Of a DNA stretch of 64,000 nucleotides, positions 1 to 64,000 are shown piece by piece. Source of the DNA: Macrostomum hystrix (Eukaryota; Animalia; Platyhelminthes). The notes beneath the pieces are model-generated. The model was not told where the DNA came from and made no database searches. It saw only the letters and a program-made list of their open reading frames with translations. The stretch covers positions 1,798,001 through 1,862,000 of the forward strand of contig CATNEN010000014.1 of NCBI GenBank assembly GCA_950097015.1. The letters are read 5' to 3'. Position 1 is the stretch's first letter. Each line of letters opens with the position of its first letter. Made by a program: the position numbers and the translations under genes.

Positions 1-234
1 ACCTACTTCATTGGAGACCACCGCAACATGTTCCCGCACATGTCCAACCGCGTGACCCTCACCCTGAGCGACTTCGGCAGCCAGGACGGCGGACAGGTGC
101 CGGATAATCGGGCCCTGATCTGCGGCAACGATGCCGCCATGAAGCCGCTGCTGGACTCTGGCGCTGTTGCCAAGGTACCGGCGGATCGCGAGATCGACCT
201 CAGGACCATGCGAGCTCCGGCCGGACTGGCTCAG
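1..234 (+). CDS. OGT: O-GlcNAc transferase, internal exon (gene starts upstream of the window)
   Basis: Frame 1 reads TYFIGDHRNMFPHM, matching the OGT motif FFIGDHANMFPHL. Ends at donor CAG|GTGAGT (235), phase 0. Confidence 0.9.
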
Positions 235-309
235 GTGAGTCCACTGCTTGTGTCTGTTTTATAGGCTTTACTGAAGGCGATATTGAAATCTCATCGTATC
301 ATTTTTTAA

Positions 310-730
310 ACTCAGGAAGGTCACAGTGCTCACGAGATTAGGGGTAGTCGGGAAGTCCTAGTCCTCAGAGATTAGGGGAACTCAGGAAGGTCATTGTGCT
401 TAAGAGATTAGGGGAACTCAAGAAGGTCATAGTACTCCAGATTAGGAGAACTCGGGAAGGTCATTGTGCTTAAGAGATTAGGAGAACCCAAGAAGGTCAT
501 AGTACTCACAGATTAGGAGAACTCGGGAAGGTCATTGTGCTTAAGAGATTAGGGGAACCCAAGAAGGTCATAGTACTCACAGATTAGGAGAACTCGGGAG
601 GGTCATTGTGCTTAAAAGATTATAGGAACTCAAGAAGGTCATAGTACTCACAGATTAGGAGAACTCGGGAAGGTCATTGTGCTTAAGAGATTAGGGGAAC
701 TCAGGAAAGTCATAGTGCTCAGAGATTCAG
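310..730. repeat. ~35-36-bp minisatellite (alternating variants) in OGT intron
   Basis: Repeated GAGATTAGG(G/A)GAACTC(A/G)(G/A)GAAGGTCAT(T/A)GT..., about 12 copies. Confidence 0.85.
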
Positions 731-876
731 CTGAAGGTCATCGGGCTCACATTGATAAGGCAGGATTGATGCAGGGTTAGGGTCAGTTGTGTATTTCTAT
801 GCGCCCTGAGAAGAAACTTCGTCGATTCGCTGTAAATGACAATCCTACATCTGCGATCAATTTGGGCACCCCGCAG

Positions 877-1231
877 GCCCTTCGAGACATGGTGCAGCAG
901 TGCGCCCCGTCCCTGACGGCCGTCCTGCCCGGCATGAGCAGCCCCGTAACCCTGCTCAACGGCGCAGCCCTGGTCCAGTGCGCCCTGAAGGTGTCCACAG
1001 GTGAAGAGCAGTGCCGCGGCCTGGTTTACACCTGCCGAGCCGCCTACGGCCTGCCCGAGGATGCCATTGTGTACTGCAACTTCAACCAGCTGTACAAGAT
1101 TTGTCCGGACACTCTCAGCATGTGGTGCCAGATCCTGCGGCTGGTGCCAAACTCGGTCATGTGGCTGCTGAGGTTCCCGGTTGTTGGCGAGGCCAACATC
1201 ATCGCCACAGCGGTCAAGCACGGCATAGCAG
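877..1231 (+). CDS. OGT: O-GlcNAc transferase, penultimate exon
   Basis: Acceptor CCGCAG| at 876 (phase 0). Encodes [19 protein letters not shown]...[12 protein letters not shown], the OGT C-terminal catalytic lobe including the NQLYK lysine. Donor G|GTTGGT at 1232, phase 1. Confidence 0.93.
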
Positions 1232-1326
1232 GTTGGTGCTCAATTTATTCACTAATTAGGATATTGAGCTCAGATAAATTAAGGCTGCATCGTTGCATAC
1301 ATTCTCCACCCCTTGGACCGCCGCAG

Positions 1327-1886
1327 CCAATCGCATCGTGTTCTCCAACGTGGCCCCCAAAGAGGAGCACGTGCGCCGTGGCCTACTGGCCGACGTCTGC
1401 TTGGACACGCCTCTGTGCAATGGACACACCACCGGCATGGACGTCCTGTGGGCCGGCTGCCCGGTGGTCACCCTGCCCGCCGAGACCCTGGCCTCCCGCG
1501 TGGCCGCCTCCCAGCTGGTGACCCTCGGCCTGCCTGAGCTGGCTGCCAGGTCGCGGGATCAGTACGTGCGCATCGCTGCCCGCCTTGGCAACGAGCCCAG
1601 CTACCTGCGCTCCGTCCGGCGCCGGGTCTGGGCCGGCCGCAACTCCACCTGCCTGTTCGACTGCCGGCAGTACGCCAGGGACCTGGAGCGGCTGTACGAG
1701 CTGGCCTGGCAGCGGGGCCAGCGCCCAACTCAGCACGCCACGGAGCTCAACAAGCAGCCCGACTGGCACGTCGGCTGCAACTGCTCGGCCGCTGAGTCTA
1801 CCGCCGCCGCTGGCAGGAAGGAGACCGGCGACGTCTCCGCCAACGGCTGCTCGGACGCCTCGCCGCCCAGATCCACCGAGACCTGA
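1327..1886 (+). CDS. OGT: O-GlcNAc transferase, last exon
   Basis: Acceptor CCGCAG| at 1326, and phase 1 restores the frame. Encodes [41 protein letters not shown]...[11 protein letters not shown]. Stop TGA at 1884-1886. Confidence 0.95.
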
Positions 1887-4162
1887 TTGATGCCCCGACA
1901 GCCCTGAAGGACTGGAATTAGCCGGTCCCTCCTGTCAGTTTAAGTCTGCCTGCCCGTGTGTTTATTTGCTTTGCTCTGTTGCTCTCTCCGCGTCTCTGCG
2001 CTTGGCTGTTGGCCACTCTTCAGACAGTGTAGATGATGGTTCAAATGAAATACATTCAGTTAATCAGCACAGCTAAGACGCGGAGAATCGCTTTCAGCGT
2101 CAATAGCAAACCCATCGGTGGCAAGCTAGAACACCGCCTAGATTCAGCTAGAGAGTTTATTGTTCTTATCGATTGCCATTGCGCACCTCGTCATTCTCGC
2201 ACCGGCACATTCACTAATCCATTCACGCACTAACTAGCTCACTCACTCTGTACTCTGTTGGTGAATGCTGCTTTTCTATCTTCTCTTTCAGTGTCTGTTG
2301 TTTGTTGTCGTGTAGCCTAGCCGACCCCTTCCTGTTGGAATCGTATTAGACTCGTGGCATCACTTCTGCTATAATTGTGCTCATGATTATCCGTTTGGGA
2401 CGCCGGCTGTCTCAATGGAGGGGCCCAACTTTGTCGCTTTGAGGAAATAATGGTCTATGGTCCAAACTGTGGATATTGCTCCTATCACAATAACTGCCAT
2501 CGAAGTGGGCCCCTTTTTGAATAGCCTTTTTGCGCGTCTGGCTTTCATTTTTCTTAATTATTGTTTTATTATTCAATGGGTGAATGTTGCTCATATCGGG
2601 CTGCTGCTGCTGCTGCTGCTGCCGCACCGGCAGTGCCTTGTGGGCGGTTAGCTCAATGCCGCATGCTGGCCCAGGGCGCAGGGATTTTCACCTGTGCAAT
2701 TGAAGCTCTGCCGCCTTCATGCCAGCCACTCCCAGCAGTAGCACCGGCTTGTCCAAGTAACCAATACCTGTCTATATATCTATTTATTGCTTACCTCTCG
2801 GCTGCCTTGCATCGAGTTACTCCGAGTTACTTATTTAACATGCCAGCTTCACACTGCCGCATGCTCATGTCCTCCTGTTTTCTCCATTATTAGACTATAA
2901 TGCCCTGCTTTAGCTATTAGATTTGAATATTTCAGTCGTTGGCTACACAACTGTTTCCTTGGTATCCACTTTCTATGCGTTTCTACTTCCCAGGTCAACC
3001 TGCGGCTCAGTTCGAGTCAGCATCTTGCTAACCGATTGATTGATTGATTTATTTACCTATAACTCGATTCACTAATCGGCTCTCTGCTTTTAGTGCTTGC
3101 TTTTTCTGTTTGTTTTTAATTCAGCTTCAGTTGTTTCCTTTCGTTATTTTCTATCATCCAGCTAGCTCGCTGTTTATTTAACAATAAATTCGGATATTTA
3201 TTTATTTCCTTGTCCCTTGCACTTTATTCATGCACGATTAACCCCCTCATCACCTTCGAAGTGTGGTTGCTGTAATTCAGTCATCAGTCTGATTATATAT
3301 TATCTGCATATACATATAATCACCTGGCTGCTTCTCAGCCTTCTACACACGTGTGTCCGGCATATTATATTTTCCGCATATTAATCCGTGGATACCGAAA
3401 TAATAACTTTACCGTGACTGCCTTAAATTTGTATCTTTTACTACAATGCAGATAGGTTTTATGCTCATGCTGAAATCCTGAAAATCACTAGAAGCACTTT
3501 ATAACTCTAAAAATGATGCCCGTCAGAATGTCAAAAGGCAAGTACAAGTGTATTTTTAAACTCTACTCAGTATATGCAATAAAACATAAAAATTAGATTT
3601 TAACCTCTAATTTACGTCGGAAGAGATAGCACAGTAGAAACATTCCCATTAAGGGCTAGATAAAGCCTCATCAGTCACGACGCGTGTGTGTCTTTAAGAG
3701 TCTGAAGCGTTAAACTTAAGCTATGATCTGCAATTGGTTTCGAAGATACAAAAAATTCAAACAAACTAATAATGCTTAACTTATTCGCATAGGGCCGGAT
3801 TCTCTGTGATGCATCAAGTGTTTTATATACGTTTAGGTTTGTATTTAAGAGGTTTAAATTGTTTTTTTATTCAAAATCATTATAGCATTTTTAATTTCGA
3901 CGTTTTTAGCAATATAAATCTGTAAATCTGACGTGTTAATTTCCCGATTGACATTCACATTCACATTCACATTCAAACAAGAGTATTGTAACTTAAAAAA
4001 TAACCATTCAATTACAGCGAAACTTACAAGATCTTCTGATGCAACTAAGATAACGTTCCAAAATAAATATAATTTATTTTTGTCAATGCATAAAAGAATT
4101 ACACAGCTTTGAAGTTTGTTCCTATCTCCGCAGTGTATATTCTTGTACTTTCAAAAAGTAAC

Positions 4163-7100
4163 TTCTACTGCATCAATCGCAATGAAAATTTACAAAACCT
4201 CTGATGCAATCGAGTTGATTGGATGTGTAAAATTTCAGACTGATTCATGAAAGCGTCTGCGGGTTATTCAATTTTAAAGTGTGTTTCGTATCTCCGTAGT
4301 GTATTTTTGGGAGCCAGCTTGACATTCGCAGGCAGACACTTCTACTGCATCAATCGCAATGAAAATTTACAAAACCTCTGATGCAATCGAGTTGATTGGA
4401 TGTGTAAAATTTCAGGCTGATTCATGAAAGCGTCTGCGGGTTATTCAATGTTAAAGTGTGTTCGTATCTCCGTAGTGTATTTTTGGGAGCCAGCTTGACA
4501 TTCGCGGGCAGACACTTCTACTGCATCAATCGCAATGAAAATTTACAAAACCTCTGATGCAATCGAGTTGATTGGATGTGTAAAATTTCAGGCTGATTCA
4601 TGAAAGCGTCTGCGGGTTATTCAATGTTAAAGTGTGTTTCGTATCTCCGTTGTGTATTTTTGGGAGCCAGCTTGACATTCGCAGGCAGACACTTCTACTG
4701 CATCGATCGCAATGAAAATTTACAAAACCTCTGATGCAATCGAGTTGATTGGATGTGTAAAATTTCAGACTGATTCATGAAAGCGTCTGCGGGTTATTCA
4801 ATGTTAAAGTGTGTTTCGTATCTCGTAGTGTATTTTTGGGAGCCAGCTTGACATTCGCGGGCAGACACTTCTACTGCCTCAATCGCAATGCAAATTTACA
4901 AAACCTCTGATGCAATCGAGTTGATTGGATGTGTAAAATTTCAGACTGATTCATGAAAGCGTCTGCGGGTTATTCAATGTTAAAGTGTGTTTCGTATCTC
5001 CGTAGTGTATTTTTGGGAGCCAGCTTGACATTCGCAGGCAGACACTTCTACTGCATCAATCGCAATGAAAATTTACAAAACCTCTGATGCAATCGAGTTG
5101 ATTGGATGTGTAAAATTTCAGGCTGATTCATGAAAGCGTCTGCGGGTTATTCAATGTTAAAGTGTGTTCGTATCTCCGTAGTGTATTTTTGGGAGCCAGC
5201 TTGACATTCGCAGGCAGACACTTCTACTGCATCAATCGCAATGAAAATTTACAAAACCTCTGATGCAATCGAGTTGATTGGATGTGTAAAATTTCAGACT
5301 GATTCATGAAAGCGTCTGCGGGTTATTCAATGTTAAAGTGTGTTTCGTATCTCCGTAGTGTATTTTTGGGAGCCAGCTTGACATTCGCAGGCAGACACTT
5401 CTACTGCATCGATCGCAATGAAAATTTACAAAACCTCTGATGCAATCGAGTTGATTGGATGTGTAAAATTTCAGACTGATTCATGAAAGCGTCTGCGGGT
5501 TATTCAATGTTAAAGTGTGTTTCGTATCTCCGTAGTGTATTTTTGGGAGCCAGCTTGACATTCGCAGGCAGACACTTCTACTGCATCAATCGCAATGAAA
5601 ATTTACAAAACCTCTGATGCAATCGAGTTGATTGGATGTGTAAAATTTCAGGCTGATTCATGAAAGCGTCTGCGGGTTATTCAATGTTAAAGTGTGTTCG
5701 TATCTCCGTAGTGTATTTTTGGGAGCCAGCTTGACATTCGCGGGCAGACACTTCTACTGCATCAATCGCAATGAAAATTTACAAAACCTCTGATGCAATC
5801 GAGTTGATTGGATGTGTAAAATTTCAGGCTGATTCATGAAAGCGTCTGCGGGTTATTCAATGTTAAAGTGTGTTTCGTATCTCCGTTGTGTATTTTTGGG
5901 AGCCAGCTTGACATTCGCAGGCAGACACTTCTACTGCATCGATCGCAATGAAAATTTACAAAACCTCTGATGCAATCGAGTTGATTGGATGTGTAAAATT
6001 TCAGACTGATTCATGAAAGCGTCTGCGGGTTATTCAATGTTAAAGTGTGTTTCGTATCTCGTAGTGTATTTTTGGGAGCCAGCTTGACATTCGCGGGCAG
6101 ACACTTCTACTGCCTCAATCGCAATGCAAATTTACAAAACCTCTGATGCAATCGAGTTGATTGGATGTGTAAAATTTCAGACTGATTCATGAAAGCGTCT
6201 GCGGGTTATTCAATGTTAAAGTGTGTTTCGTATCTCCGTAGTGTATTTTTGGGAGCCAGCTTGACATTCGCAGGCAGACACTTCTACTGCATCAATCGCA
6301 ATGAAAATTTACAAAACCTCTGATGCAATCGAGTTGATTGGATGTGTAAAATTTCAGGCTGATTCATGAAAGCGTCTGCGGGTTATTCAATGTTAAAGTG
6401 TGTTCGTATCTCCGTAGTGTATTTTTGGGAGCCAGCTTGACATTCGCAGGCAGACACTTCTACTGCATCAATCGCAATGAAAATTTACAAAACCTCTGAT
6501 GCAATCGAGTTGATTGGATGTGTAAAATTTCAGACTGATTCATGAAAGCGTCTGCGGGTTATTCAATGTTAAAGTGTGTTTCGTATCTCCGTAGTGTATT
6601 TTTGGGAGCCAGCTTGACATTCGCAGGCAGACACTTCTACTGCATCGATCGCAATGAAAATTTACAAAACCTCTGATGCAATCGAGTTGATTGGATGTGT
6701 AAAATTTCAGACTGATTCATGAAAGCGTCTGCGGGTTATTCAATGTTAAAGTGTGTTTCGTATCTCCGTAGTGTATTTTTGGGAGCCAGCTTGACATTCG
6801 CGGGCAGACACTTCTACTGCCTCAATCGCAATGCAAATTTACAAAACCTCTGATGCAATCGAGTTGATTGGATGTGTAAAATTTCAGACTGATTCATGAA
6901 AGCGTCTGCGGGTTATTCAATGTTAAAGTGTGTTTCGTATCTCCGTAGTGTATTTTTGGGAGCCAGCTTGACATTCGCAGGCAGACACTTCTACTGCATC
7001 AATCGCAATGAAAATTTACAAAACCTCTGATGCAATCGAGTTGATTGGATGTGTAAAATTTCAGGCTGATTCATGAAAGCGTCTGCGGGTTATTCAATGT

Positions 7101-7319
7101 TAAAGTGTGTTCGTATCTCCGTAGTGTATTTTTGGGAGCCAGCTTGACATTCGCGGGCAGACACTTCTACTGCATCAATCGCAATGAAAATTTACAAAAC
7201 CTCTGATGCAATCGAGTTGATTGGATGTGTAAAATTTCAGGCTGATTCATGAAAGCGTCTGCGGGTTATTCAATGTTAAAGTGTGTTTCGTATCTCCGTT
7301 GTGTATTTTTGGGAGCCAG
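4163..7319 (+). repeat. Left-arm tandem array of a 176-177-bp unit (~18 copies)
   Basis: The unit TTCTACTGCATCAATCGCAATGAAAATTTAC...GCAGACAC starts at 4163, 4340, 4516 ... 7165. Confidence 0.97.
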
Positions 7320-7509
7320 TGCAGCTTGACATCAGCTCGCAATGAATTCAAGGCAATTGATCTTCGCGGGCATATAAATCAGCCTGTGTAGTTTTTTTAC
7401 AGTAAAAGAGGGGCTGTGTGATTTAATGAGAATTTTTTAGTGTTGAGTTGTTTAAGTGTCTTATTGTAGTATTTTTGAACGAATAAATCAGTTTTCGCCC
7501 TGCTGAAGT

Positions 7510-8573
7510 TTCCCAACCGACAATTCTTGGCCAGATGACCTGGCTAGTTGCACGCGTAGCAACGCCTTGGACCAACAGTCATCGCTGCTGTGCTCGGTGG
7601 CGGTTGCTGCATCCTTCCGACGCGACTAGGACACTCACGCGCTAGGTGGCCGACGTCTCCGCACTGAAAGCAAGCACCATGCTGCCTCTGCTGTTGCTCT
7701 GCTAGACGACTAGGGGTCGCGGCGTACGCGCAGGCCCCCCTGTCTCCTAGCAACCCGGGCCCCGGGCCGCGCGGACGCGCAGACCCAGCAGGCGACGGTG
7801 CAGCAGACTGTCGAGGAGGCGGCGTCTGGCTCAGCCGCTTCAGTTGGTCTTCCAGCTCACGGATCCGCTGCTGAAGCGCTCCAAAACCTTTTGAACTGGC
7901 GGCTCTGGTGTCCACGGCAGCCACACCTGATGTCGTCTTCCTGGAGGTCTGGTCCGAGCCTGACGTCTTGGCGGCTAGAGTAGCTGCCTCCTTTCGTCGA
8001 ACGCAACGCACAGCCTCAGCGAGAGTAGCAGGCTGTTGAAGGATCACGTACTCCTTGACGCTCTCAGTAGCCTTAATGCCCTTCTTGAATCTGTCCCTTG
8101 CAAAACTGTTGACAATCTCAGCGGGCAGCTCGTCTTCAGGGTAGGCATTCCTCGCCAGCTCCAGCAGTGCATCGGCGTATGCCTCGTAGGTCTCGCCCTC
8201 CTTCTGCACTCGTGACTCCAGCTCCATCCGGTAATCTTCAGTCGTGCGGTGCTGCTGAAACCTTTCCAACAGAGCGTCCGTAAACTCCTGATATTCCAGA
8301 TCCTCACCCAGCTTGATTCTCCACCGCTGCAAATGCTGTATTCAAATCCAAGAAGCTAAGCAGGTGCGGCCTTCGAGCGGCCTCCGCAATCTGCGCAGCA
8401 TCACAATAAGCGTTGAACTTCTGCAACCACAGGCGAAAGTTGCCTCCACTAGAATACTTCGGCGGCTTCGCTGGCCTCTGGACATTCTGCGCTGCATTTA
8501 TCTCCTGCTGCAAGGTCCGACGCACCGAAGCAGTCATCAGCTCCACGAGGCGATTCACTCCTTCGTCTCCCAT
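7510..8573 (-). pseudogene. gag: Disrupted retrotransposon gag with two CCHC zinc knuckles
   Basis: ATG at 8573 begins MGDEG...FRLWLQKFNAYC. A frameshift near 8320 leads into the 7544-8332 frame (LESRVQKEGETYEAYADALLELARNAYP). Knuckle 1 is CFQCGDVGHLAREC. Knuckle 2, CYACN*PGHLAKNC, is broken by a TAG at 7544-7546. Confidence 0.85.
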
Positions 8574-8718
8574 GACGACAACAAAATCCTCGAATCACAA
8601 GATAAAAAATCTCACGGCAACAACAAAGCACTGACAAAAGTCCTAGAAAACACCCCTCCTGAACAGAATCCCTAAGCTAATTAACACATGGGGTCGAGGA
8701 TCCTAACAGGCACGAACT

Positions 8719-8736
8719 ATCCTGGTCACGACACCA
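8719..8736 (-). promoter_or_regulatory. Primer-binding site, tRNA-His type
   Basis: Minus strand TGGTGTCGTGACCAGGAT is complementary at 17/18 positions to the invertebrate tRNA-His 3' end ATCCTGGTCACGGCA-CCA (tRNA sequence recalled, not searched). Confidence 0.75.
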
Positions 8737-8737
8737 A

Positions 8738-9459
8738 TGTTGTGTCCCGAGACGGGCCAGCCGGCTTCGCCTCTCGCTCAGGACGAGCAGGGAGGTTCAG
8801 CACTTCCGTCCTACTATGTGTCGGCCTACTGTCGCACTAGACGCACAGGCAGTAAGCCGGCAACCAAGGTCGCAACGAATGCACAGGCCCTGGCGACAAA
8901 GTCCTAGTGACTGAACCCGAAAAGACAGAGGCAGACGACACTTACGTAGGCTTGCAGTGCGGGTTTGCGCTCGGGAGAGCTGGCTGAGTTGATGTATTTT
9001 GTCTGGTAGGCGGTGGTTGGGGTGCTCAACAAAACAAAACAGTCACGTCCGAGGGGGACGAGCGCGCGCACGCCAATAAATAAGACCTGCTCACCCAGGG
9101 TGAGCAGGGTAATACCCGATCACGGCTAAGCTGCAGGGTAGAGAGAGAAAGTAAGAGACAGTAAGAGAGAGAACCAGTCGCAGCCTCGCCAATCACGCAG
9201 GGTCAATAAGACAACTGGGCGAGCCGCGAACCAATGAGAGGGCAGGAACGGAAGATGACAATAACCGGGGGTACCCAACGTCTTAGCTCAACCAATCAGA
9301 CGCCAGGGGTGAGAGAAATTGATAGGCAGGCAGGCGCAGAGCAAGAAAGGGGCAGGGGGGGGGGCGACTCAAAGTGCAACGCGACTGTGAAAGTGCACCG
9401 AAAAATACAGTACATAGAAACTATTAAATACAGTACATAGAAACTATTAAATCACAACA
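8738..9459 (-). repeat. 5' LTR of the truncated retroelement (722 bp)
   Basis: Terminal inverted 7-mers TGTTGTG (8738-8744) and CACAACA (9453-9459). The PBS lies 1 nt inside. Internal 23-bp tandem duplication at 9403-9448. Confidence 0.8.
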
Positions 9460-10452
9460 CATTGAATAACCCGCAGACGCTTTTCATGAATCAGTCTGAA
9501 ATTTTACACATCCAATCAACTCGATTGCATCAGAGGTTTTGTAAATTTTCATTGCGATTGAGGCAGTAGAAGTGTCTGCCTGCGAATGTCAAGCTGGCTC
9601 CCAAAAATACACTACGGAGATACGAAACACACTTTAACATTGAATAACCCGCAGACGCTTTCATGAATCAGTCTGAAATTTTACACATCCAATCAACTCG
9701 ATTGCATCAGAGGTTTTGTAAATTTTCATTGCGATCGATGCAGTAGAAGTGTCTGCCTGCGAATGTCAAGCTGGCTCCCAAAAATACACTACGGAGATAC
9801 GAACACACTTTAACATTGAATAACCCGCAGACGCTTTCATGAATCAGTCTGAAATTTTACACATCCAATCAACTCGATTGCATCAGAGGTTTTGTAAATT
9901 TTCATTGCGATTGATGCAGTAGAAGTGTCTGCCTGCGAATGTCAAGCTGGCTCCCAAAAATACACTACGGAGATACGAACACACTTTAACATTGAATAAC
10001 CCGCAGACGCTTTCATGAATCAGTCTGAAATTTTACACATCCAATCAACTCGATTGCATCAGAGGTTTTGTAAATTTTCATTGCGATTGATGCAGTAGAA
10101 GTGTCTGCCTGCGAATGTCAAGCTGGCTCCCAAAAATACACTACGGAGATACGAACACACTTTAACATTGAATAACCCGCAGACGCTTTCATGAATCAGC
10201 CTGAAATTTTACACATCCAATCAACTCGATTGCATCAGAGGTTTTGTAAATTTTCATTGCGATTGATGCAGTAGAAGTGTCTGCCTGCGAATGTCAAGCT
10301 GGCTCCCAAAAATACACTACGGAGATACGAACACACTTTAACATTGAATAACCCGCAGACGCTTTCATGAATCAGCCTGAAATTTTACACATCCAATCAA
10401 CTCGATTGCATCAGAGGTTTTGTAAATTTTCACTGCGATTGATGCAGTAGAA
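9460..10452 (-). repeat. Right-arm inverted array of the same 176-177-bp unit (~5.6 copies)
   Basis: Reverse complement of the left-arm unit (CATTGAATAACCCGCAGACGC...GATGCAGTAGAA). Begins mid-unit exactly at the LTR end (9459/9460). Confidence 0.97.
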
Positions 10453-11609
10453 GTTACTTTTTGAAAGTACAAGAATATACACTGCGGAGATAGGAACAAA
10501 CTTCAAAGCAGAGTAATTCTTTTATGCATTGACAAAAATAAATTATATTTATTTTGGAACGTTATCTTAATTGCATCAGAAGATCTTGTAAGTTTCGCTG
10601 TAATTGAGTGGTTATTTTTTAAGTTACAATACTCTTGTTTGAATGTGAATGTGAATGTGAATGTCAATCGGGAAATTAATACGTGTAAATCTGCGTAAAA
10701 AGCAGTGTAAAAATTTACATATATAACTGGTTTACTTTTTTATTGGAACAAGCGTTGTTTTAGCAATTGAGTTCGGGCTATGGAGGCGACTCATTGTGAG
10801 CACTTTAAAATTATAAGGAATCGTTTGTTTCATTCTAGTATCGATCGCTATAATCGATATAATATTGATCGATTCGATTAAAGCATCACTCGGTAAATAA
10901 ATGTAAAATGCCTTCATCATCAAAATCGCTTATAATGAACAGTGTATATATATTTTAATAAAAACTAATCATGACCAATTAGATGGACCAAATTGTATCC
11001 CCGTGTAGATTGATCATGATAGACCACACTGCCACATATATTATTAATATTATAATATATATTATTTATTATATATTATATTATTATATATATATTAATA
11101 TATTTTATTAGAAATATAACTTGACTGGACTTGGTCACATGGACTCACGCCTCATGGTTGTAATACCTGGACAGACCCTAAACAGAAGCATTTCTTTCAC
11201 ATTTAAAATAAAAAATAATAAATGAAGTCTTATCTTAATCATTGTTAAGTTTGCTAGTAGAAAACATCAAAATATATTATGTATTTTTATTGCACATTTT
11301 TAATTTAAATTTATGCAAATTAATGATCGTATTCCTAAATCCTATTTATATGCCATGTGGCATGCCATTGTTTCTAAATATTCAGAGTATAAATTATATT
11401 AGTCTTGAATGGCATATAGGTAGTGTCCTAGGGCTAATTAATCCTACTGCTGTAACCAAAGTTGTCGTAGTGCTTATATAGTTTATTCAAGTACTGTTTT
11501 TATGTCAATCTTATGAATGTCTTTAATTATTCGCTTTAATTATTGCACTTCTTATTTCAATTCAATTTGGTAACATTTATGTATTTTAATCTGGTAGTGT
11601 TATATGTGC

Positions 11610-11786
11610 TGTAAGGTGTGCGGTGATTCATTCTCGCATCGCGTTGTAAGTTGGCTTCGTAAATTGTGCAATGCGATGTACATTCTCTGGTGTACATAGC
11701 CAAATATAAAGTCGCTCACTTGAGGCTTTAGTCACCTCGTGTTTTCTCGGTTCTCGCGCAAGTCTCGCCTTCTGACCTAGTTTACA
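11610..11786 (+). repeat. 5' LTR (177 bp)
   Basis: TGTAAGG...TTTACA. Differs from the 3' LTR at one position (CGCGTTGT vs CGCGTCGT). Confidence 0.95.
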
Positions 11787-11787
11787 T

Positions 11788-11800
11788 TGGTGGCAGCGGT
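11788..11800 (+). promoter_or_regulatory. Primer-binding site, tRNA-Leu type
   Basis: TGGTGGCAGCGGT is complementary to the tRNA-Leu 3' end ACCGCTGCCA-CCA and lies 1 nt after the LTR. Confidence 0.8.
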
Positions 11801-11827
11801 CTCTATCTCAAGTCGGCCCACTCACTC

Positions 11828-12664
11828 ATGGCACACGCCAATGCACTTTTGCCACCCAAGTTTTCCGGCTCAGACGATGCCGACATCAACATGTGGCTGC
11901 AAATGTTTGAGGACTTCGCCACGGATTCCGAGTGGGACGACAAAAAGATGGCATCGAAAATCCGGCTGCTCTTATCTGGCGAGGCGCTCGTCTTCGTGTG
12001 GGACCTGCCGGAGGAGAAGAAGAAGAGCTTCGCGACCATCAAGGACGAGCTGGTCAAGTTCTACCGTGGCAAGGAGAACTCGTTCTGCGCCATGTCGGAG
12101 TTCGAGAGCCGGAAGCGACGCCAAGGAGAGTCGCTGAGGGAGCTGTGCCACGCTCTCAAGCTCCTGTACCGGAAGGCACGCCCTGACCACGATCAGACGG
12201 TGAGAGACTGCGAAGTGCGACACCGACTGCTGGCTCTGCTGTCGAAGGAGATTCGCGAAGCGTTGCTGAAAGATGCTGACTGCAGCAGCAGCAGCCCGGA
12301 GCAGCTGGCGGACCGCGCCACGGCTCTTGAGAGCATCGGCGGCAGAGGCGCCTCTGCAAGCATCGCGGTAACATCGGTGAGCAGCCAAGTGGTGGACCGG
12401 CTGGAGCAGATGCAGGAGCAGCTGGCGGACCTGGCTGCGACGGTCGCCACCATCAGCAGCCGTGGACAGCGCGGTGCGCGAGGAAGAGGAGCTCGGGGGA
12501 GAGGCAGCGGTCGCGGGAAATGCTTCAACTGCGCTCAGCCCGGCCATTTCGCGGCCCAGTGCCCCAGGCAGGCCGCGCCAGCCGTGCCGCCCGTGTGCAG
12601 CCGCTGCTCAGGCAAAGGGCACCGGGCCGAGGTCTGCCCGACCCCGGCTTCGGGAAACTTCTGA
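11828..12664 (+). CDS. gag: Retrotransposon Gag with two CCHC zinc knuckles
   Basis: 278-aa ORF with a capsid-like segment (FESRKRRQGESLRELCHALKLL), an RG-rich stretch, and knuckles CFNCAQPGHFAAQC and CSRCSGKGHRAEVC. Confidence 0.93.
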   Translation: MAHANALLPPKFSGSDDADINMWLQMFEDFATDSEWDDKKMASKIRLLLSGEALVFVWDLPEEKKKSFATIKDELVKFYRGKENSFCAMSEFESRKRRQGESLRELCHALKLLYRKARPDHDQTVRDCEVRHRLLALLSKEIREALLKDADCSSSSPEQLADRATALESIGGRGASASIAVTSVSSQVVDRLEQMQEQLADLAATVATISSRGQRGARGRGARGRGSGRGKCFNCAQPGHFAAQCPRQAAPAVPPVCSRCSGKGHRAEVCPTPASGNF

Positions 12665-12710
12665 GGACTGGTGACCGTGGGCCATCACCAGCCCTGCCTA
12701 GCAAGGCCCA
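12652..12710 (+). promoter_or_regulatory. -1 programmed ribosomal frameshift signal (G GGA AAC + predicted H-type pseudoknot)
   Basis: Slippery heptamer at 12652-12658 in the gag frame, with pol open in the -1 frame. Stem 1 is CTGGTGA/TCACCAG (12668-74 / 12685-91). Loop TGGGCC (12678-83) is complementary to GGCCCA (12705-10). Confidence 0.8.
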
Positions 12711-15700
12711 AACCGCTTCGCTCTTCCTGCCCGGCAGCATCGCAGGCCGGCCCTGCAGGTGGCTGTTCGACACGGGCGCGCAGGTGACGCTCGTATCAGC
12801 TGCCCAGTTTCGAGCTCTGGGAGTCGCAGCTCAGCTTCATCCGCCTCTCAGCACTCCGGTCGGGATCGATGGTCGACGCTTGGAGTCTCCGGCATGCGCA
12901 ACGCTGGCCATTCAGCTGGGCGGACTGCCGCCCATGGAGCACCCGGTGACGGTGGTCGCCGACATTCAGCCGGAATGCGTGCTCGGCATGGACGCCATCA
13001 GCAAGATGTGCTCAACCTTCAGCGTGGATCTCATGTCGTCTTCTGTCCTGCTGGGGTCAACCAGGATCCCAGTCCTGCCAGACAGGAACTCCATGCCGGC
13101 CTGCCGGGTGGTGCCCACCGCCGTGGTCGCCAGAGTCGCCAGCACCGTGTCCATCCCAGCCCGCAGCCGCGTCATCATCCCGGTCAAAGTGGCATCGTAC
13201 GTTGAGCAGGGTCTGTTCGAGCCCAGCTCTGACTTCGTCGACAAGACCGGCCTGCTGCCGAACCGGGCTCTGGTGGTCTCCAGCGCGGACGGCAACCTGC
13301 CGGTGGGAGTCTGCAACCTGAGCGCCGACCCGGTGGTGCTCTACCAGAATCAGGCCATCGGCAACTTCGACGCTGCCGAGCCTCACGGGCCCGACGGTGA
13401 AGCTGCGGAGGAGGCCGGCTTCAACATCAACCCGGAGCTGAGCCGGTCGCAGCGCGAGGTCATCGAAGCCCTGCTGAACCAGCATGAGCTGGCATTCGCC
13501 AGTCACGAGTTCGACCTGGGGACCACGCACCTACTGCAGCACGAGATCAACCTGGAACCCGGCAGCCGCCCCATCAAGCACAGGCAGCGGACAGTGCCAC
13601 TGAACTTCAGACAGCAGGTGGACGACAAGATCAGCGAGATGCTGCGTCACGGGATCATCGAACCGTCATGCAGTCCGTGGGCGAGCAATCTGCTGGTGGT
13701 GCGCAAGAAAAACAACGAAATCCGCATCTGCACCGACTGGAGGGCCCTCAACTCGTGCACCGTGAAGGACGCCTACCCGCTGCCGCCGCTGTCTGTCGCT
13801 CTGGACGCGCTCACTGGCAGCAGCTGGTTCAGCACGCTCGATCTCCGCCAAGGGTTCCTGCAGGTCGAGCTGCGCGAGCAGGACCGGGAGAAGACCGCCT
13901 TCTACACCACGCAAGGCCTGATGCAGTACAGGAAGCTCGGCTTCGGCCTCTGCAACGCCCCGGCGACCTTCCAGCGCCTGATGGACTTGACGATGGCGGG
14001 CCTGAACTGGACGGAGGTGCTCACCTACATGGACGACCTGATCCTGTTCAGCACGACGTTCGAGCAGCACGCGCAGACGCTGAAGGAAGTCCTGGGAAGG
14101 CTGCAGTCGGCGGGCCTCAAGCTGAACAAGCGCAAGAGCTGCTTCTGCTTCCAGGAGGTCGAGTACCTGGGGCACAAGATTTCGGCCGATGGGATCCAGC
14201 CAACCCAGGACAAGGTCAGCGCCATCCAGTCCATCCCGACGCCCGAGTGCGCTGAGGACGTTCGCCGGCTCGTCGGCATGCTGGGCTTCTACCGGCGGTT
14301 CGTGCCGCACTTCGCCAGCATTGCGAATCCGCTGCACCAGGCGACTCAGAAAAGTCGGCAGTTTCGGTGGACGGCAGAGTGCGAGGCAGCCCTGCGCGAG
14401 CTGAAGTCGGCGCTGTCGGCACCCCCAGTGCTGAAGCTGCCGGATTTCTCCAAGGGATTCCGGCTGTGCTGCGACAGCAGCGGCGTGGCCATCGCAGGAG
14501 TCCTCAGCCAGCTCCACGAAGGCGTCGAATGCCCGGTCGCCTACGCGTCGAGAGTCCTGAATAAGGCAGAGCGCAATTACTCGACCACCCACAGAGAGCT
14601 TCTGGCGGTCGTGTGGGCCATGAAGCACTTCCGGAACTACTTGGCGTCCGCCGGCGAAATTCTCGTCTTCTCCGACCACAAGCCGCTGCAAGGGCTGCTG
14701 AACACCAAGGAACCCGAAGGTCGCCTGGCCAGGTGGATCACGCTCCTGCAGGAGATCAATTTCAAGCTGCTCTTCAGGCCTGGTCGCGAGAACGTGGTGG
14801 CGGACGCGCTGAGCCGGGCGGCGGCGACCCGGCTGACACCCGCCTGGTCGGACGAGGAAATCAGCGCGGCGCAGGCCGATGACCCGGTGCTGGCAGCGGC
14901 TCGCCAGGTGCTCATCGGACGGAGGCCCCGGCGAGGCAAGGCCGCAGACGACGCAGAGAGCCTGGTGAGGTCGGAGAACCTGGAGCTTGGCGAGGACGGC
15001 GTCATCAGGAGAAGCGGCTTCCCCGTCATTCCGCTGCAGCTTCGCCAGGAGCTTCTGAGGCAGCTGCACGACGACCCGGCAAGCGGGCACCTCGGACTGG
15101 ACAGGACGCTAGCGAGGGTCGTCAACAGAGCCTGGTGGCCCGGCCTGAAGGACGACGTCCAGCACTGGGTGAGCAGCTGCGAGGTGTGCCAGCGTCGCAA
15201 GGTACCGCACCAGCACCAAAGGGCGCCGCTGCAGGACAACACCGTGCCGTCAACTCCCTGGGAGATGGTGCAGGTGGACATCAAAGGACCGCTGCCGGCC
15301 ACAGAGACCGGTCAGAAGTACATCATCTGCTTCACCGACGTGTTCTCCAAGTGGGTCGAAGCGGCCCCAGCGACCAACATCGAGACTCGCACGGTCGCTG
15401 AAGCCATGCTGCGCAGCGTCGTCCTCCGCCACGGGTCGCCCGAGGTCATCCACTCCGATCAAGGTCGCCAGTTCGAAAGCGACGTCTTCCAGGAGCTGTG
15501 CCGGCTGCTCGACATTCGAAAGACCAGGACGACACCATTCCACCCCAGCGGCAATCCGGTGGTCGAGCGATTCAACCGGACTCTGGGCGACATGCTGGCG
15601 GCCTACTGCATGGAGCAGCAGGACAGGTGGGCGGCTTTCCTGCCGTACGTCATCTGGGCGTACAACTCGTCGGTCCACAGCACCACCAAGCGGTCACCGT

Positions 15701-16272
15701 ACGCGGTGCTGCACGGCCGCGACCCCCGGATCCCAGCCGAGCTCAGCCTGCCCGCCGCCGGTGAGAGGCCGGTCGTCACGGACGCGCTGGCGGACGCCCG
15801 CGCCGGCCTGCAGCTAGTGCGGCAGCGCCTGCAGTCGACGCAGCGGTCGCGGAAGCAGCAGTACGACAAGCGCCAGCACTTCACTCCGTTCCAAGTCGGC
15901 CAGCTGGTGATGCTCAACAACCCGGCGGTGCAGAAGGGCCAGTCCAAGGCGCTCCGCCGGCGGTGGTTGGGGCCGTACCGAGTGCTCGAAAAGCTGGGCC
16001 CAGTCACCTACCGGATCTCCAAGCCCACCGGGCGGAGGCGGAGCTCGGTGGTGCACCACGACCGGCTGAAGGCGTTCGTGGCGAGGCGGCCGCAACCCGC
16101 TGTCCCGCAGCCCGCCGCCGACCCACCCGCTGCAGAGAGCGACCGGCCGCCCAGTCCGGCTGCCGACCCGCGTGAGACCTGGCAGGAGCTGCTGGACGAA
16201 CCGGCGCCTGCTGGGCCCAGACGCTCGAATCGGACTCGGAGGCAGCCAGATTTTTTTGTCGCGCAATTTTGA
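12652..16272 (+). CDS. pol: Pol polyprotein (protease, reverse transcriptase, RNase H, integrase), expressed by frameshift from gag
   Basis: LFDTGA (protease); GLCNAPATFQR and YMDDL (RT); CDSS...ELLAVVWA...SDHKPL...NVVADALSR (RNase H); H..H..CEVC, VDIKGP, SDQGRQF, VERFN and GPYRV (integrase). The ORF-track start at 12520 overlaps gag and is probably not the real start. Confidence 0.96.
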   Translation, partial: GKLLRTGDRGPSPALPSKAQTASLFLPGSIAGRPCRWLFDTGAQVTLVSAAQFRALGVAAQLHPPLSTPVGIDGRRLESPACATLAIQLGGLPPMEHPVTVVADIQPECVLGMDAISKMCSTFSVDLMSSSVLLGSTRIPVLPDRNSMPACRVVPTAVVARVASTVSIPARSRVIIPVKVASYVEQGLFEPSSDFVDKTGLLPNRALVVSSADGNLPVGVCNLSADPVVLYQNQAIGNFDAAEPHGPDGEAAEEAGFNINPELSRSQREVIEALLNQHELAFASHEFDLGTTHLLQHEINLEPGSRPIKHRQRTVPLNFRQQVDDKISEMLRHGIIEPSCSPWASNLLVVRKKNNEIRICTDWRALNSCTVKDAYPLPPLSVALDALTGSSWFSTLDLRQGFLQVELREQDREKTAFYTTQGLMQYRKLGFGLCNAPATFQRLMDLTMAGLNWTEVLTYMDDLILFSTTFEQHAQTLKEVLGRLQSAGLKLNKRKSCFCFQEVEYLGHKISADGIQPTQDKVSAIQSIPTPECAEDVRRLVGMLGFYRRFVPHFASIANPLHQATQKSRQFRWTAECEAALRELKSALSAPPVLKLPDFSKGFRLCCDSSGVAIAGVLSQLHEGVECPVAYASRVLNKAERNYSTTHRELLAVVWAMKHFRNYLASAGEILVFSDHKPLQGLLNTKEPEGRLARWITLLQEINFKLLFRPGRENVVADALSRAAATRLTPAWSDEEISAAQADDPVLAAARQVLIGRRPRRGKAADDAESLVRSENLELGEDGVIRRSGFPVIPLQLRQELLRQLHDDPASGHLGLDRTLARVVNRAWWPGLKDDVQHWVSSCEVCQRRKVPHQHQRAPLQDNTVPSTPWEMVQVDIKGPLPATETGQKYIICFTDVFSKWVEAAPATNIETRTVAEAMLRSVVLRHGSPEVIHSDQGRQFESDVFQELCRLLDIRKTRTTPFHPSGNPVVERFNRTLGDMLAAYCMEQQDRWAAFLPYVIWAYNSSVHSTTKRSPYAVLHGRDPRIPAELSLPAAGERPVVTDALADARAGLQLVRQRLQSTQRSRKQQYDKRQHFTPFQVGQLVMLNNPAVQKGQSKALRRRWLGPYRVLEKLGPVTYRISKPTGRRRSSVVHHDRLKAFVARRPQPAVPQPAADPPAAESDRPPSPAADPRETWQELLDEPAPAGPRRSNRTRRQPDFFVAQF

Positions 16273-16371
16273 GCTGCTAACTATTTTTTTGTTCTTATAA
16301 AGCTTGTAGTGCATCATTTTAAGCTGCCTAAAATATTTGTTTATTTTTTTTGTTTTTAATGTCCTCAATTT

Positions 16372-16384
16372 AGGGATGGAGTGA
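16372..16384 (+). promoter_or_regulatory. Polypurine tract
   Basis: AGGGATGGAGTGA immediately precedes the 3' LTR. Confidence 0.75.
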
Positions 16385-16561
16385 TGTAAGGTGTGCGGTG
16401 ATTCATTCTCGCATCGCGTCGTAAGTTGGCTTCGTAAATTGTGCAATGCGATGTACATTCTCTGGTGTACATAGCCAAATATAAAGTCGCTCACTTGAGG
16501 CTTTAGTCACCTCGTGTTTTCTCGGTTCTCGCGCAAGTCTCGCCTTCTGACCTAGTTTACA
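16385..16561 (+). repeat. 3' LTR (177 bp)
   Basis: Direct repeat of 11610-11786, followed by TSD GTGC. Confidence 0.95.
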
Positions 16562-17062
16562 GTGCAATATGGCCAATATTAATCTTTCTATATTCACTTC
16601 TATTTATAACCTTACCGTATTATTTCTATAAGTACTATTTATTAGTCTTTATCCGTCTTTATCAGTCTTTATCACTCTTCAATTATTCTTTATTCAATCT
16701 TCAATTCAATCATCAGTTCAATCTTCAAGTCCATCTTGGGCTTTACCAGTGGATCTAGATTTATAGCTCTCCCTTACTCAGTTTACTTCTCTTTCGCAAT
16801 GTCTCTTTCAAATAACTTCGACATGAACACTTCAAGATTCAAGCTTTCTTTATTCTGAACTCCGTCAAATGAGTATTATTTCTTCTCTCTTCCGCTCGTG
16901 TGTATTTATACTCAAACTTCTCCTCCTCCTCACCTCCGCGACTTCATTAAAACCTTTTATTTTCAGTGCGATTAAACAAATTGTATGTAAAGTTAAACAA
17001 AATACTAAATTTTCGCGGGAAATGGTTTCTAGAAATTAATAAAAATTAGGCTTATCTCAGTC

Positions 17063-17316
17063 AATGTCCCAAGGAGCAGAGAACCAATGTCCCTAGAAGC
17101 AGAGAACCAACGTCCCCAGGAGCAGAGAACTAATGTCCCTAGGAGCAGAGAACCAATGTCCCCAGGAGCAGAGAACTAATGTCCACAGGAGCAGAGAACT
17201 AATGTCCCCAGGAGCAGAGAACTAATGTCCCCAGGAGCAGAGAACTAATGTCCCCTCAGCAGCAAATCAGCAATGTCTTCCCAGCAGCAGACAACCAATG
17301 TCCCCACAGCAGCAGA
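17063..17316. repeat. 23-bp minisatellite
   Basis: AATGTCCCCAGGAGCAGAGAAC(T/C) about 11 times, degenerating rightwards. Confidence 0.9.
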
Positions 17317-17437
17317 GTCTTCACAGTTTCATGTTTAGTTCTGACTTCTAATTTGAGCAAGCCAGTTAATAATTTTAAAAATTTTAACATTGTTCATCTG
17401 TAATTTGCAGTTGGACCTGACAAGCTGTTGACCAACA

Positions 17438-18016
17438 ATGCCTAAGTTCTATCACTCGCGCAGCAGCAGCAGCAGCTCCTCGGATTTGGAGCATTACGCC
17501 ATGGCCGCCGCAATGGGTGGCGCTGGCGGCGCGGCCTTCATGAGCCACAAGGCGGCCAAGAAGATGGCCAAGCACCAGAAGAAGGCCATGAAGAAGGCGC
17601 ACAAGCACGGCTATGTGGCCGGCTACGGCGCCCCGGTGCCGCCGCCCATGGCCATGATGGCCGGCGGCCATCACAGCGGCAAGGCCGCCCTGTACGGCAT
17701 GATGGCCGCCGAGGCCGCGCACTCCGGCCAGCCCTACGGCCAGCCGATATCCCGAGGACCGCCGCCTCCGCCTGGCAGCTACCCGACACAGGCACAGCAT
17801 CTACCGCCAGGACCACCGGCACCGGGCTATTATCCGCAGCAGCAGCAGCAGCAGTACCCACCGCCGCCCCAGCCGGTTGGTCCCTATCCGCCTGGTCCCG
17901 GCATGGCGTACCCGGGTCCCGGCGCGGCCCCCTATCCTGGCGGGCCGCCCTACGGAGCTGGCGGTGCAGGTATGCCGCAGCCTCCGCCCGGGCCTGGCTA
18001 TCCGGGTGGCTACTGA
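17438..18016 (+). CDS. Single-exon Pro/Gly/Tyr-rich low-complexity protein with poly-Ser and Lys/His/Met motif (192 aa)
   Basis: GC-rich ORF in AT-rich flanks with the same codon style as the other host genes. TTGCAG acceptor-like site at 17410 upstream and AATAAA at 18165-18170 downstream. Confidence 0.7.
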   Translation: MPKFYHSRSSSSSSSDLEHYAMAAAMGGAGGAAFMSHKAAKKMAKHQKKAMKKAHKHGYVAGYGAPVPPPMAMMAGGHHSGKAALYGMMAAEAAHSGQPYGQPISRGPPPPPGSYPTQAQHLPPGPPAPGYYPQQQQQQYPPPPQPVGPYPPGPGMAYPGPGAAPYPGGPPYGAGGAGMPQPPPGPGYPGGY

Positions 18017-18989
18017 ACAGTCTCATCCGCAATGCTGGGCCTTTGTGTTCTGTTTTTTATTATCTTACAAATCTCGTTTAGAAACACTACTAAGCCAAAA
18101 ATTTGGCATAATAATTTTCCTCTTCTATTTTTGTACAAACTAAAAGCTAGTAAACAAATATTGTAATAAACGATGATCTTGATTGAATATTTATCCTGCA
18201 GTCTGTGTTGTCAATGTAGGCCTCAAGTATGCTTTGCTATTTTACTATTGAATTACAGATTTATTTTTAGAGCCTTTGTTGTATTTTTCCGAAATCTTCT
18301 ATCCTTTCTACTGACAGTAGAGATCTGCGCGGCGCAGTTGGCGCATTCAATATTAGTTCCATTAACTGCGAGGATTCAGCAAATAAGAACGGCAAGAAAG
18401 TCGCGTGATATTCGGAATTAAAATTTCGCCGGATTTCACCTCGGGGCCTGGGATTTTCTCAAATAAATCCCATTTTAATAACTGCCATTTATTTTCGACT
18501 GTCCCGGAGATAAAATTGAACCGCCTCGCTAGGGGGCTCTTTTGAGTAAGGCTTTCTCAAATTTGAATCTCGGAAATTTAAAATTGATAATGGACTGCGA
18601 GTGCTAATGCATTGATCGCACCAGCCCGCTAGAGAAGTCTTCGCAGTTAATTTAATTACCTGATTACTCTCAATGTGTTTACGACCTCCCTTCTTAGACC
18701 AATTCTGCGTGATTGCTTCTGTCGCTTTCAAAGTGTTATTTTTATGCAGTTTTTTGTCGTTTCTTTTGGATTAAACTGGACTATGTTTGCCCTGGAATGA
18801 GTTTGCTCTAATACTTAGCAAATAGACTGCAAATTGCAATGGTTGATGACGTATGACTCTGTTTCACATAGGGCCCAAAATGTGTCTACAGATTATCCTA
18901 CTGTGGTCATTATTAACCTAAGGTTGTTCATTTATCTCAGTTCTGTCGTATCTACTCTTAAAATCACTTCTACTAAAATCCTTCTCATG

Positions 18990-19278
18990 TGGATTCCCGT
19001 ACCCTCAGTTCCTCCTCAGGTAGAATCCCATACCTTCAGTTCCTCCTCAGGTAGAATCCCATACCTTCAGTTCCTCCTCAGGTAGAATCCCATACCTTCA
19101 GTTCCTCCTCAGGTAGAATCCCATACCTTCAGTTCCTCCTCAGGTAGAATCCCATACCTTCAGCTCCTCCTCAGGTAGAATCCCATACCTTCAGTTCCTC
19201 CTCAGGTAGAATCCCGTACCCTCAGTTCCTCCTCAGGTGGATTCCCGTACCCTCAGTTTCTCCTCAGGTGGATTCCTA
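18990..19278. repeat. 31-bp minisatellite
   Basis: CTTCAGTTCCTCCTCAGGTAGAATCCCATAC about 9 times. Confidence 0.93.
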
Positions 19279-20103
19279 TCCTCGATAACTCCTTGGGTTA
19301 GTTCCTATTCCCTGAAAATTACATTGTCAAGTTTCGGGCCCGATCATGTGGGTCAATGTCTCTACAGATCCTAATGTTTAACTGTTCCCACTACAAATTT
19401 CAGCAATTATTATTTTATAATTTCTCCATCAGATATCGCTGTTTGTTGCTCAATCACCAAGGCTATGTTCCTGCAGTTACGCATGCAGCTCACCTGCAGC
19501 AATTATTTAGCCTTTTGAAAGCAGCACCTGCTTTTAGAGCCTGATAAATGTACTTTTACTGAGCCCGCTGTCATGTGATGCCATCCGCAGGCGGTGGGGA
19601 GAGAAAACAGCGGGCTGGGGCTGCAGTACTTATCGGCCCCAGTCAGCCGGTCTATTTGCGGAGGCTACGTGATAAAACTAGCCGCGGCTTTTGGCCGGCA
19701 AGGCAAGGAGGGAAGAAGGCAGTCCTGCGACTATATGTATGTGTGGGCGACTGGGGCACCGCGGAGGCTGAGGTTGGGGTGGCTGCAATCGTTTTCAGGC
19801 ATGCCTGGTGAAAAGTGCATCTTATAAGCCAGACGAGACTAGCCGGCCGACTGGGGCTGGAATCTTCAGCCGGGAAATAATTGGGAGGATGATGAAGATT
19901 GCCCGCCGTGTAGAGGAAGCTTTCCTTCGGGGCAGTTTCCGTTTCTTTAAAATTGGGGAAGAAAAAGTTGGATGGGAAGCAGCGGCTACTGGGAGCTGCC
20001 CAAACTACTTCGGAAGATAACGAGACCCCGGAAATACTGGCTCAGCTTCCATCAGTGGATCCGACGGATACTGATGCCAGATCCCCTTATTCAACCGACA
20101 TCG

Positions 20104-21461
20104 CCTCAGATGAGCGGTCATCCCCTAAGATCCTCAGTTGAGCGGTCATCCCCTAAGATCCTCAGATGAGCTGTCATCCCCTAAGATCCTGAGATGAGCT
20201 GTCATCCCTAAGATCCTCAGATGAGCTGTCATCCCCTAAGATCCTCAGTTGAGCGGTCATCCCCTAAGATCCTCAGATGAGCGGTCATCCCCTAAGATCC
20301 TGAGATGAGCTGTCATCCCCTAAGATCCTGAGATGAGCTGTCATCCCTAAGATCCTCAGATGAGCTGTCATCCCCTAAGATCCTGAGATGAGCGGTCATC
20401 CCCTAAGATCCTGAGATGAGCTGTCATCCCCTAAGATCCTCAGATGAGCTGTCATCCCTAAGATCCTCAGATGAGCTGTCATCCCCTAAGATCCTCAGTT
20501 GAGCGGTCATCCCCTAAGATCCTCAGGAGAGCTGTCATCCCCTCAGATCCTCAGTAGAGCTGTCATCCCCTCAGATCCTCAGATGACCTGTAGACCTGTA
20601 AGATCAGTAGATCTGTAGATCTGTAGACCTGTAGATCTAGATCACTAGATCACTAGATCACTAGATCACTAGAGTCTAGATCACTAGACCTGTAGATCAG
20701 TAGACCTGTCATCCCCTCAGATCCTCAGGAGAGCTGTCATCCCCTAAGATCCTCAGGAGAGCTGTCATCCCCTCAGATCCTCAGATGAGCGGTCATCCCC
20801 TCAGATCCTCAGATGAGCTGTCATCCCCTCAGATCCTCAGATGAGCTGTCATCCCCTAAGATCCTGAGATGAGCTGTCATCCCCTCAGATCCTCAGATGA
20901 GCTGTCATCCCCTCAGATCCTCAGATGAGCTGTCATCCCCTAAGATCCTGAGATGAGCTGTCATCCCCTAAGATCCTGAGATGAGCTGTCATCCAGGTAA
21001 GATCCTCAGATGAGCTGTCATCCCCTAAGATCCTCAGATGAGCGGTCATCCCCTAAGATCCTGAGATGAGCTGTCATCCCCTAAGATCCTCAGATGAGCT
21101 GTCATCCCCTCATATCCTCAGTTGAGCGGTCATCCCCTAAGATCCTCAGATGAGCGGTCATCCCCTAAGATCCTGAGATGAGCTGTCATCCCTAAGATCC
21201 TGAGATGAGCTGTCATCCCCTAAGATCCTCAGATGAGCTGTCATCCCCTAAGATCCTCAGATGAGCGGTCATCCCCTAAGATCCTGAGATAAGCTGTCAT
21301 CCCTAAGATACTGAGATGAGCTGTCATCCCTAAGATCCTCAGATGAGCTGTCATCCCCTATGATCCTCAGATGAGCTGTCATCCCCTAAGATCCTGAGAT
21401 GAGCTGTCATCCCCTCAGATCCTCAGGAGAGCTGTCATCCCCTCAGATCCTCAGTAGAGCT
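20104..21461. repeat. 28-bp minisatellite interrupted by a short 8-9-bp repeat block
   Basis: GATGAGCTGTCATCCCCTAAGATCCTCA more than 40 times. TAGATCAC / TAGACCTG-type block at about 20585-20708. Confidence 0.93.
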
Positions 21462-22169
21462 TTTATGCACCAGACAGTTTAATGGTTGGTTCTTGCAAAA
21501 TTAGCGCCTTTTTCGGAGGGACTGATGTATTAGATGCCCATTTTTTCTGTTTGAGTCGAACGGAGCCATTCGCTACTGTGAGCCTTAGCTGACTTTGAAT
21601 TTCATTGTGAAATGTATCCGATTTTCTGTCTGCTTCCGGACTCAATGATGCACGGACGCGTCATCCTTGAGAACGCATGCACCGTTGAGCACTTGCACTT
21701 CTGTCTCTTTTTCTTGCTAGATTTCTTGTCACTCTCTTCTCGATTTCTTGTCACTCCATGCTCGAGTTCTTGTCTCTGCCCATTTCCCTGCCTAGAATGT
21801 CAGCTGCTATTTCACTTCGGGTGACTGCAGCGACGTCAATATAAAATTGAAATTCCCATGAAACCTTGGAGTCTATGCTCAAAGCGAACTCGCGCAGACC
21901 TTCAAATTTGGACTTCCTAATTGCGACAGGAAGAAGAGTTCTGTTCTGTTCCCCCCGTAAATTACCTGGACTGAGGGACGACAGGGAGGCGAGGACAGCC
22001 TCCACTTTTCCTGCTGCTTCCGGCGTCCTTCCGCCTTCTGGCTCTGCTGTTGCAGCTTGTGTCAGGACTTGCTGGCGATTCTTGACGAAATACTTAATTG
22101 ACGAGGAGGGGTGAAGGAGGGCAGGCATCGGGCGAAATTAGACAATTAAAGAGGGCTATCGATTAATAA

Positions 22170-22860
22170 AGGGAGGAAGGGCGACTAGGAGAGGAAGGTG
22201 AGAAGTTGAGGAAGAGCGACAAGGGGAGGAATGTGAGGAGGGGAGAAAGGGCGAGAAGGGGAGGAATGTGAGGAGGGATGAAGGGCGAGAAGGGGAGGAA
22301 TGTGAGGAGGGATGAAGGGCGAGAAGGGGAGGAATGTGAGGAGGGATGAAGGGCGTCAAGGGGAGGAATGTGAGGAGGGGAGAAAGGGCGAGAAGGGGAG
22401 GAATGTGAGGAGGGATGAAGGGCGAGAAGGGGAGGAATGTGAGGAGGGATGAAGGGCGAGAAGGGGAGGAATGTGAGGAGGGATGAAGGGCGAGAAGGGG
22501 AGGAATGTGAGGAGGGATGAAGGGCGAGAAGGGGAGGAATGTGAGGAGGGATGAAGGGCGTCAAGGGGAGGAATGTGAGGAGGGGAGGAAGGGCGACAAG
22601 GGGATGAATATGAGGTGGGAGGAAGGTGAGAAGGGGAGGAAGGGCGACAAAGGTCGGGAAGGCGAGAAGAAAGTGGAATAACAGGGGAGGAATGTGAGGA
22701 GGGATGAAGGGCGTCAAGGGGAGGAATGTGAGGAGGGGAGGAAGGGCGACAAGGGGATGAATATGAGGTGGGAGGAAGGTGAGAAGGGGAGGAAGGGCGA
22801 CAAAGGTCGGGAAGGCGAGAAGAAAGTGGAATGACGAGGATAGGATGAATGGCGAGAAGG
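22170..22860. repeat. 34-bp purine-rich minisatellite
   Basis: GAAGGGGAGGAATGTGAGGAGGGATGAAGGGCGA repeated with degenerate flanks. Confidence 0.9.
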
Positions 22861-23539
22861 AGACGGAGGCGTGAGTGAGGATGAACTATGAGGTCAGAAG
22901 GGTGAGAAGTGTCTAACCTGGACTATAGTATACGCTGCTGGGCCGTGGCAATGACTTGGTGACTGCGGGACTGCAATGTGTTGATCTGCTCGCTATCGTC
23001 ACTGAAATCGATTTCCTGCAGTCTTTCCACCGGCGCAAGGAAAAATGCTCACTAGTTGCCGGCTCAAGCCAGGCAGTCAACAAAAATAATTAGGCCGCCA
23101 ATTTTGCGGTCGCATCTGGCGCTAAAGCTGGCGATGCGCATTTGGAAACTGGAGGGGGAAACAATTCTCCTACCCGGGTACCTGGAGGATTTTCATTGCG
23201 CGAGTGGGATGCGAAAATTGGGGACAATTTGTTGAGACTGAAAAACACCTGCGGGGCTGCAAGGCCTAATTGAGCTGCTGCTGCTGCCGCTGCTGCGCAG
23301 AGGTGCAGCTCGTAAATAGATTGCGTCGTTTAAGCGGAAATTCGCGTCTGAATGGGAACAATGGGAGCGATTGGGAAAAACAGAAATATTTAAAGTAAAT
23401 GGAGAAACTATGAAACTGGTAAATGGATTGAACGGAATCACTTGAGATTGCTACGTAAAAAGAGGGGATATAAAACTGAAATGAAAGGAGGGAGTTGGAA
23501 CAGAGATGAAGGGAGGCCGTTGGATGCAGCGATAATGGG

Positions 23540-24084
23540 AGATGTAACAGAGATGCAGGGATGAAGGGAGATGTAACAGAGATGCAGGGATGAAGTGAGG
23601 TGTAACAGAGATGCTGGGATGAAGGGAGATGTAACAGAGATGCAGGGATGAAGGGAGATGTAACAGAGATGCAGGGATGAAGGGAGATGTAACAGAGATG
23701 CAGGGATAAAGAGAGATGTAAAAGAGATGCAGGGATGAAGGGAGATGTAACAGAGATGCAGGGATGAAGTGAGGTGTAACAGAGATGCAGGGATGAAGGG
23801 AGATGTAACAGAGATGCAGGGATGAAGTGAGGTGTAACAGAGATGCAGGGATGAAGGGAGATGTAACAGAGATGCAGGGATAAAGAGAGATGTAAAAGAG
23901 ATGCAGGGATGAAGGGAGATGTAACAGAGATGCAGGGATGAATTGAGGTGTAACAGAGATGCAGGGATGAAGGTGGATGTAACAGAGATGCAGGGATGAA
24001 GGGAGATGTAACAGAGATGCAGGGATGAAGGGAGATGTAACAGAGATGCAGGGATGAAGGGAGATGTAACAGAGATGCAGGGAT
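23540..24084. repeat. 29-bp minisatellite
   Basis: GATGTAACAGAGATGCAGGGATGAAGGGA about 19 times. Confidence 0.93.
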
Positions 24085-24768
24085 TTGATACAGAGATTGA
24101 TTAAAGTGGGAGGTGTTTCATTGGATCAGTTGGTGATGGTGAATAGGAAGTGGAAAATTGAGTTCGGGAGGATTCGGGATAATTGTAAGCCGTTGGAATG
24201 TAAGTGAAAATTTAAATGAGGAAAGTCTCCAGTGGTCTATGCAGACGTCGCCAAGATGACGTAGTAAAGTTGGGGCCCATGGGAGGCGAGTCAGACTCTA
24301 ACGGGTTCATGCGCATGCAATGCATGTATTGCGCGAGTACAGCAAAAATCACGGATGATTTCGCTTCGTGCAGAACTCAGATATTGGAGTGAGTCCCACC
24401 TCAGCCTCCGCCTTCTCCTCGTCCCTAATTACACCGGCGCTGGCAATTATCCCTGTGCACGGCCTGGCCTGGCCTGGCCTAGTTAGCAGCTTCAGGAAAT
24501 CCCGAGCCTCTTCATCCTCCCTCCTTGAGGGCTCCTCGAGGTCTCAGCCTGCCTCGTTCTAGCGTTTTCCCGCGGGAGCCGTCATTTACTCGAGCCACTG
24601 TCCAAGTCCGCAGCAAATGAGTGTTTACTTAGCGGCCTTGAGACACTGGGCCAATGGATTCGCATTAGAATTATTATAATTAGCGCGCCCTCATTTGGAC
24701 TGCCGGCCTGCGCTGTGCGGCATGCGATTGCTCCAGCCTCTTCTCCGTCTGTGATTCCTGACTGTTTT

Positions 24769-25328
24769 CCTCTCGCCCTGTCTCCCTCTCGCCCTGTCTC
24801 CCTCTCGCCCTGTCTCCCTCTCACCCTGTCTCCCTCTCGCCCTGTCTCCCTCTCGCCCTGTCTCCCTCTAGCCCTGTCTCCCTCTCGCCCTGTCTCCCTC
24901 TCACCCTGTCTCCCTCTCACCCTGTCTCCCTCTCGCCCTGTCTCCCTCTCGCCCTGTCTCCCTCTCGCCCTGTCTCCCTCTCGCCCTGTCTCCCTCTCGC
25001 CCTGTCTCCCTCTCGCCCTGTCTCCCTCTCGCCCTGTCTCCCTCTCGCCCTGTCTCCCTCTCGCCCTGTCTCCCTCTCGCCCTGTCTCCCTCTCGCCCTG
25101 TCTCCCTCTCGCCCTGTCTCCCTCTCGCCCTGTCTCCCTCTCGCCCTGTCTCCCTCTCGCCCTGTCTCCCTCTCGCCCTGTCTCCCTCTCGCCCTGTCTC
25201 CCTCTCGCCCTGTCTCCCTCTCGCCCTGTCTCCCTTTCGCCCTGTCTCCCTCTCGCCCTGTCTCCCTCTCACCCTGTCTCCCTCTCGCCCTGTCTCCCTC
25301 TCGCCCTGTCTCCCTCTCGCCCTGTCTC
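24769..25328. repeat. 16-bp pyrimidine-rich minisatellite
   Basis: CCCTGTCTCCCTCTCG about 35 times. Confidence 0.95.
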
Positions 25329-26084
25329 AATCTCATTGATTCCCAGATCTAAATCCCCTTACTGGATCCCGATAGCCAAAGTACGCGGCCGGTGTCACTC
25401 AAACGCTCGGCATCTCTCTTCACTCCCCAGATCTGCCAGCCCAACTGTGTCTGGCCCGACCCTGCGCACCGCAATCTGTCAGCCTGGCCCCTCAAATAAT
25501 TCGCCAAGATTTGCATGAAACACTCGCTGCTCCCGGCAGCTGTTTCTCGTCCGCAACAAAAGTGCTCCCAAGGCGGCTGGCTGGCCGCTGAAATTATTCG
25601 CCTGCCCCGAGGCCCTTTTTTTACCGCCGCTCGTAAAATCCCGCCCGAAATCCCCATAGGCAGCTTCTGACCCTCTCGTGCTCTTCTTCATTTTCCCTAA
25701 AATAGGCGAGGGATATGAAACCCGCGGCTGCCGCTAAAGTAGGACTGATTAATCTCCCTTCTGGAGGCCAGAGGCTTCCATTTCCCCTCCTCCCATCCCG
25801 GCCTCCCCTCCGGCCTCCCATGCTTGATGGGGTCGAATTGTGGGGGAAAAAACTCCCCTCATAGCCTGCAATATCCCATCTTATTCCCTTTTGCACATAT
25901 CGTACATAAAAGAGAAAGTAGCCTTATATAATGCTATACTGGATTCTCCTGAAAGAATACGAGACATGTAAGACGGGAAGGGGAAGAGGGGATATTGCCC
26001 TGGCCACAGCATCCCATCTGGCCTTGTTGATGGGCTTCGGAGAGAGGAGCTCGCGGCTGGAATCCCGAGAAAAGATAGAAGGAA

Positions 26085-26213
26085 ACTAGTCACTCCCCTG
26101 ACTAACTAGTCACTCCCCTGACTAACTAGTCACTCCCCTGACTAACTAGTCACTCCCCTGACTAACTAGTCACTCCCCTGACTAACTAGTCACTCCCCTG
26201 ACTAACTAGTCAC
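26085..26213. repeat. 20-bp minisatellite
   Basis: ACTAACTAGTCACTCCCCTG about 6.5 times. Confidence 0.93.
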
Positions 26214-26271
26214 ACTACCGACAAACTTTTCACTTCTATGCCTCAGTCAGTCTCAGCAGAGGTCATCCCAA

Positions 26272-28385
26272 GATCTGCTCTCGAAAAGACCCCAACTGCT
26301 CTCAAAAAGATCCCAACTGCTCTAGAAAAGATCCCAACTGCTCTCGAAAAGACCCCAACTGCTCTCGAAAAGATCCCAACTGCTCTCGAAAAGACCCCAA
26401 CTGCTCTCGAAAAGATCCCAACTGCTCTCGAAAAGATCCCAACTGCCACTCGAAAAGATCCCAACTGCTCTCGAAAAGACCCCAACTGCTCTCAAAAAGA
26501 TCCCAACTGCTCTAGAAAAGACCCCAACTGCTCTCGAAAAGACCCCAACTGCTCTCAAAAAGACCCCAACTGCTCTCAAAAAGATCCCAACTGCTCTAGA
26601 AAAGACCCCAACTGCTCTCGAAAAGATCCCAACTGCTCTCGAAAAGATCCCAACTGCCACTTGAAAAGATCCCAACTGCTCTCGAAAAGATCCCAACTGC
26701 TCTCAAAAAGATCCCAACTGCTCTCAAAAAGATCCCAACTGCTCTAGAAAAGATCCCAACTGCTCTCGAAAAGATCCCAACTGCTCTCGAAAAGACTCCA
26801 ACTGCTCTCAAAAAGATCCCAACTGCTCTAGAAAAGACCCCAACTGCTCTCGAAAAGACCCCAACTGCTCTCAAAAAGATCCCAACTGCTCTCGAAAAGA
26901 TCCCAACTCTAGAAAAGATCCCAACTGCTCTCGAAAAGATCCCAACTGCTCTCGAAAAGATCCCAACTGCCACTTGAAAAGATCCCAACTGCTCTCGAAA
27001 ATATCCCAACTGCTCTCGAAAAGACCCCAACTGCTCTCGAAAAGATCCCAACTGCTCTAGAAAAGATCCCAACTGCTCTAGAAAAGATCCCAACTGCTCT
27101 AGAAAAGATCCCAACTGCTCTAGAAAAGATCCCAACTGCTCTCGAAAAGACCCCAACTGCTCTCAAAAAGATCCCAACTGCTCTCGAAAAGATCCCAACT
27201 GCTCTCGAAAAGATCCCAACTGCTCTAGAAAAGATCCCAACTGCTCTAGAAAAGATCCCAACTGCTCTCGAAAAGACCCCAACTGCTCTCGAAAAGATCC
27301 CAACTGCTCTCGAAAAGACCCCAACTGCTCTCGAAAAGATCCCAACTGCTCTCGAAAAGACCCCAACTGCTCTCGAAAAGATCCCAACTGCTCTCGAAAA
27401 GATCCCAACTGCCACTCGAAAAGATCCCAACTGCTCTCGAAAAGACCCCAACTGCTCTCGAAAAGACCCCAACTGCTCTCGAAAAGATCCCAACTGCTCT
27501 CGAAAAGATCCCAACTGCCACTCGAAAAGATCCCAACTGCTCTCGAAAAGACCCCAACTGCTCTCGAAAAGATCCCAACTGCTCTCGAAAAGATCCCAAC
27601 TGCCACTCGAAAAGACCCCAACTGCTCTCGAAAAGACCCCAACTGCTCTCAAAAAGATCCCAACTGCTCTAGAAAAGACCCCAACTGCTCTCGAAAAGAC
27701 CCCAACTGCTCTCAAAAAGACCCCAACTGCTCTCAAAAAGATCCCAACTGCTCTAGAAAAGACCCCAACTGCTCTCGAAAAGATCCCAACTGCTCTAGAA
27801 AAGATCCCAACTGCCACTTGAAAAGATCCCAACTGCTCTCGAAAAGATCCCAACTGCTCTCAAAAAGATCCCAACTGCTCTAGAAAAGATCCCAACTGCC
27901 ACTCGAAAAGATCCCAACTGCTCTCGAAAAGATCCCAACTGCTCTCGAAAAGATCCCAACTGCTCTAGAAAAGATCCCAACTGCCACTCGAAAAGATCCC
28001 AACTGCTCTCGAAAAGACCCCAACTGCTCTCAAAAAGATCCCAACTGCTCTAGAAAAGACCCCAACTGCTCTCGAAAAGACCCCAACTGCTCTCAAAAAG
28101 ACCCCAACTGCTCTCAAAAAGATCCCAACTGCTCTAGAAAAGACCCCAACTGCTCTCGAAAAGATCCCAACTGCTCTCGAAAAGATCCCAACTGCCACTT
28201 GAAAGGATCCCAACTGCTCTCGAAAAGATCCCAACTGCTCTCAAAAAGATCCCAACTGCTCTCGAAAAGATCCCAACTGCCACTTGAAAAGATCCCAACT
28301 GCTCTCGAAAAGATCCCAACTGCTCTCAAAAAGATCCCAACTGCTCTAGAAAAGATCCCAACTGCCACTCGAAAAGATCCCAACT
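26272..28385. repeat. 21-bp minisatellite (~100 copies)
   Basis: GAAAAGA(T/C)CCCAACTGCTCTC with recurring variants (CTAG, CAAA, GCCACT). Confidence 0.95.
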
Positions 28386-28852
28386 TCTAATTTCACGAAT
28401 CTGTCATTTCTCCCGTTACTAACCGCAGTATTTGGAAGCTTCTGTCTATGGCGATAATGGCGAGTCATAAACTAGTTTGTTAATATCTATTTTGCCCAAG
28501 CAATGTGATTTCCTAATTCAAAGACACAATCGGCGGTGCCTTCCCTTTCACTTCTAGCCAGTCCGGATTCACAGTCACGTGTTTTTCCTTTGATTTTGTT
28601 TCGCAAAAGGGATATGCTAGCTCAGAAGACATCAACTAGGCCCCACCTGATGCAAGATCATCAATTTGCAGCCGGTGGAATCCCAGCGGCCCATCCAACG
28701 CCTCCTGATCACGCTGTCTCCGCGTGGGCCACATCTCGTCGGGGTGGTGGCGCGGAGGTCGCAAGGAGGAGCTTCGAAAACAACCCGGCCGAATTGTTTC
28801 CTGAAATCGTTGCCGCCCTCATCATCCGGAGCCCAACATTTCCTCGCCGCAC

Positions 28853-29654
28853 CTGCTGACAGACACTGTTTCTAAGAAATATAGACTGTGGGAATCAGGC
28901 TGCTGACAGACACTGTTTCTAGGAAATATAGACTGTGGGAATCAGGCTGCTGACAGACAATGTTTCTAGGAAATATAGACTGTGGGAATCAGGCTGCTGA
29001 CAGACAATGTTTCTAGGAAATATAGACTGTGGGAATCAGGCTGCTGACAGACACTGTTTCTAGGAAATATAGTCTGTGGGAATCAGGCTGCTGACAGACA
29101 CTGTTTCTAGGAAATATAGACTGTGGGAATCAGGCTGCTGACAGACACTGTTTCTAGGAAATATAGACAATGGGAATCAGGCTGCTGACAGACACAGTAT
29201 CTAGGAAATATAGACTGTGGGAATCAGGCTGCTGACAGACACTGCTTCTAGGAAATATAGACTGTGGGAATCAGGCCGCTGACAGATACTGCTTCTAGGA
29301 AATATAGACTGTGGGAATCAGGCTGCTGACAGACACTGCTTCTAGGAAATATAGACTGTGGGAATCAGGCTGCTGACAGACACAGTTTCTAAGAAATATA
29401 GACTGTGGGAATCAGGCTGCTGACAGACACAGTTTCTAGGAAATATAGACTGTGGGAATCAGGCTGCTGACAGACAATGTTTCTAGGAAATATAGACTGT
29501 GGGAATCAGGCTGCTGACAGACACAGTTTCTAAGAAATATAGACTGTGGGAATCAGGCTGCTGACAGACAATGTTTCTAGGAAATATAGACTGTGGGAAT
29601 CAGGCTGCTGACAGACAATGTTTCTAGGAAATATAGACTGTGGGAATCAGGCTG
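28853..29654. repeat. 47-bp minisatellite
   Basis: CTGCTGACAGACACTGTTTCTAGGAAATATAGACTGTGGGAATCAGG about 17 times. Confidence 0.95.
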
Positions 29655-30510
29655 CAGTCGGCAATGCTGGGCGTGTTTGCAGCATGCTTGCGGATGAGTT
29701 CGGGAAGAGATTTGAGATGGCAGCAATAGTTGAGCAGACTCCGTTCTCAACTGAGCGAGTCTGTCAATCTGCGACTCTTCGACTCTGCGGAGGCGGTTGT
29801 TGGGACGGGATAAGCTCGTGTGGGTGGTGAGCTGCTCGAAGGGACTTGAAAGAAAACTAGTAAGGAGGAGCGGAGGACGCGGGACGCGGTGCTCGGGCTT
29901 TATCGATCGGTGCAGTCCCTTATCCCATTTTTTTCTTCCCAATCGAGTGCGGGCTTTGCCGAGGCCTTCGCCTCAATGTACATGTTCGCGAGGCCTCCCC
30001 CGGCAAAGAATTCGAGTTGGGAAGAAATTCAAGAACTCCTCGGCTGCCAAGAAGAAGGCCCCAGCTGCCTTGTACTATTTATATGCAGCCTGTGAGGCCG
30101 CAATGGGACAAGCTCCCGGATGTCTGGCGGCTGGGTGAAAAGGGATTTAATTTTGTGCGGCTTCGGACTTGTCAGACCGCTGAGCTCAGCGCGTGAGTAT
30201 AAGCAGGCTTAAGGGATATTTTGATGGGAATAGCTGCACCCGCAAGCAGGATCTGATCTTTTGCGAGTGCTGACTGGACTATCGGGATATTTGACCAGTG
30301 AGATATTTCATTACTGGGATATTTTAGCTTGCAATATTAAATCAGTGGTATAACGAATCATTCTCTATCCCATCAATAATGAGGAGATTGTTATGAAGCA
30401 TGGTGACATGGGATCACATGGGTATGGAGCAAATGGGATGCTGAAAATGGAATTTTTTTAATTGCTATATTTAATTATGATGATTGGGATCGCTTTGTTG
30501 GAGAATCTTG

Positions 30511-31236
30511 GGGATATGGGATCATTTGGATGTATTATCATTGGGGTATGGGATCATTTGGATGTATTATCATTGGGATATGGGATCATTGTGATGTATT
30601 ATCATTGGGATATGGGATCATTGTGATGTATTATCATTGGGGTATGGGATCATTGTGATGTATTATCATTGGGATATGGGATCATTTGGATGTATTATCA
30701 TTGGGATATGGGATCATTTGGATGTATTATCATTGGGATATGGGATCATTTGGATGTATTATCATTGGGATATGGGATCATTGTGATGTATTATCATTGG
30801 GTATGGGATCATTTGGATGTATTATTATTGGGATATGGGGTCATTTGGATGTATTATCATTGGGATATGGGATCATTTGGATGTATTATCATTGGGATAT
30901 GGGATCATTGTGATGTATTATTATTGGGATATGGGGTCATTTGGATGTATTATCATTGGGATATGGGATCATTTGGATGTGTTATCATTGGGATATGGGA
31001 TCATTGTGATGTATTATCATTGGGATATGGGATCATTGTGATGTATTATCATTGGGGTATGGGGTCATTGTGATGTATTATCATTGGGGTATGGGATCAT
31101 TGTGATGTATTATCATTGGGATATGGGATCATTGTGATGTATTATCATTGGGATATGGGATCATTGTGATGTATTATCATTGGGATATGGGATCATTGTG
31201 ATGTATTATCATTGGGATATGGGATCATTGTGATGT
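30511..31236. repeat. 32-bp minisatellite
   Basis: GGGATATGGGATCATT(G/T)(T/G)GATGTATTATCATT about 22 times. Confidence 0.95.
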
Positions 31237-32247
31237 AGAGTCATGAGGATATTGCATTGTTAGTATTCATAATCATCCTGATGAAAAGTCACAGGGTACT
31301 CGAATATTGAAATAGGGATTTTTGGGATGTACGTAGAAACATTGAGAAATATTATCCTGGGCACACGGGATCGTTGTGATGTGAAATGCCCTGTGCCGCA
31401 TTCTCGGATGTTCACACGGGTTGAGTTTGTTAGCTGAAGCGAGGACAGACAAACAAGAGGACAAAGAGGCCAGCTCACAACTGGCATAGTTCTCCATCAT
31501 GCCCTTTGTGCTTTGAGCAGTGGAGCAAGAAAGCAGTCTCAAATTCATACACATATAGACATGCGTAGCCTATACTCAGAACCTTTGAGCATTAATAGTT
31601 GGCCATGCAAGGTTGCCAGCCCGTACAGCATGGGCGCAGCAGCAGCAGCAGCAGCAGCAGCGGGGGCACCGGGCGAAATCTCATTTCCCATTTCAGGGAG
31701 GAAGACTGTCTTTGAGGGGCTTCATTTCCTCTGGAAATCACCGGCCCGCTGTGCCGAAGGGGGAGCGGGAAGACGGGGCAGTCTGGCGGCCCTTTTTGTT
31801 CCACCTCGAAAGAAAACAAAGAAAGCAGAAAGGAAAGAAAAGCAGTGAGACAGATTTGAGACATCTCAAGAACCTGGGTGGGGCCGCTGAGCACGAGTCT
31901 CAATCAGAAGCAGTCTCCTGCTAAAAGCAGCAGCAAAGCCAATCAGTATAATCAGCGATTCTTCAATGGACCAGACGATGTAGAGGGAGCTTCGCCTCTC
32001 AAAGACAAGCCCAGCAGAGTCGCGTCCGCGCACCTTTGCCCGCGGCCCTAATCCGTTGAAGACGGGGCCTTAATCTGCTACATGCTTGAATGGCAATTCT
32101 AGACAAAATTTCATTCATCAAGTCACTAGTAGACAGGAACTTTGGGTGATTTCACTGGAGATTTCAACTGAATTTGTGTTAAAATGCTAATTATGTTTCT
32201 GTTAATTAAATTTTTATAACCTGATATGAGAATTACTCCCATGTTTA

Positions 32248-33750
32248 AATGTCTCACCTGTTAGAAATGTCTCTCATCTGTTAGAAATGTCTCTCACCTG
32301 TTAGAAATGTCTCTTAAATGTTAGAAATGTCTCTCATCTGTTAGAAATGTCTCTCATCTGTTAGAAATGTCTCTCATCTGTTAGAAATGTCTCTCATCTG
32401 TTAGAAATGTCTCTCATCTGTTAGAAATGTCTCTCATCTGTTAGAAATGTCTCTCATCTGTTAGAAATGTCTCTCATCTGTTAGAAATGTCTCTCATCTG
32501 TTAGAAATGTCTCTCATCTGTTAGAAATGTCTCTCATCTGTAAGAAATGTCTCTCATCTGTTAGAAATGTCTCTCATCTGTAAGAAATGTCTCTCATCTG
32601 TTAGAAATGTCTCTCAAATGTTAGAAATGTCTCTCAAATGTTAGAAATGTCTCTCATCTGTTAGAAATGTCTCTCATCTGTTAGAAATGTCTCTCAAATG
32701 TTAGAAATGTCTCTCATCTGTTAGAAATGTCTCTCAAATGTTAGAAATGTCTCTCACCTGTTAGAAATGTCTCTCATCTGTAAGAAATGTCTCTCATCTG
32801 TTAGAAATGTCTCTCAAATGTTAGAAATGTCTCTCATCTGTTAGAAATGTCTCTCATCTGTTAGAAATGTCTCTCATCTGTTAGAAATGTCTCTCATCTG
32901 TTAGAAATGTCTCTCATCTGTTAGAAATGTCTCTCATCTGTTAGAAATGTCTCTCATCTGTTAGAAATGTCTCTCAAATGTTAGAAATGTCTCTCATCTG
33001 TTAGAAATGTCTCTCAAATGTTAGAAATGTCTCTCATCTGTTAGAAATGTCTCTCAAATGTTAGAAATGTCTCTCATCTGTTAGAAATGTCTTTCACCTG
33101 TTAGAAATGTCTCTCATCTGTTAGAAATGTCTCTCATCTGTTAGAAATGTCTCTCATCTGTTAGAAATGTCTCTCATCTGTTAGAAATGTCTCTAAAATG
33201 TTAGAAATGTCTCTCACCTGTTAGAAATGTCTCTCATCTGTTAGAAATGTCTCTCATCTGTTAGAAATGTCTCTCATCTGTTAGAAATGTCTCTCAAATG
33301 TTAGAAATGTCTCTCATCTGTTAGAAATGTCTCTCATCTGTTAGAAATGTCTCTCATCTGTTAGAAATGTCTCTCAAATGTTAGAAATGTCTCTCAAATG
33401 TTAGAAATGTCTCTCAAATGTTAGAAATGTCTCTCAAATGTTAGAAATGTCTCTCATCTGTTAGAAATGTCTCTCAAATGTTAGAAATGTCTCTCAAATG
33501 TTAGAAATGTCTCTCATCTGTTAGAAATGTCTCTCAAATGTTAGAAATGTCTCTCAAATGTTAGAAATGTCTCTCAAATGTTAGAAATGTCTCTCAAATG
33601 TTAGAAATGTCTTTCAAATGTTAGAAATGTCTCTCAAATGTTAGAAATGTCTCTCATCTGTTAGAAATGTCTCTCAAATGTTAGAAATGTCTCTCATCTG
33701 TTAGAAATGTCTCTCATCTGTTAGAAATGTCTCTCAAATGTTAGAAATGT
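32248..33750. repeat. 20-bp minisatellite (~75 copies)
   Basis: TTAGAAATGTCTCTCA(TC/AA)TG. Confidence 0.97.
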
Positions 33751-34327
33751 TTATTTATTAAGATACTATATTAAGTACTAGATATTAAGTTATTAAGTGC
33801 AATTGGAATATTGTGCTAAATTTAATTATTTGTTTGCTTGGCGATGCAAACTCAGCCCGTGAGTTGTGGACTACACTCGGTGCAAAGCGATTTGCTCGAG
33901 TATGAAAAACATCGGAGAGCGCCTATCGCATGGCCGCACTTTTAAGCCTGCAGTCGGCCGCGTCTGCCCCGGGTATTTGGTGCCTAGAGCTGTATCCACG
34001 GCACATTGTTGATAGCAATGGGCTGAAATGGAGTCGATCCCGGCCCTGCCATGGCAGCGCCTGCTCGACTGCGGCTTTTATTTTTAGCGCTCCGCATTTT
34101 TTGTTAGCTGCAAAACTGCAGCTGCGCAGTGGGCCGGGTTGTGAACTAGTCCTCTATTTATAATAACTAAATATGTGCTGAGCATTCGAACACTGCTTCT
34201 CATGCTCTGGATTCAGGACACAGCTGCCACGCCTTCTTACCGAGGCCTCATGGCTTCAATTAGTTAAATAAACTATTTTCTCAGTTTTTACATAATGTTT
34301 TCAATGTTTTTCTTTAAGAGACTTGTA

Positions 34328-35192
34328 ATTGGCTAGCTGACACTGGGAGTTTAGTTGGTCATGGAGGATTGTGATTGGCTGGTTCATCCTTGGTGTTTAG
34401 CTGGTCATGGAGGATTGTGATTGGCTGGTTCATCCTGGGTGTTTAGCTGGTCATTAAGGATTGTGATTGGCTGGTTCATCCTTGGTGTTTAGCTGGTCAT
34501 GGAGGCTTGTGATTGGCTGGTTCATCCTGGGTGTTTAGCTGGTCATGGAGGATTGTGATTGGCTGGTTCATCCTGGGTGTTTAGCTGGTCATGGAGGATT
34601 GTGATGGCTGGTTCATCCTGGGTGTTTAGCTGGTCATGGAGTCTTGTGATTGGCTGGTTCATCCTGGGTGTTTAGCTGGTCATGGAGGCTTGTGATTGGC
34701 TGGTTCATCCTGGGTGTTTAGCTGGTCATGGAGGATTGTGATTGGCTGGTTCATCCTGGGTGTTTAGCTGGTCATGGAGGCTTGTGATGGCTGGTTCATC
34801 CTGGGTGTTTAGCTGGTCATGGAGGATTGTGATTGGCTGGTTCATCCTGGGTGTTTAGCTGGTCATGGAGTCTTGTGATTGGCTGGTTCATCCTGGGTGT
34901 TTAGCTGGTCATGGAGGCTTGTGATTGGCTGGTTCATCCTGGGAGTTTAGCTGGTCATGGAGGATTGTGATTGGCTGGTTCATCCTGGGAGTTTAGCTGG
35001 TCATGGAGGATTGTGATTGGCTGGTTCATCCTGGGTGTTTAGCTGGTCATGGAGGCTTGTGATTGGCTGGTTCATCCTGGGTGTTTAGCTGGTCATGGAC
35101 GATTGTGATTGGCTGGTTCATCCTGGGTGTTTAGCTGGTCATTGAGGCTTGTGATTGGCTGGTTCATCCTGGGTGTTAAGCTGGTTATGGGA
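34328..35192. repeat. 46-bp minisatellite
   Basis: GCTGGTCATGGAGGATTGTGATTGGCTGGTTCATCCTGGGTGTTTA about 18 times. Confidence 0.95.
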
Positions 35193-36486
35193 GGGCTAGC
35201 ACACGGTGCTGAAGTGCTCACTTAGTTAGCACTTGAGCAGCTTGCCCAGGTATTTCTGAATTAAAAGCCTGGCATTTTTTATTTTTTTACTTGACTTTTA
35301 ATAAAAGCAGTTTGCGTCTATTTAAAGGTAGATCGTGCTTCTGCACTTGCCTGTTATCTTATCTTGTTGAGCTGGCCCACGTTGCTTTAGCTGGCCTATC
35401 TACTCAATGAGTAAGAGTGTACTCGAAAACGTCTTCAAAATTTATTTCCACGTTGGAAAATAAATAATGAAATTTCACATTCAATGGCGTGACTGGCTTG
35501 ATCTTTGTGCCTCTGACAATTGACAAGTCACACTACAAAAATGGTGCCAAAGGGTATACGCGTAGCCATGCTCAAGTTCGCTATGCTCAGTTTTGCTGTG
35601 GCTTTGTATTGTTCCCCAGTGAATACCCAATGCGTTTCCTGCAGAACAAATCCAATGCTTTGAGTTGACTGGCGAGTCCGAGAGCCGCTTTATTGGCATC
35701 ATTGTTATGACTAATATATAATACTATTATTATTATTATTACCATTTACATTTACAGAACAACCCCCATTCATCGTCGTCTGTGCTACGCGCGCATACAC
35801 ACACACACACTAAGGACAAAGCGATTAGCACTCACGACACAGCCTGAGAAGAATGTAATCAACAAACCAGCAGAACCCAGCTTATAGATCTTAAAAAATC
35901 TATTTAACAGTCTTTTTCTCTGCTGTGACTAATGTGAAACAGTGGGGGGCCGAGCTGTGCGCCAGACACATTTTAGTTCTTTCTTTCGGCCCCCCGTACA
36001 AACCGCCCGGTCTGCGGGCGCCCACCCCAGCCCAGGCCAGCCAATCCGCTGTGCACTCTTTTTTGGGCAGGGTGGTAAGGGCGGAGGCGGGGTGGGCCGC
36101 CGTGGTTCAGGTCTAAAATAGTGTAGACTGGCTGGAGGCTTTTTTCCTTTTAACCGCCGAGAGGGCTTTGGAATTTCGCATCGAGAATAGAACCCGGCCC
36201 TAACAATATTCCCCGTTTTCCGGTCAACCTGCTTCTGCTCTAAAAGGCCCTTAGTTACCTCTCCTTTTTGGTTATTCGAAGCAGCAGAAAATAGAACTCG
36301 GCCGATTTTCTCATCCGCGATCAGCTGAATCGTAAGTTCATCGAGTTTGCCATAGCCTGTCATTGCGGTGGATGAGAACTCGCGGTCCCAAATCGAATGA
36401 CATCAGACAAACTGAAGGTCTGCAACTAAGCCGACACTAAAAAAGCTAAAAAGCGAGACACCCCCAGTGTCAGAACACAGCCGAAC

Positions 36487-37077
36487 ATGCACAAGAAGCT
36501 CATGACCAGCAACGGGGCCCAGGGCCAGGCATCAGTGCTGCCACAGCGTCATCAGACAGCCACGACTGCGGCTGCCCAGGTATTGACGGCGGCAGCAGCA
36601 GCGGCAGCGGCGGCGGCGGCAGCAGGATCGCCGCAGCAGCAACGGCAGCAGCAGCAGCAGCAGCAGCAGCATTCGCCACTGGACAAGGCGAACTTTGGAG
36701 CCAATTTGAGCTACACGTCGGCTGCGGCCAAGTACCCGCTGGCTTCGAATGCCGGGCTCAACTCGCTAGCCAAACACGCGCAGCAGCAGCAGCAGCAGTC
36801 GCAACTGCCCTCGCATCTCCCGCAGCAACAACAGCAGCAGCCGCAGGAGACGCCACTCGGTGTAAATATGCCAGTATCCGCTGAGCAGCAACAGCAGATT
36901 CAGATGTACCAGCTAGCTGCCATGCAACAGCAACAAGCTGCAGCTGCAGCTGCTGCACTTCAACAGCAACAGCAGCAGCATCAGCAGCAACAGCACCAAA
37001 ATCAACAGCATCAGCTGCTGCTAAACCTTCATCAGCAAATGGAGCTTCAGCGGCTGCAAGCTCATTCCCAGTTGATT

Positions 37078-37112
<35 letters not shown>

Positions 37113-37313
37113 TCAACAGCAACAGGCGGCAGCTGCTGCTGCAGCGGCTGCCGCGCTGGCAAAAGATCAGCAGGCCCAGCAGCAACTACAACAGTACAAT
37201 GGCCTCATCAATCGCTGGGAGGCGCAGTATCCTGACATGCCTCCGGCGCCCTTCTGGATGCTGCACCAATTCCAGGACGATTTGTACCGGAATTCCATGC
37301 CACTGCCAGACAG
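36487..37313 (+). CDS. KDM3: KDM3/JMJD1-family demethylase, coding exon 1 (poly-Gln/Ala)
   Basis: ATG at 36487 and donor AG|GTGAG at 37314 (phase 2), which chains in frame to the next exon. Assignment rests on phase compatibility and adjacency. Further upstream exons cannot be excluded. Confidence 0.65.
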
Positions 37314-37912
37314 GTGAGAGTTTCTGTCATGTTTCTTAAAGCAGCTTCTTTAAACTGAAATAAGTTTTCAAATGTTAACGTTTGGCAAGTCAGTTTTGTG
37401 TAATAGAAACATAACTAGATTTTATTTAAGTCCATACTATATATTTAAGTGCAAACAGAAGTAATGAAGCCCTGTTTACATTAAAACTCACTATAGAACA
37501 TTCATCTTATGCTTTGTTTGAGGCTTTGGAAACAGTTTTGCCATTAAATTTCCTGCTTGGAATTGTGGGGTCTTGGTTGTTTCATTTTAGCCAGTGAGGA
37601 ATGTGAGGGGTTGGGGTCTGGTCGTGCGTACATATATGACTCAGACGGGCGCATGTACATTTAACTAATTGCACAGATGTACACTGCCATAGGCCCCGGC
37701 ATGCATTCCTATCCTCGGCAAGCCTCGATTGCTTAAACTTGTCCGGCCTTGCATTCCTCAATGAGGGCCTCAGTGTGGTTTGGGCATGGGAATGAAGGGC
37801 TTTGTGTTAGCTAAGGTCTCTTAATTTTATGGTCGTCTGGCTTTTCATCTCGTACAGTGAGTGCGTGGCTACAACCTGGAAATTTGGCAATCTAGTGACG
37901 GAAAAGCCAAAC

Positions 37913-38074
37913 AAATCTTTATTGAAATTCAAATTGTAACTGAATTTGTTAGTAAACTTGTGGGGCCCCGTAAATTGGCTATAAATGTGATTCCAAATCT
38001 TTATTGAAATTCAAATTGTAACTGAATTTGTTAGTAAACTTGTGGGGCCCCGTAAATTGGCTATAAATGTGATT
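37913..38074. repeat. 82-bp tandem duplication in KDM3 intron 1
   Basis: AAATCTTTATTGAAATTC...TATAAATGTGATTC twice. Confidence 0.9.
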
Positions 38075-38492
38075 CGATCTTGACTTGAAGATTGCTTGCT
38101 CTGGATACAAGCAAATATATTTTAATTCTGCTTGACCACTGGCCAGCGCAAACTAGTGCTTCATTAACCAGACACCCAAGGCTACACCTGCATATTTCTG
38201 CCTATCTGAACAGCGAACAATGTGTATGTAGAATAATTCTCGAATTCTATTCAGGACAGAAGTCGGCTAGGCTTACTACAAATTGGGCAGACAGGGTTGC
38301 ACAGGCATTTACAGCCGATGTTTAATCTACTTAGCAGACAGCATATTTTCCTGACCTTCATCTTCACCCGTTAATCCGTTAGGCAGTCCACTAACTTAAT
38401 TCTTCCCAACTGTATATGTTGTACATTTCTTTTTTCCGACCTCTTCTATTTCTTTCACGGCCATCATCTGTAACTCTCATCTATTCTCAAAA

Positions 38493-38998
38493 TCTTCTCA
38501 CCCCGTGTCCTCTCTTCTGCCTGTCTTCTCACCCCATGTCCTCTCTTCTGCCTGTCTTCTCATCCCGTGTCCTCTCTTCTGCCTGTCTTCTCACCCCGTG
38601 TCCTCTCTTCTGCCTGTCCTCACCCCCGTGTCCTCTCTTCTGCCTGTCTTCTCACCCCGTGTCCTCTCTTCTGCCTGTCCTCACCCCATGTCCTCTCTTC
38701 TGCCTGTCTTCTCACCCCGTGTCCTCTCTTCTGCCTGTCTTCTCATCCCGTGTCCTCTCTTCTGCCTGTCTTCTCACCCCGTGTCCTCTCTTCTGCCTGT
38801 CTTCTCACCCCGTGTCCTCTCTTCTGCCTGTCTTCACACCCCCTGTCCTCTCTTCTGCCTGTCTTCACACCCCCTGTCCTCTCTTCTGCCTGTCTTCTCA
38901 CCCCGTGTCCTCTCTTCTGCCTGTCTTCTCACCCCGTGTCCTCTCTTCTGCCTGTCTTCTCACCCCGTGTCTTCTCTTCTGCCGGCCTTCTCACCCCT
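38493..38998. repeat. ~31-bp pyrimidine-rich minisatellite (intron 1)
   Basis: CCCCGTGTCCTCTCTTCTGCCTGTCTTCTCA about 16 times. Confidence 0.93.
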
Positions 38999-39067
38999 AA
39001 TTTCTACCCTTCAGCAGTCGGTAGCTGTTGTCACAATACGCCCTCACCGCCAACCCACTCTTTCCAG

Positions 39068-39824
39068 CTCCCAGAGGCAGCTGGGAGGCCGTCGGCCCGA
39101 TGACGAGTCGCACGGCTCCGCCAAGGCTCGCAAGGGTCTGCCGGCTTCCTCAACTGCTTCCTCCTCCACCTCGTCTCTGGTGGCCACTGCCGCCGCAGCA
39201 GCCGCCGCAGCCGCTGGCGTTCCCATGGCAACCATGAGCGGGTCGCGCGGCAATCCTGTGACAGCCGGCGATCGGGCCAGCGAGCTGGTTGACCAGCACT
39301 TCAACCAGAGCATCGGGAACATCAGCCAGCTAAGCAAGGAGCAGCTGCAGCAGCAGCGCCTGAACCACTCACCTGCGGTGCCGAGCGCCAGCCCCGTCGT
39401 TTCCATGCATCACCAGCAGCGCAGCAGGCCGCAGCAGCCAAGTCCTCAGCACCAGCAGCAGCAGTCACAAGGGCCGCCCCTGCTCACGAATCAGCACAGC
39501 CTCCAGCATCAGCAGCAGCAGCAGAGTCGGCAGTCCGCGAATGCCGCAGTGGCTTCGGCGCCGCCGGTTCTCACTGCTCAGCAGCCCCTGCCGCTTCACC
39601 AGCATCAGCAGCAGCAGCAGCATTTTGCGGCCTCTGTCACCACCCAGTCGAACATCGCCCTAGCTGCTGCGGCTGCGGCCGCCGCTGCCGCCGCTGCGTC
39701 CACCGCAGGTGTTGGCAACTCCCGTCCGACTCAAGCCCCGCCGACAACAGCGACTCAGCAGCGGTCCAGCAGTCAGCAGCAGGCTCAGGGCTATCAGCAT
39801 CATCAGCAGCAGCAGCATCTGCTT

Positions 39825-39858
<34 letters not shown>

Positions 39859-40457
39859 TGATTCTTGAGCATGCCGCATCTGTGCATCTGCAACAGCAGC
39901 AGCAACATCAGCTCCAGCTTCAGCTGCAGCAGCTTCACCAGCAACAGCTGCAGCAACAACTGCAGCAACAGCAGCAGCAACAGCTACTACAGCAGCAGGC
40001 CCAACAACATCACTTGCAACAGCAGCAGCAGCAACAGGCGCAGCAACTTCACAACAGCCACCCGCAGCTTCAGCAACATCACCAGCTGCTGCAGCCGCCA
40101 CCACCACCACCTCAGAATCAGCAGCAGCAGCAGCAGCAGCAGTTGCTTCACTCTCAGCACCAGCAGCATCAGCAGCAGCAGCTGCAGCACAAGTCTAATA
40201 CGCCGAGTAACTCAACCTCCTCGCCAACCGGCTCCATCACCAGCACTGGCACTCCGGGCCCCGGCGCCGCCAGCCTCGGCGAGCCCGGATCCCGGCAGTC
40301 GAGACTGACGCCACATCACCAGCACCTGTCTGGCGCTGCGGCTGCGGCTCCGACCTCCGCCTCGGCACAGAAGGTCGGCCTTAAGAAGGCCTGGCTGCGC
40401 AGACTTCAGGAGGAGCAGCGGGAGGACGGCACCGGGCCCAGCGACTCCGACGAGCAG
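39068..40457 (+). CDS. KDM3: KDM3/JMJD1-family demethylase, exon 2 (poly-Gln)
   Basis: Acceptor CTCTTTCCAG| at 39067 is the nearby AG giving phase 2. Contains LKKAWLRR, similar to the JMJD1C LKKAWL motif. Donor CAG|GTTTGG at 40458. Confidence 0.75.
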
Positions 40458-40479
40458 GTTTGGCTGCGCTTCTGCTGTA

Positions 40480-40930
40480 TCATCTCCAGCTTCCTTCAGC
40501 CCTATCTCCAGCTTCCTTCAGCCTCATCCCCAGCTTCCTTCAGCCCTATCTCCAGCTTCCTTCAGCCTCATCCCCAGCTTCCTTCATGCTCATCTCCAGC
40601 TTCCTTCAGCGTCATCTCCAGCTTCCTTCAGCGTCATCTCCAGCTTCCTTCAGCCTCATCCCCAGCTTCCTTCATGCTCATATCCAGCTTCCTTCAGCGT
40701 CATCTCCAGCTTCCTTCAGCGTCATCTCCAGCTTCCTTCAGCCTCATCCCCAGCTTCCTTCAGCCTCATCTCCAGCTTCCCTCAGCCTCATCTCCAGCTT
40801 CCTTCAGCCTCATCCCCAGCTTCCTTCAGCCTCGTCTCCAGCTTCCCTCAGCCTCATCTCCAGCTTCCCTCAGCCTCATCTCCAGCTTCCCTCAGCCTCA
40901 TCTCCAGCTTCCCTCAGCCTCATCTCCAGT
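40480..40930. repeat. 22-bp minisatellite (intron 2, next to donor)
   Basis: TCTCCAGCTTCCTTCAGCCTCA about 20 times. Confidence 0.9.
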
Positions 40931-41680
40931 CATCTATGGTTTGCACTCTTTCAATCCTAATGCGTTGTACGAGTATGTAGTATAGCTTCAGTTATTCCCA
41001 GATGAAACATTTGTCTACTGTTTCCTAATCTGCTAACTCATGGCGAGAAAGCGCAGTCTAAATAATGGCAGGCAGAGAAACAGAGTAGGCATCTACTGCA
41101 TCTCCCAGAATGGAGACTGCTTTGTCATTGGCACTCAGGCAGGCAGGCAGGCAGGCAGGCAGAATTCTGAGCTGAGGCGTAGTAGACAGACCAGCAACAA
41201 AGGAAGGAATAAGAAAACTGCCGAGAACTGGCAGGCAGGCAACACACAATGGGTCTCTATGCGAACACAAAAGCAACTCGCCTGATGGGAATCGAGGTTA
41301 GAGTACAGGTCTACACTCACTGCACACACCGGGCTAAGACTGCTCAAAATGCGAGGGTTAGCTACTGTTGACAATTTTTTAGCACAGCTCTGCCTAGCAT
41401 TGTCTCTGGGCGAGTGTGCCAGTTCTCATTCCAATTTAGCCCTTATTATATTGAGCCCTAGTTGGCAGGCATTGTGTTAGGGTATGCCCGTCTCAATATA
41501 ATGCTCCCAATGCAGCTACAATAGAGCTTAGAGTCTGGTGGATACAGTTGAATTCTATTCATTGTAGTTCGCCTATATGTAGCTCAGTGTGTAGGCTTGC
41601 TTAACATGAAAGGCATAATGAGTTGGAAAATTGATAACTTTTGTATACTGACATTGTTATGGCCTGATTCTGTGTGTTCC

Positions 41681-42441
41681 TAGGGTGTGGTTCTAGCTAT
41701 ATGAGGGTGAGATTCTAGCTATATGAGGGTGAGATTCTAGCTATATGAGGGTGAGATTCTAGCTATATGAGGGTGAGATTCTAGCTATATGAGGGTGAGG
41801 TTCTAGCTATATGAGGGTGAGATTCTAGCTATTTGAGGGTGAGATTCTAGCTATATGAGGGTGAGATTCTAGCTATATGAGGGTGAGATTCTAGCTATAT
41901 GAGGGTGAGATTCTAGCTATATGAGGGTGAGATTCTAGCTATATAAGGGTGAGATTCTAGCTATATAAGGGTTATAAGGGTGAGATTCTAGCTATATAAG
42001 GGTGAGATTCTAGCTATATGAGGGTGAGATTCTAGCTATATAAGGTTGAGATTCTAGCTATATAAGGGTGAGATTCTAGCTATATGAGGGTGAGATTCTA
42101 GCTGTATGAGGGTGAGATTCTAGCTATATAAGGGTTATAAGGGTGAGATTCTAGCTATATAAGGGTGAGATTCTAGCTATATAAGGGTGAGATTCTAGCT
42201 ATATAAGGGTGAGATTCTAGCTATATAAGGGTGAGATTCTAGCTATATGAGGGTGAGATTCTAGCTATATGAGGGTGAGATTCTAGCTATATGAGGGTGA
42301 GATTCTAGCTATATGAGGGTGAGATTCTAGCTATATGAGGGTGAGATTCTAGCTATATGAGGGTGAGGTTCTAGCTATATGAGGGTGAGATTCTAGCTAT
42401 ATGAGGGTGAGATTCTAGCTATATGTGGGTGAGATTCTAGC
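41681..42441. repeat. 22-bp minisatellite (intron 2)
   Basis: CTAGCTATAT(G/A)AGGGTGAGATT about 34 times. Confidence 0.95.
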
Positions 42442-42628
42442 CAAATTGAGAGGGTCTTTAGTTTTCCGGAGTTGATTATAATAACGTACTTTTAATTCTA
42501 TCTATAACGCTAATGAAGAGATGACGAGGGATCTGTCTATACTAAAAGCGTGATAGTTACTCCCGCCGTAGACCGATTGTGTTCGTGGCCAGTGCAGTTA
42601 ATGTCCCGCTCTCCCGCAACCACCGCAG

Positions 42629-42986
42629 ATGTACACAGACGACCAGAAGCGGGCCATGAAACGACGCAGCAGCGGAGCTGGCATGGCGGGTGACTCTGAC
42701 TCATCCAAGGAGTCAGCAGCCTCGTCCTCCGCGGGCGCCGCCGCCGGCTGCTCAACGTCAGCCTTCTCTAACGGCCTGCAGGCTCCAAAGTTTGAGCCGC
42801 AGGCGCCGCTTCCCGCTGGCGCCTGCGGCCTGCTGGGCCCAGTGAAGAAGCGCATCAAGAAGGAAGACGCCGGCGGGACGGTTGCGACTACCGCTGCCGC
42901 GCCTGCTGCCGCCGCGGCTTCGGTCCCGACTGTCGAGGCCGCGGTGCCGCCGAAGTTGGAGGAGCAGTTCCCAGGCCGAGAGATTC
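42629..42986 (+). CDS. KDM3: KDM3/JMJD1-family demethylase, exon 3
   Basis: Acceptor CCGCAG| (phase 0) and donor C|GTGAGT at 42987 (phase 1). Basic KKRIKKE motif. Confidence 0.75.
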
Positions 42987-43009
42987 GTGAGTGCAAATCC
43001 CTAAACCCC

Positions 43010-43290
43010 TTCATTTTCCGTTAATCCCCCCTCTAATCCCCAAATCTCCCCTTATTTTCCGTTAATCCCTCCTCTAATCCCCAAATCTCCCCTTATTTTC
43101 CGTTAATCCCCCTCTAATCCTAAAATCTCCCCTTATTTTCCGTTAATCCCCCTCTAATCCTAAAATCTCCCCTCATTTTCCGTTAATCCCTCCCCTCTAA
43201 TCCCAAAATCTCCCCTCATATTCCGTTAATCCCTCCTCTAATCCCAAAATCTGCCCTCATTTTCCGTTAATCCCTCCTCAAAATCTTAAA
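43010..43290. repeat. ~41-bp minisatellite (intron 3, next to donor)
   Basis: TTTTCCGTTAATCCC(T)CCTCTAATCCCCAAATCTCCCCT(T/C)A about 7 times. Confidence 0.85.
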
Positions 43291-44164
43291 TCCTTTCTCA
43301 CCTTCTCTTAATCCCTCATCGCAGTGCCCTATTTTAACCCCCCTTCGTATTTAATTGTCTTTGTCTACCGTTAATATCTTCAATATCTTCTTAATCCTGG
43401 GTTGTCTTGCCTGAACAGTTGAGCTACCGAGCCATTTTGCTTCCCATTTTTGAACCAAGGGGTGAATTCCACCTGTTGTAGCCCTTGAAGGTCCAGCAGT
43501 CTGTCTAAATAAAGGTAGGTGACCACCGAAAACGGAGATGATGCAGGCACATTCGGGTGACATGCAGATAAATTTTGAAGGCCTGGAAAGGCCGCACTGA
43601 GGCGCAGTGCTAACTCGTACACGCTAACTCATCTCCCAAGTTTCACTGAAATCATTTCTAATATCCCTTTACTGTTTCTCCCCATTCTCACTGCCCTCTC
43701 GCTCAGTCGGCCATCGCAGCCCTAATTGCAGTCACGTGACTCACCAAGGCAATCGCCAGAGTCCTCTGCAGTACAGCTGAACCTATTGCCGCATCCCCTT
43801 CGGATATCCCCTTCGCTCCCCATTCTTCCCAATCGAATTTATCCCGCGCACTGCCTGGACAGCATTACAAAATACTAGAGTGGGCCGCATACTCGTGTGT
43901 GCTCACTCATATTTGAGCATACGGGCCGGAAATATTTGCAATTCACCCGCCTTAGTAGGTCACAGCCGGGGTGAGCACAGTGCTCAAAGCCGCTTGCAGT
44001 TTTCAGTATGGCGCGTGACTCACCGGAGTGGGTTTGGGAGGGGAGAGGAGCTACTCAGACAGGCAGACATAAGGGACACTGAAGTGAAACGAGGAATTCT
44101 CAAGCACTCAGACAGAAGAGTTTAGCAGTGAAAACAGAACTCACACAGCTTTTGTTCAACGCCC

Positions 44165-44700
44165 TATCCTCTTCTCTCTTCTGCTCTTCTCTCTTCTATT
44201 AACTATTATCTCTTCTCCTCTCCTCTCCTCTCCTTTCCTCTCCTCTCCTCTCCTTTCCTCTCCTCTCCTCTCCTCTCCTCTCCTCTCCTTTCCTCTCCTC
44301 TCCTCTCTTCTCCTCTCCTCTCCTCTCTTCTCCTCTCCTCTCCTCTCCTCTCCTCTCCTCTCCTCTCCTCTCCTTTCCTCTCCTCTCCTCTCCTCTCCTC
44401 TCTTCTCCTCTCCTCTCCTCTCCTCTCCTCTCCTCTCCTCTCCTTTCCTCTCCTCTCCTCTCCTCTCCTCTCCTTTCCTCTCCTCTCCTCTCCTCTCCTC
44501 TCTTCTCCTCTCCTCTCCTCTCTTCTCCTCTCCTCTCCTCTCCTCTCCTCTCCTCTCCTCTCCTTTCCTCTCCTCTCCTCTCCTCTCCTCTCTTCTCCTC
44601 TCCTCTCTTCTCCTCTCCTCTCCTCTCCTCTCTTCTCCTCTCCTCTCCTCTCTTCTCCTCTCCTCTCTTCTCCTCTCCTCTCCTCTCCTCTCCTCTCATC
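44165..44700. repeat. (CTCCT)n pentanucleotide microsatellite
   Basis: About 105 units of CTCCT with CTCTT / CTTTC variants. Confidence 0.95.
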
Positions 44701-45599
44701 TCCTGGGAGAATGTCTGTATTCGTGCTTGACAGGGCATCAGCCAGTGTGCTATGCTGGCAGCAGGCAGAATTCTCGGTCTTGCCTGAGCAGTGAGCAGTG
44801 AGCAGTGAGCAGTGAGCATTGAGCAGTGTCTAGCTCGGCCCGAGTGTAGTCAGTTTGTTTAGAATGGCTGAGGGGGGTGGCAAAGGCAGAAGATGGCGAG
44901 ACTTGGCGAGGCGGAGAAAGCTGAGGGGACGCCCCAGACAGGCTGGCAGCCCGGTCGGTAAAAGTAGAAGCCCCCCCTCAGTCCGCGTGGGGATTTGGGA
45001 GAGGCGGGAAAATCGATACAACCCCGCTCCCCCTGGCGCTCTCCGGTTTCCTCTCTTCTCCCCTGCTGCTCACGTGAGTAGGGAAGAGTTAAAGCAGAAA
45101 TAGCCAGCCCGGCTGCTTGAGCACTGTGGTGAGACCGGCTGAGCTGCAGGATGCAGGGGGAACAGAGTTACCCGTGGGATCAGGGCCGCGCTCTGGGCTG
45201 GGGCAGACTGGGAAGCGGGAAAATCAATAATTTATAAATCGGCCTGTCTAGGGGAGCGGGGATGAGGCCGAGGGGAGAACGCAGTCGCCAGGCTGAGGCC
45301 CCGGACAGAGAAGAGAGCGATGGGAACACGTCAGGGGCAGGGCTGATGTATAATTTTATAGGGCAGAGGCTGCGGCGCACTCAGCGACTCGCAGCCCAGC
45401 CGAGGCTGTCGGAATCTACTGGCCACTCCCCCCCCGCCCCGCGGCAGCAATTCCCATCAGCCTGCAGATTCCGCATATAATATAGCTACTCCCCTATGCT
45501 AATACTTTTGGGAGCATTGCGCTCAGCACACTCCCCTTCCTATCGACTCAGTTCTGGCTTCATCTGTTGCCTTCGACCCTTTCGCCAGCCCGAGCTACT

Positions 45600-46320
45600 T
45601 CTGTTCTCTCCCCAATCTCCCTCTTATCTCCCTCTTCTCTCCCCCGATCTCCCTCTTCTCTCCCTAATCTCCCTCTTCTCTCCCCAATCTCCCTCTTCTC
45701 TCCCCCAATCTCCCTCTTCTCTCACCCAATCTCCCTCTTCTCTCCCCAATCTCCCTCTTCTCTCCCCAATCTCCCTCTTCTCTCACCCAATCTCCCTCTT
45801 CTCTCCCCAATCTCCCTCTTCTCTCCCTAATCTCCCTCTTCTCTCCCTAATCTCCCTCTTCTCTCCCTAATCTCCCTCTTCTCTCCCTAATCTCCTTCTT
45901 CTCTCCCTAATCTCCCTCTTCTCTCACCCAATCTCCCTCTTCTCTCCCCCAATCTCCCTCTTCTCTCATCTATTATCCCTGTTCTCTCACCCAATCTCCC
46001 TCTTCTCTCCCTAATCTCCCTCTTCTCTCCCCAATCTCCCTCTTCTCTCCCCAATCTCCCTCTTCTCTCCCCCAATCTCCCTCTTCTCTCCCTAATCTCC
46101 CTCTTCTCTCCCCCAATCTCCCTCTTCTCTCCCCCAATCTCCCTCTTCTCTCCCCCAATCTCCCTCTTCTCTCCCCCAATCTCCCTCTTCTCTCACCCAA
46201 TCTCCCTCTTCTCTCCCCCAATCTCCCTCTTCTCTCCCCCAATCTCCCTCTTCTCTCCCCCAATCTCCCTCTTCTCTCACCCAATCTCCCTCTTCTCTCA
46301 CCCAATCTCCTTCTTCTCTG
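45600..46320. repeat. 21-22-bp pyrimidine-rich minisatellite
   Basis: AATCTCCCTCTTCTCTCCCC(C) about 33 times. Confidence 0.93.
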
Positions 46321-47199
46321 TCGGGCCCTCCTCCCAAGGTGCTTTTTAAAAGGCTCGTTAGCTATAAAGTGGCATGTGTAAGCAAGGTTATTAAAAAACA
46401 GTGAATAACCATTTTAGAAAAAAACAGACCTGGTTTCATATTGTGGATTCTGAGAGCCCTGATTTTAGCATCTGTAATTTGCGAATTTTTTTTAGATTTA
46501 CTATTTTTTAGAGTTGACACACACACAGACACTCAGATACACAGTTTCACATGGAGGAACTTAATTTAGACGAATGCAGAACATGCAGAACATTGCAGTA
46601 ATGCAATTAGTAATGCAATTCTTCTTGGCGCTCCATGCAGGCACTGCAATCTGTGCTGTCAGCCTAAGCACAGGCCTTCAACCCACCCCCTGCCCCAGTA
46701 AAGGCCATAGTAAAGGCCATTATACGCATGCGCAAGCAATTATATGCTGTCTATAGTTTAGCCCCTGTTCGTATGCGTGGCTCGCCTCTTGCTTATGAAT
46801 GACTCATCCGCATGACTGCACAACAACTGCGCGGAGGTAGGGGAGGGAGTCCTGTGCCAGCCCAACTGCTAAATTCATACTGCCTGCCTGCCTGCCTGCC
46901 TGTACTGCTGAAAGCCGGCAATTTACCAGCAGCAGCAGTAGCAGCTTATTCTGCTAATTTTAGCAATGGCAAGAAACACAGAAGGCAACTCTTTATTATT
47001 CTGCATAGCGTGGCATTGATCCCTTGAATCTACATAGATCTGACTGTCAGCCTGTCAGTCCTTTGCTTGTCTTCCAGAATATTTTCTAAATTAGTCACTA
47101 AATGCCCAAAATTTAGGGACAATGTGCTTCAATTACTTGTTTGCTTTTTGGGATTAAAGTTACATTGTTGAGATGTCTGAGACATGAGTTTTATGGTCA

Positions 47200-47472
47200 C
47201 TTTTTTGGGATCTCTCAGGCACTCTTTGGGATCTCTTAGGCGCTCTTTGGGATCTCTCAGCCACTCTTTGGGATCTCTTAGGCACTCCCAGGATCACGTA
47301 GTCACTCCAGGATAACTCAGTCACTCCCTAGAATCACTCAGTCACTCCTAGAATCACTCAGTCACTCCTAGGACTCAGTCACTCCCTAGAATCACTCAGT
47401 CACTTCCTAGAATCACTCAGTCACTCCCTAGGATCACTCAGTCACTCCCTAGGATCACTCAGTCACTCCCAG
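47200..47472. repeat. ~20-21-bp degenerate minisatellite before the exon 4 acceptor
   Basis: CACTCTTTGGGATCTCT(C/T)AG grading into GTCACTCCCTAG(A/G)ATCACTCA. Confidence 0.8.
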
Positions 47473-47527
47473 GATCCGTTGGATGCCTGACAGCTCTAAC
47501 GGCAGCAGCTATTCTGAACCCCCGCAG

Positions 47528-47813
47528 TTGCCAGGCTGAAGAACCGGCCAATCAACAAGCACAGCCGGCAGCACTACGAGAAGAGTCTGGAGCCCTTCAT
47601 CCAGGACGCCGGCTGCCTGGAGACTTGCCCAAAGCTGCCCAAGTGCCGAGAGTGCCGGCCGCTGCAGCTGCACAAATCAGCGGCCAGCGCTGGCGGCGGA
47701 AAAAAGGCCGCGAACTCTCACGGCGGCTCGGCGGCCGCTGCTGCTGGCGGCTCCTCTGGGGCGTCGCTGCAGGGACCGAATGGCATCATGTGCCGATACG
47801 TGGGCTTCAGGAA
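47528..47813 (+). CDS. KDM3: KDM3/JMJD1-family demethylase, exon 4 (not in the ORF track)
   Basis: Acceptor CCCGCAG| (phase 1). Reads EPFIQDAGCLETCPKLPKCRECR...IMCRYVGFRK, matching the KDM3 FLQDGSC...KCRECR...CRF..FRRL motif. Donor AA|GTGAGT at 47814. Confidence 0.88.
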
Positions 47814-47829
47814 GTGAGTACACAGCCCA

Positions 47830-48765
47830 CCTCCCTTCCTGTCTCATCCCATCTCCCTTCCTGTCTCATCCTATCTCCCTTCCTGTCTCATCCCATCTCC
47901 CTTCCTGTCTCATCCTATCTCCCTTCCTGTCTCATCCCATCTCCCTTCCTGTCTCATCCCATCTCCCTTCCTGTCTCATCCCATCTCCCTTCCTGTCTCA
48001 TCCCATCTCCCTTCCTGTCTCATCCCATCTCCCTTCCTGTCTTATCCCATCTCCCTTCCTGTCTTATCCCATCTCCCTTCCTGTCTCATCCCATCTCCCT
48101 TCCTGTCTTATCCCATCTCCCTTCCTGTCTTATCCCATCTCCCTTCCTGTCTTATCCCATCTCCCTTCCTGTCTTATCCCATCTCCCTTCCTGTCTTATC
48201 CCATCTCCCTTCCTGTCTTATCCCATCTCCCTTCCTGTCTTATCCCATCTCCCTTCCTGTCTCATCCCATCTCCCTTCCTGTCTTATCCCATCTCCCTTC
48301 CTGTCTCATCCCATCTCCCTTCCTGTCTCATCCCATCTCCCTTCCTGTCTTATCCCATCTCCCTTCCTGTCTTATCCCATCTCCCTTCCTGTCTTATCCC
48401 ATCTCCCTTCCTGTCTTATCCCATCTCCCTTCCTGTCTTATCCCATCTCCCTTCCTGTCTCATCCAATCTCCCTTCCTGTCTCATCCCATCTCCCTTCCT
48501 GTCTTATCTCCTCTCCCTTCCTGTCTCATCCCATCTCCCTTCCTGTCTTATCTCCTCTCCCCTCCTGTCTTATCTCCTCTCCCCTCCTGTCTTATCTCCT
48601 CTCCCCTCCTGTCTTATCTCCTCTCCCCTCCTGTCTTATCTCCTCTCCCCTCCTGTCTTATCTCCTCTTCCCTCCTGTCTTATCTCCTCTTCCCTCCTGT
48701 CTTATCTCCTCTTCCCTCCTGTCTTATCTCCTCTCCCCTCCTGTCTTATCTCCTCTCCGATCCTG
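47830..48765. repeat. 22-bp pyrimidine-rich minisatellite (intron 4, next to donor)
   Basis: CCCATCTCCCTTCCTGTCT(C/T)AT about 42 times, drifting to CTCCTCTCCCCTCCTGTCTTAT at the 3' end. Confidence 0.95.
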
Positions 48766-49094
48766 TTTTATGAGCAATGAGAAGCCGAGTACAGTGGATT
48801 GATAAAGCAATTTGGGGTGCCCAATCTACGAGCGGACATCTGCAGCGGCTGTTGCTAAGCCACTAATAATAATAAAGCTTTACATTAAAGTGCAGGCTCA
48901 CCTGGGGCCTCGGTGGAGAGAAGGACAAGTTAGGCTCGGTTGAACAGCTTGAATAAACACCAGCTACACCGATAAGGGCTCTGGGTGGCGTGGGTTGGCG
49001 GCCCGGGGACTTGAATGACGCATTCTCTTGGGCCTTCAAGATTGCCGGGGCGGGGTTGGGCTGCCTCTGGGCCTGTACGCTCACATTGCCTTCG

Positions 49095-49850
49095 TCTCTG
49101 TCATGTCTATCTCAGTCTCACCCATTCTCTCTGTCATGTCTATCTCAGTCTCACCCATTCTCTCTCTCACGTCTATCTCAGTCTCACCCATTCTCTCTCT
49201 CACGTCTATCTCAGTCTCACCCATTCTCTCTCTCATGTCTATCTCAGTCTCACCCATTCTCTCTCATGTCTATCTCAGTCTCACCCATTCTCTCTCTCAC
49301 GTCTATCTCAGTCTCACCCATTCTCTCTCTCACGTGGATCTCAGTCTCACCCATTCTCTCTCTCATGTCTTTCTCAGTCTCACCCATTCTCTCTCATGTC
49401 TATCTCAGTCTCACCCATTCTCTCTCTCACGTCTATCTCAGACTCACTCATTCTCTCTCTCACGTCTATCTCAGTCTCACCCATTCTCTCTCTCACGTGG
49501 ATCTCAGTCTCACCCATTCTCTCTCTCATGTCTATCTCAGTCTCACCCATTCTCTCTCTCACGTGGATCTCAGTCTCACCCATTCTCTCTCTCACGTGGA
49601 TCTCAGTCTCACCCATTCTCTCTCTCATGTCTATCTCAGTCTCACCCATTCTCTCTCTCATGTCTATCTCAGTCTCACCCATTCTCTCTCTCATGTCTAT
49701 CTCAGTCTCACCCATTCTCTCTCTCACGTCTATCTCAGACTCACTCATTCTCTCTCTCACGTCTATCTCAGTCTCACCCATTCTCTCTCACGTCTATCTC
49801 AGTCTCACCCATTTTCTCTCACGTCTATCTCAGTCTCACCCATTCTCTCT
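49095..49850. repeat. ~33-bp minisatellite (intron 4)
   Basis: GTCTATCTCAGTCTCACCCATTCTCTCTCTCA(C/T) about 23 times. Confidence 0.93.
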
Positions 49851-50518
49851 ATAATTTTCTATCCCAGTCCAGTCTCGCTCTGGGCAGTCGCCCAAGCGGA
49901 CAAACTCAATTAAGGCAGGCAAGCCGTGCTCTCGCAGTTGTTAGCTCGGCTGTCCAGTAGTTTCGCAGCATTCTAAACAGGAAAGCACACTCATGGCGGG
50001 CAGGGCACACGCGAATTGTTTATCAATTCTACATTTCCAGCATGCACTTTTAGTTTTTGGCCCAGCCAGCACGGAGCGTGAGGGAGAGAGACAGAGAGAG
50101 GGCAGCGCCAATTCTCCTGTGGGTGCAGAAAGCGGAGAGTTGGCTAATGCTATGCCAGCTAGTTTAAGGGTTCACTGAGCCAAGCCAGCTAGTGTTAAAT
50201 AATGCAGACAGTGCCGCGGCTGTGTGTACATTCAGCTGCCACTGCCAGCGTGGCCTGGTATTAGGTTCTGTCTGTTATTCTAGTTGGCACTGTACTGAGC
50301 CGCACTACGCAGGATCCAGGGTACTCACACAGCTCAATTCAACCGTGCTCAGCGATGCTGCAGTGTGAGAATGGCTGAATTGAAGTTAATTCTCTCTTTA
50401 CACGACTGAAGTTTTTTCTGGCTGCAGGGCGACAACAGCAAAACATTCCCTAGGACCCTGCGTACTTTTGTAGCAACTGTCTATGGCTTCTTGGATAAAG
50501 AAGCTCCAAAATTGGTTT

Positions 50519-51290
50519 TGGGATCACGGGATTCTGTTAGGATTGGGATCACGGGATGCTGTTAGGATTGGGATCACGGGATGCTGTTAGGATTGGGATC
50601 ACGGGATGCTGTTAGGATTGGGATCACGGGATTCTGTTAGGATTGGGATCACGGGATGCTGTTAGGATTGGGATCAGGGGATTCTGTTAGGATTGGGATC
50701 AGGGGATTCTGTTAGGATTGGGATCAGGGGATTCTGTTAGGATTGGGATCAGGGGATTCTGTTAGGATTGGGATCAGGGGATTCTGTTAGGATTGGGATC
50801 AGGGGATTCTGTTAGGATTGGGATCAGGGGATTCTGTTAGGATTGGGATCAGGGGATTCTGTTTGGAAAGAGATTAGTGGATTCTGTTGGAATCGGGATT
50901 AGGGATTCTTTTGGGGTTGAAATCAGGGGATTCTTTTGGTGTTGGGATTAGGGATTCTTTTGAAATTGGGATTAGGGATTCTTTTGGAATTGGGATTAGG
51001 GATTCTTTTGGAATTGGGATTAGGGATTCTTTTGGAATTGGGATTAGGGATTCTTTTGGAATTGGGATTAGGGATTCTTTTGGAATTGGGATTAGGGATT
51101 CTTTTGGGATTTTGATCATGGGATTATTTTGGGATTGGCATCATGGGATTATGTGGGGATTAGGATTAGGGGATCCTGTTAGGATTGGGATCAGAGGATC
51201 CTGTTGGGATTGAGAATCGGGGATTATATTGCGATTAGGATCACGGGATTCTTTTGGGATTGGGATCATGGGATTCTGTTCGGATCAGGA
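50519..51290. repeat. Compound 25-bp / 24-bp minisatellite before the exon 5 acceptor
   Basis: GGATCA(C/G)GGGAT(G/T)CTGTTAGGATTG, then GGGATTAGGGATTCTTTTGGAATT, then degenerate copies. Confidence 0.9.
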
Positions 51291-51337
51291 TGCGAAATCC
51301 ACGATCCATCCAGCATTAACCTCGCCCCTCCCCGCAG

Positions 51338-52592
51338 GCTCCGCTACAACAAGAAAGGCGCAGTCACGGCCGCCGGCTTCTGCGACATCGCCGACGCCGA
51401 GGCCGAGGACCTGGCGCTGTGGCTGCCGCAGACGCCGTTGCTGACTCCCAGCCTGGACAAGTCCACCGCCCGTTACATCCTCGGCTTCGTGGCCGACAGC
51501 TTCGAGGACCTCGCCGGCAACGAGAAGCAGATCCTGCGCAAGCGCGGGCCCGCCGTCGGCGGCGGCTCCCCGAAGTCCGACTCGTCCTCCTCTTCCTCGC
51601 AGCCGCAGCAGCAGCGCCAGCAGCCGCCTCAGCCGTTGCTATGGAAACGCCCGGTCTCCGGAGTGCGCGAGGTCTGCGACCAGTGCGAGACGGCCCTGTT
51701 CAACGCGCACTACAGCTGCCTGAAGTGCGGCTACGCCGTCTGCACCGACTGCGCCGCAGGCAGGCGCGGCCAGATGGCGCCGAACTCCTCGGCTGCCTCC
51801 GGCTCCGGCGGCTCCGACTCGACCGGCGACTCCAGCGCAGCCCCGCCGCCGGCCACCCGCCTCAAGCAGCTGATGAATGCGGCCACGGCAGCTGCCGCAG
51901 TTGCCGCCGCCGCAGCCGCGGCCGCCGCCTCGTCCGGCTCCAGCTCGGACAGCTCCGCCAGTGCGGCCTCCTCGGCTGCGGCAGCCGCCGCCGCCGCCGC
52001 AGCCGCCGCCGCCGCCAGCTGCTGCACGGCCAACCGACAGCCGCACGACCCGGAGCGCCTCGTCCTGACCTGCATCGCTGTGCCCACAGACGCTCTGACG
52101 AAGCTGACGAACGAGCTTGTCAGGCTGGACCCCGACCGAATGTCGCCGGAGCAGCCGCCGCAGCTGATGTCGGCTGGCCGGCAGCCGTTCGAGTGGCTGA
52201 ACGAGGCCGGCCGCACCGAGGCTGGCCCGGACATGACGGCGCCCGGAGCCGACGGCGCCGCCCGGCTGCTGCTCCGCCTGCGAGAGCCTCACCACCCCGG
52301 CAACCTGGCCGCCTTCCAGCGCCAGTGGCGGCGCAGCCTGCCGGTGGTCGTCAGTGGCTGCGACCGCTTCGTCTCGTCGTCGCTGTGGCACCCGCGCACC
52401 TTCAGCCGGCAGTTCGGAAGCTGCCGCGCCAACGTGGTGAACTGCCAGGCCGGAGCCGAGCTGCCCCCGAATCCCATGAAGTTCTTCTGGGACGGCTTCG
52501 AGAGCATCAAGAAGCGGCTGAAGGACTCGGCGACTGGCGAGCCGCTGAACCTCAAGCTGAAGGACTGGCCGCCTGGGGACGACTTTCAACAG
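51338..52592 (+). CDS. KDM3: KDM3/JMJD1-family demethylase, exon 5 (zinc finger, start of the JmjC region)
   Basis: Acceptor CCCGCAG| (phase 2). Encodes LRYNKKG, CDQCETALFNAHYSCLKCGYAVCTDC, FQRQWRRSLPVVVSG, FWDGFE and LKLKDWPP. Donor CAG|GTGTGC at 52593. Confidence 0.93.
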
Positions 52593-53295
52593 GTGTGCAG
52601 CCCCCAGGTGTCTACCGATAGAAAATCTTCTTTCGAAGGTTTAGATGTATCCGTAGCGATAATCCTATCGTTACTCATATTCTGTAGAGCTTTTCTAAGC
52701 CTTTTGTCCAGGCTAGTTCCTGACATCCTTTGTCTCATTGGCGCCCTCACGAACTCCCTGCCAACTGAGCCCAACTCGAAACCGGGCATGCGAGTTTCTG
52801 CAACACTGCCGCCACCTCATCTGAGTGTCATCATCCGGGGGGCTTGTAGCAATCGCGACTCATCTCCGTCCGCTCCTGCTTCTGCTCTCCGCCCACATTT
52901 CCAATCCAACCAACCTCCCTTTCTCCCCTCTGCCTCTCTCCTCCCTCGCTGCGGGCTGACTGACGTCACGCAAAGCTCGACAACGGATTCTGCGGCCTTC
53001 ACTCTCTTTTTAGCTCTGTCACTTCCTAAGCAATGTTCTTTGTTCTTTTCGCAAATTTAGGAGCTTTTTTCGAGATATACTACTGACTTGCTGGAATCAG
53101 TAGCAATACGAGAAAGGCTAAAAACGAATCTTTCCAACAACTTATCAATAACCTATTCGATATGTCAATCCCATATCGAATACTCAACTAGTCAACCTAC
53201 ATTCTCCACTACATTCAGACATTGACACATTCTCCGATATGTTTCGAAAGACAAAAGCTATTACGTAAGATTCTCTATATATCGTGCCACTGCAG

Positions 53296-53598
53296 ATTCT
53301 GCCAGATCGCTACGAGGACTTCCAGCGCGCGCTGCCCCTGCCGGAGTACAGCCGACGTGACGGCCGCCTCAACCTGGCCTGCCGCCTGCCCGCCTTCTTC
53401 GTGCAGCCGGACCTGGGGCCAAAGATGTACAATGCCTACGGCATGGCCCGCTGTGAGGCCACCGGCACCACCAACCTGCACCTGGACATCGCCGACGCCG
53501 TCAACCTGCTAGTGTACGTCGGAGTGCCCGAAGACGCCGTCGAGCAGCAGAAGGCGGCCGTTTATGCCGCGCTGGAGCGGGCCAAAGTGGACTCACAG
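53296..53598 (+). CDS. KDM3: KDM3/JMJD1-family demethylase, exon 6 (JmjC, HxD)
   Basis: Encodes [20 protein letters not shown]...[12 protein letters not shown]...[14 protein letters not shown]. Phase 0 at both ends, donor GTGAGC at 53599. Confidence 0.95.
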
Positions 53599-53614
53599 GT
53601 GAGCAGAGCCTCAC

Positions 53615-54016
53615 CACAAAATCCGCCCCTTTCTATTCACAAAATCCGCCCCTTTCAGGACACAACATCCGCCCATTTCTAGTCACAAAATCCGCCCCTT
53701 TCTAGTCACAAAATCCGCCCATTTCTAGTCACAAAATCCGCCCCTTTCTAGTCACAAAATCCGCCCATTTCTAGTCACAAAATCCGCCCCTTTCTAGTCA
53801 CAAAATCCGCCCATTTCTAGTCACAAAATCCGCCCCTTTCTAGTCACAAAATCCGCCCATTTCTAGTCACAAAATCCGCCCCTTTCTAGTCACAAAATCG
53901 CCCATTTCTAGTCACAAAATCCGCCCCTTTCTTGTCACAAAATCCGCCCATTTCTAGTCACAAAATCCGCCCCTTTCTAGTCACAAAATCCGCCCATTTC
54001 TAGTCACAAAATCCGC
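53615..54016. repeat. 23-bp minisatellite filling KDM3 intron 6
   Basis: AAATCCGCCC(C/A)TTTCTAGTCACA about 17 times. Confidence 0.95.
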
Positions 54017-54026
54017 CACCATGCAG

Positions 54027-54302
54027 GTCCTTCGCTCCGTGACGATGGAGCGCCGCGTCCCCGGCGCCCTGTGGCAGATTTTCAGCCCGGCCGACGCGCC
54101 GGCAATGCGCCGCTTCCTGCATCGCGTGCTGGCCGAGCGTGGCGAACGGCCCGACCCGGACAGCGACCCGATCCACGACCAGCACGTGTACCTGAGCTCC
54201 GCCCTGCTGGACCGCCTGCGGGAGGAGCACGGAGTCCGACCCTTCACCATTGTGCAGTTCCTGGGCGATGCCATCTTCATCCCGGCTGGAGCGCCGCATC
54301 AG
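54027..54302 (+). CDS. KDM3: KDM3/JMJD1-family demethylase, exon 7 (JmjC, third Fe ligand His)
   Basis: Encodes PGALWQIF...DPIHDQHVYL...QFLGDAIFIPAGAPHQ. Acceptor ATGCAG| at 54026, donor GTGAGG at 54303. Confidence 0.93.
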
Positions 54303-54322
54303 GTGAGGAAAGACTTTAACAT

Positions 54323-55170
54323 GTGTCTGACAGGTGTAGCTTCTGTCTAACAGGTGTAGCTTCTGTCTAACAGGTGTAGCTTCTGTCTAACAGGTGTTGC
54401 TTCTGTCTAACAGGTGTAGCTTCTGTCTAACAGGTGTAGCTTCTGTCTAACAGGTGTAGCTTCTGTCTAACAGGTGAAGCTTCTGTCTAACAGGTGTTGC
54501 TTCTGTCTAACAGGTGTTGCTTCTGTCTAACAGGTGTAGCTTCTGTCTAACAGGTGTAGCTTCTGTCTAACAGGTGTAGCTTCTGTCTAACAGGTGAAGC
54601 TTCTGTCTAACAGGTGTAGCTTCTGTCTAACAGGTGTTGCTTCTGTCTAACAGGTGTAGCTTCTGTCTAACAGGAGTAGCTTCTGTCTAACAGGTGTAGC
54701 TTCTGTCTAACAGGAGTAGCTTCTGTCTAACAGGTGTAGCTTCTGTCTAACAGGTGTAGCTTCTGTCTAACAGGTGTAGCTTCTGTCTAACAGGTGTTGC
54801 TTCTGTCTAACAGGTGTAGCTTCGGTCTAACAGGTGAAGCTTCTGTCTAACAGTAGCTTCTGTCTAACAGGTGTAGCTTCTGTCTAACAGTAGCTTCTGT
54901 CTAACAGTAGCTTCTGTCTAACAGGTGTAGCTTCGGTCTAACAGGTGAAGCTTCTGTCTAACAGGTGTTGCTTCTGTCTAACAGGTGTTGCTTCTGTCTA
55001 ACAGGTGTAGCTTCTGTCTAACAGGTGTAGCTTCTGTCTAACAGGTGTAGCTTCTGTCTAACAGGTGAAGCTTCTGTCTAACAGGTGTAGCTTCTGTCTA
55101 ACAGGTGAAGCTTCTGTCTAACAGGTGTAGCTTCTGTCTAACAGGTGAAGCTTCTGTCTCACAGGTGTAG
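54323..55170. repeat. 20-bp minisatellite filling KDM3 intron 7
   Basis: TTCTGTCTAACAGGTGTAGC about 42 times. Confidence 0.96.
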
Positions 55171-55188
55171 CCCCACCCCGCTCCTTAG

Positions 55189-55380
55189 GTGCGCAATCTT
55201 CACAGCTGCATCAAGGTGGCTACGGACTTTGTCAGCCCCGAGAACATCAAGCAGTGCCTGATGCTCACCCGGGAGTTCCGTCAGCTCTCGGCAGCCCACA
55301 CCAACCACGAGGACAAGCTGCAGGTGAAGAACATGATCTACCACAGCGTCAAGGACTGTGTGGCCGTCCTGTCCCAGTAG
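55189..55380 (+). CDS. KDM3: KDM3/JMJD1-family demethylase, last exon
   Basis: Acceptor CTCCTTAG|. Encodes [19 protein letters not shown]...[18 protein letters not shown], then TAG. The eight exons sum to 4887 nt (1628 aa plus stop) with consistent phases. Confidence 0.95.
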
Positions 55381-56622
55381 CGCCTCTTCGACCCGCTCGA
55401 CTCTGCACTGGTCTTTGTTCTCACTGATTTCTGCCGAGTCTTTGTCAGCCCACTTAGAGAATCGACTATATTTGACTCGGATTTTCTCCACCTGTTTGCC
55501 ATGGTTACTAGGATATTAGCTAGCAGTAGTGGCACGCATCTTAGTCTTTGACAGCTTCTTGTCAGTGTCCGTGGCTCTCCCGCTGTCATTCGCTATTCTC
55601 AGTGTCCGTGGACTGTACCTTTTGTCTTTTTCTCCCAATCCCCCGAGGAGCAAAGCCGAGCCGGCTGACCTGGCTATCTGGAATCCACCGTGTGCTGTCC
55701 AAGCTGTTGTTTTGCATTTTCTCCCACCCGCTAGAAAACTGATAAAAACTTAAAATAAACTTCTTGTTGCTGAATATTTCCTTTCGAAACCCAAGTCCTT
55801 CTCTGTTGGCATCCGTCACTGGATTCTGAAATTTCATTTGCTTTATTTTTCCAACTGCTCCCACCAAATCCACACCAACTTAAAAAAACAATTTCGCGCG
55901 ATTTCAAAAAGTAGTTGTTTTGTTTTAATTCTTTGATTTAAGCAGATAAATGGCAATATCATTTCTATAAATAGACTGATTTGGGCATAGTGGGCCTGAG
56001 TCATGCAAAGTGAATGGCGGTGTCACAATGGCTTGCTATTAATACAGTTACTACTTACTATAATTATTAATTTTATTTTTTTCTTCTCATACAGTCCGGT
56101 TACTTCGCTACTCTCTTCGCGCGCGAATGTTTTGTCTTTGTTTGTTTGTTTACTTGTTTGTTTACTTGTTTGTTTGTCTATGTATTTGTGTTTCGCTAAT
56201 TAACACCTGTTGAGGATCCCGCCACCGCGCTTATATCGCCACAATTTATCAAATCCATTATTTGTCTGCGCTTATCAACTGTAAATGTGTTACGGATCAA
56301 TTGTTATCGCTGTTCTATGCGCATCTGCAAATCCTTATTAGAGTGCCGCCCAGGTAAAGTTCCGAGTTCCTTCAATGACTGACCCCGGCGTTGCCCCCTG
56401 ACTGTTAAATAAAATCTGGATGGTGTTGAAAGGCTACACTAATGAGTCATGATTTGTGGACAAAAATGCACCAAATTCGGTTATGCAGAAATCGCGAACT
56501 CGCTTACCTGCCGTCATGGCTGCTGTTTTTTATTTATACTCGTGCGACCAACATTCAGCCACATGTCAAAGTCGAAATGACAGTCAGAATGGCACCAATA
56601 CCAGAATATACGGAGACACTGC

Positions 56623-58862
56623 TCTGTCTAACAGATGTAGCTTCTGTCTAACAGTAGCTTCTGTCTAACAGTAGCTTCTGTCTAACAGGTGTAGCTTCTG
56701 TCTAACAGTAGCTTCTGTCTAACAGGTGTAGCTTCTGTCTAACAGTAGCTTCTGTCTAACAGGTGTCAGAGAGCAATCAGAGAGCTTCTGTCTAACAGGT
56801 GTAGCTTCTGTCTAACAGTAGCTTCTGTCTAACAGTAGCTTCTGTCTAACAGTAGCTTCTGTCTAACAGTAGCTTCTGTCTAACAGGTGTAGCTTCTGTC
56901 TAACAGTAGCTTCTGTCTAACAGGTGTAGCTTCTGTCTAACAGTAGCTTCTGTCTAACAGGTGTCAGAGAGCAATCAGAGAGCTTCTGTCTAACAGGTGT
57001 AGCTTCTGTCTAACAGTAGCTTCTGTCTAACAGTAGCTTCTGTCTAACAGTAGCTTCTGTCTAACAGTAGCTTCTGTCTAACAGGTGTAGCTTCTGTCTA
57101 ACAGTAGCTTCTGTCTAACAGGAGTAGCTTCTGTATAACAGGTGTAGCTTCTGTCTAACAGGTGTAGCTTCTGTCTAACAAGTGTAGCTTCTGTCTAACA
57201 AGTGTAGCTTCTGTCTAACAGGTGTAGCTTCTGTCTAACAAGTGTAGCTTCTGTCTAACAAGTGTAGCTTCTGTCTAACAAGTGTAGCTTCTGTCTAACA
57301 AGTGTAGCTTCTGTCTAACAGGTGTAGCTTCTGTCTAACAGGTGTAGCTTCTGTCTAACAAGTGTAGCTTCTGTCTAACAAGTGTAGCTTCTGTCTAACA
57401 GGTGTAGCTTCTGTCTAACAAGTGTAGCTTCTGTCTAACAAGTGTAGCTTCTGTCTAACAGGTGTAGCTTCTGTCTAACAAGTGTAGCTTCTGTCTAACA
57501 GGTGTAGCTTCTGTCTAACAGGTGTAGCTTCTGTCTAACAGGTGTAGCGTCTGTCTAACAGGTGTCAGAGAGCAATCAGAGAGCTTCTGTCTAACAGGTG
57601 TAGCTTCTGTCTAACAGTAGCTTCTGTCTAACAGGTGTAGCTTCTGTCTAACAGTAGCTTCTGTATAACAGGTGAAGCTTCTGTCTAACAGGTGTTGCTT
57701 CTGTCTAACAGGTGTAGCTTCTGTCTAACAGGTGTAGCTTCTGTCTAACAAGTGTAGCTTCTGTCTAACAGGTGTAGCGTCTGTCTAACAGGTGTCAGAG
57801 AGCAATCAGAGAGCTTCTGTCTAACAGGTGTAGCTTCTGTCTAACAGGTGTAGCTTCTGTCTAACAGGTGTAGCTTCTGTCTAACAGGTGTAGCTTCTGT
57901 CTAACAGGTGTAGCTTCTGTCTAACAGGTGTAGCTTCTGTCTAACAAGTGTAGCTTCTGTCTAACAAGTGTAGCTTCTGTCTAACAAGTGTAGCTTCTGT
58001 CTAACAAGTGTAGCTTCTGTCTAACAGGTGTAGCTTCTGTCTAACAGGTGTAGCTTCTGTCTAACAAGTGTAGCTTCTGTCTAACAAGTGTAGCTTCTGT
58101 CTAACAGGTGTAGCTTCTGTCTAACAAGTGTAGCTTCTGTCTAACAAGTGTAGCTTCTGTCTAACAGGTGTAGCTTCTGTCTAACAAGTGTAGCTTCTGT
58201 CTAACAGGTGTAGCTTCTGTCTAACAGGTGTAGCTTCTGTCTAACAGGTGTAGCGTCTGTCTAACAGGTGTCAGAGAGCAATCAGAGAGCTTCTGTCTAA
58301 CAGGTGTAGCTTCTGTCTAACAGTAGCTTCTGTCTAACAGGTGTAGCTTCTGTCTAACAGTAGCTTCTGTATAACAGGTGAAGCTTCTGTCTAACAGGTG
58401 TTGCTTCTGTCTAACAGGTGTAGCTTCTGTCTAACAGGTGTAGCTTCTGTCTAACAAGTGTAGCTTCTGTCTAACAGGTGTAGCGTCTGTCTAACAGGTG
58501 TCAGAGAGCAATCAGAGAGCTTCTGTCTAACAGGTGTAGCTTCTGTCTAACAGGTGTAGCTTCTGTCTAACAGGTGTAGCTTCTGTCTAACAGGTGTAGC
58601 TTCTGTCTAACAGGTGTAGCTTCTGTCTAACAGGTGTAGCTTCTGTCTAACAGTAGCTTCTGTCTAACAGGTGAAGCTTCTGTCTAACAGGTGTAGCTTC
58701 TGTCTAACAGGTGTAGCTTCTGTCTAACAGCTGTAGCTTCTGTCTAACAGGTGTAGCTTCTGTCTAACAGGTGTAGCTTCTGTCTAACAGGTGTAGCTTC
58801 TGGCTAACAGGTGAAGCTTCTGTCTAACAGGTGTAGCGTCTGTCTAACAGGTGTAGCTTCTG
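56623..58862. repeat. Second, larger array of the same 20-bp unit with higher-order structure
   Basis: TTCTGTCTAACA(G/A)GTGTAGC plus 17-bp deletion variants and six CAGAGAGCAATCAGAGAG inserts. Confidence 0.96.
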
Positions 58863-59381
58863 CCTTCTGTCATTCCTTCTTTCTCCCATTCGTATGAGGC
58901 AAAAGTACAAATGAAAGACCCAATTTCTCTGACTGCTCGGGGCCGACGATAATTATCCCGAATAAAGTGAGGAGGCTGTTCGCTGATTAAAGGGGCCGCG
59001 AGTGGCTTTGATGTCGCAGCTGCAGCAAAAGCAGCAGTTGCTGCTTCAAAGCTTGCGGACTGAGATTGTTATTCTGCACCGGCGCTGAAAACGGGACAAT
59101 TTTCAGCGGTCGCCGCTGGGAATAAAAATGAAACTGGTTTAGCCTTTGGGGTGGGGGGGAGAGGCAAATGACATTTTTTAGCTCATGCGACTTTTTAGGG
59201 AGTCACGAAACGCGGGAGTTAAAACTAAGCGACTGAATCTGGAATTATTCTGACACCTGAAATACGATGAATTCTTGGAAACTCTTGAAATGCAATGAAA
59301 ACGGAATCTCACGAGAGAATTCCTGGCTTCTGACATTGAACAATGCGCTTGTGCATTTACAAGAAATATGGGTGCTAAATC

Positions 59382-60199
59382 AGAATCCCATAAGAACTCA
59401 AAGAATCCCATAAGAACTCAAAGAATCCCATAAGAACTCAAAGAATCCCATAAGAACGCAAAGAATCCCATAAGAACGCAAAGAATCCCATAAGAACTCA
59501 AAGAATCCCATAAGAACTCAAAGAATCCCATAAGAACTCAAAGAATCCCATAAGAACGCAAAGAATCCCATAAGAACTCAAAGAATCCCATAAGAACTCA
59601 AAGAATCCCATAAGAACTCAAAGAATCCCATAAGAACTCAAAGAATCCCATAAGAACTCAAAGAATCCCATAAGAACTCAAAGAATCCCATAAGAACTCA
59701 AAGAATCCCATAAGAACTCAAAGAATCCCATAAGAACTCAAAGAATCCCATAAGAACTCAAAGAATCCCATAAGAACTCAAAGAATCCCATAAGAACTCA
59801 AAGAATCCCATAAGAACGCAAAGAATCCCATAAGAACTCAAAGAATCCCATAAGAACGCAAAGAATCCCATAAGAACGCAAAGAATCCCATAAGAACTCA
59901 AAGAATCCCATAAGAACTCAAAGAATCCCATAAGAACTCAAAGAATCCCATAAGAACTCAAAGAATCCCATAAGAACTCAAAGAATCCCATAAGAACTCA
60001 AAGAATCCCATAGGAACTCAAAGAATCCCATAAGAACTCAAAGAATCCCATAAGAACTCAAAGAATCCCATAAGAACGCAAAGAATCCCATAAGAACGCA
60101 AAGAATCCCATAAGAACTCAAAGAATCCCATAAGAACTCAAAGAATCCCATAAGAACTCAAAGAATCCCATAAGAACTCAAAGAATCCCATAAGAACTC
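59382..60199. repeat. 20-bp minisatellite (~41 copies)
   Basis: AAGAATCCCATAAGAAC(T/G)CA. Confidence 0.97.
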
Positions 60200-60789
60200 C
60201 AAGTCCAAGAATCTAAATAGAACTGCAGTGACTTCTTAAAATGTCTATAAATTTTCTTAAAGTCCTCACAATAAGAGCCTGTGCCAGTGGGTACGGCACT
60301 GAGCGAACTGAAAAACTGCAGGCAGAAGCCGTCTAGCCGAGAATCAAATGTGTTAACCAAGAGATAAGGAGGGGCAGAAGGGTAACACGATTACGGACGG
60401 GCCAGAGGGTAAGAGCTGAAAAGGAGGGGTGAGGAAGGAGAGACGAGCAGCTAGCCAATCAGAGACGAGGGAAAGGAAAGAGAAGTGAAGGCTAGCTTAG
60501 AAGTTTAACAGATAGAGCGAAAAGGAGAAATTACAATTAAGGGGGCGCTCGAGCGCAAATAACTTAAAGTAAGCATGGAATGGCGATTTTGCATTTCGAG
60601 TAATCAATATTTATTTTCAATTGTTCCTTGGGTTACTTTACCCTCTATGGGTGAGCCATAGTTTAGTCGAATCCCTTTGGTCTTGAAATGGGCAACCCTA
60701 TCTCTATATTTGAAAATTCGAGATCAGATTCCAGTTCCTGCTGGGATTTGGGTTTCGAGATAGGGTTGGGGGTTATAAATAGGATGGGG

Positions 60790-60948
60790 ATTTGAGATGG
60801 GATCGCGGTTTGAGATGGGATTGGGGTTTGAGATGGGATTGGGGTTTGAGATAAGGATGGGGGTTTGAGATGGGATTGGGGTTTGAGATGGGATTGGGGT
60901 TTGAGATGGGATTGGGGTTTGAGATGGGATTGGGATTTGAGATGGGGT
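60790..60948. repeat. 18-bp G-rich minisatellite
   Basis: GGGATTGGGGTTTGAGAT about 8 times. Confidence 0.88.
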
Positions 60949-61128
60949 TATTTTTCAGTTGCCAATTGACTAAGAAATTAAATTGGGCATGAGTTTCGAA
61001 TGCATTGCAAAAGTCAATATAAAAGGTCGTTCAAATGTCAATTTAAAAACAGTTGATTTCGCTGGCTAGCAGGAACATTTCTAGTGTTCTATTTCCAATG
61101 ATTGGCAGTGGGCAGTCAGCAGCCGCAG

Positions 61129-61626
61129 TCACATGAGGGCGCAGACAGCAGAGCTCGCCCGCTTGCAGTCGAACTGTGAGTAGTTGACCTCGGCTGCTGC
61201 GGCTGAGGCTGCGGCTGCCAGCGGACTGGCGGCGGCTCCGCCGGCGGCTGCCGCAGCAGTCGACGCCGCGACCGCGGCCAAAGCGGCGCCCCTCTTGCTG
61301 CCCAGAAGGCGGTACTGCGGATGCTGCCTGCTGTGCTGCTGATGCGGATGCCGCGACTGCGGTTGGTGAGGCCAGTTGGTCAGCTGCTTCTGCTGTTTGC
61401 ACTCTGGCAGCAGGTGGAGCACGTGCAGGTGGCCCATGTTGGCCGCCGTGGCCTTGAGGGACCGCGGCTGGCAGGGGACGCCGGGGGCGGGCCGGTACCC
61501 CCGGTCGTAGGTGTCGGCGTTGACATTCTTGTTGCTAAGGAGCTCCAGCATCTTGCGCTGGTCGCCGGCCAGAGTGGCGTGCACGAATTCTAGCGTTGGG
61601 CGGCTGCTCTCCAGGAGGTCTACGAT
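61129..61626 (-). CDS. Ankyrin-repeat-containing protein, last exon
   Basis: Acceptor CCTGCAG| before 61626 (phase 0). Reads IVDLLESS...LAGDQRKMLELLSNKNVNAD (degenerate ankyrin-like), then a low-complexity tail. TGA at 61131-61129. Confidence 0.7.
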   Translation of the reverse strand: MVDLLESSRPTLEFVHATLAGDQRKMLELLSNKNVNADTYDRGYRPAPGVPCQPRSLKATAANMGHLHVLHLLPECKQQKQLTNWPHQPQSRHPHQQHSRQHPQYRLLGSKRGAALAAVAASTAAAAAGGAAASPLAAAASAAAAEVNYSQFDCKRASSAVCALM

Positions 61627-61722
61627 CTGCAGGCGTTGAGAGGCTGCGCAAGTGCTCATGTGGCAATGATACGCATTCGCATTTGGCGCATGGGAGAGTT
61701 GAAACTAGCCCGCGAAGATGCT

Positions 61723-62088
61723 TTTGAGTGGGGTAGTGGGTGCAGGGGGCTTGAGTGGGGTGGTGGGTGCAGGGGGCTTGAGTGGGGTAGTGGGTGCAGG
61801 GGGCTTGAGTGGGGTGGTGGGTGCAGGGGGCTTGAGTGGGGTAGTGGGTGCAGGGGGCTTGAGTGGGGTGGTGGGTGCAGGGGGCTTGAGTGGGGTAGTG
61901 GGTGCAGGGGGCTTGAGTGGGGTGGTGGGTGCAGGGGGCTTTAGTGGGGTGGTGGGTGCGGGGGCTTGAGTGGGGTGGTGGGTGCAGGGGGCTTTAGTGG
62001 GGTGGTGGGTACAGGGGTGTTGAGTGGGTGGTGGGTGCAGAGTTTTGAGTGGGTGGTGGGTGCAGGGTGTTGAGTGGGTGGTGGGTAT
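61723..62088. repeat. 27-bp G-rich minisatellite in the ankyrin-gene intron
   Basis: GGGGCTTGAGTGGGGT(A/G)GTGGGTGCAG about 13 times. Confidence 0.93.
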
Positions 62089-62281
62089 GGTTTCGATACA
62101 TGAAGGTCAGTGTATCGAAACCAGAGCAGATCACTTGGGCTGCGGAGAAATGACTAAATGAACCCCAAACCCTCTGCTGAACTTTGAACGCAACTCATTA
62201 GAACCCATTGCTGATCCAGAGAGCGAGGTGTCAACTATTGGAGACAAATCACTTTTCCTGATGTGGGATTTCAGTCCTCAC

Positions 62282-62877
62282 CAGGCTGCCGGCCTCCGTC
62301 CGTCGGGCGAAGCTGATGAGGCTCTCGCCCTGCCTGGCCACGCGCACGCGGCACCAGCTGCTGACTAGCTGGTCCACCAGGAAGTAGTCAGCCGCAGCCA
62401 CGGCCGCCCACAGTCCCGGCCGGAAGTCCTCGCAAACCGCCCGCACAGCGGCGGCCTCCGCGGATTCCCCATCCGGTGACGGAGGCTCCGGCGACTCGGG
62501 CGGCTGGGCTCCGCAGCGCAGCAGGGCCCGCACCAGCTCTGTGAGGTTTCGGCGGAGCGCCAGCTTCAACGGCGTGTCGCCGCCGACATCTTCGCGGCAG
62601 ACGTCGACCCGGAAGTTCGACAGAGCGTAGACGAACGGCGCGTAGGCGGCCTCGTTCTCCGGGCTGGCGGTGGTGACGGCCAAGTGGACGTAGTTGATGC
62701 CGAAGCCAGTGTCAATCACCGTCACCGACTCGCGGAGGCAGTAGACGGCGTGGTAGAGCGCCGGCAGGTTGCCGAAGACAATGGCACGATAGACGCGGGA
62801 GTTGGTGAACTCCTTGCTGAACAGATCCAGGCTGAAGGTGCCCACAGCGCCAGCGCCGGATGGGGACTCGGCGTCCT
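62282..62877 (-). CDS. Ankyrin-repeat-containing protein, internal exon (5' exons lie beyond the window)
   Basis: Ankyrin motifs INYVHLAV and DVGGDTPLKLALRRNLTELVRALLRCGA. Donor CTG|GTGAG at 62281 (phase 0, matches the next exon). The acceptor is at 62877 or 62875 (ambiguous). There is an in-frame stop just upstream and no Met, so this is an internal exon. Confidence 0.8.
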
Positions 62878-62919
62878 CTTCGCGTGGGAAAATAGGAGAG
62901 CATTAAATAAGGGATCAAT

Positions 62920-64000
62920 GTCTCTCACCTGTCTTATCTCTCACCTGTCTCATCTCTCACCTGTCTCATCTCTCACCTGTCTCATCTCTCACCTGTCTCA
63001 TCTCTCACCTGTCTCATCTCTCACCTGTCTCATCTCTCACCTGTCTCATCCCTCACCTGTCTCATCTCTCACCTGTCTCATCCTTCACCTGTCTCATATC
63101 TCACCTGTCTCATCTCTCACCTGTCTCATCTCTCACCTGTCTCATCTCTCACCTGTCTCATCTCTCACCTGTCTCATCTCTCACCTGTCTCATCTCTCAC
63201 CTGTCTCATCTCTCACCTGTCTAATCTCTCACCTGTCTTATCTCTCACCTGTCTCATCTCTCGCCTATCTTATCTCTCACCTGTCTCATCTCTCACCTGT
63301 CTCATCCCTCACCTGTCTCATCTCTCACCCGTCTCATCTCTCACCTGTCTCATCCTTCACCTGTCTCATATCTCACCTGTCTCATCTCTCACCTGTCTCA
63401 TCTCTCACCCGTCTCATCTCTCACCTGTCTCATCTCTCACCCGTCTCATCTCTCACCTGTCTCATCTCTCACCTGTCTCATCTGTCACCTGTCTCATCTC
63501 TCACCCGTCTCATCTCTCACCTGTCTCATCCCTCACCTGTCTCATATCTCACCTGTCTCATCTCTCACCTGTCTCATCTCTCACCTGTCTCATCTCTCAC
63601 CTGTCTCATCCCTCACCTGTCTCATCTCTCACCCGTCTCATCTCTCACCTGTCTAATCTCTTACCTGTCTTATCTCTCACCTGTCTCATCTCTCACCTGT
63701 CTCATCTCTCACCTGTCTCATCCCTCACCTGTCTCATCTCTCACCTGTCTCATCCTTCACCTGTCTCATATCTCACCTGTCTCATCTCTCACCTGTCTCA
63801 TCTCTCACCTGTCTCATCTCTCACCTGTCTCATCTCTCACCTGTCTCATCTCTCACCTGTCTCATCTCTCACCTGTCTCATCTCTCACCTGTCTAATCTC
63901 TCACCTGTCTTATCTCTCACCTGTCTCATCTCTCGCCTATCTTATCTCTCACCTGTCTCATCTCTCACCTGTCTCATCCCTCACCTGTCTCATCTCTCAC
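62920..64000. repeat. 16-bp minisatellite running off the window end
   Basis: CTCACCTGTCTCATCT about 67 times. Confidence 0.96.

Follow-up and report, generated by a model that had tools for sequence, protein, structure and literature searches.

Transposons whose long inverted termini are internally repetitive have been described in both flies and beetles. FB and FB-NOF of Drosophila melanogaster combine such termini with a 9-bp target-site duplication, and most of their copies have no coding middle. Galileo of Drosophila buzzatii, which belongs to the P superfamily, makes 7-bp duplications, and those of Merlin measure 8-9 bp. The long terminal inverted repeats of Galileo contain internal tandem repeats with extra transposase-binding sites (quoted in PMC4079207).

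The closest described systems are Tetris and Rehavkus. Tetris, a non-autonomous foldback of Drosophila virilis, has long inverted termini made of a flanking domain and a variable number of ~220-bp repeats, and its repeat has a short stretch in common with the flanking domain that is interpreted as a duplication of the terminus (PMC4079207). Its middle domain is of variable composition and without coding capacity, no transposase was found for it, and its duplications are 8-10 bp long (PMC4079207). Free-standing satellite arrays have been shown for this element (PMC4079207; Dias et al. 2014). In Tribolium, the inverted termini of Rehavkus combine terminal repeats with tandem repeats in subterminal position, and the latter expand into satellite DNA (PMC12581902). 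The number of repeats varies strongly among copies and species, and the arms can be more than 11 kb long and seed satellite arrays (PMC12581902; PMC6446971). Rehavkus is a Repbase group defined by a transposase with a PHD finger; like many MULE groups it makes 9-bp duplications, and its host range in a 2019 survey comprised Arthropoda and Annelida (PMC6446971). A literature search for foldback transposons in flatworms returned nothing relevant. Here we compare with these systems an element from the flatworm Macrostomum hystrix, located in a 64-kb stretch of DNA that was analysed as a whole (the window).

Inverted ends and a target-site duplication

The element spans positions 3931-10684 (6,754 bp) and lies between the two copies of an exact 9-bp duplication. 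Its outermost features are as follows.

3922-3930, unstranded: left target-site duplication GTAAATCTG, an exact copy of the right one
3931-4160, plus strand: left terminal (outer) domain, 230 bp, with the first letters ACGTGTTAATTTCCC and including (ATTCAC)x4.8
10455-10684, minus strand: right terminal (outer) domain, 230 bp, a match to the left domain
10685-10693, unstranded: right target-site duplication GTAAATCTG, an exact copy of the left one

The two terminal domains are mirror images that stop at the same nucleotide, with 225 of 230 positions identical (97.8%) between 3931-4160 and the reverse complement of 10455-10684. Across the window, the terminal 22-mer is found at the two element ends only (0 expected by chance), and GTAAATCTG occurs on neither strand outside its two flanking copies. 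The sequences beyond the left and the right duplication are unrelated to each other. No second copy of the element was detected within the window by repeat comparison or by a search for the terminal 22-mer, nor was a second foldback or other inverted repeat (11041-11110 masked). An earlier note on this DNA had interpreted two apparent satellite blocks as a single element of foldback architecture, with modular inverted termini and an exact 9-bp duplication. The inverted terminal domains, the arrays that they enclose and the two flanking copies of GTAAATCTG bear this out. The identity of ~98% that it gave for the outer domains also stands; their length is 230 bp rather than the 232 bp proposed.

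These ends bear on whether transposition took place at all. A local inverted duplication of an ordinary satellite, through fold-back replication or repair or through ectopic exchange between two arrays, would produce opposed arrays with no transposition. This would suit a region that is very prone to tandem repeats (>30 minisatellite arrays in the window), as well as the unequal arms and rearranged centre described below. However, such a duplication gives neither a target-site duplication nor sharp, identical outer ends, an exact 9-mer is expected at both ends by chance about 4 times in a million (4 to the power -9), and the flanks outside the 9-bp duplication are unrelated. We consider this explanation very improbable.

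We give equally little credence to an assembly artefact, in which the assembler, or long reads that were chimeric, introduced a false fold-back or inversion into what is really one satellite array. Palindromes and tandem arrays do invite assembly errors, but an artefact would not yield termini that both stop at the same nucleotide and are flanked by a unique, exact 9-bp direct repeat, arms that differ by five outer-domain substitutions and by monomer variants, or a non-palindromic centre of 2.1 kb. Furthermore, both junction stretches are partly contained in contigs of this organism from several separate samples, with 29-66% of sampled words present, these being word shares from sequencing runs that do not resolve the junctions themselves. 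The array lengths, not the architecture, could be affected by misassembly.

In RNA runs of two other organisms, 6-10% of the words sampled from the two junction stretches were present, a tentative hint at the broader scenario considered below. The two stretches have only element sequence in common.

Unequal arms made of a 176/177-bp unit

Inside the terminal domains lie two arrays of one satellite unit.

4161-7319, plus strand: left array, 17.9 copies of a 176/177-bp unit (TRF, 97-98% matches)
9459-10454, minus strand: right array, 5.6 copies of the left-array unit, inverted (TRF, monomer table)

The inverted arms, with an array in each, make up 68% of the element and are strongly unequal in length, at 3,389 bp on the left and 1,226 bp on the right, a disparity that the earlier note had passed over. 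The right arm can be aligned over its whole length with the outermost 1,227 bp of the left arm at 98.1% identity, and the order of monomer variants in the right array mirrors part of the left array. The inner arms thus consist of one unit in opposite orientation, as had been claimed, with the same period of 176/177 bp and 17.9 versus 5.6 copies. The length of ~1.2 kb proposed for a cruciform stem is also upheld, and equals that of the shorter, right arm. Within the left array, a block of seven monomers (4338-5573) is present again at 5574-6809, the two copies (1,236 bp) differing by a single mismatch. Growth of the left arm by duplication of this seven-unit block, which the earlier note did not mention, is very recent.

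Several other properties of the unit were assessed. An Rfam scan of 3800-10800 with E values up to 1 found no ribozyme or known RNA in the unit; the sole match in this interval was a chance-level snoRNA in the centre. The unit folds no better than its shuffled versions, and it contains no hammerhead ribozyme motif, on which grounds a ribozyme-bearing tandem repeat (retrozyme or Sm-alpha-like) was rejected. An exact-product look-up for the 44-aa open reading frame of the unit found no product on record. Exact-pattern scans gave no match to the unit and terminus in metagenome contigs and none to the motif shared between them in viral contigs, and a literature search for four segments of unit or terminus sequence came back empty.

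The element shares with FB and FB-NOF its long inverted termini, their internal repetition and a duplication of 9 bp. The arm repeats of FB are shorter and more heterogeneous than the units found here. Compared by description, Tetris shares with our element arms built of terminus-derived repeats, the lack of a transposase and a similar duplication length, but its unit is longer (~220 bp versus 176/177 bp) and its host is a different one. The parallel with Tetris that the earlier note had drawn is accurate in light of the published description (PMC4079207). Likeness to Rehavkus lies in the 9-bp duplication and in inverted termini with subterminal tandem repeats expanding into satellite, whereas the transposase with a PHD finger that defines Rehavkus has no counterpart in the present element.

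Homology of the terminus and the satellite unit

The outer domain is colinear with ~1.2 units along its whole length (score 33, z about 6), and none of 300 shuffles reached this score (mean 15.7, sd 3.0, maximum 26). For the terminal 45 nt alone the similarity to the unit is modest, with a score reached by 5 of 500 shuffles. Judged by sequence, the terminus and the satellite unit are homologous, and the terminal domain reads as a degenerate copy of ~1.2 units. Degenerate pieces of the unit had previously been reported in the outer domain, and the satellite had been tied to the terminus: both 17-mers quoted at the time are present, the domain can be aligned as a whole, and the colinear alignment scoring above all shuffles substantiates the homology. 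In Tetris, by comparison, 37 bp are common to repeat and flank, versus the colinearity of the whole 230-bp outer domain here.

The terminus and the unit also have the motif TTGACATTCRC in common. Its 24 matches all lie within the element, where 0.08 would be expected, although the 22 copies in units are not independent of one another. Each terminus and each unit has one, in constant orientation relative to the nearer end. Borrowing the model of Galileo, in which internal tandem repeats carry extra transposase-binding sites, we suggest that TTGACATTCRC would be the best candidate for such a site in this element.

A retrotransposon fragment in the centre

Between the arrays lie 2,139 bp that are mostly a retrotransposon fragment, overlooked in the earlier note.

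7320-7490, unstranded: inner spacer, opening with ~35 bp of degenerate unit sequence with internal deletion, AT-rich thereafter
7490-8573, minus strand: broken gag of an LTR retrotransposon, ATG at 8573 (ORFs, read-through translation)
8720-8736, minus strand: putative primer-binding-site-like TGG... stretch, one base past the LTR end
8738-9461, minus strand: inferred 5' LTR of the gag-bearing retrotransposon, TGTTGTG...CACAACA, with a 7-bp terminal inverted repeat

An LTR retrotransposon, broken and reduced to its 5' part, makes up this centre: it comprises an LTR, a primer-binding-like site and gag. Such a recognisable fragment sets the element apart from Tetris. The LTR was assigned from its termini and from its position ahead of the primer-binding-like site and gag, and no second LTR is present in the window. 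A tandem repeat of 23 bp lies within it at 9403-9452. The outer LTR end adjoins the right array exactly, with 3 bases common to LTR and unit, and the meeting point is an intact integration-type junction. The position of the stretch at 8720-8736 and its TGG start suggest a primer-binding site; a whole-window scan found no tRNA gene with which to compare it.

The reading frame of gag shifts within 8304-8332, the second zinc knuckle is interrupted by an in-frame stop (7544-7546), and the coding part, which neither protease nor pol follows, runs out near 7490. Domain matches were obtained to zf-CCHC (E 2.5e-6) and to Retrotrans_gag (E 0.0044, which falls short of the curated cut-off), and a search with the 262-aa gag piece found no homologues at E 0.001 or better. 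Kinship with a neighbouring gypsy element was considered and rejected, as there is no DNA match and the proteins match at the level of the zinc knuckle only. For the pol of that neighbour, an exact-product look-up found no product on record.

Similarity to the unit runs on past 7319 into the spacer. A reading of ~7356-7490 as further degenerate unit was not significant, with 48 of 500 shuffles reaching its score, and the AT-rich part of the spacer is possibly the original middle domain. The lists of open reading frames contain no transposase-like frame within the element, whose sole coding remnant is the retrotransposon gag. This absence of a transposase gene had also gone unremarked.

Classification and proposed origin

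With good confidence we read the locus as a single insertion of a cut-and-paste DNA transposon that is non-autonomous and of foldback type, and we propose the following history for it. A DDE transposase like those of Mutator, Foldback and Rehavkus, with its gene at another place in the genome, would bind the repeated terminal sites and cut the target with a 9-bp stagger. Tandem duplication of subterminal sequence would have given rise to the arrays, and their length would change through unequal exchange or replication slippage. With the arms formed first, an LTR retrotransposon would later have integrated into one right-arm unit. An internal deletion would then have taken away the 3' part of the retrotransposon along with the inner portion of the right arm and the bulk of the original middle domain, leaving arms of 3.4 and 1.2 kb. 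The retrotransposon events may have occurred either at the present locus or in a parent copy that later transposed with its cargo.

The element is probably Mutator/Rehavkus-like because of its 9-bp duplication, a length within the range of Mutator, Foldback-NOF and Rehavkus (about 9, 8-11). This placement is indirect, as it is read from the duplication length, the transposase gene being absent. For the same reason a true foldback-shaped transposon of another superfamily, such as a Merlin or hAT-like element, has to be weighed, and a 9-bp duplication fits the range of Merlin too. Membership in the P superfamily with Galileo was rejected, as the duplication here is 9 bp and not 7 bp. Galileo nevertheless exemplifies that foldback structure may evolve independently in another superfamily (PMC4079207). 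Against such an origin, 9 bp is the length given for Rehavkus and many MULE groups (PMC6446971). We regard another superfamily as unlikely and favour a Mutator/Rehavkus-like foldback. A Helitron- or Helentron-borne array is ruled out by the inverted termini, the 9-bp duplication and the presence of arrays at both ends.

Implications

The locus is a good example of a kind of element already described in flies and beetles, and is not a new kind. Foldbacks with satellite-expanding termini have been described in Tetris and Rehavkus (PMC12581902), and on its own this element brings no new principle to what Tetris and the Rehavkus elements of Tribolium already show. The undescribed foldback family and the mobile source of a satellite suggested in the earlier note go beyond what the single copy seen here can support. 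A broader scenario would have the foldback arms and the dead LTR-gag fragment form one mobile unit, with foldbacks routinely carrying retroelement cargo, their termini seeding ~170-185-bp satellites genome-wide, and a large, still-active radiation in a phylum without described elements of this type; we think this speculative and rather doubtful. What the locus does provide is a clean natural case of the route from transposon to satellite, with a terminal domain, its homogenised derivative array, a seven-unit duplication with a single mismatch and an intact target duplication all on display at one place.

Structure and boundaries of the element

The stretch at 3931-10684 is a real, single, well-bounded, non-autonomous foldback-type transposon; a truncated retrotransposon is nested within it, and its left arm has recently expanded. 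The earlier note was right to read the two satellite blocks as one foldback element with satellite arms.

Features of the element and its neighbour
3922-3930 and 10685-10693: 9-bp target-site duplication
3931-4160 and 10455-10684: outer (terminal) domains
4161-7319: left array, period 177 (also 353), 17.9 copies, 97-98% matches (Tandem Repeats Finder)
9459-10454: right array, period 176, 5.6 copies, 99% matches (Tandem Repeats Finder)
9461 to 8738, minus strand: LTR with 7-bp inverted ends TGTTGTG...CACAACA
8736-8720, minus strand: primer-binding-site-like stretch initiated by TGG, one base past the LTR
8573 (ATG) to near 7490, minus strand: gag, with zinc knuckle and weak Retrotrans_gag
11606-16564: intact-looking Ty3/gypsy LTR retrotransposon, 0.9 kb beyond the element

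The ends were read and then checked by script. The left end begins ACGTGTTAATTTCCC, and the right end, as its reverse complement, begins ACGTATTAATTTCCC. The outer domains are mirror images, as had been claimed, and measure 230 bp rather than 232 bp, with 225 of 230 positions identical. Matches to the terminal 22-mer with up to three mismatches were found in the window at the two element ends only (0 expected). Searching for inverted repeats returned 78 arm pairs linking the two array blocks, one of them spanning 355 nt (3931-4285 versus 10330-10684, 98%); the window has no inverted repeat besides the element. Immediately outside both ends lies GTAAATCTG, which does not recur on either strand of the 64 kb; by our own arithmetic, chance would place an exact 9-mer at each end of an inverted pair with a probability of about 4 in a million. 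The arrays, the inverted ends and this flanking 9-mer together bear out the original observation of the element. In the left flank (3913-3930), TAAATCTG occurs twice in tandem (ATAAATCTG, then TAAATCTG), and the target itself is therefore a short direct repeat. This leaves the 9-bp duplication unchanged and makes the site slightly repetitive.

Growth of the satellite arms

The consensus of the right array is the reverse complement of that of the left. Divided at a fixed anchor, the arrays yielded 18 monomers on the left and 6 on the right, all of which deviate from the consensus at a few positions only. Left monomers mostly alternate between 176 and 177 bp, except for the last, which is truncated to 157 bp; the right array comprises four monomers of 176 bp, a single one of 177 bp and a truncated one of 115 bp. 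Monomers 9-15 of the left array repeat monomers 2-8, and the corresponding 1,236-bp blocks (4338-5573 and 5574-6809) differ by a single base, at 5566. Given this near-identity, the left arm expanded very recently, through duplication of a 7-unit block. Three mismatches separate the final 510 bp of the left array from an internal part of the duplicated block. The right arm (1,226 bp) is 98.1% identical to the initial 1,227 bp of the left, and the two arms share monomer variants in partly mirrored order (right 2, 5 and 6 resembling left 13, 15 and 16), which is compatible with an originally symmetric element.

Many 177-bp units contain a 44-aa ATG ORF (MKASAGYS...) that extends into the next unit (4247-7030 and 9530-9664). 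Nothing indicates that it is a gene, and an exact-product look-up found no record of its product. The unit has no match in Rfam, and its folding does not surpass that of shuffled sequences.

Positions 2-211 of the outer domain are colinear with about 1.2 units, scoring 33 against 15.7 ± 3.0 (maximum 26) in 300 shuffles. Stricter scoring singled out the block holding two 17-mers that the earlier note had paired (36, the best shuffle reaching 24). Taken by itself, the terminal 45 nt shows a modest match to the unit, with a score reached by 5 of 500 shuffles, and the 11-mer TTGACATTCRC falls within this match. In the window the motif occurs 24 times (0.08 expected), always inside the element: each terminus has one copy nearby and each unit carries one, in uniform orientation relative to the nearer end. 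Since the unit copies are not independent, only the sharing of the motif by terminus and unit counts. By these alignments terminus and unit are homologous, and we read the array as the probable product of subterminal sequence duplicated in tandem. A 37-bp shared stretch led to the same inference for Tetris (PMC4079207). By analogy with Galileo (quoted in PMC4079207), and with a statement on foldback termini (PMC12581902), the shared blocks are putative transposase-binding sites.

A retrotransposon fragment in the centre

Between the arrays, 7320-9458 is GC-rich (0.51-0.63 over most of its length, the arms being at about 0.40), and no second copy of it lies in the window. A zinc knuckle is recognisable in its gag (PF00098, E 2.5e-6); the match to Retrotrans_gag is weak and falls short of Pfam's cut-off (E 0.0044). 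The frame is broken twice, by a frame change within 8304-8332 and by an in-frame stop at 7544-7546 inside the second zinc knuckle; no protease or pol lies behind the gag end. A homologue search with a 262-aa piece of this gag gave no match at E 0.001 or better. As a candidate relative, the neighbouring Ty3/gypsy element was rejected, the two being unrelated.

At its outer end the LTR meets the right array in mid-unit, with three bases common to both, and this boundary looks like an integration junction. From the left array towards the gag end, the first ~35 bp are a degenerate, internally deleted unit, and the remainder is not significantly unit-like. A retrotransposon would have inserted itself within a right-arm unit, and a later deletion would have taken the 3' part of the retrotransposon together with the inner right arm and most of the former middle domain. 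Since none of its ORFs resembles a transposase, the element is non-autonomous.

Occurrence in other samples

For both junction stretches (3600-4400 and 10300-11100), contigs from several samples of a single organism contained 29-66% of the words sampled. RNA-type runs of two other organisms contained 6-10% for both. Since the two stretches have only element sequence in common, the simplest reading of these word shares is that part of the element may be present and transcribed in related species. One DNA-type run of the same organism as the contigs contained 23% of the left stretch, in flank words only, and none of the right, which could represent presence/absence variation. Reduced-representation libraries are an equally possible source of the word shares in these RNA-type and DNA-type runs. 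Exact-pattern scans gave no match, either for the unit and terminus in metagenome contigs or for the shared motif in viral contigs, and a literature search with pieces of the unit and terminus sequence found none.

Relation to known foldback systems and genomic setting

Tetris of Drosophila virilis has a flanking domain with derived tandem repeats, a non-coding middle, 8-10-bp duplications and no transposase found (PMC4079207). The architecture here, a flanking domain with terminus-derived tandem repeats, matches that of Tetris. It likewise agrees with the Rehavkus foldback transposons of Tribolium, whose arms can be longer than 11 kb and can give rise to satellite arrays of up to 80 kb (PMC12581902). 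A 9-bp duplication is the value listed for Rehavkus and several MULE groups (PMC6446971). A candidate placement in Mutator/Foldback/Rehavkus fits this length, and nothing contradicts it. A Helitron-borne satellite was ruled out by the tested features of the element. Galileo/P elements make 7-bp duplications, and that identity was ruled out by the 9 bp found here.

The element is embedded in AT-rich DNA, some 2.4 kb downstream of an OGT (O-GlcNAc transferase) exon (787-1521; PF13844, E 6.6e-39), directly upstream of which is a 36/71-bp tandem repeat (309-727). Beyond the element, past an AT-rich, low-complexity stretch (11041-11110), the Ty3/gypsy retrotransposon has 184-bp LTRs (11606-11789 and 16381-16564; 3 mismatches, 98.4% identical) flanked on both sides by GTGC, an apparent 4-bp duplication. 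It encodes a zinc-knuckle gag (11828-12664) and a pol that runs uninterrupted for 1,250 aa (12520-16272) and has protease, RT, RNase H and integrase; an exact-product look-up found no record of this pol. The retrotransposon looks young and is possibly active. From 17000 to 64000 there are more than 30 unrelated minisatellite arrays (units of 16-47 bp, up to 2.2 kb) with short unique stretches between them.

The element is thus a further example of an already known architecture. It sits in a region with an unusual tendency to form tandem repeats, and the same tendency may be driving the growth of the foldback arms.
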